The notes under the pieces were generated by a model. The model was not told the origin of the DNA. It saw only the letters and a list, made by a program, of their open reading frames with translations, and ran no database searches. From Carcharhinus longimanus (Eukaryota), in NCBI GenBank assembly GCA_030264375.1, contig JASCQW010000148.1:12815648-12879647 (forward strand): a stretch of DNA of 64,000 nt, read 5' to 3'. Both the position numbers and the translations under genes were made by a program. Numbering within the stretch: the stretch's first letter is position 1; the number at the start of each line of letters is the position of its first letter. Shown in pieces: positions 1 through 64,000 of the stretch.

Positions 1-75
1 GACAATGGGACGGCGGCGCGGGCTCGTTGGGCCGAAGGGCCTGTTTCCCGTGCTGTGTTGTTCTTTGTTCTTTGT
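1..75 (+). mobile_element. CR1-type LINE 3' end with short tandem tail
   Basis: gggccgaagggcctgtttcc..gtgctgt followed by (ttctttg)n; the same 3' motif recurs at about 10050-10110, 14360-14410 and 52030-52070. Confidence 0.7.
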
Positions 76-599
76 AGAACAAGCTTGAAAAAAACAAGAT
101 GGAAGGAATCTCAAGGTGTATGGCAGGAGTTCAGCATAACCATTTTGGGCCTATAAAAAGGGCACCCTATAACTGTCGTTCAGACCAAGGAGAGCATGGC
201 TCAGCTGAGTGCAGCACTTGTGGGTTTCTTGTAGAATGAATGAACTTGCAGTCAGGATAGGAGTGCAAGAGCTGGATATCCATAGTTCTTTTAAAGGCCA
301 CTGGAGTACAACTACCAGAAGGCTAACTGTGACTCCTAGGACTTGGAAAGATCAGCCACCTGGATGAGCGTTTGACTACAGACTTATGGAAAGCCAAGAG
401 GTGGCATTGCATAGCTACCTTGAATACGGAGGAAAGCAAATCAGTGAGAATTAACATTAATTATTTAATGCACAGAATCAAGGAGGAGTTGAGAATGCAG
501 GCTGCAAACAACACTATCTTTTTGGTTGTGTTGATACAAATGAAAAGAAGAGACTGTCACCACTTGGCAGAGCTCAAGGAAGATTTTTGCCCTGACCAA

Positions 600-1560
600 C
601 AAGAGCCAGCGGGGCCCAGGATGACCTGATGATGAGGTACCAAATCCACAGAGATGTTTGCTGTGACCAAGGACCTACAGAAGATACAGCTCATATATGG
701 AGATGAGCGAAAGACATTGCTGCTTCTCTGGGATATGTTTGCTTACATTTGCTACATTCTTCACATGAACTGGGAATCATCCAGTGCCACTCTTAATGTG
801 ACCACCGCAATCAATCTTTTTACCAATGGATTCTTCCAGGCTCCACTTGGAAACTCTGCGGAAATTGACAATTGATGACACATAAATGTATAAGGGAGGT
901 GATGGATGTCATTTTCAATAAAGCTCACCATTACATGCAGTTGAGCATGGACAAAGCAAGCCAGGCTGTCAGAGCTGTAGAAATCACTGTGATCTCAGGC
1001 TTTCTGCAAGTTCAGGGCACCGTTGACTGTACACACGTGGCCTTTAGAGCTCCCTGGCAGCAGCCTGTGAGAATCAATGAATTTCATTCTGTAAACTTTC
1101 AGATACTCTGTGACCACAGAACGCAGATCATGCATATTTGTGCCAGGTACCAAAGAGCTTTTGCGAGTCTTGTGTCTTGAATCACTTGCAGATGCCACAG
1201 ATCTTTGAGGGCCCGTGGCACACAGTGGGTTGGCTCCTTGGTGATAATGGGTACCAATTAAAGTTCTGGCTAATGACACCCGTTCATCGTCCACAGAGTG
1301 CATCTGAGGAGAGATACAATACTGCAGTACAGGGCAATCCACTGGCATTTACATTTCAGACAGGTTTCTGCAATATTCACCACAGAGGATCTTTGCTGTG
1401 CCCTACAAAACCTAATAATTCAAGGCAGAGGGCAAGGAGTGTTTTGCCACAGGGAGACACAGAGGAGCTGCATATCTTCATGGATGAGGAGAATATTGAA
1501 GGGGGTGAATCTAAAGAGGGTTACAAGATTCCAGGAGGGATACAGTGAAGACAAGTTGAT
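600..1560 (+). pseudogene. Decayed PIF/Harbinger DDE transposase (HARBI1-like), frameshifted
   Basis: Consecutive ORF fragments: ATLNVTTAINLFTNGFFQ; GFLQVQGTVDCTHV (first catalytic D); FHSVNFQILCDHRTQIMHICARY; GWLLGDNGY...LMTPVHRPQSASEERYN. These are the typical Harbinger transposase blocks, broken by frameshifts. Confidence 0.9.
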
Positions 1561-4477
1561 ATGAGCACAGGTCTCCTCATGCTTTGACGAAGGAGAGATA
1601 ATAAGACCTTCATTGTCACCTTCAACATCTCATGAAAGGTCATTATTCTCAAAATGATAATGGAAGAAGCATAAGTCGCCTTCAACTCTAACAATGGGAT
1701 CGTCCTTGGAACGTATAGTAACCTAGTGAGCATGTGGCTGCTGTGTAGTAGAGTAAGTCCTTCACTAGCTCTCATGTTTAAGCAACTACATATAAGTGTA
1801 GTCCCTTTTGGCCATCGCAGCCTTCAAAAGGCAAAAATGCTACTGCACACTGCAATACACATGCAAGTGTGACAGGAGCTTAGCAAGGCGGCCCTGAGAG
1901 GAAAAACATCCATTAGCAGTTAGCACTTGACCATCTGAAGATGGACCTACATCCAGACAGCATCATCTCTTCAAATACCAGCTCTCAAGTGCAATTAATG
2001 CAGATGCCACATCTTGATACTGAGCCCAGGATACTATCAAACATGCAATGATCTGTCATATGACAGCATGGACGCAAATCTGTGAATTGTGGTAGCATTG
2101 TATTCACAGAATGGTTTAATAGGACTATGGTGTGATTATTGACAAACACTCATTACCCTACATTCATCAAAAGTTTACATACTGTATTCCTTGGCACCTG
2201 TTAGAGACATGGCCCAGTCAGTTTTGACATAGAAGTCAATGATAATCTAGTCTCTTCATAAGTACTGATGAGTACTCAGAGATGTGTCAGAATATCACAT
2301 TACAGCCCTTGACATTGTCCATCTAACACAAGTCAATATTTGCCATGAACCTGAAGACACTGATTGCATAGTCACCTAATGAAATCCATATCGATCAGTG
2401 CTGTGTGACCTCAGAATGGGATTCCGTCAAGCAACACTAGACAGCTGTTCAACAATAAAGTAAGTTCCTTACAGGTAATTGGACAGCTTCGTTAGGATGA
2501 ACACACACTTCTGACATCACGCACTCATACCTGTCTAGCAGACATTTCAAATGTCACCGAGTGGAACCAACTTCCATCATTCAGCATCATGCATGGGGTG
2601 AGTGAGAACGCAAAAGGACTAATATTCAGCCTTGAAAGTGGAGACAAAATAATACCGCTGGGAGGCACAAAAAGTTGTGGCACTTGACAATGCATAAATA
2701 CCAAAACCTCACAGTCATAAAAGAAAGACCATGTCAAAGTGCACTTGGGTACAAAGATCCCAACTTGGGCCACAATAAATAATTATAATATCCACAAAGG
2801 ACAGACTTACTGTGCAGTAGCATCAGGAAAATCACTAATTATTAACATTGGAGGCTAATGTGAGCCTCAGGTGCCAGGCTTACATGTGCATTGCCCAGCC
2901 ATCATGTTTATATATCTTCATGTTGCTGAAATGGAACTAAAAACACTTGATTGTGATAAGATTAAGAGAGACTTCATGGAGCTGAGAGACAATATGGGAA
3001 ATAATCGGTGGAGATATCATTTGATACCCGTGAATGAACACAGGATCTTGCATCTCATCAATGAGCCATTGAATACCTGAGACTTTCAGAGGAATAAAAA
3101 CAGAATGTATTTACAATAGTGCACATTTTATACAGTGAATGAACACCTATACCATCATTGTACATTCAAAATTCATCAAGTTTCCTTAGGTCTAGGTGTA
3201 ACCCTGACATCTGCAACAGAAGTGGAACCAGTCTGTTGACTGTTATGACCTGTTGTCTGAGATGACTTTGGTGTGTCTTCTCTAGAGACCTGAGGCCTGG
3301 AGAGTCCAGGCTTCCTCCCTTTGGGTGCCTGTGTGCCCCTCTCTGACTGCTTGAGTAGAAGGGGTACTTGGAGAGAGGATGAGGTGCTTGTCTTCTCTTG
3401 CTGTGTCACTACTCAAACACACCCATGACTGGAGCATTGAGCTATAGGTCTGAGTGTACATCTGGAAGAAACTGTGCATTCTTTTGGACCAGGGACTCCA
3501 AGATGGCTGCCACCCTTCTCACTGAGAATTCAGTGCACTTGCATGCTGGAGCTACAACATCAGCAATAACATGGATGGACTCCTCCATTCTCTGTCCAAG
3601 TCTGTTGACAGCTTCTGACAACTCTGAGGTTCCCCTGCCTGTCTTTGCATCACCAATGTTTTTCTTAGGGCCAATTACAGAGGTTCATCATCAGTTTCAG
3701 ACTCTACAGGGGCCTGATGTCTCCAGTAGTCCTCTGAGTCCAAAGAGAGCTCAGCTGTCACTGCCTCCATCTGCTGTGAGTATCAGATTGGGAACCTGAG
3801 CTTCCTCTAGAACTATATCCCACCTAGGTGTATGTATCTTTGCAGATGGACAGCCCAGATGAAGACAGTGATAGTTCTTTATCAGGTGGGAAGTCTGCTT
3901 CCTCATCTTAGCCAACTTGGGAGCTGGGGCTGAGTCATCTGGAAGACGTCACTCACTTTTTCTTCCTGGTGGCTGCAATAATTTATGATTGGCTAAGCAG
4001 GTTTCTCAGTCAGTGTGTGCATGTGGCCAATGTATACTGGATGGACACTCACTGCCTTCTTTGGGGAGGCCAGTCTTACCTTCCAGACAGCAACAATTCT
4101 TCTCCTCTCCAGCCAGCTCTGTGGTCTGTTCCTTGTGTAGGGAAGGTGGCTTCAAGTCTGGAGTCCCCCTACATTTTTCGATCTCTCCCTCCAATTTGGG
4201 AGAGCTTTCCTGGATGAAGACAGCTGGATTGACCCTGAGCACTATAAATGAAAGAGTCATGCTTGCTCTGTGCGCCTAGTTATCCCCAGCCAGGGATGAA
4301 GATGCAGGTTCTAACATAAGATGGGGATTTTATAATGGCTGGCAGACATTAAATGCTGATGTCCCATTTGCTGGTTGTATGTGACATGCCTGTAGACTCT
4401 AACCCTTAGACTGCCTGATGCCCTTATGAAAGTGAGTTTGGAGTGAGGGGAGGCTCACTTCCCCTGGGGAAGTAGAT

Positions 4478-4672
4478 CAGGTCATTCATCCTTTTCCGGC
4501 AGTCCAGGGCAGTTCTTTTTTGGTGGCCACAGTGCTACGTTCCCTGGTGACCTCATAGCATAGTCAGGTAGGGTGACCTCCAGCTCACATCCTTTGGGAA
4601 GAGGACCTCCTGCCTTTCCTGTACAACCAGGAGGAGAATTGCCGGGAAGGCCTCACTGAAGCATGGAGTAGA
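4478..4672 (-). pseudogene. Decayed Myb/SANT-like DNA-binding ORF of the Harbinger element (N-terminal domain)
   Basis: Manual minus-strand translation: TPCFSEAFPAILLLVVQERQEVLFPKD...EVTRERSTVATKK/RTALDCRKRMNDL, resembling the Myb/SANT trihelix pattern F-S..L...V......LF...W..VA...RT...C.K..NDL; convergent with the transposase. Confidence 0.8.
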
Positions 4673-5809
4673 GGGTTTCATTCATTTGGTCGTAATGTAT
4701 AACTTCAGCACACGCCTGGCAGTCAGTGCATGTGCATCTGGATCCCATATAAGTATGGCACCAGGACTTCAACCGCATGAGATAATAATAGTTCAGACAA
4801 GTCACTAGCTGTTCCACCACAACATTTGAAGAGCTCCTCACTGATGCTCAGTTAATGAGCTGAAAAGCAGAAGATCTGGTGCAAAAATTCACCCCATCCC
4901 ACTGCAGAAATAAAATCGACCTTCCTGCCCACCACCACGTTTTGTCCCCAAAACGGAAAATTCTCCCTTAATTCAATTTGCAATCCTAAATTTGTTGTTA
5001 TTGCAACGCTGAGCACACTTAGGTCAGCAAATGCTGCCCAAGTGCAGAATCACACCTAACATTTGACATTATGTTCCCAGCAGAATGGGCTGGTTGAGTA
5101 ACTTCAATACTCTGCCTATTGCAAACAGTTGAAGAGACATGCTGTTTTATATGATCTACCAGTCATTGGGACATATAGCCTACGTGCTTGGTATTGTACT
5201 GCCACTGAAATTCATATACGGTGTTACTTATTTGTGTGGTAGACAGAACATTGTTTTGGCTTGATCCTGTTAATGGAAAACACCACTAGTATTGCCACTG
5301 CACAATAGCAGCATGAACCAGCTGGCTTCACCTGTTGCTCATACAAAAGCATAGGGCGCAATAACTCTCTGCTGCATTCACCATGGCAATGTCTCAACCA
5401 ATCAGAACTGACTTGCCAACCAATCAGCACTACTTTTCTCATGCAATATAAATTGTTGCTTCCTTTGAAATTTGGCATTCTTACATCTATCCACTCATAT
5501 TGTTGACTCCCTACTGGAGAATGACACAGTTACTCTCTGTTTCTTCACTCAAGTAGCCATCATGTCAGTGGTGTCAAACTTTTTTAGTATCTTTGGAGCT
5601 GCACTCATGTGGGCTAGGAGTATCACATCACACTCCTGACTTGAAGCTTGCAGGATAGGCTTTAAGAAGTCAGGAAATGAGTTAGTCACTGCAGAATTCC
5701 CAGCGTCTGATCTGCACTTATAGCCACAGTATTTATATGGATAGTCCAGTTCAGTTTCTGGTCAGTGATAAGTCCAAGGATTTTGATAGAGGGACATTCA
5801 GCGGTGGTA

Positions 5810-6010
5810 ATTTTCTCCAGGTGCTCTGGTTTCCTCCCACAGTCCAAAGATGTGTGGATTAGATGGATTGGCCGTGCTAAATTGTCCCTTAATTTCAGGG
5901 GGACTAGGTAGGATAAATGCACGGGGATAGACCTGGATGGGATTGTGGTCAGTGCAGACTCAATGGGCAAAGAATGGCCTCCTTCTGCACTGTAGGATTC
6001 TATGATTCTA
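5810..6010 (+). mobile_element. 5'-truncated HE1-like (V-SINE) element
   Basis: ctccaggtgctctggtttcctcccacagtccaaagatgtg core and a gattctatgattcta tail; matches other copies in the window. Confidence 0.8.
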
Positions 6011-6052
6011 TGTAATGCCATTGAATGTCAAGGGGAAGTGGTTAGGTTCTCT

Positions 6053-6925
6053 AACCAAAAGAGAAAATGCTGGAAAATCTCAGCAGGTCTGGCAGCATCT
6101 GTAAGGAGAGAAAAGAGCTAACACTTCAAGTCCTTTGTCAAAGCTAAAAGGCATAGAAAGTGGGAGATATTTATACTGCAGGATGAGGAAATGAAAGATG
6201 AGTCATAGTCACAGAAACCAGGGGAAAAGGCTACCAATGGCAGTCCACAAAGAGAATAAAGGGTGTGAATGGCCGAACAGCAGAAAAGCTGTAAGCTGTG
6301 ACAGATGAAGATATTGGGGGTGGGGAGATGGGGGGAGAGTTGGNNNNNNNNNNNNNNNNNNNNNNNNNNNNNNNNNNNNNNNNNNNNNNNNNNNNNNNNN
6401 NNNNNNNNNNNNNNNNNNNNNNNNNNNNNNNNNNNNNNNNNNNNNNNNNNNNNNNNNNNNNNNNNNNNNNNNNNNNNNNNNNNNNNNNNNNNNNNNNNNN
6501 NNNNGTGGGGTAGAGCAAATCATCTGAAGTCGCTCAATTCGATGTTGAGACCCGGAAAGCTGCAAAGTGCCTAGCCGGAAGATGAGATGCTGTTCCTCCA
6601 GTTTGCGTAAAGCTTCACTGGAACATTGCAGCAAGCCAAGGACAGACATGTAGGCATGGGAGCAGGTTCGTGTGTTAAAATGGCAAGCAACCGGAAGGTC
6701 AGGGTCCTGATTGCACATAGAAGGAAGGTGCTCAGCAAAGCAATCACCCAGTCTATGCTTGGTCTCTCCAATATAGAGGAGACCACATTGAGAGCAACAA
6801 ATGCAATACACCAAATTGAAAGAGTTGCAAGCAAAACGCTGCTTAACCTGAAATCAATGTTTTGGACCTTGGATGGTAAGCATTGAAGAGGCAAAGGGAC
6901 AGGTATTACACTTTCTGCAATTTTC
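6053..6925 (-). mobile_element. Penelope-like retroelement 3' fragment with GIY-YIG endonuclease
   Basis: ORF 6209-6814: VYCICCSQCGLLYIGETKHRLGDCFAEHL...PVACHFN...RKLEEQHLIFRLGTLQ; contains an assembly gap. Confidence 0.92.
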
Positions 6926-9499
6926 TCTCTTGTTGGAATCTCTCATTGGAAATTCATTGCCCAGCACTTGTGTGATGTGAATGTTACTAAGCACTTATCA
7001 GCCCAAGCTTGAATGTTTTTCGGGTCTCATTGCACTTGGGCACGGACCTGTGTATTTGAGGCATTGCGAATTATGCTGAACTTTGTGCACTCATCAGTGA
7101 GCCTCCCCACTTCTGGTCATTGATGAAGCAGCTGAAGATGCTTGAGTCCAGGACACTTCCTTGAGGAACTCCTGCAGCGATGTCCCGGATTGACCTGATT
7201 GACCTCCAACAATCACAGCCATCTTGCTTTATACTATCTTCCTGTCTATGTCATTCAGTATAGGTATTGTGTAAATGTACGGAGCCTTTGGGATTATAAT
7301 CCATTTTTTCCCAAATTCTGATTTGGGAATAATTCAGAAAGCTTTCATTGTAAAAGTGAAATTATAAAGAAATATTTGTGATACTGATGAACAATATATC
7401 ATTGTTCTGTCCTGTTTGGATAATGACACTTTGTGAACTGCTAAAAATAAAAAAGATACTGACTAATGGCACTTATGCTTGCGATTTTCTCTGAGTGGCA
7501 AGTCCTCATGTTACCTATTTATAATGACAGCTAGTTGATGGGTACCTGTTATACTTAATATGATCTGGACGATGCCAAGCAGACACTGTCACAGTATTTA
7601 GAGCCTGGACTGTTCTGACTGGTTACATTGTACGAGGTTCTCAAATTTCTCACAATGAATCCTTCTAATCCAAAAACAAAATAATAGGTTGAAAAGTAGT
7701 AATAATAGGATATTAAAAATAGGTTCAGACTATGACAAGTTACTTATTATTAATTTTTCATGGATAATATTCTATTTGATACATTTTGCCTTTGACCCTC
7801 ATAAAAAAGGACATTTTTATTCCATCCTTTTTTTCAGGATCAGACACAGATTTATTCTCTCCCTGATGCCTGCAGTGTTCAGATCTGGGAGGGTCAGGGA
7901 GGTGGGAAGAGTACAATAATAGATAAGATAGGGGCTCCCCTGGGACTTGTCCACCGCACACTCTATCCATCAGCCGCCTCTTTCTCTTACCAAGGTCAAC
8001 ACTAATGAGGATGAGCCAGGGTCTCAGCCCCACGGGATCCTCCAATCAGCTCCCAGCAACATTCACACGCTTGCACTTACAAGGAACCGCTTGCATACGA
8101 CAGAGATTGTGACAGAAAACAGCAGCCAAATCACGTACTTAAGAAATGGCAGTGTTTCTCCACACAACTGCACAAGTTCACACTGGTGAGTTTAAAAGAG
8201 GGAAAAAATATGACAATTCTGCCTAATACCATTGAATACCTAATTATGTCAGAACCTTGCTTTCAAATGGCCATTGATAGACTCATCAGTAATGCACTAC
8301 CATCAATTCCACTTCACTGAGATCTTGTGTGAAGTTTATCATATCTTTGAGAGACAAAATGTCACACAAACAAGCTGCAGCCTTACATTGGTCATTCTCT
8401 GTTGTACTAACAGCAAATGCAAAAAGCTAGAAGTAAATTTGCTCAGATATGGAATTATCATAACTGAAGCACTGTAGATTGGCAGGTAAGGTGTACAGAA
8501 AACTGGCTGTGGATTGCACTTGCTAGAGGAAATGCATTCCAGCCTTTTTGCCCAATATTGAGCGTTTAATAACTCCCACGGATAGTATTTTATTTTAATA
8601 ATCAGAAATATTTCAAACAAATGTTGCTGCTCTTAAAAAAATTACATTAAAGAAGATGTGTTGGAGGAAACTTAACAGTGTAGCAGTTTGAGCTACCATG
8701 AATAATAGCAGCTTTTTTGATTTCTGATTTGAAACATGATAACCACTTGAATAACAAAAGTAAGTGGTAGTACAAGGGGGAGAAATAATGACAGTGCCAA
8801 GAACTGATGCAATATATCCAAAGCTGTGCCAGGTAATTACAAACTTGCAGCAAACCGACTGTCCATTTATACCACACCACAAATTATGCCTTTCTTAATG
8901 GGCATCATTGGAAAAATTACCTTAAAGGACATGATATTCATGAAAGTTTTGGAAGGACAATATCAGCTTCCTGCATGTATGCAGGTGGCACCTAGCGTGA
9001 CCTCATTGCCTCTTCCATTGATGCAAAGTTTGTTACCACTTTCTTAAAATGCCTGCCTAATTTCAAGATTTTAAGCAAAACTCCTCAAGTTGAATATTGG
9101 CAAGACCATGGCTCATCTTTTTGCCTCCCGTCCCTTTTGACTTCAATTCAGTCAATCTCCAAACTGCCTTCTCAAGCAGAGCTTAAAGCCTTCGCATAAT
9201 GCACAACTCAGAGCTCAGCAATTCCTACATGATCAAAATTGCCAACTTTCAGCACTGCAATACTTTCCAACTCTGCCTTCTGGTGGCAGAACTCCATCCA
9301 CACTTTCAATATCTCACAACTTTACACATCTTCAATATCCTGCTATGTGGTCTCTAAGCACAGTTCCTTGAGCCCTTACTGCCATTCAGTGATATCATAG
9401 CTAATCAGTGACCTAAGCCCATATACCTGGCTTTGCCCCATATCTCTTGTTAGATTTGCTTAACAAAAATCTATCAGTCTGAGATTTAATTTTATCTGT

Positions 9500-9745
9500 T
9501 CGTAACTTTGGTGTCATGTTTTATCTGAGATGAGCTTCCAACCTCATATTCATGTCACCTCGAAGACCACCTTTTCACACCTTTGTAAAATTGAGTAAAT
9601 TCATCTATCTCAGCTGACTTGTTGCTGAAAACTTCATCCATGCCTTTGCACCTATAGATTTGACTATTCCAAGACTGACTGGTCTCTCATGTTCTACTCT
9701 ATGTAAACTTGAGGCCACCAGAAATTCTGCTACCCATATTTTAAG
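9500..9745 (+). mobile_element. Old L2-type LINE fragment
   Basis: tgctgaaaacttcatccatgcctttgcacctatagatttgactattccaa encodes the decayed 'LIHAFV.SRLDY.N' motif of L2/CR1-group ORF2. Confidence 0.6.
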
Positions 9746-10021
9746 CTAATTTCCTAACCAGTTCAATAATTTGCCATCAAATCCATCAGCTTCAACTTTA
9801 GCGAACAGTCTCTTATAATGGACTTACTCAAATGCTTCTGAAAGTGCAAATAAATAACATCCATTGGCATTCTCCTGTCCATTATTTTAATTATTTCTTC
9901 AAAAATTTGAATCAGTTTTGTCAATCATAGCCTGCCCATTACAAATCTAGGTTAGCTCTTTCTGATCTTCTGAAATTTTAAAGTGTTCACTCAGTCCATC
10001 CTTAACTATGGACTCTTAATA

Positions 10022-10365
10022 ATTTCCTTATAGTATATGATATAGAACATAGAACATAGAACATAGAACATTACAGCGCAGAACAGGCCCTTCGGCCCAC
10101 GATGTTGCGCCGNNNNNNNNNNNNNNNNNNNNNNNNNNNNNNNNNNNNNNNNNNNNNNNNNNNNNNNNNNNNNNNNNNNNNNNNNNNNNNNNNNNNNNNN
10201 NNNNNNNNNNNNCTTTTAGCCCTTCTCAACTCACTCTTCAACTCCCTCCTAGCCAATCTAAAGCTTTCTAGTGCACTATCTGAGCCCTCTAATCTCATCC
10301 GAACATAAGCCTCCTTTTTCTTTTTAACCATCGACTCAACTCTTTTAGTGCACCACGGTTCCCTA
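10022..10365 (-). mobile_element. Young CR1 LINE fragment with (agaacat)n tail, gap-containing
   Basis: (agaacat) tandem tail at 10024-10051; peptide VKKKKEAYVRMRLEGSDSALESFRLARRELKSELRRAK. Confidence 0.8.
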
Positions 10366-10689
10366 GGTTAATCAGTCTATTATTCCATGCTTTCTCTCTC
10401 TTGCCTTTCTTTACTAGCAAAGTAGTGTCAAATTTTCCAGTCCAAGGGAATGATTCCTGAATTGAAAGATCCTGGTTAGTATATCTACAATGTTCTTAGA
10501 TGCTTCCTTGAGAACATTGGGATGAAAACCATCTGGTTCTGAGGACTTATCACTCTTTCGTGCCATTATTTTCTTAATTGCTGTTAATTCATTTACATTA
10601 TCAATGGACTGGTCATGTGGGAAGATCCTAGCCTGTCAGATGATAACATCACCCCCCCATCCGAGGTGTCAGTTGACTGAACCTGTTCT

Positions 10690-13600
10690 ACTTCTATATT
10701 CCATTCCTTTGCAACAAATGACAACATTTATTTTGCCTTCCTAATCACTTGCTGTACGTGCATACTAACTTTTCCTGATTCATGTACCAGGACACCCAGA
10801 TCTTTCTGTATCTCAGAATTCTGCAATCTTTCCCAATTTAAATAATATACATTTCTATTCATCCTGCAAAGTGGACAAGTTTGCATTTTCCTCCATTATA
10901 CTCCATCTGTCAAAGTTTAGTGTACGCACTTAATCTATCTATGACCCATTTTAGACTGTTTATGTCCTCTTCACATCTTACTTTCCTTCCTATCATCGAC
11001 AAATTTATCAACCATACATTTGGACCCTTCATCCACATCCACAGATTGTAAATAGTTGAGGCGCCAGCACTGATCCCTGTGGCACTCTCATTTGTCACGT
11101 ATTGCCAACCTGAAAATGACCCATTTATTCCTACTGTCTGCTTTCTGCTAGCTAACTAATATGTTACCTCTTACACCATGAGCTTTTATTTTCCACAGTA
11201 ATATCTGATATGGTACCTGGTCATATGCCTTCTGAAATTCTAAGTACAACACATCGACAGGTTCCCCTTCATCTATGTTGCTTGTTACTTCCTCAGAAAA
11301 ATTCCAAAAATTAGTCAAACATGATTTCCCATTCACAAAACAACACTGACTCTGTTTGATTGCATTGAGATTTGCTGTGTGGCTTGCTGTAAGTTCTTAA
11401 TAATAGCTTACAACAATTTCCCTATGACAGGTGTTAAGCTAACTGGCCTGTAGTTTCCTGCCTTTATAGATTCATAGATTATTACAGCACAGAAGGAGGC
11501 CATTTGGCCTATTATGTCATGCCAGTCAACAAAGATCTGACTACACTAATCCCATTTTCCAATGCTTGGCCCATAATCCTAGAGGTTATGTCAACACAAG
11601 TGAATATCTAAACATTTCTTAAATGTTACAAGTTTCTGACTCAACCATCCTTGCAGGCAGTGAGTTCCAAACTCCCACCACCTGCTGAGTGAAAACCTCA
11701 GCTCCTCTCTTAGCCTTCAATCCTGGTTATAGATCCCTCAACTAATGGAAAAGGTTCCTTCCTATTCGCCCTTCTTCTCACCCTCACAATCATATGCACT
11801 TCTCTCAGGTTCCCTCTCAACCTTCACTGCTCCAAAGAAAACAGCCCCAGTCTACTCAATTATCAGACCCTCCAACCCAGTTAGGATCCTAGTAAATCTC
11901 ATCTGGTGTAATACTTCCTTCCTTTAATGCGGTGGCCAGAACAGCATGCAGTCCTCCAGTTTTGGCCTAACCAGCGTTTTGTAAATTCCAGCATGTCCTC
12001 TCTGTTCTTGTATTCAGTGCCACAGCTGATAAAGGCAAATATCTCATTTGCTTTCTTAACTTTCTTATCTGTCTGCCGTGCCACCTTCAGGGATGTGTGG
12101 ATATGCACAGCAGGGTCCCTCTGACCTTCAGTATTTTCTAGGGTTCTACCATTCATTGTATCATCCTTTGCCTTGTTAGCCCTTCCCAAGTGCATTACAT
12201 CACACTTTTCTGGGTTGAATTCCATTTTCCACTGCTCCTCCCACCTGACCAGTCCATGGATATCCTCCTGCAGTCTATGACTATCCTCCTCACTGTTTAC
12301 TACCCTACCAATTTTTGTGTCATCCATAAAATTTTTTATCATACCCCCTACATTTAAGTCTAAATTATTAGTGTATATCACAAATAGCAATGGCCCCAGC
12401 ATCGAGCCCTGCAGCACCCCACTAGAAGCAGACTTCTAGTCACAGAAGCATCCCTCTGCTTCCTGCCTCTCATCAATGTGTGACTTTGGATCCCATGGGC
12501 CCTTACTTTCTTATTCAGTCTGCCATGAGGGACTTTTTCAAAAGCCTTGCTAAAGTCCATATAGAACACATCAAATGCATTACCCTCATCAACACTTTCT
12601 TCAAAAAATATATTAGATTTGTCAAACGCAACCTTCCCTTAAGAAAGCCATGCTCACTATCCCTGGTAAATCCATATCCATCCAAGTGTAAAAATATTCT
12701 GTCCATCAGAATTCTTTCTAGTAACTTCCCCACCACCGAGGTTAGGCAAATTGGCCTATATATTTTTATCCATCTCTATATCCCATTTTTAATAATGAGG
12801 CAATGTTAGCAATCATCCAGTCCCCTGGTATCTTACGTATAGCCAGAGAGGATTGAAAATTACTGCCAGTGCCTCTGATATCATCTCCCTTAACAATCTG
12901 GGATACACCTATTCCGGGCCTGCAAATGTATCCACTTTAAAGGCTGCAAACCTGCTGGTACCTCCTCTCTTTCTATGTTAATTTCCTCTAACATTTCACA
13001 GTCCTCCACCCTAATGTTTACACCTATGTCATCCTTTTCCATTGTGAAGAGTGGCACAAAGTATTAATTGAGCACAGTACCCATGTCATCAGGATCCACA
13101 CACACATTACCTGCCTGTATGCTTCCTGATTGGCTTTACTCTTTCCCAAGTTATCTTGCTCTTACATATATATTTTGTAAAAGTCTTCTTCATTTCTTGA
13201 ATAGAGGAGTCACATTCACTACTTTCCAATCTGATGGGACCATTCCAGAATTTAGGGAATTTTGGAAAATTTGCTATCTCTGCGGCCACTTCGTTTCAGA
13301 CCCTAGGATAAAGTGCATCAGGACTTGTCAGAGTTTAGTTCTCATCATTTTCTCAATACCCTTTTCCTATGATTGTAATTGTTTCAAGCTCTTCCCTCCC
13401 TTTCACCTCCTGATTCACAATTATTTCTGGGATGTTATTTGTATCCTGTACAGTGACGACAGATGCAAAATATCTGTTCAATCCATCTGTCATTTCCTTA
13501 TTTTCCATTATTAATTCCCTATTCTGTCTCTCTGGAGGATCAATGCTCATGTTACTTACTCTTTCCCCTTTTAAATACTTATAAACTCAGAACTCTTACA

Positions 13601-14860
13601 ATCGGTTTTTATATTTCTAGCTGGTTTTTTCCATACTCTAATTTCTCCCTCCTTATTAACCTTTTAACGATTATTTGCTAAACTTCATATTCTGCCCAAT
13701 CTTCTCACCTGATACTCAACTTTGTGGTATTCTATGCATTTTCTTTCAATTTGGTACTATATTCAACTTCTTTAGTTAGCTACTTGCTGAAATGCATCTT
13801 TTCTCAGTATTTTGAAATATCTCCTTAAATATCTACCACTGCAACTCTACTGATGTATCCCTTAACATAATTTCCCAGTTCACATTAGCCAGTTCAGTAT
13901 TTATGCCATCATAATTGCCCTTACTTAAGTTTAAAACACTAGCCTTAAATCCACTCATCTCATCACTCAAACTAATTATGGAATTCAATCATATTATGAT
14001 CATTGCTACCTAGAGGCACCTTCACCAACGGTCATTAATTAATTCTGCCTCGTTGCACATTACCAGGTGCAATGTAGTCTCCTCTCTGGTTAGTGCTATA
14101 ATGTGGGCTCTAAGAAAATATCCCAAAAACATTCTACAAACTCATCATCCAGGTTTGGACAGTGAGAGCCTTTTACCTTGGATGGTGATGGCTAACACAA
14201 GGGGACATAGCTTTAAATTAAGGGGTGGTAATNNNNNNNNNNNNNNNNNNNNNNNNNNNNNNNNNNNNNNNNNNNNNNNNNNNNNNNNNNNNNNNNNNNN
14301 NNNNNNNNNNNNNNNNNNNNNNNNNNNNNNNNTAGATTGGTTCCACTGGTCGGCGCAACATTGAGGGCCGAAGGGCCTGTACTGCGCTGTAATGTTCTAT
14401 GTTCTATGTAGGTTACCTCTGCCAACCTGATTTGTCCAATCTATATGTAGATTTAAATCACCCATGATTATCTTTGTTCCTTTCATACAAGCCCTCAATA
14501 TTTCTTCCTGTATCCTTGTCCTACAGGAGGCCTATAAACCACTCCCACAAGTGACTTCTTATCTTTACTATTTCACATCTCTACCCAATCTAATTCTACA
14601 TCTTGATCTCTAGAACTAAGATCATCTCTCTCTATTGTGCCAATGTCATTATTATTTAATAGAGCTAGTCCTTTTCCTAGCTCCCCATTCTTCCTAAATG
14701 TCACATACCCTTGAATATTCAGGTCTATTCCTTTGTCATCCTGCAGCCAGGTCTCCGTAATGTCTGTCAAATCATACAGATTTAGTTCTATTTGTGTTGT
14801 CAATCCATCTGTCTGTTTTACTTTTTTTGTAATTTCTACTCTTATCTCGTGGTGCACTCA
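10690..14860 (-). mobile_element. Decayed CR1 LINE ORF2 (endonuclease + RT) with nested insertions
   Basis: Endonuclease motif YDLTDITETWLQDD (14573-14857); RT motifs GKSCLTNFWNFSEEVTSNIDEGEPVDVLYLEFQKAYDQVPY (11148-11336). Confidence 0.9.
11466..13185 (-). mobile_element. Nested second CR1 LINE (RT to 3' end) inserted in the older CR1
   Basis: ORF fragments YMDFSKAFEKVPHGRL, QGSMLGPLLFVIYTNNLD..FMDDTKIG..FNPEKCDVMHLG; own 3' tail at about 11466; the outer element is interrupted at about 11460 and resumes at about 13185. Confidence 0.85.
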
Positions 14861-15112
14861 TAGGTTTGTACACTCTGTTCCTTCCTCCCACACACTGTGC
14901 ATCATTTCTCTGATTCCTCCCATTCTCTTTTGCCTTGTCTTCCCAACTCATTTATCACATCTTCTCAAACTTGATTCCTTGCCCCCACTTTTTTGCACTC
15001 TTGTTATATGACTTGCTGGAACATTCATCCTAACATGGTTCATCTGAACACTGTACCAAAGTTATAACTTCCACTTTCTCCAGACTGGTGCCAGCGCTCC
15101 ATGAATCAAAAC

Positions 15113-15905
15113 TCATTTCTCCCAAACCAACCTTTGAGCCATGCATTTTACTCTAATCTGAAGTGCATTATGCCAATTTGCTTGTGGCTCAGGTAGTAAT
15201 CCAGAGATTATTACCTTTGAGAATCTGCTTTTTAATGTAGCCCCTAGCTGCTGACACACCCTCAGCAGGACCTCTTTCGTAGTTCTACCTATGTCCTTGA
15301 TATACAACCATTGGATCCTTCCCCTCCCGTTGCAACCATAACCACTGGATTCTCCACCTCCCCAGCCCAGACAACATATTCTGAACCCTGTCACTGGGCA
15401 GCCAACACAGCCGTCTGGGCTCCCACTCTCAGCTCCAGAGAATGTGTCAATCCCCCTGACCATACTGTCCCCAACTACCACTATATTACGATTAAGTCCC
15501 CCCACTTGAATGGTTTTCTGTACCATGGTCAGTTTGCTCATCCACGCTGAAGCAACCAGTTTCATCTACACAGGCTGCAAGATTTGTTGGACAATTACAA
15601 AGGCGGAGGCTGCTTCATTTCTATCAACTGCATCCCCATACTTGCCTCATTCACAGTCACACCCTCCTTTCCTGACCACTGACCAAATTAGAAGACCTAG
15701 TCTGAGGGATGTGACTGCCTCCTAGTACAAAGTGTCCAGGTAACTTTCTCCCTTCCTTATGCATTATAGTATCTGCAGTTCAGCATCCAGCTCAATGACT
15801 CAGAGTAGAAACTCCACAGACAAATACTGCAGATGTATTTGACTTGGATCACCTTAGTGTTCAGGAATTCTATTCTGCAGTTGGAACACATCACCTGCCC
15901 TGCAA
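15113..15905 (-). mobile_element. CR1 LINE ORF1 remnant (Cys-rich N-terminus + SGNH esterase domain)
   Basis: VVVGDSMVRGID (GDSL-like block) in ORF 15113-15565; manual translation AGQVMCSNCR...YICSICL near 15800-15900. Confidence 0.85.
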
Positions 15906-16089
15906 TTAGTTAATTAATTTATAAGTAATAAACACTGCTTCTCCCAATAACCTTTACTATTGCTAGTAAACCTTACTACAACTCAAAAAATCCTTTCAAT
16001 CACTAATAAGTTACACACATTTTGAAGATAAACAAACCAAATAATCACCACTTATCTAATATCTTCCCCTAATATAATTGTAAAAGATT

Positions 16090-16485
16090 GTGTTGATTTT
16101 GATATACCTTGCAAGTTTCTTTTCATATTCCCTCTTTGTAGTTTGTTTTTACTTCACCCATTGCTGCTTCTTGTCTCTCTCCAATTTGCCAAGGTCTTTT
16201 TTTTCCATCTTTGTATGCTCTTTCTTTCAATTTTATGTTGTCCCTAACCTCTTTAGTTGTCTGTTTTTCTTGACAAGTGAGGTACTTGTCCCTTAGCAGG
16301 ATAACCTGGTTCTGTAGCACATTAAATTCCCTTTTGAGCATCTCTCATTGATCTTCTGTCATTTTATCCCTGGATATATTTGTTCAGTTTACTGTAGAAT
16401 GTCTCTATCTCATTCTGTTGAAGTCGGCTTTATCTAAATCTAGAAGCTTAGTTGTTGCGTTGTGTTTCTGAGTTCCAAACGTAAC
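16090..16485 (-). mobile_element. CR1 LINE ORF2 fragment
   Basis: Decayed linker peptide MLKREFNVLQNQVILLRDK..IKLKERAYK; LINE-like sequence continues after the insertion at about 17450. Confidence 0.65.
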
Positions 16486-16486
16486 A

Positions 16487-17450
16487 GCCTGGATTCTTCC
16501 AAAAAAAACTAAGTGCCCAACAGGCAGGAAGACTGGAAATTTGCCTGCCCGTATTTTGGGTGTACTTAGTTTCACGAATCCCTGGCACTTACGCAGGAAA
16601 GGAGGGGCGGGCTTAATCCCATTGGAGAGGCCGATAGCATAGTGTTGAGCAGGCCACTGCGATGCACGGATTTGTCAGTGTAGAGATCAGTGCATGCATA
16701 CTGGCCCCACCCATTGCCAGCCTCCTGATCGCTGGCCTTCCGACATCTTCCCAATCAAACTCCCCAACCACCCTCCCCTCTGATTGCCAGCCGACCTACA
16801 CATTCCACCAATCATCAGCCTACCCAAACCCTCCCCACCGTGATCCTGATCGCAGGCCTACCCAACCCCCTTCCCTACCCTGATCGCTGGTCCAGCCCCA
16901 ACCCCCATGGCTTGCCCTGATCACCTCCTCCCTCCCAACCCCATCGATGCCATTGCAGCGTGTGAAGCAGGGCCCCCCCACCCCACTGGTCGCACCACCC
17001 AGTAGTCCCTGCCCTGCAGTAGGCTCTACCCCCTCTGGCCCTGCCTCCAGTGCCTCGTGGGCAGTGCCAGTGTGCATCTTGGGCAATGCCTGAGTGCCAC
17101 AGTGGTGGGGGGGGGTGCCTCAATGGCCTCTGTCCCCACCAGCGGGGTGAGCACACCTGATCCTATTGGTCAAGAGCAGTTGTAAATCACGCTGGTGGGA
17201 ATCTCTCCCAGTTGCTTGGTGTGGGGGGAAGTTACTCGCGGGCCCTGAACCTACTATCCCAGGCTTGCTAGTCATATGGAAATGACAATTTCTGTATAGT
17301 AATCAGCCCCGCGCTGGTCTCCAAAAAAATGGGCCTGGGAAACTCGCAATCAGCCACACGCTGGTCATGAGTCCTACCACAGGCCCCCACTGATGGCTCC
17401 CGGCCTGTTGTGCTACTCAAGCAGTACAGCTGGCTGGCAGAATCCCAGCA
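16487..17450. mobile_element. Non-autonomous Harbinger-type DNA element
   Basis: Imperfect TIRs gcctggattcttcc / ggcagaatcccagc; flanked by aca...aca 3-bp direct repeat; GC-rich, C-skewed interior; no coding motif. Confidence 0.7.
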
Positions 17451-17669
17451 ACATTTAATTCAATCATATTATGGTCAATATTAGTTAATTGTTAGCCTGT
17501 TTACCAAATATAGTCATTACACGTCACTAAATCAATAGTCTGCCGCCTTGTTGGTCCTAGAATATGTTCTTGCAAAAACCTAACCTGAACACACTCAGGA
17601 TATCTGCTACCTTTCTGTATGAGTATTCACCTTCTATAAGTTCCAGCTTATCCAACATACTTAGCACAA

Positions 17670-18090
17670 ACTCTCAGCCATATAAATCCCATTTCCATTC
17701 TCTTCAACTCCACCGACATCCCTTGTGTGTCAATTCCAAAATTCTTCTCTTTGTTTTCAAATCATGTCAAAGCCCCACTGCATTTGTGATTCCTTCCTAT
17801 TTTACAACTTGTATGCAGCCCTGCTCCTCCATCACTGGATGTCTCGTCAATTCTCCTCCTTCCAGTGCACTACTGCTAACTGCACCTTTGGACTTTCCAA
17901 TTGTTCTTTTTGGAATTCCCTACCAAATCCTCTCTTGCCACTTCCTGCTTTCAGAAACATCCTGAAAATCTTCCACTTTGACCATGGTTTTTTTCCCCCT
18001 AGTCTTTACATTTCTCTCCATCTTTCCCTTCATTGCAACTTTTCCTCCTTTTGGTAAAGTGCTTAAAGGTACTTCCATCCATGTGAAGAA
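17670..18090 (+). mobile_element. L2-type LINE 3' end
   Basis: caattccaaaattcttctctttgttttcaaatc ... tttggaattccctaccaaatcctctc ... gtaaagtgctt; a similar copy lies at about 40620-40990. Confidence 0.6.
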
Positions 18091-18289
18091 TTCTATGTAT
18101 AAATGTATACTGTCATTGAATGTTCTATATTCAACCCCTGATGTAAATCGCAACATGTCATTGCATCATTTGTGTGTGATAAAAGTGACCCATAAATCTT
18201 CCCAGAATCTCAACATAGAGATTCATTTTTTTCATTTAGTTGGGTGGAAACTCAATCAAGTCATTGTTGTAATGACAATTGTGGCTAAT

Positions 18290-18500
18290 TTTTGCACAAC
18301 AAGTTCCCATAGGCACGAAACCCGATAGAGGAGCAGATAATTTGTTTCAGCAGAGTTCATTGAAGTATAAATGTTGACCAGGGAGAACTTCCTTTTGAGT
18401 AGAGCTGTGGAATCTTTTATATCTATCTGAGGTGGCCTTGGATTCTCATCTAAAAGGTTGTAGCTGGGACAGCACAACAATCTTTCAGTTCTGCACTGAA
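18290..18500 (-). mobile_element. Ancient DeuSINE-like (SacSINE1-type) element
   Basis: aaatgttgaccagggagaacttcc...gtggaatcttttatatc...tcatctaaaagg...cagttctgcactgaa resembles the DeuSINE body on the minus strand; highly diverged. Confidence 0.5.
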
Positions 18501-19764
18501 AAAATATGTGGAAAACTGCCTTCACCCAAATATGTTGGAAGGGACATGAAAGATATTGATTGACAAATCCAATCTGCACAAGTACTAAAATGATTATTTC
18601 TGGAAAGTGTTAAAAGTTTTATTTATCCTTCATCACCATCTTTGATATTGTTTTTGCTACTAATATAGCAGGAATAACCTCAAGTACTGGACATCAGCAG
18701 ACGGAAAATATTTTTTGACAGTAAGGAACAACACAAGAGTTGATATCAGTAGATCCATAGTACCTGTGTTACATCTGAATATTTGTTTCAATATTGTGCA
18801 CAGATCTTTTTAAAAATACAATTCAGGAGCACATTATTGCATGCCCCTATTGCATATTTTAATCTTCTCAGTTTAAGATTTTCCCATAAACCACAAACAA
18901 TTAAAAAGCCCAATGGCCCTCCCACCCCTCCCTAATTAGTCACAGTATCCTGTTCATGTGTGTATTGCTAAGTACTTCAATTACCATCCTGCTACTGTCC
19001 TTGTTAGTACAGACAGACTGGGCCAGAAGGGAACAATTAACTGAATAGAAGTGTGCAGGTGGAAACCTGTATTGTGTACCTGTCCCCAAAGGGACAGTGT
19101 TACAATATTGCACACACTCCCAGCTGTGAATCAGATAGAATGGACCATGGGCAGATTTTGAGTTTCTCCATGCAAGTACGAAAGGTGAATGCTTCTTACT
19201 GTTTTCATTATGAGCTCTCCTGCTGCAGTAACAGTGACTTTTCACTATTCAAATAAAAAAAGCACATTAATTCTTCGAGCCCCTTGCATTTGACAAAATA
19301 TGCGCATATATTTTTCTAATATATGTCTGCAAAAAGATTTTCTGTAAACCTTTACCAGTAAATAAAATAGTGGAAATAAAGAAGTGTACTGAACCAAAAG
19401 ACATTTTTAATCCCTAAATTAGCTTTTAATGTTTATTCAGCTACATTAACTGATTTTCTCTTTGGTCCAGAATCCATCTGTTTTATTTCTAAAGAAAGGT
19501 TTTAACTCTGTACTTACATTTTTTCAGAAATACAGCAAATAAATTTACATTGCAGTTCTAATACAGAGAAAATGCTGGCCATCACAAAAATGTTTAGTTT
19601 CAGTGATTCGCTGAATGTTGAAACTCAAACATCAACATAATATACATAATATACATAATATACAACTAATTGACTGCAGATCATCACACAACACATTTGA
19701 AATGATAACACATCCTGACAGCAAACTATCAACTGAATAGGGTACCTTGGCTCTTTCATGTAAT

Positions 19765-20080
19765 CATCATAGAACTCTTACAGTGCAGAAAGAGACCATT
19801 CGGCCCATCATGTCTGCACCGGCAACAATCCCTCCCAGGCCCCATTCCCATAACCTCACACATTTACCACGGCACTAAGGGACAATTTAGCATGGCCAAT
19901 TAACCTAATCTGTGCATCTTTGGACTACGGGAGGAAACCAGAGCACCTGGAGGAAACCCACGCGGAGACAAGGAGAATGTGCAAACTCCACATAGACAGT
20001 GACCTGAGGCTGGAATTGAACCTGGGTCCTGGCAGTGACGCAGGCAGCTGTGCTAACTACTGTGCCTCTGTGTGCCACCC
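19765..20080 (-). mobile_element. HE1-like tRNA-derived V-SINE
   Basis: Reverse complement has a tRNA-like head (gggtggcacacagaggcacagtagttagcacagctgc...ggttcaattccagc) and the V-core. Confidence 0.85.
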
Positions 20081-20829
20081 ACAATCCACCACATCATCCA
20101 ATGAGTCCATCAACTGCATACACAGCCCTGCTAGACACACAAACTGATCTCACCCTGACTACAATTTCTTATGATATCAACTGGCATTATTTTAGAACAA
20201 TAAAAATTATCCTGAAGTAGTTTCACCATTTAACCTCATTCCTGAATCCACATGGCAGCTATAAAATCTTTAAAATTATACACCAGTAGTTTGTTCAACA
20301 GCCAGGCCTCTTGATGAGATTTATAAGCAAAACACTGGAGATGTTGGAAATCTGAATAAGACAGAAAATTATCAAATTACTCAACAAGTAAGGCAGCAAT
20401 TGTGGAGAAAAATAGAGTTAACATTTCAGGCCAATTATGACCCTTTGTCAGAAGTGCTGAAGAGCACTGAAGTGCTGACTTAAAACTTCGGGTGGAATCT
20501 TCTGTGCCCACCAGCAGTGGGAAGTTTGGTAGATGAGGGATCTTAATTTGGCGCAAGGTCAAAAGTCAGTTACCTGACAAAGCGATGAATGTCAGGAATT
20601 CTGATCCCAGGACCTAAAAAGTGAGTTGAGCTTCCTGATGAACAATGTCAGGAAGCCTTTTTGCATACAATAGTACATCTTGCATGCTCATTAAAAAGTC
20701 ACCTTTTTAGAATGAAGTTTTCCCCTTCAAATTAATTTCCCTGCCAACAATCAAGTTAGAACGTTCATTTTTACAACTGCATGTAAGTGGCTAGGACCTG
20801 GTGAGCTTGACTTCTTCCATGATTAATGG

Positions 20830-21078
20830 TGAGTTGCCACTGCATTGTCCTGTTTGGGGAAGCATCTGTAAATATCACTCTGCATCAAGCATGGCTGATC
20901 AGGAGCCTCTCCCACTCTTACCACAACCATTGGTGTGTTAGAAGGATTTGCAGGTTGACACTCAACCTCTTTGGCCATGTTATGAACACACCTTCCTTAG
21001 CCACCAAGTCCTGGGATGGGACTCGAACCCAGAGCTTCTGGCTTAAAGGTAGGGACACTACCCAGTGCACCACAGGGC
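20830..21078 (-). mobile_element. tRNA-derived SINE of a second family
   Basis: Minus-strand head cctgtggtgcactgggtagtgtccc...gggttcgagtccc with A/B-box-like motifs. Confidence 0.6.
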
Positions 21079-21844
21079 CATTGGTGAAATTACTGACTCA
21101 TAATCATTCCCAGATCTCTTATCCTTAACAAAATACATATCACACAGTGTTCCTAGTGTTCATTGTGATATCACAATGTTAGCATAGATCTTCTCTGAAG
21201 GAGCAATTACCATCAGATTGCTGTCCTAGTCATAGTTTTCTGCATCCTAACATAGCTCCGCATTTTGGGTTGAGTCTTCCAAGCCCAGTTTCTCCACAAA
21301 TGCGGAGCTTTCATTCTGTCGGAGAATTCCATTGCAGCAGAGTGGTGTCAGGGGTGGGGGAAGACTGGACTTGCTCACTTTTTTATCACACTGGATGCCA
21401 TAAAGTAGGTTTAAATGTCCAGTGCAAATGTTAGTGAATGACTGAACGACTGAATGGGTAGAGTGGAAGGTCAGTAGGATAGCAGATCGGTAGGGTGGGT
21501 GAGTGTAGGTGGGCCTAGGGTAATCAGGACAGGTCTAGATGGGGTATTCAAGTTAAGGTTTAGTTTGGTCTTGTCAGTTGTCAGTTGGAGAGGGATAATC
21601 AGGTGGTCAGGGGTTAGTATCAGCAGGAGACATTGTTGGGTTGGGAATTGGTCGGAGTTAGTCAGGGCGAGGGTCAGAGGGAACACGCGGGTCAGGAGGG
21701 GTTGTTGGCTCTGACTAGATTGGGCAAGGTAGGTAGTCATTTCTGTGGTTACATACTCGTCTGCTTGACAGTGTTTCGCAGCTGGTCTGCACCCCGAGAG
21801 CAAATTGAGAATATGGACTCTATCTTGGTTTCCAGGTTGCGGCA

Positions 21845-22413
21845 TCTGCTATAGAGCTCGTGTATGAGATGGTTGAGGAATGCGAAAGAGTTACGATGGC
21901 AAAGTCTCTCAGCGTAGCCTGTATTATAGGTTTACCTGAGTGGGTTCGTGATCTGTCGTCCTTTTGGTATCTTGTCTGCTTTCTTGCATCTTTGTCGAAA
22001 CTTGATGTCTGTGTCGATATGCGNNNNNNNNNNNNNNNNNNNNNNNNNNNNNNNNNNNNNNNNNNNNNNNNNNNNNNNNNNNNNNNNNNNNNNNNNNNNN
22101 NNNNNNNNNNNNNNNNNNNNNNNATGCGCAATCTGCTTGGAGATCCTCTCCACTTTGAGCCAGCCGCTTGCAGTGTCTTTGGCAGCCATGATGTGGAGAT
22201 GCCAGTGTTGGACTGGAGTAAGCAATCTCACAACACCAGGTTAAAGTCCAACACGTTTATTTGGTAGCACAAGCTTTCAGAGTGTTGCCCTTCACCTGAT
22301 GAAGGGGCAACATTTCGAAAGCTTGTGCTACCAAATAAACCTGTTTGACTTTAACGTGATGTTGTGAGATTACTTACTGTGCTAACCCTAGTCCAACGCC
22401 GGCATCTCCACAT
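21845..22413 (-). mobile_element. Penelope-like element 5' fragment with palindromic terminal repeat
   Basis: About 220-bp imperfect palindrome at 22191-22413, then minus-strand ORF start MAAKDTASGWLKVERISKQIAH/IDTDIKFRQRCKKADKIPKGRQITNPLR. Confidence 0.75.
22293..22327 (+). ncRNA. Minimal type I hammerhead ribozyme-like motif (Penelope-associated, degenerate)
   Basis: cac-CTGATGA-aggggcaacatttc-GAAA-gc-TT-gtg: both core boxes present, stem I cac/gtg, weak stem II, palindromic aagctt in place of stem III. Confidence 0.6.
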
Positions 22414-23213
22414 TGTAGTTATGTACAATTAGACTAGGATTCTTCTACCCCACACTTCCTGAGTAACTATCCAGTTTGTTATTTACATTATTTAAAATCT
22501 TTGTCTGATATCAGTTCTATATCTTAAAGTAATTTTAAATCAATTTAACAATCTTTTTTACTTGGGTAAAGAGTGATAGAAAGGCTATTAATTTAGTTTA
22601 CATAAGAAGAAAATTAAAATTGGAATAATCATCACTTTTATTTGTGTACCTTAAGCAATGTTAAGCACAGCCGGAAGAACTGTGAAGATAAATACCTGGA
22701 TTGATACAGAATCTCATTTTAACACTCCATAGTGCTTCATTTTTGTGAGGTGCATGGTTGTTACCTCACTAAAATATTATTATACATAGTGATGTTATGT
22801 AACATTATAAAACTACAAAGTATTTACAGAACAGAAACAGGCCATTTAGTTCAATAGGTGGTGTTTATGCTCTACACATTCCTTCTCTCAATCCTCTTCA
22901 TTTAGCCCTATTAAAAAATGCTTTTATGCTTTATCCTGTTATGTTGCTTATCCAGCTTCCCTTTGAATGCATCAATAATATTCACTCCCACTACTTCCTG
23001 CGGTTGCGAGTTGCTCATTCTAGCCATATTTTAGATAAAGAAATTCCTCTTGAATTCCTTATTAGATTTGTTAGTGATTGTCTTATATTTATATTTGGTT
23101 CAGGTCTTCCCACAAGCTTGGACATCTTTTCTGTGTCTATCCCATCAGATTCATTCATAACTTTTTTACAAGTATTTTCCATGCATAGACAATGGGCACA
23201 AATCAAGCTTATT

Positions 23214-24081
23214 GGGCCCTATTTTGATTCTAAGTGCTGGGCAGACTTGAAGCTGGGAGTGTTTCAGATCCGACTTTTAGACCTTTCTCAGGTGCCCCAC
23301 TATGTACTTGCCTGAAAAAGTATCAGCAATTCCAAATCACGCTGGAGAAGTCTGTGGGTGGGGCTTAACGCACCTGAAATCCTGCAGCTCTGATTGGTGC
23401 CTCCAACTGCGCATGTGCAGGGAAAAAAAGATAGAATACAACTCCTCTGCCACATCACTCCTGGGCCAGATAGTGCCTTCCCCTGACCCCATAGGCCCTC
23501 TTATCCCCTCGCCACCCAGACCAAACACGGGCCCCTCTCCCCTCGACCCCCCACCACCAATCTCAAATGGAGTGGCAGCGGAACCCTCTTCCCCTCACTG
23601 ATCACAGGCAGTGCCAGTGGACTCCCCATTTCCCCCTCAATGAATAAGGCAGAGTGACAGNNNNNNNNNNNNNNNNNNNNNNNNNNNNNNNNNNNNNNNN
23701 NNNNNNNNNNNNNNNNNNNNNNNNNNNNNNNNNNNNNNNNNNNNNNNATCTCAAGCAGAGAGCCATCAGTTGCTTGGCACCTACCTCCTCGCTAACACGG
23801 GTGCCTGAATCTTTTGTACAGCATGTCTGTTTCGCGCCAATTCTGGATGGGCAAACGCAGTGGTAACGAGGAAGTGCCGGTAAAGTTGGGCGTGCAGCCC
23901 ATTAAGTCAATTTAAATGCATGTCCGTTTCTGGCGCAGTCCCAATCGCGGCCATTTTTGGGCCTTGGTAAAGGTGGAAATCGGCGTGGAGGTGGGCGTGA
24001 ATCACACTACTCACCTCACGCCCGACTTTACCAAGTTTTCGCACCCGAAAACAGGGCGCAACGCGATGATAAAATCAGGCC
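23214..24081. mobile_element. Non-autonomous Harbinger-type DNA element
   Basis: Imperfect TIRs gggccctatttt / taaaatcaggcc; CpG-rich subterminal region; internal gap. Confidence 0.7.
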
Positions 24082-25173
24082 TTGTGTTTCCTTTTCACAT
24101 TATCCTTCCAAGTAGTCAAATTCTAGTTATACTTTTTCATCAGAGGGGAAAGAAGTGCTGTAGAATAAGAATCAACTTAAGGTGCTTACTGACTCGTAAC
24201 ATTTCTCCCCAGGCCCTCTACTCCAATGTTTGACCTGCTGGAGAATAAATTCCAGAAGGAATGGGTAGACGAGCAGAAAGTAAGAGACCAGATGAAGAAG
24301 AAGAAAAAGACCCATCAGGTTTGTGTGCAACCTAACAGTATAAATGCATTTTATAAATGAAACCACCGCAGGGCATCTCATACCAAGAGTTGGAATGAGA
24401 CCCAATTTAAATTGACCTGGAAGAAATTGATTTTCTTTCAGAGAAAATTGCAATACAGAATAACTCCAGTTGGGAGTGTACACTGGTAATGCGAAACTTT
24501 AAGTTTGCTTTTCTATTACTTGAACACATTGTCAAGTATAACAATTTCCTAATACTCTTGTCTTTATCAGCCTTATATTCTTATATCAAGCAGATGAACT
24601 GGAGCAGGCTTGTCCAACCTTTTTTCTGTTGGGGGGGGAGGTGTTACATGTCAGTTAATTTCTCAATCAAGGGACCAATCAGCAAATTTCAGAAAGATAA
24701 GGGCTAGTACAACATTAAACATGAATTTCCAAAAAAAATATCAATGTCAAAGCAGTAAATTGATCGTTTCAGAAAGAGTGAAAATGAGCATTAAAAAGTT
24801 CCAAGCAGGAGAGTTAATCAATATACCTGTTATTGCTTTGTCACTTAAGAAGCAGAAGTACAGAGACCACCAGGCCCCAAGTCTTGGTTACCATGGTAGG
24901 GGTTGGAAACAAGGCCTATATAAGGAGTTGGTTTAACAAACACTGACCTTGTGTTCTCTGATGGCATACACTCCGAGCTAGCCTTGGCAGAATTCATAGG
25001 AAAGTGGGGTTGGAAACGGGTTGCCTTTCAGCCTGGGTTTTCCTCCTCTCCTGGCTTACTTTGTGGACATGTTTTTGGGGAAGGAGGCAGAAGTCTGTGT
25101 CTGGCTCACTCACACTCTCAGGGTTCTTGCACTCACACAGACATACTCAGTCACACAAGCTGACAGACTCACT

Positions 25174-25182
<9 letters not shown>

Positions 25183-25217
<35 letters not shown>
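25183..25217. repeat. (AC)n microsatellite
   Basis: Direct observation; preceded by a short (AT)n run. Confidence 0.95.
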
Positions 25218-25222
<5 letters not shown>

Positions 25223-27019
25223 CCCATCAAGGCCCCCAAAATTTTGACATTTTACCTGCCGAGGAGGAAATTGGGACAGCCATGAACGTACTAAGAGATG
25301 CTTCCTCACGCCGCCCAATCAAGTCTCCAGCTGCCCCAGGCAGGGGACCAGATGGGGGTTGTTGCTGAAACCATTGTTCCTTGTGGCCTCCACAGCCCAC
25401 CTCTCTATCTTCTCCCTTGTGCTCCTTTTGGGGGCAGGTGCCTGAGCGGGAGGGCGAAAGAGAGAGAATGCATTCGGGCCACTCACCTTCATGATGCTCC
25501 TCCAATCCAATTAAGTCTAAATCAGAGTCAAACAGTTAAGCCCTGGGAAAGTGAACATATTCCTTCCTTAAATATGGAAATTAAGATTTTAATTCATTTA
25601 ACTATCATTCAATTAGGAACGATATATTGAAGAACATGCAAAAGGTGAAGTTCTTCAATATTTAATGTGACTTTGCTGAGATGGGCAAGGAGAGCGCTGA
25701 GAATATTGCTGAATATGTTAATTGGGGTCTGACTTACAATGAGGGAGACTTCTTTGTTAATAAACCCAAATGCCATAAAAATGCATTAAATGAAAAAGAA
25801 AATACATTGCAAGTCTCAGTGGGGTTAATTTTTCTAAAATCCTCAGAATAATGCAATAAGACAGCAGGAAAATATTGCTTTCTGCTATGCTTGAAAATCT
25901 GATTGAAATTTGAAGAGATTCCCTAAGTAAGCGCAATTGCAGGAAATATTTTTGGATATGGTCTATAATGGGGTCAGGGTCATCATTATAAGTGGAAATG
26001 TGTTTGGTTGGAGGGATCATTTGACGATCTTAAAAGACTGAGGTGATCCAGATATATTGTGCTTATGAGTATAACCAAAATTACTTGATCTTTTAGGCCA
26101 CATATTTGGCCTGTGCATGTCCTGAAGAATTACACAGAAAATTCCATCTCTGATATCTGGGATTAATTTGGATCCTCACAGTGTCACACTCAAAGATCTG
26201 CGTCATATTGTGTGGAAATTCTCAGAGAATAATCACAATTAAAAAAACAAAGGCAGGAAATTGACACCGGCCAGAAGTAACTTGCAACAGTAGTGTGGCC
26301 CTTCTTTTCTCCAAGGAAAAAATCATGAGCAAAATGCAAGTGCAAAGTCTCAACCACTAGTCGTATTTATTTAACATAATTGGATCTTGTAGTATGATGA
26401 TGAATTCTACAATATGAGGCACAATTTTGGATTAGAAATTGGGCCACTTAGTGGCCTGTTTCTAACCAGAAGGTGGATTTATTGCTAAACTGGATAAAAG
26501 GCATCCTTTGGCCATGCCTGAAGCAGCCTTCATGACCTAAAAGCTGTGAGATTTGGGAGGAGAGTGGGATCATAAAAATGGCAAGATTTTCAGAGGACTG
26601 TGGGATCATAATGTGGTAAACTTTTGTAAGAGATCAAGACTATAAAAGCTGTGAGATTTTGGAGGATAGCAGTGCCATAACATGGGGAGATTTGGGAGGA
26701 GAGCGGGGCTAGCCTGTGAACAGCCTTTGGGTTCAAAATCCCATAGGAACCAAAAATCGAGGTGTGACTTCATAGGGAAATTTATTGCCTGGTGGGTGTT
26801 GCTGCTTCAAGACGGAATCTAAACAACTGGCAAATTAAACGAATTAAAAATATTAAGATGAACAATAAGTATCCAATGAATAGCTGATGAGAGTTATCCT
26901 TTTATTTTAAGTAAGGTTTATTACTACCAGTAGGTGTGCTAAGTATTAATACAACCTATCAGTATCAATCATGTTTAGTAAGTGGTGGTAAGGTTTTTTA
27001 ATATTCTTAAAATTTAAGA

Positions 27020-28062
27020 TTTATTAATATGAAGAAATGTGATGTGGGTAATTTTGGTGGGGAAGAACATGGAGCGACAGTAAAAACTAAAGGGTACAAT
27101 TGTAAAGGGAGTCCAGGAACAGAACGATCTAGGTATGTCAAACACTGAAAATGGCAGGATGTTGAGAGAGTGATTTTAAAAAACACACACAGTATTGTAG
27201 GCTTTATTAACAGGGACATAGAGTACAAGAACAAGGAGAGTTTGTTGAGCATATATAAAACACCAGTTTGGCCTCAGTTGGAGTATTGTGATGAGTTCCT
27301 GTTGCTGTATGGAAAGATGAGTTCAGAAAAGATTCCAGGGTGAGGAACTTCAGTTATGAAGATAGATTGGGGAAGTTAGGACTACTTTCCTTGGAGAAAA
27401 GAAGGTTGAGAGGAGATTTGATAGTGCTATTCAAAATCATGAGGAGTCTAGACAAAATAGGAGGACTGAAACTGTTTTCACTCCTGAAAGGATCGAGAAC
27501 AAAAGAGCACAAATTAAAAGTAATTGGCAAAAGAAGCAAAGGCAACATGAGAAATAACTTCTTCACACAGTAAGTGGTTAAGGTCTGGATTGCATACTTG
27601 GTGGAGGCAGGTTCAACTGAAGCATTATGGGTGGCACAATGAATAGCACTGCTGCCTCACAGCACCAGGGACCTGAGTTCAGTTCCAGCCTTGGCAGACT
27701 GTGTGGAATTTACACATTCTCTCCATGTCTTCGTGGGTTTCGTCTGGATGCTCCAATTTCCTTCCACAGTCCAAAGATGAGCAGGTAGGTGGATTGGCCA
27801 TGGTAAATGCATGGGATTACAAGGCTAGGGCAGAGGGGAGGACCTGGGTGGAACACACTTTCAGAGAGTTGGTGCAGAATGGCCAATTTCTGCATGGTAG
27901 GGATTCTATGAATCAAAAAGGAAGTTGAACTATTATCTGAAAATAAAGAATGTGCAGGGTTTTGAGGAGAGGAGTATGGCACTAAGTGAATTGCTCATTC
28001 AGAGAGCTGGTGCAGACTGAATGGGCCGAATAGTTTCCTTCTGCACTGTAAAAGTTCTGTGA
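27020..28062 (+). mobile_element. CR1 LINE 3' fragment with an inserted SINE
   Basis: ORF 27340-27573 SYEDRLGKLGLLSLEKRRLRGDLIVLFKIM...RTKEHKLK. Confidence 0.85.
27628..27912 (+). mobile_element. HE1-like V-SINE
   Basis: gggtggcacaatgaatagcactgctgcctcacagcaccagggacctgagttcagttcc head; gattctatga tail. Confidence 0.8.
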
Positions 28063-29530
28063 TATGGGACCTGAAGTCCATGCAATGACAACGATTTGCT
28101 TTGAGTCTGCCAATACAATCAAGGGCTGCATTCAGAGAAACTAACTTTGAGGAACACCTGCAACAAAGAAGGCAAGGAATTTATAAAAGTATTTTAAATA
28201 TAGAAAATTCTGTCCTGTCCAATGTAGGTAGGTAATTAGCCACAGTCCACGAGGGGCCATAGGCATCTTTCGCTATTAGACAGACATAATTGGTTATATA
28301 AATTTGAGGGACATCATTCCATTGCAAGCATGGGGCAAGGCAAGGAGGCAGGTCCCAAGTCTACCTCAGCCAGAATGAAAATTGAACCCATACTGTTGGT
28401 GTCATTCTGAACGACATACTTAGCCATCTATTTAATTGTACCCTCTCCCTCCCATGTACTATTAAAACCAAACAGCTGTTTGGACTTTACAGAGTTAGCT
28501 TGTTACTGATTCACAGATGAGTGTGAAAAGAACAGTTGGGATGATACACCCTCAGATTTTTCTTTTTGTGCAAAATGGCTTTCTTCGTTGCCACCCCTGA
28601 AACATGGTTCAAATTGACATTGTGTTGGCTGGGAAACTGAGATCCATTTAAACTCACATCCTACGCCTAATGGGTCAGCACATTAACAATGCACCATGCT
28701 GCTGCAGTGACTGCAAGTTTTCTAGTCTTTTACCAGTTTTTAAAAGTATTCTCACTGGAAGATTTCATCATTGCAATGTCTCAGGTTAATATCCATACAC
28801 TTTGCTAGATTCCCATCACAACTGTACTGTATCAAATGCTTGAGAAATTCCACTGATTTAGTCTGTGTGGAGCATATGTTTCTAAGAATTGTACAATGAT
28901 AGATCATTTTTATCAAATATATTTGTATCCTGTAGAAATATCTATTAAGAAGGTACTTATACACTGAATTGGTGTTATGTTTGTTGCACACTAATNNNNN
29001 NNNNNACATATCCACATTGACTAAAACAGTTTGATGGTGTTGATTCTAATTCTAGCAGTTTTCATGTACCCAGGTTTTGTGTTTGTAGGTCACGCTCGTA
29101 AAGAATTATCAAACCCGGGCAGCAGTGTTGAACAAAGCTGTGCCAAAAGTTGACCCTGCACCGATAGTGCACCCAAAGTGCTACCAGAAGGTGAGATGGT
29201 TGCTTTTTGTGTTTACCTTTTTTAAAGTTCTATGTCTGTTACTCATTATTTCTTTGTTTGGTGATGCGGTGAGTTAGACAATTAAGTAATATGTGATCCT
29301 CATTTCCACTACAACTCACTGAGATGCAGAGAGAGTTCATGTTAAAGGGATCTGTATGATATGTCCAGTAACAATCCAATATAGATACATAAATTCACAG
29401 CATGAAGCTGCTCATAATTCAGCACATATTCATTGACAATTATGTGAAGATAATATAAAGTGATTTATTGAACTATTTTTAAGTAATTATTTGCTCATGA
29501 GTAAACCAGGAACTCAAGCATATTTTTAAT

Positions 29531-30815
29531 GGCCCAGATTTTTGCTGAGGTAGAGAGTCTCAATTGTGGCAAAAATAGCAGAAATAGCTGACAATCTTAA
29601 GACCTGCTCCTGAACATGCAACTTCCTGTTCGAGCAGATGCAGGACTGGAGTCCAGCTGAGCTTCACACATGCAAATTTTGTGGAGGTAGCTAGCCATTC
29701 AAATAAACAGCTGCCTCCACTGAAGTGGGATTTTGGTAGGCTAGGAGGTTAAAATCTAGTGTGTACAGATTAGACCAGGTAAGAGCAAGTCTGAACCTGG
29801 TGATTTGTTTGGCTAGCCAGGGTACCCCTTTGGAGAGGTAAGTTACCCCTTTGGATATATTCCTGGGACACCTTCGGAAGAGGTAAGGCACCCTTTGGAA
29901 CAGGTAGGGCACTCTTTTGAATTGATAAAATAAACATGATTGTGTATAAAAAGTGCATAAACTCAATGGAACGGTTAATGCTGTCAAAGAACTGTCAAAA
30001 CTCATTGGGACAGTCAAAACTGTCAAAGAACCATCAAACCTCATTGGAACTGTCAAAAAATTCATTGGAAATGTCAAAGTTGTCAATGGACTTAACTCTG
30101 GGTTTTAAACTGAAAAGAAACTATCAGGAGTTCATAAAAAGTCAATGCTTAATATTTCATTGTGATGGATATTTCATGAGCCTGATGGTTATCATTATAG
30201 GATTTGTACTGCAAAGACTGATTATCCAAAGTAACATTATCATAGTAGGGTGTTTGTTAGGTAAGCAACTTGATTGACAGCTTCAAGTGGTTAAATGATT
30301 GTTTGTTTGTTTTGTAAGAGATCAGTTGAATGAATTTCTATGTATTGAATGGTTTTTAATCAATGAGTTTTTTTGTTTAAAAATGTCATCAATAGAACAT
30401 AATTTTATTTTGTGTCAACATGTCTCCAGCTTGTTGCCATGAAATGGGGCAATATGGGCAAAAATGGTAGGTGGGGGCATGGATTGGCATGAGTTGGCAC
30501 TGTTGACATGGGGGCTATAAAGGCCCATGGGGATTTGGGGAACATAAATGTGTATGAGTGACCATGGGGGAGTTGGGAAGGCATGAGGTGATATAAGTTG
30601 GCATGGTTGGGGCATGGGACATGTGTAGGGAGTGAGAAGGGTGAGGGTTGCTCTTTGTTTTAGTAATTTTTTTAATGAATTGAACAAAATACTAGAGCAG
30701 AAACGCAAGCCTTCCATCTAACCTGTCTGTGCACTAGCCAGTCTCCTCACTGATTACAAGGACAGCAGGCCCGGCTTTTAATTCAGACCATCCTTTTGGA
30801 ATGAAAATTGGAACC
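29531..30815. mobile_element. Probable non-autonomous Harbinger-type element containing internal minisatellites
   Basis: TIR-like ends ggcccagattttt / gaaaattggaacc; internal repeats of about 21 bp (29820-29918) and about 39 bp (29962-30090). Confidence 0.5.
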
Positions 30816-30840
30816 TCATGCCTCCATTATTAAAGGTCAT

Positions 30841-31363
30841 GGCCGGGATTTCCTGCCCCCCAATCATGTTGCGCGGGTACATTGACGGGAGCAGGAAATA
30901 TCATGAGAACTGCAAAGTCATGTTTTACATCGGTGTAAATGCATGATGCAATTGTCCCCTCCTCCCGTCAGTGATGGGACATGTTTCCTAATGTCGAACA
31001 TCGGGAACATCATTTGAATGTATTAACATAGAATCATCAGGTCACTACACCTGAATATCCACTCCCATCAGAAAATCCACCCACATTGCCATGAGAGCTG
31101 AACGGCTTGTATCAATATTGGTCTCCCACGGCATGCAGCTGATGGGCAGACCTCCCTGGGAAGCTCAGATGAGCTCAGGAAGGAGCAGGTCATGACTGTT
31201 GCATCTTGTAAAATCCCTGACACTGCCTGGTATGTGCCATGCCTTCAGATATTTTATCTTCCAAGCACTGCACAATATAGTAAAAAAGACTGACTGCCAA
31301 TGAGCTGGATGCCACTTCTCTCATCTGAGCCAGATTAGAAAACAAAAGGGAAAATTCCTCCCA
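30841..31363. mobile_element. Non-autonomous Harbinger-type element
   Basis: Ends ggccgggatttcc / gggaaaattcctccc resemble the TIR at 4955-4967. Confidence 0.55.
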
Positions 31364-31459
31364 TATGTTTTTAACCATAAATGTGGACAGTTATGAGTTG
31401 GCGTGAAGAAATAGATGCAATTCACAATTGCCCTAATTTAAGTTTATAAACTTAAATGT

Positions 31460-32430
31460 GTTAGTAGGATGTGACAAGTGGTAAGCCACAGGGATCAGTG
31501 CCGGGGCCTCAATTTTTTACAATTCATGAAGGGACTAAAGGTACTTTTGTTAAATTTGCTGATGACACAAAGATAGGTATGAAGGTAAATTGAGAAAAGG
31601 ATGTAAGGAGGATACAAAAGGACATAGATAGGTTAGGTGTGTGAGCAAAACTCTAGCAAATAGAGTAAAATGTGGGTACATGTGAAATTGTCCATTTTGG
31701 CAGGAGGAATAAAAAGTAAACCTGTTATATAAGTGGTGAGGGATTGCAGAGCTTTGAGATAGAGATAGATTCAGGTGTCCAAGTGCATGAATACGTAGGT
31801 GCAGCAAGTAATTAGGAAAGCTAAAAGAATATTATCATTTATTATGAGGGGAATTGAATACAAAAGGAGGGAAGTTATGCTTCAATTGTCTAGGGCATAA
31901 ATAAGACCACATTTGGAGTACTGTGTATAGTATTGGTCTCCATATTTAAGGAAGGATGTAAAAGTGTTGAAAGCAGTTCGGAGAAGGTTTACCAGACTAA
32001 TATCTGGAACAGTTGGATTGTCTTCAGAGGAAAAATTGGACAGGCTGGACTTATATTGGCTGTAATTAAGTGTAAGAGCTGATTTGATTAAAATGTACAT
32101 AATCCTGAGAGATCTTGATAGGGTGGATGTGGAGAGGAATTTTCCTCTTGTGTATGAATCTAGAACTAGGGGTCACTCACTTAAAACATAAATAGGCAAA
32201 AAATTTCATTCAGAGAGTCGTGAGTCTTTGGAACTCTCTTCCTGAAAAGGTGGTGGAAGCAGAGTTTTTGAATATTTTTAAGGCAGAAGTGAATAGATTG
32301 TTGGTAAGGAAATGGGTAATGAATTATTGGGAATAAACTGGATGCAGATTTGAGGCTACTATGAGATCAGCCATGATCTTAGCGAATGATGGAACAGACT
32401 TGAGGAGGTTAATGGCCTACTCCTCATACT
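31460..32430 (+). mobile_element. CR1 LINE RT-to-3' fragment
   Basis: ccacagggatcagtgccggggcctcaa (PQGSV.GP), aaatttgctgatgacacaaagatagg (KFADDTKIG), agaccacatttggagtactgtgt (RPHLEYC). Confidence 0.9.
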
Positions 32431-33299
32431 TGTTTAGTATGCCCACTATTCCTCTAATCCAAACCCCTGGCCTCCTAACCTCCCCACTCCCATGGTCTCA
32501 AGCCCTGACCCCGGGTTTCATTACCTGGAGACTGATAGTCACAAAGCAATTTAGGTTCCATTTTGCCAGTTGGGTGTTTGTGCCATGTTGACTCTGTTGA
32601 AATGAAGCCTGAGGCTCCATGAGGGGATGCCTGAGCCTCACCATTCAGGTACTAGATGGATGCCTGAATTTCCACCCCATATTCTATGGTCAATTTGTAC
32701 TTATTGCAGATATTGTCGTTGGTACATCATTGTACCAAGAAGTTTTTACTCATCATCAAGTCTCCAATGACTAGAGCTGGACACCAATACTCAGTATGTT
32801 CTAGGTTTGACTGATACAGCACAGGCTGACTGTTTCTAGGGTTGATGCAAATATCAGTGTTCCTCAATGACATAAAAATACATAATCCCAGTAAAAGTGA
32901 GTTAGAAATTTTCACTTAATCGTTTACATTTTATAAAAGGCTGAATAAATTAAAATAATTTCACTCTTGATGCTTTTCCCTCCCTCAATTGCTACTTAAA
33001 GAATCATAAGCATTTTATAGCANNNNNNNNNNNNNNNNNNNNNNNNNNNNNNNNNNNNNNNNNNNNNNNNNNNNNNNNNNNNNNNNNNNNNNNNNNNNNN
33101 NNNNNNNNNNNNNNNNNNNNNNGAGAGGTTATAGCACAGGTTCAGCCTACCATCCCATATCCACTCATCGGGAGGTTCCATTCCTCTGTTTTTCATAAGC
33201 TTCTAATGTTTATTTTTCAACTATTTGTCTTCCCATTAAGATGCTCTTCGTGCCCCACTCTTGCTATCCCCTTGGTATAGTTCAAACCTTCACACTTTA

Positions 33300-34000
33300 A
33301 ATTCTTATGTTTATGCAATGACTATAAATTTACTGCAAAACAAGAAATCCCTATGGTTATCTGCAATCCATCGTAACTGGATTATATCAAGTATTATTAG
33401 AGATCCCATTCCACAGCCAAAGCTTCCTACCACCCCAGGATAATCCTAAGGGGCAAGGACAATTCACAAACTCTTTCCTCTATGACATATCACCTCCTCA
33501 AAATCTCTTCCTCACTCTTCCACCAACACTTCTAGCTCCAAGACTGAGGATATCATGATTTTTTTTCATCTCCAAGATTGACAGCATCTATGCAGATCCC
33601 TCCTGCACTCCCTTGTAATTGACCTTACACTCTCGTTTATTTTGGCTCTGACCCCCAGATGCCTTCCCCGCTTTACAAGCCCCATCATTCCACAAGATTC
33701 ACCACTTGTTCCCTCACCATCAAACCAAGCCTGAGCCCCTACCCTTGCTGGCATGATAAGTGGCTTCCTTGGCTCAAGGATTGTCTAACCTCTTTAATGT
33801 TAGACCAGTGCCAGTATTTTGTTCTCTCCAATTTACTTGAACATATCATAGTTTCCCAATTCCATGTCCACTTCCCAGAGATGTATTTTCCCTTGCTTAC
33901 AGCACTGAAATCGCCCTGGACAAAGTCGGCAATACTCACTACTGAGACTGCAGCCCATTATCTCACCTTGTATTTCCAACCTCACAGCTGTATTTGATAG
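33300..34000 (+). mobile_element. Old L2-type LINE ORF2 fragment
   Basis: C/T-rich decayed sequence with cacttcc..cagcactgaaatcgccctggacaaagtc (STE.AL.KV motif). Confidence 0.5.
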
Positions 34001-36056
34001 ATATTTCATCAAGGAAAGATCCAGGGCTTTGTTTGTCTATACGTGCACAAAAATGAAATTATGCTTTGTTAAATTACATTACATTGAATTGAGTTTTACT
34101 CTACGTTAAATCTCTAGGAATGTTTGGAATGGGCACAATATAAGTGGAGGAATAGATGATGGTTTAAAAACAAAGTAATTAAAATTAAATAGATCAAAGT
34201 ATTTAACATTAGCAACTCTGACTTGGAGAGTCCAAAATGGTTTTCCATCATTATGCAAATTTTGTAAAATGCTCTTGCTAGAACATACATTTCTTGTTGG
34301 TGTTAGAAAGGACATTAACTACATGTTTGGACATGAATCATCAAATTGCATCAAGAAATTAAAAGTGTTTGATCTGTGGAGTTCAAGGGAACAAGAAAAT
34401 TATGTTCCCTTAAAGTAGAAAAACGTAACTAATTATGTCAGGTCAACCAAGGTAATATAAAGAAGTTTCATTATGGTACCTGGTGTTCTTTATACAGCTG
34501 ATGAAAAATGATTTCACAAATCTCTGGAGGACACCAATATTCCACTACATCAAATATTCATCATACTTATAAAATTAACAAATTCAGTTCAACATTTCCA
34601 AATGTTTTACAACACACAGTAGAAGAAAATGATGATACCTGGTAAAATAAGTAGATCCCACAAAAAACATGAACATACTTGGTCTTTAAAGAACTTTCCA
34701 AATGAAACTTATTCTGCTTGTGTATTATTTCTACGCAATTCAGTCCACACTATCAATTGTGATGTGTTTTGACATTGTGTAACAGCAATCAGGACAGACA
34801 TCTTTTGTTTTAAAGATATATGTCATATCATTTAAATTCCCTATACCATCGCTGTGGGTTTGACTGTGGGCAAAAGCAGCAATTTCCATTTGGAAGAACA
34901 AAAGTACTGCTGACATCTTTTGGGCCATTTGGGAATGTTTGCATGACAACTTCAGTTACTGTTTTATTTTTCAACGTTTGAATGAGATGGAAACCCAAGC
35001 AGTGAGTAGTATGGTTTTTTTTAGTACTGTCTGTTGAAAATATTCTAGATAGTCACTCAAAAAAATTGTATTTTAAGGGCTTCTTTGCAAAGCCCTGCCA
35101 GTCCTCTACCCAACCTGATATCACAACCAAAGGGATCTCTTTCTGTGCATATTAAGTACTTGCCACTGGATGGCTCCCAATTTTTTTATGTTTTAATCAA
35201 GGTTAGGTGGTGGGAAATGTAAAAAAAAGCCTTCAGTTGGTCTGAGAATAGACTGGCATCAGCAAGAGCGAAGGGATGCCCATAGCAGGCATCATTGGAA
35301 TGCAACTTGTCCACTGATTTGAACAAATAGAGGACAAACTGCTTCACAGACAAGTTCTTAGTTTAAATTTTAAAATAAATATTTATGTTTTCTATTTTAA
35401 AAAATCAAAATGGGATGCATCTTGGATTCATAGAAACCATAGGAGTTTCCGTCAGCTTTAATTCTAGCTGAATGAAATACAGAGAACGTATTTCTCTAGG
35501 TTATTCATTTGTTTTATCCTGGGGAGTGGGGTTGGATTGGAGGGTATTGCATTTATTTATGTAGAGTGTGGTAGATACATAGTGTCATTATGCATGGGAT
35601 AATCTGCCTTGTATTACAAGGCATTAATTCATACAGGAGTTGGGAAAATCCAAGTCTGTTAATACTGTATAATGTCTAAGAGTATGAGGATTCTTTGCCT
35701 TATCATGTGTTTATTTTCCATTTTTTGCTGATGGGATGTCATTGAAGACAGACACAAAGGCTTTCATCTTGGTACATGTCATCAGACCAAAAGTGTTATA
35801 TATTATAGGGTTGTGTCTCATAATTTAACTGCATCAGACAGTAAAGTAATTCTGATATCCTTTCTGGTCTAATGATGTGAGGTGAGAGGTGAATCTCTGC
35901 TGTTGTCTGTCATACAAACATATAAATCTCACGCCTATCAGGTAATTCATAAATTGNNNNNNNNNNNNNNNNNNNNNNNNNNNNNNNNNNNNNNNNNNNN
36001 NNNNNNNNNNNNNNNNNNNNNNNNNNNNNNNNNNNNNNNNNNNNNNNNNNNNNNNN

Positions 36057-36480
36057 CGCGCGAAATTCCGCCTGGGCTGGAGGCTCCTCGGCTCAGTGCG
36101 CATGCGCGAGATCCCCCTCCCGCCCATTGGCCCATCCAGCCAATCGTGCCGCTCGCCCCGCAAGCACGTGACAACAATCTTCCTCTGTATTGGCTCGGAG
36201 CGCAACCCACACGGCGGCTGCGCGAAACGCCACCCTTTCCCCCCGCCCCTCCCCCAAGACCGAGCGGCGGCACTGCCCGAATGAGTGCCCTTGGGGAGGG
36301 GGGAAGGGTGAGCGTGCGCGTCTCACCCCAATGGCCGTTGGTCTCGCTCGCTCGCGCGCGCACGCACGCGCAGGGAGGCGGCGGCGGCGGCGGGACGGTG
36401 GGCTCGCGCAAGCGCGGGTCACGTGAGGGTGAGTTTTTTTTCCCTCTGGAGGGTTGAGAGCTCGAGCACCAAGAGAGGGG
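36057..36480 (+). promoter_or_regulatory. QKI: QKI CpG-island promoter
   Basis: Very high GC and CpG density against a CpG-depleted background; NRF1-type tgcgcatgcgc (36097), CCAAT boxes in both orientations (about 36126, 36140, 36189, 36328), CACGTG E-boxes (36165, 36420), (ggc)n run; directly upstream of QKI exon 1. Confidence 0.9.
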
Positions 36481-36781
36481 AAAAAAAATCCACACCAGAG
36501 CCGTTAGTGTGAGAGCTGCTGTGTGTTAGTGTGGAGGCATCGCATCGCGCAGCACACACACCACTCAACACACACAGGAGTTTAAAAAAAAAGAGAAAGA
36601 AACCCCCTGGGGGAAGCTTCTAGTAAAAGAACAAAAAAACAAAAAAAAAGAGACAGCCCAACAAGGAAAGGACGAGCGCTGTGGGACCAAGAGAAGGACG
36701 AGAGAGAGAGGCTCTTCTACGCCAGAACTTTCTCAGCGTTTTTTTTGTGTGTTTTTGGGGAGGGGGGTAGTTTGTTGGAAT

Positions 36782-36923
36782 ATGGTTGGGGAAATGGAAA
36801 ATAAGGAGCGACCAAAACCCACTCCAGACTATCTCATGCAACTGATGAACGACAAGAAGCTGATGAGTAGCCTGCCCAACTTCTGCGGCATTTTCAATCA
36901 TTTGGAGAGGTTACTGGACGAAG
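36782..36923 (+). CDS. QKI: KH domain RNA-binding protein quaking (QKI), coding exon 1 (QUA1 dimerisation domain); remaining exons lie beyond the window
   Basis: [47 protein letters not shown] is nearly identical to the vertebrate QKI N-terminus; 142-nt coding exon ending at AAG|gtatgt (phase 1 donor). Confidence 0.98.
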
Positions 36924-39900
36924 GTATGTACGGTGGCAATGGGAGGCGCGGGGAGGGGAAGGGGGAGAAACATTCCTCCACGCAGATGTAAACACGGAAA
37001 AAGGGAAAGTGCAGATCCGAGTGGCACCTTCTGTCCATCATGCGCACACTTGAAGGATATATTCTGTTAGGTTGCATTAGTTCGCAGGGAAGGGTGAGGA
37101 AGAGGATATACAGACCCCCCTCCTCCCTTCCACTCCTGGGTAAACATTCCAGGCTAAAGTGGGGAAGCATATTTGTCAATTGCCTTTATTTTTCGCTTAG
37201 AGTTTAAGGGGACGATGTGGAACAGTTTGCAGACTCTTGACATTTCCAGATAGGGTGTTTGAAAGATGAAGTAGCTGAGCATACATTTGGTAACTTGTCT
37301 TGTTTGTTTTTTGCGAGGTGGGGAGAGAATGTCGAAAGGCATTATATAATAATGAACTCTGCAAAAGCACCGAGGTAAATGCCTGGAGGTCTTGCAGCAG
37401 TGAAACCTTTGCAGCGGACATTGCACGCCTGTTCCTGATTCATTTATGTCGTGGTGAAAACGTAGTATAAATGTAGGTGTTGTGAGACTTCTTACGGTAT
37501 CAAGCAAGCCAGGCTTTGCAATGCTAATTTAGGAGATTCTTGGTTCAGTAGCTGTACAAGCGATTTGTTTGTCTCCCCGCTCCCCCCATTTCCTGTTTGG
37601 AGCAATATGAATGGATTTTATTTTTCTTTTGATTTGATGGGTTTGCGAGCGGTGCTTTCCGTGATTTGAAATATAGCGAGGCGCAGTGATTTCAACAGTG
37701 TTGGCTTCCTTATAGCCCAGCCAGGGTTTTAAATCTACATCGGCGGAGGGAGGGGGATGGAGGGGAACTAGAAAAACATATAGCTTGAGTTGAGTGATGT
37801 ACGAAACCGGGACAGAGATTAGAGAAAAATGGGGAGGTGATACCTACCCGTGAAGGGGTCGAGAAAGGAGGACTTGCAGGCAAGGACGGTGGGGTGGGAG
37901 AGATACTCGACGAGACTAAGGCAAATAATTTGGGAATTTGAGAAGTGTGTGCACCGATTAACGGGAAAAGAGCGGTTTTTAAAAAGTGAAGGGAGTAAAT
38001 GACAACATTTGATTGTCAGTTGTTTTGATCTTTACTTAGCGTGGAAAATTTGTTCGGTAATGATGTGCCAAGAAACTTCTAGCAGTTCTAATAGCTTCAG
38101 TAACTTGTGTAACTAACATCTTAAATTTTAGTCTCTTGTGGCGTGCATGAGTAAGTCAAAGTTTTTTTGCATCTGATGGAGATATTGAGATAATATTTAT
38201 TGGTCTCTGGCATTTTGAGATATTTGGGTCCATTTAGCTCAGGGTCTCTAATAATAGGCATTGCGCCAAATGTGTCAAATTGAGCTGAGTAGGGCATGTT
38301 AGTGATAACTTGAACAGGAAATCAAGCGATGGGTGGGTGGGGGACAAGATAGAGGCATGAAAGTGCTTAGGATGAAAACGAGATTGATTCCACTTTGGGT
38401 TCCTGGGTCGATCAAAGATTTATTCCGGGCGACGACACACAAGGTCTGAGTTTGAGATTGTTTCGTGTTTTCATTGATAAAGCTTCTGTGCATTTTAAAG
38501 AGGAAGCTGCAGCTGGAGGAATTAAACTTAATTTTGATTGGAGTTTCAGTGGAACAGTTTAGATTAATTCTTGCGAAAAGAGAAGCGACAGAATTAGAAT
38601 GGAGAAGGGAGAGTTTTAAAAAAGCGTAAACGAGATTTGGTCAGTCATTGACCGGTCAAGCTGTTGGTTCAGATTTCTAGACCAATTTTACTGCGATGTT
38701 ATTACGAAACACGAGCAGACTTGACGCTAAAAGGGGCGGCAAGAGAAATTGATAGGAGGAGGAAGTGGTCCTGTCCATATTGATCCAGAATGCTGCGGTA
38801 CTCCTTCCAACTAAAAAGCAACTACAAAAATTGTCTTTGGTGAACAACATCTCGAGTCGCACCACCAAATTACAAAAATAAGTTACTATGCGATTAGTAA
38901 CGAAAACCATTGGGAATAATGGTAAGACTCATTCTTGTGCAGCCGGGTTTCAGAAGGAGTGGCGTGGATGAGCTTTCCAAATGCTTACAGTAACCTTTTA
39001 AACAAGTTAATTTTCTTGTTGTAACCCATTCATTTGGAATCTGGAGTTTTCTCGCGCCCTCTCTGTTCATGCTTCTAATTCAGCCAAGCAGATAAGTCAG
39101 TTTGGTAGCATTTCCTTTTTTCAGCAAGTCAAAGATATACTAAAGTGGAAAGGAAATGCCTATAGCATTAAATCGTTGCTTCTGCTTTAGCTTTCCACGG
39201 CTTGGAACAGGATCACGTTATTGACCAACGATGCTGTTGCATAAATCTGTCAAACTTTGTAAAAGTTCCACGTTTGAGCGCTAGGGTGTGCTAAATCTTT
39301 CCGTGAGGAATCATAGAGGTTTTTCTTCTGTTACTTTCTTCGGAAACCTCAATTTTAATAAATGCGTTCTACATCAGAGGTGACTGACAACTTTCCATAG
39401 TATTCTGATCGGTGATAGGCAGCTTCGATTTCAACCATTACCGTTTGCTCCAAGTCATGGTTGCCATTCCTAGATTCGTACCCGCTGCTTCTGCAACTTC
39501 GTCTTTCATCCGCGAATCAAAATATTTTGACGTCTCTAAATAGTAAACGATGATTAATGATTTGTCTTAATTGGAAGGAAATATTTCCAGAAACTTCAAT
39601 TTACCTTCTCGCTAGATGCTAAATATAAATTGAATGTTAAAATGAAAAATTGCTCGATCCACATCTTTGAAAAACGAGTCGAAATAACTAGGACGTTATC
39701 AATGAATAATAAAAAGACAACGTTTTCTTGCACGACAGTAAATCACAATTCGTATATATATTTGTAGGGGCAGTCGGAAACGTACAAATAAATAAATCAA
39801 TGTTATAACAGTTGGTAAAACTAAATTCCAGTCTCCATAATTCAGAGAATTATACTTGAATTCGGCATACATTCTGTTAATCAATAGCTATTTTGATCAC

Positions 39901-40609
39901 ATGCTTTACATTTATTTGAATCACATGTACATGAGGATGAGGAATTTTTTTGAGCTGTTCTTCCAGAAGTTACAATAGAGCATTGAACTCTCAAATAGTT
40001 TGGTGGTAAACTTTGCGGAGGAGCCATCGCGAGCTGACTGGTCAAAGGAGTTCCTTTCCACGATTTCAGAAAACTTCTTTTGGCGGATTGTTTAAAAACA
40101 TAATTTTGTAATTGATACATATTTCTATGTTTTCAAAATGGATATCTTTGTCAGAAGAATTGGGGAAAGTGAATCTTTTCAGATACCTGTTGTAACTGTT
40201 AAATTGTTATTAAAATGGCATTCCGTGCACCCTTCTTTAGTAAACTAAGGTGATATCACAGGCTGATCTCTTATATTGAGAGGCAGGGGCTTTCCGTATT
40301 GAGATTTTCCTGGAATTGTAAGATTCCATGTTGGATTTATCAACAATAATACTACACAAGATGGAAGGCTTGTGTTACTGTATTAGGCAACAACTTTGCG
40401 CCCATATCATTTCTTTGCTCTACTGAGGGGTTTATTTAACAAGCTTTAGTGACAGACTATCTTTCTATAAGTAGTAACCATGATTTGTTTTGGTAATGAC
40501 AGTTTGAAAGCTTAGAACATAATTTGTTTGACTACGCCACTTGTAATGCTGTACAGGAAAATTAATTTCCAGTATAGATTTGAAGTGATTATGCTCTGTT
40601 GAAGATGAG

Positions 40610-41000
40610 CTTAATTTGGATCTTTTATCCATCATCCATGTGCTGATCAATCTACATTGGAACCGGCTTCTGATTTTAAAATTCTCCTCCTTGTTTCCAA
40701 ATCACTCCATAGTTTTTTTTCTCATTTTCTTTGAACCTCCTCTGGCCCTACAACACTCTCTGCATTTGTCCAACTGTGCCTACTTATGCATTTCTGACTC
40801 TCCCTCCCCCAGCGCTATTAGTGGACATGCCGCCTTTGTCTAGGCCCTACATTCTGGAATTCTTTCCCTAACCCTTTTAGCCTGTCCGCATTTATTCAGC
40901 TTTAAGACACTTTTTAAACCTTACTGCTTTGGTCATGCTTTTAATCTGCCTTATTGTTTCCTCCTATTTAATTTTTTTTTGTACTCTGTTGAAGACACTA
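40610..41000 (+). mobile_element. L2-type LINE 3' end
   Basis: ctacattgg...gattttaaaattctcctccttgtttccaaatcactccat...ctctggaattctttccctaacc-like sequence; related to 17670-18090. Confidence 0.6.
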
Positions 41001-44000
41001 TCAGGCATAAATTGCATATTGCTGCTGTTATCCATTTTTTGTTTTCTTCTAACCATAGTGGGATGTAAGGGAGGAGGATAATATGATTCACATGGCATAA
41101 TAGTGTATTTATAGGTTAAGTAAAGTACCTATTCACAGCTGATAGTGTATTGTTTATATTCCCTTGCTGTGATTTGCTGTCAAAGCCAGCAAAGTTCTGT
41201 GTATGTGTACTTACAGGGGTGCATGGATTTTAAATATATTGCAAACATGAGAGAATATACACTTGATATATTTATGTAATCTTTGGGTATCTTTGTAACT
41301 TATCTAGGAATTATGGAGTGCTTAATTCAGTTTATGTTGCACAGTGTGGTGTCGAACCCGGCAGTGTAACAGGCTAGATGAACAAGTGAGGTTTTTTCCT
41401 GTCTGTTTTTGTATGTCAGTATAAATAGGCTCTTTAGTATGATTCAGGGTCAGTTTACATTGCTTCTGGAGTAACAAGATAATCTGTATTTATGCTTCAC
41501 ATGCATTAAATTTTCAGGAAAAAAAACCTCAGTAATGTATTGATGACTGCAAATTGGTGTACTATTTCATTCCAGCACTAACTGTAAGATGTGTAGCTTA
41601 AAATCCTGATGCATTTGATTTGGTTTTATTTGCTTTGTATATAGGGACCATAGGTTAGGGCGAGATCTGGAGCAATATTATGATGCATTTACATGTTCTA
41701 GTTTATACTTTTTTAGGATGCAGAGTAAACCAGAAGGAAACAGTAGTAGTTGAATTAAAAAGGGCGAAAAAACTGCATTCCAACCTGGCTTTCATTATTT
41801 ACAAGAAAATGTAATCTTGTTAATGTATACGGAATGCAGCAAGCCTCGCAGTCTGGCACAGATCCAAATTGACTGAAATGTTATGTAGTTTCCCCTTTAT
41901 TTTGCAATTTATTTAATCAACTTTAAGAATTTGATGTATTTTGAAGAAACAGTATGTTATTTAACTTAAGTTTTTGAGAATTTTCTGGCATCAAATGAGG
42001 TTGGTTTATTTAATTATCAGAATGTTTATGGTAGCTTTGAATGTATTCAGTATTCTGAGTAACTGAACTCCTGATATGATATCAAACTATTTTCCATTTG
42101 TAACCATTTCACAACTTCCCAAATAACTGTAGGAAAAAATAACCTTTTTCTCCATTTATGCAAGTATTAAATGATAATTTTGAATATCAAAATAATTCTA
42201 CACTGAATATGATTTACATTAATACAAAATTCATTAGAGTATTTTTTTCTGCCGAAAACTTAAATTCATTTAGGTACGTTGCTTCATAATGCAAAGCAAA
42301 AGCAGCTTGAAACCCAATGCACCATGTGTGAAATATTATAGACTGATTTTGTTAAAATCTACAGCATACATTCATTGCACAAATTTAAAGGGACAGAATG
42401 GGAAGAAAATAGACAGGGGAAACTCAAAAATAAAAACAAGAATCTTCAAAATTGTTGTCATTGGAATATGCTTTGAAGGAAACAAGCTGTGTCCAAGCCC
42501 CATTCAAAATATCTCAGCACGTTACATTTTTCAATTCCTAGGACACCTAGTATGTACGTGCCCCATTAGCATATGTCAGTAATCATTTTACAAGTTGCCT
42601 GTCAGCCCAAGGCTGTTCTACCAGGTAAAGTCAAGGAAAGAACACGACCCTTCAATGTTCAGCAGATTGTGTGAATCACTGGAGATCTAAGGGGGCAGCT
42701 TACACAGTACTCAATCCCTCACCCTCTCTATCTATTTTATTGCCTTTCTGAGAATTTCAAAACTTCTGGGATACAATCATCTACATTTCTTAATGATGGT
42801 TCTTAGGTTTATCCTACATAAAAGCAGATGGTAACAATGCCAGTGATAAAGAATGAGTTTGGCCTTTTTAAAGATCAGGCTTGAATGCACGCAATATCAT
42901 AGTGCCACTGCTAAACTGTGGATTCCTGAATTAATAAATATGCGACAGAAACATGCAGCTACATCACCAACGTGGCTGCAATGAAATTCAGTACCTTACC
43001 AGATTAATGGGGAAAAAAAGTACTGAACAGCTTGGCTGGTGAAGCACTTTGAAACACCAGTGTACTGCACTAAGGTGGTGTCACATGAGTCAGTCTTTCC
43101 TCGACGAAGCTAAGATTTCAGTTTCAGCTGCACCACTGTAGTGGGCCTAATGGAGGTCAACTGGGAAAGGAAAGAAAAATCAGAAGCCAAATTCTTGGCT
43201 AGTCATCATTGTGGAGGCATTAGTCCGGGTCATTCACTCACCCTATTTACTGAAGTTATTGTATCTTGCACAAAAATGGAGTAAGGAACAAAGTAATGCA
43301 GAAAAGCTTAAGCCACAAAGTAATTCAGAAAATAGGAAAATAATGTATATTTACAAATTAAACAACCAAAATCAAAATAGATTTTCAAAATTCTGTCTCG
43401 CCAACATTAAGTTACTACAGTTTTGTGAATTATTCAAAACTAAAAACTGAACTCAGAAGGTTACATGAATCCATCAAATGTCACTTTGAACTGCAATTTT
43501 TGGAATTTTCTCAAAGAGGAACTTCAGCTGGTCGGCTCCAAGAAATTGTTAAAGCTTGTCTATAGCCCTATGACTACTGATTGTAAAACAAAAAAAATCA
43601 TCGTTAAAAAATGGATCATTTTCTAAGCAGCACATCCCTCCATGTGAGAAGCATTTATTATGTGAATAGTGAGCCTGTGATTTAATTAATGGTGACACAG
43701 TCAAACAACATATTCAGTCCCTTCCTCCAGACAATGACATTTCACAAGATTAGTCATCTCTCTGTTCCATGATTACACACGCAATTCAACAACTATTACC
43801 AGTCACATTTATCTATTAAATATGGAATTATTTATTCGTGACATATCCTGCTTCCAATTCAGTTTTATTTTTCCTGAATTACTTTAATGTTCAATAACTA
43901 GAAATCAGATTTAATATTTTACTGAAATAACCAGACCTGTTAAGACAAGCACCATTTTCATTAGAATAGAGCTAAGATAAATGGTGCCATTAGTTAAAAA

Positions 44001-44269
44001 TCAAGATTTACATCTCAAATCAAGTCATTGAAAACTGCCATTCACTTTTGTTACAAATTTCTGCTGACTTAATTAATTGCACAATAGCTGTAGAGACAAC
44101 ATAAAATGTAATTGTCAAGATTAAACTTGTATTATTCAAGAATGGAGCAATTCGAATTGTCTGTGATCACAATGTGACTGCCTCGCAAACATCATTCGAT
44201 TTGATAAGTCTTTGATCCAGAATACAATAAGCCTTACTAATGTGCTGCACCAGAGCAATAGGACCATTG

Positions 44270-44890
44270 CTTATTTCCTGATTGCCACATATGAACAACA
44301 GCAACAGATAAGAATAAGGGGTATGGAATTAATGAATTATAAATTGGTTGGAAGAGCGGAAACAGAATAGGAGTTAAGGGCAGTTTCTCAGAGTAGCTAG
44401 AACTGGGTAACAGCATCCATTCTGTGATCATTTCATCTCACAATACAGGTCAATGATTTGGATATGGAGCTAGAGGGAGTGGTGCCAACATTGCAAACAA
44501 AATTAAAATAGGAGGGGCGATCGGAAAACATGCATTATTTTGGGCTTCACAATATGGTAAACATGTTGGGGCCATAGAGACATTACAGCTCGGATTAACT
44601 AGGATGCTGCCTGATATGAAGGCAATTTTTAAAAATGGAACTGTTTTCATTAAAACAGAGGAGATTAGGGATGATTTAATAGAGATGTTTAATATTTTGA
44701 GGTACTGGAACAGTTTAGGTAGAAATGAACTGTTTACAGTGAATGAAGGACTGAGAACAAGAAATCATAGATAGAAGATTTAATGTAAAAATTTCAGGAG
44801 CAGATGAAAGTCTTTTACATGTAAGATTGTTGAATGCACCAGAGTTAGAGATTGAAGCAGAGCCCATGGGATGGATTTTCAGTTGAAGGT
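44270..44890 (+). mobile_element. Highly decayed CR1 LINE fragment
   Basis: Residual RT and C-terminal motifs (ggagattagggatgatttaatagagatgtttaa = RL.DDLIEMF). Confidence 0.6.
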
Positions 44891-45749
44891 TCAGAATAAC
44901 GTGTCACAACCTGCAAGGTGTATTTCAAAACGCCTGTCCAGATTTTTAAAGGACCAGACCAATGAAGGACAGTGGACTAGCTCCATAGCCTTGAAGTCAG
45001 TAGCTCCACTGAACAAGGTGGGAGCTGCCAATCCTGATGGAGAGAAAGAGGACATGTCTTTCTTAGAATTTTCCTTTTCTGATTTTAAAGTCTGGTTTTG
45101 TTCTTCCACACTGCGCATCTCATCTTTCATGGTCTGCAGATTGGATCAAAGTTCAAGAATTTCATTGCTCTTTTCTTAGTGCTTAAAAAGATACTTCTCA
45201 TAGTTGAAGTTCAAATCCTAATTTTTCATTAGCAACCTCATCTTGCAGATGTGAAAGTTAGTTTGCTACACTAGAGGGCTTTTCCTTAGCAGAGCCTAAT
45301 TCTTGTGTACTATCCTTCAACCTCACATCCTTTAATTTTACTTCTGCTATTTGTTTCTGACACTTTTTTATGTTCCTTTGGGAGAACTTCTACTTTCTCT
45401 TGCAACCATTCAACTTTTTCTAGACATTCTAGTTCTTGATTTTCATTTCAGCCATGTCAATTATCAACAACTCAATGGTTCTCAATGCATTTGAGGTATC
45501 CAGTGATTTACCTTCTAGTTCCTTGAGTTTCTACATTGGATTTACATTTTCCTGTCGTACCTTTCTCTGTCTGCAGCAGAGCTTTATCCTTGTCTTTCAT
45601 TTTAGTTTACTGGAGACAAACTTGGCCAACAGTAAAATTTTTAACTTGTTTCAGTTCTTTAATCGTGCTGTTTATGGCTTCATTAAGTGCTTCGCAGCTT
45701 GGAAACCTCTTTTCCATTGTCCCATCCAGAAGACAGGAAGGAAAATTCC

Positions 45750-47353
45750 TGTTACTTTCCAAAATTATTTTATTTAGATAATTGACAAAAACTTTACCCT
45801 GACATGTTGGACTAGCCATGACTTATAGCAGAGGCATTTCTAACCTTCAGAAACCAGCTGGGACCTTGTTACCTCTAAAGATACACTAATGCTTCCTGTG
45901 ACAACAGAGAATCAAATTCCAGAGAAATACATCCTTTACATTTCTAAGACAGAGCTCTAGCCAACAGAGGTGGTGGCCAAAATTTTATGCTCCCCCTGGT
46001 GGGTTCTCAGGTGAGGGGGAAGAGTATGAAAATACATGCATGGGATTTCCCCCAAGATCCCACCTACCTGACCTGGGCATATTATGCCAGTTCAGGCAGG
46101 GTCTTGGATGAGATGTCTACCCATACCCCAATTGAAGCCCTTAAGTGGCCCTAATATTTAAGCTAGTAAGCAGATGAAAGAACAGATGAAATTGCACAAA
46201 ATTTGATCTTGGGCAGGAATGGGGGGTGTGGGGTGGGGGAGCAGAGGCTCCATTAGAAGCCCCCTTCTACTGATGCCACCCTCGCCTTGGGGACTGGAGA
46301 CCTCCGGACCTCCATCTCCCCCTAACCTATCACCTGACAACCCAATCGCCCCCTTGTGACACCCAAGGCCTCCCATTTCCCCCACTTGACCACTGCAATT
46401 TACCTGGTAGCTGGCTGCAGTGCCTCTTCTGGCCACTGCAGTGCTGCTCTTGGAAAGACTGGAGAAGAGTCAACCAATGAGGTTAGCTGGCAGCTTACCA
46501 AGATGGGATTTTCTCCCAGTGATGGGCAGAATTCCCGCCTTCTGCCAGTCAAAGCTCTTTAGAGCCTGAAATGTGTCTTGATCACCTGCCTTCCTGAAAA
46601 CTCAGACCAATATGTCTGCAAGGACAAAAGAGACACTGACTCCTCTCAATACCTCGAGATTCCAGACCTGGAAAAATACCTCCTTTGTCCAAAACCCAGG
46701 ACAAGAAGTGGGAGATATGTCACATGACCTCCCCAAGTTGCTAGAATATTGACATATGGAATCAAACTCAAGCAGTCTAGCAGTTTACCACCTACCAGGT
46801 AGCAGCAGGAAGAGCTCTGTCCCGGGCCTGGGCCTGATCTGCATTATATATTATTGGGAACATCAGAACACTTATTAGACTAATTCATCTCAATGTACTT
46901 CTTCATCGGGAAGTCTTCACTTCTGGAAAGACGAATCACCCTGCAACAGTTTCTGCCTGCTAACCTCTGAAGGAATACACCATTGGACTTTTGATTCTGG
47001 ACTCACATAAAACCATAACTCTTATTTTTATTGTGGTCTTGCCCTTTAATCCTTTCTTTCCCTTATCCCTGTTATATTGAATGAGTGCAAAAGGGGCAGT
47101 CGTTGTGAACTCTCTTGCCGTATTTTGTTTTGTGTCTTCTAAAATAAGCTAACCCTCTTATTTTACCTTATCTCAAGTTTGCTGTGGGGTTATTATTAGA
47201 GCATTTAAGCACTCAAAACTGAAGGGCTGGGAAAAATATGCCACCATTAATGAAGAGAGAAATCAAAATTCAAAAACACTTTTCTGTTTGTGGACAGATA
47301 AGTGAGAGAAGAAATCAGGGCTATCTAAATTACCCCCTTCTATCCATAAACCA
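45750..47353 (+). mobile_element. Probable solo LTR (TG...CA) with a nested element
   Basis: Begins tgttac, ends ataaacca; flanks ttcc / ttca (4-bp TSD with one mismatch); interrupts the coiled-coil sequence cleanly. Confidence 0.55.
45975..46600. mobile_element. Non-autonomous Harbinger-type element nested in the LTR
   Basis: Starts ggccaaaatttta (TIR-like); GC-rich interior resembling other such elements in the window; right end unclear. Confidence 0.55.
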
Positions 47354-48344
47354 TTCAGATGGTTCTTCAGCTGTTCCTTGTACCTTATGGAATATTGAAT
47401 ATTCTGAATCATCTTTGCCAATTGTTTCTTCAATTCGTTCAGAGTGTCATTAAATTCATTTGTTCCTCTTTGTAATTTTTGAGAGGAACAAACTTTGACC
47501 TGAAGGATCTTTAGTATGTGCAGGTCCTTCAACAGGTTTCCTTTTTTTTTGCAAAGCTCAATTGCTTCATCTTGATTTTTCTTGTGATGCAATAGAATCT
47601 TGCGAGTTTCTTCTGCTCAAAACACTCTTCACTTCTTCGTGCTGCTGAACAGTCATGCACTCCTTTGCATTTGATCTTGAAGGATTATTAGTTGTTCTTT
47701 CAACTATTTATTTTCTTGTTGATTTCTTGCCAGCTCACACTGTGTTTCAGTACATTGTTTTGATGCTACTGGTAGTTTCAAAGCAGCTTCTTCTAAAGTA
47801 GTATTCAACATCTTTTTAGTTCCTCATGTTTATCTATGGACATGTATTGATTTTCAGTCTTTCAGAGCAGCAACTTCTTTGAGTACCTTTTTTGCCTGGT
47901 GTTGCACTTGGCTATAATTCTGGTTGAGTTCTTCCAATTCAGCATAGATACAAACATTTTCCTGTGAAGTACCTTCATTTTCTTTTTGCCAGTTTTGTTT
48001 CTTTTGGATTACCTCAGATAGCTTTTCTTCATTCACAGCCAGCTGCCCATTCCACTCTGCCATCTACACTTGGAGTGTGGGTAATGCATCAGCATTTTCA
48101 CACTGCTCTATTTTTAAAGTCTTTCGGCTGCTTCTCAACCCCATTTTCCTTCTGCACTAAACTCTTCAGCTCATGCACTTCATTGCACTGACATGATGTG
48201 CAATCATCTCTTAGCTTCCTTAGATATTGTTTCCCTCAGCCTGAGGTCTCCTGTCTCCCTCACTCGGGGGGGTCTCCCCATCTTTCCTGTGCTTTACTGA
48301 GGTATTCAAGACTTTATTTTAAGCTATGTGATCTCCACAGCTTG

Positions 48345-48890
48345 GGAGTTTGACAATATTTGTCGAAGGTGTTTAATATCTTATCAACTGTGGTTGAGGA
48401 TTCATCTTCATCTTATCGTAGAATAATGTCATTCAAAACTACATCAAACAAACATAAAAACATAATCGTTTGTATTTTTTCTGATTTCTTGCTTAATCCT
48501 AATATAATCCTGCAAAAAATAAATTTTCTTCTCCAAGACTCCCAATTTTGGGTCTGATTTAGTCCTTTCATTGGCCTAAACTTGTCTGATATTTTTAATT
48601 TACTATCCATGGATAGAATTTTTTTTATCTTCAAAATGGATTATTCTGTGATTCAGCCTATTTTCTTTTTGCTGAATTTTGCTCCACCTTTTGGTGATTT
48701 GGCTAAGTCTCTTGACTCTGCTTCTATGTTTCATCAGCTTCCAAGTCTGTAATTGTGATTTTCATTTTAGGCAATCTCCAACTGTGTCTTTGCGTTAGGT
48801 GCTCTTTGCTTAGGTTGGGACTCAGTTTCTTTATCTCGTGCTTTGAGATTCTGAATTCCTTCTCCAGCTTCTCTGAGATTTCAAGGTCCA
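48345..48890 (-). mobile_element. Decayed Gypsy-type gag N-terminal region
   Basis: QNWESWRRKFIFCRIILGLSKKSEKIQTIMFLCLFDVVLNDIILR*DEDESSTTVDKILNTFDKYC fits the recalled Ty3/Gypsy gag pattern W..W..RF..FR..SGL..K....Q...LL......DI......E.....D.....FD.Y; directly downstream of a PBS-like site. Confidence 0.7.
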
Positions 48891-49126
48891 TCCTTCACGG
48901 CCACCATATTGTAAGGTTGTTTGGTGCCTCACTAATAGGTCTGGAGATGTGTATGGTTGAACATGAACAGTTCATTGGTAACCCATAGCTAATACGTAGC
49001 CAAGGTACTGCCAAGTACTGGCTCCTTCCAATCTGTACACAGAATCTATCATCATGTGACTCTTTACATCATACCAAGAGTGGTACTGTTCTCCAATCTC
49101 ACATTATCACTTGATCTGACTGAACA
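48885..49126 (-). mobile_element. Gypsy-type 5' LTR (48910-49126) plus PBS-like site
   Basis: Minus strand TGTTCAGTCAG...CCTTACA, then ata-TGGTGGCCGTGAAGGATGG, resembling the complement of the initiator tRNA-Met 3' end (TGGTAGCAGAGGATGG). Confidence 0.65.
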
Positions 49127-50399
49127 CCTTTATGTTAGATTACCTACCCATTGTATTATCGGGAAGAAGTAAAGATTGGGGTGGGTCGTAAAATTCACCC
49201 CTGCTTCTAAAAGTTCCCACCTCATTAATGTCAATGTTTAAGATTAGATAAGTTGTCAAAGAAAAATGGAAAGTTATAGAGGGCAGGCATATAGGATTAA
49301 GATTAAGACAACTGGTCACTTGAAGAATAAAGATCAACAGGCCTGTTCTAATTTTTAAGTAATTCTTTGCAAAAGCCATTTGCATTTATGGAACCCCTAT
49401 AACACAGAAAAAAATCCTAAAGTATCTCCCAGAGACATTAGGAGAAACTTGGAAATAAGTCATACAAGAAAATTTGCTTCAGCAATGATTCAAGAATGAT
49501 GCTATCTATCTTGTCGTAACATCAGCATGATTGTGTTGTCACAGAGAGAGATGGGGGGAAATCACTGAGCTGCCATTCTCTCAGAGCAGATGGAAGATGC
49601 ACTGACATTGCATGGGGTTGGCTGAGCAAGCAGTAATGAAATAAGCACAGAGGCACTTTAAGGGTATACTTTAAGGGTGCACAACGTGACTTTTAATACA
49701 ATTAATGGTACTAACACTGGGTAATAATTTCTACTTGTGCCTAAGTTCACCCATGCCAACTCTGACTTTTTTTTAACCTTCCTCACCCTACTGCTCTGTC
49801 TAGGTATCTCCCCAGGAGCCATAGCTGACAATGAGCAGGCAGCTGACTGCCATGCCCGGTTGCCTCAGATGACTTTGGTGGCATCCCCTGAAGGGCCTGG
49901 ACCTTGAGGGTTCGAGCCTACTTTTGGGAACCACAGATCTCACTGTAAAAAAAATTGGAAAATTCTGCCCCTGATGTGCAACACATATTGAAACCCATCA
50001 CCTTATTAAACGCCTGGAAACCAAGCTACTGGGATATGCACAATGATAAAGTTTCTGCTTGTATCCACATCGTCCCCACTTAACTAAAGCCAGAAAGTTT
50101 AATCCCAGGTTGCCGAAACAGCTAATCTGCCAGCACAAATTATTGGAATCTACAAAATATTCATGGGATAAATGAGAAGTTTTTTTTAAAAATCACTCTC
50201 CTAGCCAAATTTCTCTAAGATCCACGNNNNNNNNNNGGCCATGTTGTCTGATATATTACCCATACACTGAAGACTAGATGCATCAATAGAGTGACCAAGT
50301 GATTGAAATCACCGTACGGAATAGAGATAATATCTTGCATTCCTCATGTAAATAGTAAAATGTCACATGCAGTGACTGCCATAATCACAATGCCTTAGC

Positions 50400-51420
50400 T
50401 GAGTCTTTCACCGTCTAGTCTAGTCATGCTGTAACATTAAGAGCCACAGGCAATGGGTGACCTCCCAGTCCGTGTGTCACCAACTGCTCTATCACTGGTG
50501 CAGGTGTCCACCATCCCTCAGGACAGATGCAGTCCTCTTCAACATCTGGAGGTATGATGCTGTCCTCCAATGCACAAATGACCAGTAATATCTCCTCCAA
50601 AAAACCACGATGTATGGCCCTGCCCCAAGTAACTTAGTGGGCCCTGCCATCCCCTCGTCTGCAGAATGCTGGTCCTGCCCACCTGCAGCGACACGTTAAC
50701 GCTGTTGGTCCACTGTTAGCAATAGCACAGCCAGCTTAATTTGAGCCCTGATAATATCCTGACCCAGAGCCTTATCAAGACATGGGACATCCACCCATGC
50801 ACATTCCCCTATGTGAATGCCTTTCCAATAAGCTTCACTCCCTCCTATCTCATACAATGGCCATGTCCCCAATCAAATCTCTCCCAACTCCACTTGACAG
50901 ATGGGCATACACCTTGGATAGTCCTCGTGGTCTGCTTAACCCCTCAAGAGTGAGGATCGAGGGCACATGAATGCATTGACTTGACCTGTGTGTTGAATTC
51001 CCAGAGGTATGAAACACACCACCAAACTTGTCATGTCTGACTGATGAGCTCTGTTATCTTTGTCTCTTGCACTGGGGACGACGTCAGTGTCACCTCTGTC
51101 TTATGGAGAGGTGAATGTAAGCAATGGACTTCAATGCTTGGGGATTGCTCTCTGCTATACTCTTCGGAGGTGAGGTTACCAGGTTCACGTTTTTATAGAG
51201 CTATTGTAAATCATGCCAGCATGATGTCACGCCGGTGTGGAATGAAGATTCAGAGAGTTGGAAGTCCTAATGAGATGGCTCACAAATTAGATGCTTATGT
51301 ATTTAAATGAAGTGGATGAGAACCTCATTATGTCATAGGCGAGAGGTATGGAAAATCGGGAAACAAGATCTCACCAGCAGGAATCTTGTTTCCCGACTTT
51401 CAGGGGATTTTGCATCCATG
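50400..51420 (-). mobile_element. Second Harbinger remnant (5' part of transposase and subterminal region)
   Basis: Minus-strand peptides RTASYLQM..C*RGLHLS*GMV and HGLGGHPLPVALNVTA*L at about 50420-50570, homologous to ATLNVTTAINLF in the first copy; 14-bp hairpin at 51356-51396. Confidence 0.65.
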
Positions 51421-52439
51421 TTGCTGTTTACATTGACAACTAATGCAGGTTTAAAATACCACTCCAATGAAAAAAAATAGGATAGGACAAAAGTTTGGGC
51501 AGCTCTTGAATTGACTGAAAAAGATCTAGATCCATAAGCAACAAATGAAGGAATGATTTGATGAGAAACAGGGCAGCTGTGAATATACACTTGGTAAAAG
51601 ATGATCTAATAATAATTTTACATTTTAACTTAATAGACACTTCACAGTCTTCTGGACTCAACAGTTTCAGATCATAATCACTGTTACCGTTTATTTGGAC
51701 AATAGTTTACTGTTGGTATTTACACCTCCTCTAGACTCAGCTTTTTTCTCTACTTATCCCATCATCTCCTTTTGCCTTGTCCCATGATCTTTTCTGATAT
51801 TTAAATCCCCCTGCCTTCCGAATGTTGTCCCATTGTTTAAGAAGGGGAACAGAGACTTCCCCGGGAATTATAGACCGGTGAGTCTTACTTCTGTTGNNNN
51901 NNNNNNNNNNNNNNNNNNNNNNNNNNNNNNNNNNNNNNNNNNNNNNNNNNNNNNNNNNNNNNNNNNNNNNNNNNNNNNNNNNNNNNNNNNNNNNNNTGTT
52001 TTTTTTTAAAAAACTGGTCGGCGCAACATCGTGGGCCGAAGGGCCTGTTCTGCGCTGTAATGTTCTATGTTCCACCCTCTCATTTCTCTATTTCCTTGCA
52101 CATAAACTTGCTTAAAACCTGTTATGTCTGTAACATTTTCCAGTTCTGATAAAGGGTCACAAACTTGAGTCAAGTCCATTTTTCTCTCCACAGATGCTGC
52201 CTGCCTGGGTATTTTCAGTACTTGCTGATTATGTTTCTGATGTTGAACATCCACAGTATTTCACATTTTGTAATAACAACTTGTTTGGAAGTGCATAGTG
52301 TCAGACCCAGTCAAAGACTTTGTAAATGTCTAAGAAAATGACAGATGATTCATCACAATATTCAAGATTAGAGCTCTGAAATGTGTTGAATGATTGCTGC
52401 ATGATTACAGTGAACAGCAATGCTAGTAATTGTGGATTA

Positions 52440-54010
52440 ACAAAGAACAAAGAAAATTACAGCACAGGAACAGGCGCTTCGGTCCTCCAAGCCTGCATCG
52501 ACCGTTCTGCCCGACTGAACTAAAACCCCCACCCCTTCTGGGGACCAAATCCCTCCATTCCCATTCAATTCATGTACTTGTCCTGACGCCCTGTAAAACT
52601 CATTATCATCTGCTTCCAGCAGCGAGTTCCAGGCACCCGCCACTCTCTGTGTAAAAAAAACTTGCCTCATACATCTTCTTTAAGCCTTGCCCCTCGCACC
52701 TTAAACTTATGCCACCTAGTAATTGACTCTTCCACCCTGTGGAAAAGCTTCTGACCATCCAGTCTGTCCATACCCCTCATAATCTTGCAGACTTCTATCA
52801 GGTTGCCCCTCAACCTCCATCATTCCAGTGAGAACAAGCCAAGTTTCTCCAACCTCTTCTCATAGGCCAAAACTTGCTAGGAGCATAGGAACAGAAATAG
52901 ATCATTTAGCCTCTCACACCTGTTCTGCCATTCAACAAGATCATGGCTGAACTATGACCTAACTCCATATATCCGCCTTTGATACCTTTGGCTAATAATA
53001 ATCTATTAATTCTAGTTTTAAAACTAACACTTGATCTAGTATCAGTTGCTATTTGCAAAAAAAAGTTTCAAACTTTTACCACCCTTTGCACAAGAACATA
53101 AGAAATAGGAATAAAAGTAGACTGTTACCCATTTGAGCCCATTCTGCCATTCAATAAAATCATGGCTGATCTGATCATGGCCTTAACTACCTGCCTATCC
53201 CCAAGCCCCTGACTCCTCTGTAGATCGGGATGTTTGTGTGAAGAAGTGAATCCTAATTTCACTCTTGAAAGATCCGGCTGCAATATTTTTGAGTATGACT
53301 CCTAATCCTACACCCCAATTAGGATAAATTGGAATAAATTATTCACACTATCTGTTCCCATTAATACCTTGAAAACGTTGATCAACTTTCTCCTTAACCT
53401 TCGATCTCTCCTTGTAATTTAACACTTGGAGACTATGTATCACTCCGGTAAATCTATTTTGCATTCCCTCTGAGGCCAACATATCCCTCCAGGAACTGCT
53501 CCCAGTACTTCAGGTATGCTGTGATCTGGGCTTTGTGCAACTGAAGTCTTATATCTATGCCCGTATGTTCTATCCCTCCCTCCAGATATCAAAGCCAGCA
53601 TTGCATTAGTCTTTCTGCATATTTTCTGCGCCTGTTCATGGCATTTTAATTTCAGTCTGCGTGTCTGAACCCACAAAACCTTTTAACTTCTTACCATTTA
53701 GAAAGTAGTCTGTTCTGGTCTTTTTAGGTCCAAGAACCTCACATATGTCTTACACTGAAATCCATTTGCTACAGTTTTGCTAATTCACTTAGTCCATCAA
53801 TATTTCTCTGTAATTTTGTGCTTTCATCTACATTGCTTTATGAATGAATCCTGCCTATCTTTGTATTACTGACAAACTTGGATGGGTGACTTTCTATCAT
53901 ATCAGCTAAGTCATTGAATGTAGTGAATCTTTGCAGCAGAATACTTGTCACAGCTGTCTCCTCCTGCTCAGCCAATTTCCTATCCAGGTCAATAATCTGC
54001 CTTCAATCCA
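52440..54010 (-). mobile_element. Cluster of CR1 LINE 3' fragments
   Basis: Several tails (caaagaacaaagaa; aagaacataagaaatagg) and peptide FFTQRVAGAWNSL. Confidence 0.8.
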
Positions 54011-54820
54011 ACTTTAGAAAACAGTTTCTTCTAAGGTACAAAAACAGAAACAGCAAATTCTGGAAAAATCTCAGCAAGTCTGACAGCATCTGTGGAGAGA
54101 GAGCAGAGCTAACATTTCAAGTCTGGATGAGCCTTGAAGGGTTCTGCTGAAATTTTCCAACATTTTGTGTTTTTGCTTTACAGCATCCGCAGTAATTTGC
54201 TTGTATCCCTTCTACAGTACCTTATTTAGGTGGTGGATTATTTGAAAATTAACAGTAACTTCCAGAACTAGAGAATAACCAATATAAGAACAATCAATCA
54301 GCTGATAGATAGAAGGGGACATTGGATCTTTCTTAGGGAATAAGAGAAAAAAAATCAAATGAGAGAAGGACTTGGAGCGAAGAGATTGAATAGGTGTCAA
54401 TTGATAGAGATATGTTTGAGATACACTTCGGAAGGGTGATATAAAGAATACCATTAGGACTAGACATCTTATTGGATTTCAAAGAACCAAAAATCTGATA
54501 GACCAGGCAGAGATAAAGTTAGTATTGCATATAACGGTTGAATAGAATGGAACAATATAGAGGCTGTTTTCCAATTTCATCAAAGTCTGTGTTTTCAGGA
54601 AAAAAGTAAGATGAAAATATTAGCTTTCTATTTAGATATTAGGGCGTTCTGTGAGAAGTAGATATGAGGCAATGGACAAAAGAGCCCAGCATGAGGAGAT
54701 GTGTAGGAATTAGGATTGATTGAATATGAATAGATTTATTAACTGCAGCAAACAAATGGCATTGGTCCCAGACAAATAGAAGAGTGGAAGTGAAGCCATT
54801 GTTGATGGTGATTTCAGCAA

Positions 54821-54930
54821 GAGAATTTTCCCATCCCACCCATCACGGGAATCATAGTAAGTGGGGGCGGATCCCACCTTGGATGGGATTTTCCAGTCTT
54901 GATGCAAGTGCGGCTGGAAAATCCCACCCA
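54821..54930. mobile_element. Short Harbinger-type MITE
   Basis: gagaattttcc ... ggaaaatcccaccc ends similar to the TIR at 4955-4967; internal tgggattttccag/ctggaaaatccca palindrome. Confidence 0.65.
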
Positions 54931-55391
54931 ATAAGTTAGTACTTTTAATTTTATTTAATGAAAGATTGAAAAGTTGGAAGAATAATAACAGATCATTTCG
55001 TATCATGAGAGAAAAATAGTTTCAGGAACAAAATTGAAATCACGTGATTGGAAGGAGCTACCAATCTTAAAAGAGCCAATATTTACTTGGTTGCATTTGC
55101 GGCATCCTAGTCAATGAAAGTTCATAGAGGAACCTGAACAAATAATCTATGTGTCCTTTAGAAGAGAAGTTATTTGCATTAAGACGTTGTGCAGAATCTT
55201 CCAAACTCCAGAGCAGTGAAATCTGAAGTTGCTATTTTGCGTCAGACCCTGCAGAAATCCCAGCTTGTTTAAACTTCCAAAGGGCTCAATTACACTACCT
55301 GGACACAACATAAAGTCTGAAAGTCTCCAACATTAACTTCAGTTTCAGAGACAAGGGACAGATACAATGGGTGTACCTGGACAGATAATTT

Positions 55392-55690
55392 TTTAAAGTT
55401 TATTTATTAATGTTCCAATTATCTTCATTAACACTGCAATGAAGTTACTGTGAAAGTCCTACAGTTTTGCGCCTGTTTGGCTACACTGAGGGAGAATTTA
55501 GCATGGTCAATGCACCTAACCAGCGCGTCTTTCAGACTGTGGGAGGAAATTGGAGCACCTGGAGGAAACCCATGTAGACATGGGGAAAATGTGTGAACTC
55601 TGCACAGACAGTGATCCAGGCCAGGAATAAGAACCCAGGTCCCTGGATCTGTGAGGCAGCAGTGCTAACCACTGTACTACTGTGCTGCCC
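55392..55690 (-). mobile_element. HE1-like V-SINE (aataaataaact-tailed subtype)
   Basis: tRNA-like head on the minus strand at about 55690; aaagtttatttatta tail. Confidence 0.85.
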
Positions 55691-55913
55691 TGGCTATGCT
55701 CAATGGCTCTTGTTACCTAGCTCATTAAGTGAATTACTACTCATAGATGAGCCTAAGACCATAGATGCATGCCTACCACAAGAATCTACCCTGAGCTGCC
55801 TGCCATTCTGAAACATGTATCTCCCTTGAATTTATCTGCAGTTGGCGGTTATTATGTTTGCTGATGTTACCAGTGGAAGGTTGCCTGTTTCTTTTAAAGT
55901 GCCTTGACATGCT

Positions 55914-56192
55914 AAAGTTTATTTATAATTAGTGTCACGTGTAGGTTTACATTTACACTGCAGTGAAGTGACTGTCTCAATCCCCTGATTGCCACACTTG
56001 CCTGTTTGGGTACACTGAGGTAGAATTTAGCATGACCAATGAACCTAACTAGCATGTCTTTTGGGCTGTGGGAGGAAACCTGAGCACCTGGAGGAAACAC
56101 GCAGACACGGGGAGAATGTGTAGACTCCACACATACGATGACCCAAGCTGGGAATCGAACCCGGGTCCCTGGCGCAGTGAGGCAGCAGCGCG
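55914..56192 (-). mobile_element. HE1-like V-SINE (aataaataaact-tailed subtype)
   Basis: B-box gggttcgattccc on the minus strand; same body as 55392-55690. Confidence 0.85.
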
Positions 56193-56824
56193 GCAAAAAA
56201 GGAATTGACAATCCCAATGTGAACTTTAGATGTTGCGTTGTTACATGGATCCTCCTTGTTGGTGGTTTTTAGGGTCATTAGCAATGGGAGCTGGTTATTT
56301 AATTCCTTGAGCCTGCCATGCCATTCATTTAAATCATAGCTGCTCTGTCTCTCAGCTCCAATTACTTGCTTTTGCTAAGACACATCTCATTGTATCCTCA
56401 GTTAACAAAACCATGTCTTTGTCTTTGAAGTTCCAACTGTCTGAACAAATGTATTATTTTTTACAAGGGAGCAAGTTGCAGGTTTGTTATATTCTTTGTG
56501 AGAAAAAAGTGCTTTCAGATTTTCATCTCAAATAGTTTTGTTTGAGGTCATTGAGTAGATTTTCGCTCTCACCAAAGTCAGGACTGTGGGTGCTGGTGAG
56601 TGAAGTATTAGAATGATAGAATCCCTACAGTGCAGTATGAGGCCATTCGGCCCATCCAGTCTGCAGCAACTCTACGATAAAGCATTTGATTCAGGCCCTA
56701 ACCTCATAACCAAATGTATTTATTCCTTAAATCCCCCCTAACTCACACATCTTAGGATACTAAGTGGCAATTTAGCATAGTCAATCCACCTAACCTGCAC
56801 ATATTTGGACCATTGTTCCTGTTT

Positions 56825-57263
56825 GGAAGGCATTCGGCATTCTTGGTTTTATTGGTCAGAACGTTGAATACAGGAGTTGGGATGTCTTGTTGAAGTTGTA
56901 CAAGACATTGGTAACACCACACTTGGAATACTTTGTACAGTTCTGGCCACCCTCTTAAAGAAAGGATATTATTAAACTAGAAAGAATGCAAAAAAGATTT
57001 ATTAGGATGCCACTGGGACTTGATGGTTTGAGTTAGAAGGAGAGGCTGGATAGGCTGGGACATTTTTCCCTGGAGTGTAGAGAATTAGGGGTGATCTTAT
57101 AGAGGTCTATACAATAATGAGAACATAGATAAGGTTGATAGTCAACATCTTTTCCCAAAGGTAGGAAATTGTAAAACTAGAGGGGTATTTTTTTTCCCTC
57201 AGAGAGTGGTGAGTACCTGGAATGAGCTGCCAGAGGCAATAGTAGAGGCAGGTATAATTTTGT
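56825..57263 (+). mobile_element. CR1 LINE 3' fragment
   Basis: ttgtacaagacattggtaacaccacacttggaatac (LYKTLV.PHLEY) and downstream CR1 C-terminal motifs. Confidence 0.85.
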
Positions 57264-60200
57264 NNNNNNNNNNNNNNNNNNNNNNNNNNNNNNNNNNNNN
57301 NNNNNNNNNNNNNNNNNNNNNNNNNNNNNNNNNNNNNNNNNNNNNNNNNNNNNNNNNNNNNNNGTCCCTGGCGCTGTAAGGCAGCAGTGCTAACCACTGT
57401 GCTACCATGCTGCTCTGCTATAACAAAGTGATTAGCTAACATAACTGAACTGAGCAACAATCCATCCACTCAACATCTCAATCCCTCTGCCCAACCTGAA
57501 TTACCCCTGACATAACCAATTCCACCTCCTCCCCCAATCAAACCAACCCTTCTCTGACCTGACCATACTACAACCCAACTAATTCCTGACCAGTCCCAAC
57601 TACAAAAGGATGGGGGAGTCTGGCTGCCCACTCACTCAAAGATCTTTGAAACTTACCTGAATTTGACAGCTCATGCTGAAAAAAGAGGGCATGTCCTCTC
57701 TTCATCCTTCTTCTCCTAACCTTGCCACTCTTGCCCTAGAGTGTCTGTGCTGGCTTAATTCTGCTGCAACCAGGATCAGAAGTCCTAGCTGAAAATATGT
57801 AATATTGCCAAGATGCAGAAAACCTCACTGAGAGCAACAATAGTACCGCTGGCCAGAAGATCTATGCCTCTATCTTTTCAAATGAATGATTCTAAAATTC
57901 CATTACCAAAATTCAAAGCAGCGTAGTTGTTGTCCTGACCAACACTCCTCTCTCAAAAACCTCACCATAAGATCAAATTCAGTGCTGTATTTACAATTCT
58001 ACTGTGCACAAAGACATTGCTACATTTGCCTGCATGGCAATGGTGACTGCACATCAAAGTAATTCCTTGCATGTGGAGCAGTTTAGGATATTTCTAACAG
58101 ATCACACCTAAACAGTAACCTGTCTTTTCCTCTTTCAGATGTTCAGCAGGCTACTACATTTTAATGCCCTTAAAACACATTTGAAACAAAAGGATCCTTC
58201 AAGTAGCGGACAGAGGAATGTCATGCATTAAGTGCACAAAAACATGGCATGCAAGGACAGTCGTAGGAAGCTGAATTTTGAGACTGCAGTTGAATCTGAC
58301 TAGCTGTCACCAATCTAATATCTGCATACTTATTGATTATTATATTCTTGATTTGATGCTTACATTTCTCCATGGATGTTGGCCATTTCAGTACTGTCAG
58401 TGGCTATTGCATGACAAAGTTAAAAAAATCTTCACTAAGAACAAGTGAGCAAGCTAAAAACAGGTTGCAAACAAAACAGAATACTACAGTCCACCCATAA
58501 ATTGGAGAGCAGTCTGCATTACATACTAAGTAGTAAAACCCAACATAGCAATATCATAATGTATTTTTTAAAAAGTTAGGTAAAACTCATCACCACTCAC
58601 TTACTTCCTTTGTTTCTAAACTGTGACAATTCCACAACTGCAGTACTGAAAATGTTCCAGAAGGAAGTAGTTGATACATTCATAGCAGGAAACATCATCT
58701 TCCTCTCACAAAGAAAATAAAATAAAACTTCACATAAGCTAACAGCTGCTGGATGCCTGACAGGCACAGCATTCTGGAGGTTTTACTGCACGTGTTGGCA
58801 GGGTAATCTGCTGGAATTTCTTGGCCCAAGCCATTTGCATAACTCAACAGCATTCCTGAAGTGTTCTGCCTCCTGATAGGGCCTTGCATCCAAATCAGGG
58901 ACAGAGCAAGATTATAACTCTGTCTCTGAAGCTAGCAACAGCACTTCTGGCCCCTGGCAGCAGGATCTAAATACCCAGATGCCCAAGGATTGTCAGAAGA
59001 GGGGAATTATTTCTAACCTTCAGTGAATCTCCGGTGCTATTGATTTTCTGGGTGCTTCCAGGAATCTCAGATTTTTTAGTCTGTAGAGAGATATGACATA
59101 TGCCCTGCTACATGCTCTTTTAGGCAAAGTCAGTCGGGTAAGGGTAGGGAATGTCATTGACAGTATCCCTCCCACCTGATCTGCAAACCGGACCCATGCT
59201 GATTCCAGATGTAGGTCCAGTTCTGCCCACATTAGAAAGCATTGGAAATCTTAGGGCAGCATAGTGAGACTGGAAGCTTGATGCAATGAGACCGTTCCTC
59301 ATTTCCTCTTTACCTGAGAACTGAGCATTCTTTTTAGAATAAAGAAATGAACAATCTATTGAAAAGAGATCTAAATGCTGCAGTTTTACTTCTTAGAGAT
59401 GAATAGTAACGATACCCATTTCTACAACATTCAGTAGGCATCAACTCACCTTAAACATTTCTGCTTCAGGTTCTTGTGCACAGGCAGGACCTGTGTAATT
59501 GGTTCTGATTGCATTCAGTCATACCCTCTGATTGATCTAATTGGTTCCACTAACTTTCAGTCCTGCCCTACAAATGATCAGACCAGTTCTGGTAGATCCC
59601 AATCTAATTGATCGATTCTGACAACATCCAATTTCATTGAAAAGACTGATTTTCCTGGCAAAATGCTAACAAGCTGACACATGGAATGAAATGCTAACTG
59701 TCAGCTTGAAGTGTGATGACTAACATGTACGCACTACTAATGTAATTCTGCACTGATCCAGCTGCATTTTCACTGTGCTTAAAAGGGGTTATTATCATAA
59801 TATGTAAAACCAGGCATCCTCACCCCTTTTATAAACGTTCATAGTTGTAACACCATTTTACAGCAACTGCCTGTTGCTAGTTAGTTCTCCAATTACAGGA
59901 CTTACAAAGCACACATTAGGAACAGAACAGTCATTTAATTTTTNNNNNNNNNNNNNNNNNNNNNNNNNNNNNNNNNNNNNNNNNNNNNNNNNNNNNNNNN
60001 NNNNNNNNNNNNNNNNNNNNNNNNNNNNNNNNNNNNNNNNNNNCATTAGGAACAGAACAGTCATTTAATTTTTGGTGTCAAACTTTCTTTGGAGACAGCA
60101 ATTTTATTTAACTGTATCTTGACACAGCTTCCTCAATATGAAAGCTCATCTGCACACAGTTGAGCTAAAATCACTCATATATTTACTACAGTGGTCAAAT

Positions 60201-62259
60201 AAGTTTTAACCTGTAGTTTTTCTGTGATCTTACAGGTTAAGCTGGATTTGGTTAGAGATAGATAAGTGCCCACCAACTCTGTACACAATTTGGAACCAAT
60301 ACCATTCAATTTTCACTCCAAATTTTTCTCCTTATAATTAAGAATTTCACAGTTTCAGTCATATTTCTTCATTCTTTGCTGATCCGATTCACTAGTAATT
60401 CAAGAGGTGTCAAAGAGCACAAGCTTGATCAGCAATTTATACTCCAATTGGACAGAGCTTGGATCTAACAATCCTCATTTAGGCTTGGGGTCAATTCAGC
60501 AATGGTCCACTTTGACTCCTGAAGGCAACAAAGATTTTACTTGGAGTCAAGCTGGCACGATTTGGTTTTCTCACCTCAGTAATGCTGATCAGTTTTGAAG
60601 CCTAACAGTTCTAGTCTGGGTATGAACATACAGATAGTTAATCAAGGCCTTGCAGGCTGTAGGAAAAAAATATAAATCACCTGCCAAGCTTTTTGTAGTC
60701 ATATTGAAAACACTTTCCAGTGTGAGAAGAAAAACCTTTCAATTTTGTCAGACAGATTTTGAAGTAAGCCATAATCATCAATAGGCCCAAAGAAAGTGAT
60801 GAGCCTTCTCACCTGGGCTCCGAGCGCAAGCCTCCAATTAAAGAAAAATTGTTTGTTTTTAATGGTCTTTTACACTGACAAGTGGGCAATCATTCCAGCA
60901 CCGGTAGCTGTCAGGGATCCAGGAAAATCCTCAGTTGATAATGCCCAATGCTTCCAATTAGGAACAGTGAAGGTCTGCAACCAATAATGATTTCTGGNNN
61001 NNNNNNNNNNNNNNNNNNNNNNNNNNNNNNNNNNNNNNNNNNNNNNNNNNNNNNNNNNNNNNNNNNNNNNNNNNNNNNNNNNNNNNNNNNNNNNNNNCTC
61101 CTGGAGAGCTAACGATTCCCCAGTCTCCACAGGCCCTCGATCAGACTTTTACTGCAAATTACTGACACAAAACAACTTGTATTGATGGCGGAACATGTCG
61201 TCCGTGGCTGCTGAGTTTAATGAGGCGATGGAAGTTTGGTTTTGCTGAATTTCTTTGTTTGACAGCTGCTTGGGAAGAGGAGTGTTGACCTTATAAAAGA
61301 TTTAGTGATTCTCATTATATTCTGTCAAGTAGTAGAGTGATGTGTTTCTAAGTAATTTGCATCCAGGATCCTTGTGCATATTTTTGCAGAGCATTTCTAT
61401 ATCAAAAAAGTAACTGTTGAAATCTTTCTGTCAGTTTATTTAAAAAAGTGTTTGTCCATAAGCTGCTTTGTCATGAAGTGGTGGGTGGGGGGGTTGTGCA
61501 AGAAGGGGATAGAGCAATGTAAAAGAAAGAGTTGTATCTATCTGTGGCCCACCTCAGAAAATGAACTCTATAGTTTCAGTTTTTCCTGGATATATTATAA
61601 AACTACCAACACATAGTGGCAGATGGCGTACACAGCAGGGAATACTGGTGATAAGAGTGGCTCTGTATCTGTGACGCTTTCTGACACAAACCTGGACCAC
61701 TTGCTGAACAAGACTGTAACTATAATAGGTTTTGTGGGTGTGATTATTTTTAACAAGTTGTCAACAGCTCTTGAGAGTTGCTGATAATTTTTCAGGCCAA
61801 CCTCCCTTTTGTTTGTTTTTCTCTATCTTGGAGTACACTGGATATCACTAGTCTGTGACACTCTTGCTGCCTTTTAGGGTGGGAAAGAAACACAACAAAG
61901 GAGTGCAATTAGTAATATTAATCAAGATGTAATGTCTTCCTGTTGGCTATTTAAACCGTCAGTATAGTTTCTGCAACAACCTGAATGGCCAAGCACATTG
62001 GTTCTCGAGTCTTTTTACCTGCAGACCATTTACAAAAGATCTTGTAGACCACTGGTCCTACACCACTTGCCACCAGAAAAAGAGTCATGAAAATTAATGG
62101 GAGCTATAAATATTGTGCCTCTTTTCCCTACTAAATGTTAATAAATTTGTGAGATTTTTACTAAATATCACATGTAAATTATTAATTCATGCCAGAAACA
62201 AAAGCATGGACATTTCATATTTTTGTTTAAAAGTTAATACTGTTAAAGGAGTGTTAAAA

Positions 62260-62532
62260 GGTCAGCATGGTGGCATAGTGGTTAGCACTGCTGCCTCACA
62301 GCACCAGGGACCCGGGTTCAATTCCCATCTTGGGTCATTGTCTGTGTGGGGTATGCATGTTCTCCCCGTGTCTATGTGAGTTTCCTCCAGGTGCTCTAGT
62401 TTCTTCCCACTGTCCAAAAGATGTGCTGGTTAGGTGCATTAGCCATGCTAAATTCTCCCTCAGTGTACCTGAACAGGCAAGTAGGGGATTTTCACAGTAA
62501 CTTAATTGCAGTGTTAATATAAGCCTACTTGT
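62260..62532 (+). mobile_element. Full-length HE1-like V-SINE
   Basis: A box tggcatagtgg, B box ggttcaattcc, V-core, tail tgtgacactaataaataaact. Confidence 0.9.
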
Positions 62533-63224
62533 GACACTAATAAATAAACTTCAATGTTATAATCTTCTTCAAAACAAAAACTCACCCGACATCTTTATTA
62601 ATTAAATAAAATCATTATAAATGTTGCTTCTAAAATAACATTCTTTTGCTCACTTATAACAACTCATGTCACGCACACAGGAGTTGGTGTTGTGTGACGT
62701 TACACAAGCGGTGGGGATGAGTTCTCAACTGTTCTTTTACACAGTATTTCATTGGCCATAGCATTGTGCGTCTGTGACTTGAATTTTGGAGCAGCCTGTG
62801 GAGGACCCTCAAGGATCATCAGTGATCCACAGAGTAGACTTAGAGAATAACTGGTCAAGGACATTGTCACTGTGACATGATTTGGGCAATATCACACAAA
62901 AGGTCTGAAAACTGCCCAAGTTCATCACAGGTGTGGGTCAGTTTGGAGTATTTCAGTACCTTGACCACATTTTTGCAGGATACATTACATTTGAGAAATT
63001 CTACATTCCTTTCTAATTAACTCTATATAACTTTCCGATATTATTGTAAAGCACTTTGGAAAATGCTATATAAATGCATGTTTCTCTTGTCTGTCAAAAG
63101 TGAACATCCACATCTGTAGGTGTAACTTGCAATGACAGGAAACTGTTAACAAATGTGATTTTGTTTATATTGGAAGGATAAATACTGAAATTTCATAATT
63201 TGAGCTTCCTAAGATTTCAGTGAA

Positions 63225-63990
63225 AGCAATCTTATTGGCTCGTCACACTGGTCAATCGGTGTGGTGAGCTGGTAAGATTGAGAGAGGCAAGAAACTGGGT
63301 TCGCATCAGGTTTCTTGCCTCTCGCTATACTACTGGTCCTGGATTGCAGGCATGATTAGCCTGGCGCCAGGGAAGGGTGGAAGGTTGATTTAAATATTCA
63401 TCTAGATATTATTAGTGAGCCCTGCACACAATCGTATGGGCTCACTTGCCTTAATAGCCTCATAGGTGGAGGTCCTCACCAGCAAGGATCGCATATGATC
63501 TCCACCAATGGGGCACAGCCTGAGGGAAGGAGCAGGGCTATGATGGGGGTGGGGCTAAGTGGAGGTAAGTGGGGGGTTCGGCCAGGGTGGGGCAATGATC
63601 AACCAGGGGCAGAGGGACAGGGGGGTTGCGATGTTTTAAGGGGAAGAGGGCGATATCCGGGAATAGTGGGGTTGTTGGGGGAGAGTTGGCTGGGGAAGCC
63701 AGCGATCGGCAGCGGGGGGGGCGGGGGAGTGCCAAATCTTCAGTATTCTCAGTTACACAGAACACTGAGAGATCTGCGCAAGCATGATAGCGCCCTTTAA
63801 CTGTGAGCAGCTGGCTTTCCAGTGAAAATAGATGCCATCCACCCCTCCTATTGGCGTGAATCAAACATTGCCTTTTTTTTGCACTAAGTGGCATAAGATC
63901 ATGTCTGAAAGTTTGCTGAAAAATGGCCACAATTATCTCCCGTTTTAATACTCATTCGGCAATTTGAATTTTTTTGGTAATATCACCTCT
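63225..63990. mobile_element. Non-autonomous Harbinger-type element
   Basis: G-skewed GC-rich interior resembling the reverse complement of 16487-17450; 14-bp subterminal hairpin at 63282-63323. Confidence 0.6.
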
Positions 63991-64000
63991 TGTGAGTTAT

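Follow-up and report, generated by a model that had tools for sequence, protein, structure and literature searches.

Organization of the locus

The window, i.e., the whole stretch of DNA that was analysed, comprised 64 kb of vertebrate DNA with repeated SINE-like elements and, its best protein matches being from sharks, was treated as shark DNA; Rfam and tRNA gene searches returned 0 matches and 0 genes respectively. A first exon encoding part of a STAR domain was identified on the plus strand (36782–36923; STAR_dimer, E = 1.5e-15), with a GT donor at its end, and we take the gene to be of the QKI type. Since no exon-2 motif was found within the window, the element described below was placed antisense in intron 1 of this gene.

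The element itself was read from the minus strand, where its components followed in the order: an LTR-like segment of 217 bp, a PBS-like site with an ATG, approximately 100 codons, a truncated gag, a linker, a UACA-derived piece and a second coil. The gag and UACA pieces shared a strand and were separated by 240 bp. When a composition model was applied to both strands of the 64 kb, the two top coding-like tracts were 48891–47362 and 45693–45053; both were portions of this element, flanking a 1.6-kb insertion. The initial annotation had described a Gypsy element in which pol was replaced by a UACA segment. The order of LTR-like segment, PBS-like site, gag and UACA was upheld, as was the lack of pol, while only 671 bp could be assigned to UACA. 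The combination of gag and host gene is real, with a smaller UACA part and a more mixed composition than was first described.

The 5' end and the gag piece

A 217-bp TG...CA segment, followed 3 nt later by a TGG-starting site containing an ATG, was present as claimed at 49126–48889. The segment (49126–48910, minus strand, TGT...ACA) was treated as a candidate 5' LTR, its 5' boundary being without confirmation by a mate or family library. No second copy was found in the window by blastn or Smith-Waterman alignment (best non-self score 63.5, against 434 for self). The PBS-like site (48906–48889, minus strand) contained the ATG at 48891 and may correspond to a decayed tRNA-Arg(UCG) site. Taken alone this layout was weak evidence, because the pattern ACA-N0-4-TGG-N8-16-ATG occurred 28 times on the two strands of the window. 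It gained weight from the gag downstream and from the best coding-like tract of the window, on either strand, which began exactly at 48891.

Between the ATG and the gag core there was a broken, weakly coiled-coil-like extension of approximately 100 codons (48891–48600, minus strand). Its coding-like score of 18.6 was reached by 5 of 200 shuffles, its best Atlas match (0.89) was a lead only, and with both shark and bony-vertebrate profiles its UACA signal was at the level of reversed profiles or shuffles.

The gag-like domain was borne out by protein comparison. A search of 1.84 billion representatives with the gag frame (X-read) yielded five proteins with E ≤ 1e-3 and 27–33% identity; the best was a Gypsy gag-pol (E = 2.3e-6) comprising Retrotrans_gag, protease, RT, RNase H and integrase. 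The aligned span ran from 48598 to approximately 48263 on the minus strand, with 29–32% identity to four gag fragments, and this piece, which contained stops and had no zinc knuckle, probably corresponds to the N-terminal, capsid-type part of Ty3/Gypsy gag. Other comparisons added little: Pfam found no gag match in the window itself, the best Atlas match (0.78) was uninformative, and the structure model was poor (pLDDT 56, pTM 0.36), with a best Z of 4.5 in the fold search and nothing at E ≤ 1e-3. An extension of gag to approximately 48140, suggested by eye, was not significant (26, against a null of 27.5). The linker (48262–48025, minus strand) was neither gag, by that comparison, nor UACA by test.

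Beyond gag, the absence of zinc knuckle, protease and pol was confirmed. No remnant of these domains (PR-RT-RH-IN) was detected in 42900–45060 or in the insertion, where profile scores of 32–38 compared with 31–50 for reversed profiles. Ty3/Gypsy elements whose gag is of the P0004 type, which we take to be the Mag/K02A2.6-like clade, share with the locus the N-terminal gag motifs and the LTR-PBS-ATG-gag order; the locus departs from them in that approximately 100 additional codons precede the gag core, gag is cut short and pol is absent. The ATG at 48891 and the start of the UACA piece were in a common frame and the gag core was in another, and this copy does not show the in-frame fusion of gag and coil suggested previously.

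The UACA-derived piece

The initial annotation had assigned approximately 1.8 kb of decayed coiled coil to UACA. The assignment was correct for 48024–47354 on the minus strand (approximately 0.67 kb); the remainder (45749–45050, 48262–48025 and 48891–48600) scored at the level of reversed profiles or shuffles and was rejected as UACA. UACA tile scores of 78–132, compared with 28–38 for the reversed profile, were confined to the region from 48024 to approximately 47355, and the frame at 47383–48060 matched three proteins among 1599 candidates, all of them shark UACA (E = 7e-27 to 4e-19).

The piece, 671 bp in length, was internal to the protein and truncated at both ends, extending from residue 689 to approximately 1020 of 1403 (Mustelus numbering). 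Residues 689–721 were joined in frame to residues 811–~1020 through a deletion of 94 codons, the junction of which lay at a 5-codon overlap (residues 717–721 and 811–815), such that position 47940 matched residue 717 as well as residue 811. There were 6–7 frameshifts and one stop along the aligned path. The frameshifts could not be attributed to homopolymer errors, as run lengths at six breaks (2–5) were like the background (mean 3).

Identities were calculated from frameshift-aware alignments with 19 named orthologues, leaving out 13 unnamed UACA-like matches, which might be human. They were highest for four galeomorph sharks (Mustelus 64.5%, Heterodontus 61.6%, Carcharodon 60.2%, Scyliorhinus 58.6%), with values of 51–54% for the two carpet sharks, 54% for squalomorphs, 45–47% for rays and 31–33% for bony vertebrates. 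Relative to the chondrichthyan UACA sequences P0001, P0021 and P0023, to which it was 60–65% identical over approximately 183 aligned codons, the piece was broken, had neither ankyrin repeats nor a C-terminus, and carried the 94-codon deletion. Phylogenetic analysis nested it among galeomorph sharks in two trees (support 95/94, end branch 0.43). AU tests, for which the groups were chosen after the first tree and in which the branch of the piece was long, rejected positions outside sharks (p = 0.022) and outside elasmobranchs (p = 0.044), and were borderline for a position outside galeomorphs (p = 0.051).

No poly(A) or TSD belonging to the piece or coil was found, and age could have erased both. 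Being internal to the protein and without its own poly(A), the piece did not conform to an independent L1-type retrocopy, the case that had been set against the proposed capture. Presumably it derives from within one large exon of the donor gene. In human UACA, codon 1234 has been placed in exon 16 (PMC12881209).

The second coil, the insertion and the 3' end

A second coding-like coiled-coil tract of approximately 213 codons was identified at 45749–45053 on the minus strand, with five stops and four frame changes on its best path. Its coding-like score was 51.2, compared with 10.9 ± 3.3 for base shuffles, and was reached by none of 200; the UACA piece scored 58 on the same coiled-coil measure, likewise reached by none of 200. 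No UACA signal was found in this tract with either the shark profile (46, reversed 47) or the bony-vertebrate profile (44, reversed 42), on which the true UACA piece scored 166. Since its coiled-coil coding signal came close to that of the UACA piece, yet it lacked UACA signal, the simplest reading is that it came from a second donor gene. Pfam supplied no parent, giving generic coil families below the cut-off (best TPR_MLP1_2, E = 8e-4), and PDB gave nothing below E = 1.4; the tract may resemble CENP-F. The cargo thus looks like a mosaic of a UACA segment and a coil tract without detectable UACA signal.

The two parts were separated by a later insertion of 1604 bp (45750–47353, plus strand), which was non-coding and solo-LTR-like, with TG...CA termini and a 4-bp flank repeat matching at 3 of 4 positions. 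Pfam in six frames of the insertion gave nothing below E = 0.26.

As previously noted, there was no 3' LTR, in that neither blastn nor local alignment produced a mate for the LTR candidate in the window. A TG...CA segment at 45015–44820 (minus strand) shared its ends with the candidate (15 of 16 terminal bases) and gave the best non-self score against it at that word length, being tied at longer word lengths. Its interior was unrelated: it scored 0, a value reached by 17% of shuffles, compared with 79–195 for LTR pairs simulated at 0.15–0.30 divergence, and no purine tract preceded it. It was rejected as a 3' LTR. The locus also yielded no PPT, no TSD of the element and no poly(A). As the initial annotation stated, this copy is dead.

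Relatives and copy number

The earlier expectation that relatives of the element would be annotated as 'UACA-like' was not supported. The best 120 of 654 near-length matches were UACA-type, all but two having ankyrin repeats, and these two were named UACA isoforms or partials; the listing for the 12 shorter matches included no gag domain. Protein searches revealed no gag-UACA fusion and no close relative of the gag, for which the search topped out at 44 bits and ≤33% identity. There was no second copy of the element within the window. A multi-copy family is unsupported by these searches, with the proviso that repeat masking could hide one. In the matches listed, each shark species was represented by one UACA-type gene. 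No report of a gag-UACA element was found in the openly available literature.

Possible selective constraint and age

Among sites that were invariant in eight sharks and away from the breaks, 15 of 57 had changed in the UACA piece and only one change was radical; in neutral simulations passed through the same aligner, 38–52% of changes were radical. Because real orthologues already differ at 1–15% of shark-invariant sites, the simulation was repeated with the source species omitted (400 runs each, matched subset counted). The observed mean BLOSUM value was reached in 9/182, 2/192, 0/152 and 1/216 matched runs. G-to-A hypermutation did not account for the conservative bias (≤1/182 runs reached the observed value). 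These results, based on 15–21 changes and on simulated codons, provide a modest hint that the piece may have had a translated phase after its split from UACA. The signal is compatible with constraint on the element, on a host chimera or on a donor duplicate, and the six frameshifts sit oddly with so few radical changes. The deficit of stops was not significant, since 17–54 of 152–216 matched runs had equally few. Divergence of the piece amounted to approximately 0.12–0.18 neutral changes per base, and the capture event was therefore old; assuming slow shark rates, we would put its age in the order of 100 million years.

Origin of the chimera

We favour, at a probability of roughly 0.5, capture by template switching: a Ty3/Gypsy element would have acquired host sequence into a gag-coil reading frame that was translated and constrained, and later died. 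In a shark ancestor, the last part of gag and the whole of pol would have been lost from the element during reverse transcription, with host coding sequence taken up in their place. At least two donors would have contributed: UACA, through the middle of its coiled-coil region, and a second coiled-coil gene. The product would have been a single reading frame that began at the ATG in the PBS, ran across a capsid fragment and continued as a long coiled coil; it would have been translated and somewhat constrained for a time. Most simply, it would have been a non-autonomous element that relied on helper enzymes for its movement, with co-assembly between its Gag piece and helper Gag and with its coil perhaps acting as a tether. 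The present copy would have inserted antisense in intron 1 of the QKI-type gene, died, and then received the later insertion, its 3' end being lost or beyond recognition. This reading is supported by the closeness of gag and UACA on one strand, by the two top coding-like tracts that flank the insertion, by the 94-codon deletion that keeps the frame and by the conservative changes in the UACA piece; it is weakened by the lack of 3' LTR, PPT and TSD, of a sister copy in protein sets, and of a common frame for the gag core.

It is also supported by precedent. In fly, mosquito, zebrafish, chicken and mammals, mRNA pieces lacking both ends have taken the place of internal ORFs in LTR elements, the exchange occurring at microsimilarities (Tan et al. 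2016, PMC5131818), and the shark locus shares with these LTR-mediated retrocopies its doubly truncated host sequence in sense orientation, standing where internal ORFs belong, without poly(A). As described there, such retrocopies sometimes have multiple parents, as the cargo here appears to, and their loci can be re-mobilised or constrained (zebrafish and chicken cases). L1 hallmarks (poly(A), own TSD) were wanting at the shark locus, although age could erase these. Unlike the retrocopies of that study, which are young and flanked by LTR remnants, the shark locus is old and has no recognisable 3' LTR. Paired LTRs, PPT and TSD, which identify the class, were not found and may have been lost later; this lowers the membership of the locus in the class, not the mechanism, and since the paired-LTR test failed it was not filed there. 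Sharks are absent from the species listed in PMC5131818; the locus would extend LTR-mediated capture to this group and deep in time. Orchid Gypsy elements with a fixed AlkB-like domain (PMC9289625) and bdelloid rotifer Gypsy elements with ORF3s (PMC5408684) similarly keep host-type coding sequence inside the element. In those cases the sequence is a separate ORF, pol is present and families have been demonstrated, whereas in the shark the cargo directly follows gag, pol is gone and a single dead copy is known.

The process is known, then, and the form unusual. That LTR elements take up host mRNA is already known from animals, so the event itself is unsurprising; retention would matter, in the shape of a vertebrate Gypsy lineage in which selection kept host coiled-coil pieces joined to Gag. 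Such a lineage would be a counterpart of retroviruses that transduce oncogenes and of plant elements in which additional domains have become fixed, and it would indicate a route by which capsid-plus-coil proteins arise. One dead copy with no demonstrated family makes this a lead. The bolder version, in which successive captures gave a shark-specific non-autonomous Gypsy lineage a Gag-capsid protein, kept by selection, that was joined to a mosaic of host coils (UACA and a second gene) and with which the lineage spread, the coil tethering or trafficking helper particles, is on present evidence rather unlikely.

Just as doubtful is that the same template-switch capture was a one-off, dead on arrival and never selected or amplified. 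Such an origin would account for the lack of relatives in protein searches, for changes at 18 of 67 invariant sites, which fit neutral decay at 0.12–0.18 per base, and for stops that are not significantly few, and 14 of 21 older LTR-mediated retrocopies carry disabling changes (PMC5131818); yet the conservative bias persisted under all mutation models tried, the internal UACA deletion is in frame, and the presence of two sources of cargo suggests repeated capture. It is improbable that the coil is instead a diverged host duplicate or a DNA-level patch (a UACA paralogue, mosaic gene or repair insertion) within a decayed Gypsy element, with constraint acting on the donor gene rather than on a gag fusion. 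A constrained duplicate would yield an equal conservative bias, the locus has no paired LTRs, intron loss gives no support for an RNA route, and the comparison sequences did not include the paralogues RAI14, ANKRD24 and ANKRD35. Against this stand the presence of just one gene of UACA type for each shark species in the listed matches, the lack of TSD or poly(A) flanking the coil, and the sense orientation of the coil directly past the end of gag. Least probable is a domesticated single-copy host gene of capsid and coiled coil (an Arc/PNMA-like design), functional here and later lost in the lineage: the conservative changes would suit it, and domesticated gag genes are, like the locus, typically without pol and without a 3' LTR, but no intact orthologue occurred among predicted shark proteins, and the LTR-like segment and PBS-like site are still there.

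Thirty-eight nucleotides beyond the end of the 3' coil, the second coiled-coil tract of the Gypsy-derived element, a TG...CA segment begins on the same (minus) strand, spanning 44820–45015. Its termini were near-identical to those of the LTR candidate (the putative 5' LTR), such that the first 8 and last 11 bases were approximately the same in both; the interiors were unrelated. The solo-LTR-like insertion within the element (45750–47353) includes a region, at approximately 45985–46545, that resembles a nested MITE-type shark repeat. No second copy of this insertion was found across the rest of the 64-kb window.

The first coding exon of the surrounding STAR-domain gene, presumably QKI, was located on the plus strand at 36782–36923 (STAR_dimer, E = 1.5e-15), within a GC-rich island; intron 1 extends beyond the end of the window.

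Other transposon remnants were present. A LINE reverse transcriptase (11899–12435, minus strand; RVT_1, E = 1.2e-8) lay inside a long tract of strong GC skew (9000–18000, minus strand). A decayed Harbinger-type transposase at 869–1548 (plus strand) matched DDE_Tnp_4 below the cut-off (E = 0.008). The minus-strand frame at 6209–6853, within which an N gap falls, had no Pfam match at E 0.01; it looks similar to the endonuclease-bearing terminal part of Penelope-like elements. Degenerate tandem repeats with a 19–39 bp period occupied 29871–30078, and a 74-bp inverted repeat at 22217–22378 (14-nt loop, arms 89% complementary) probably represents two repeat copies arranged head-to-head.
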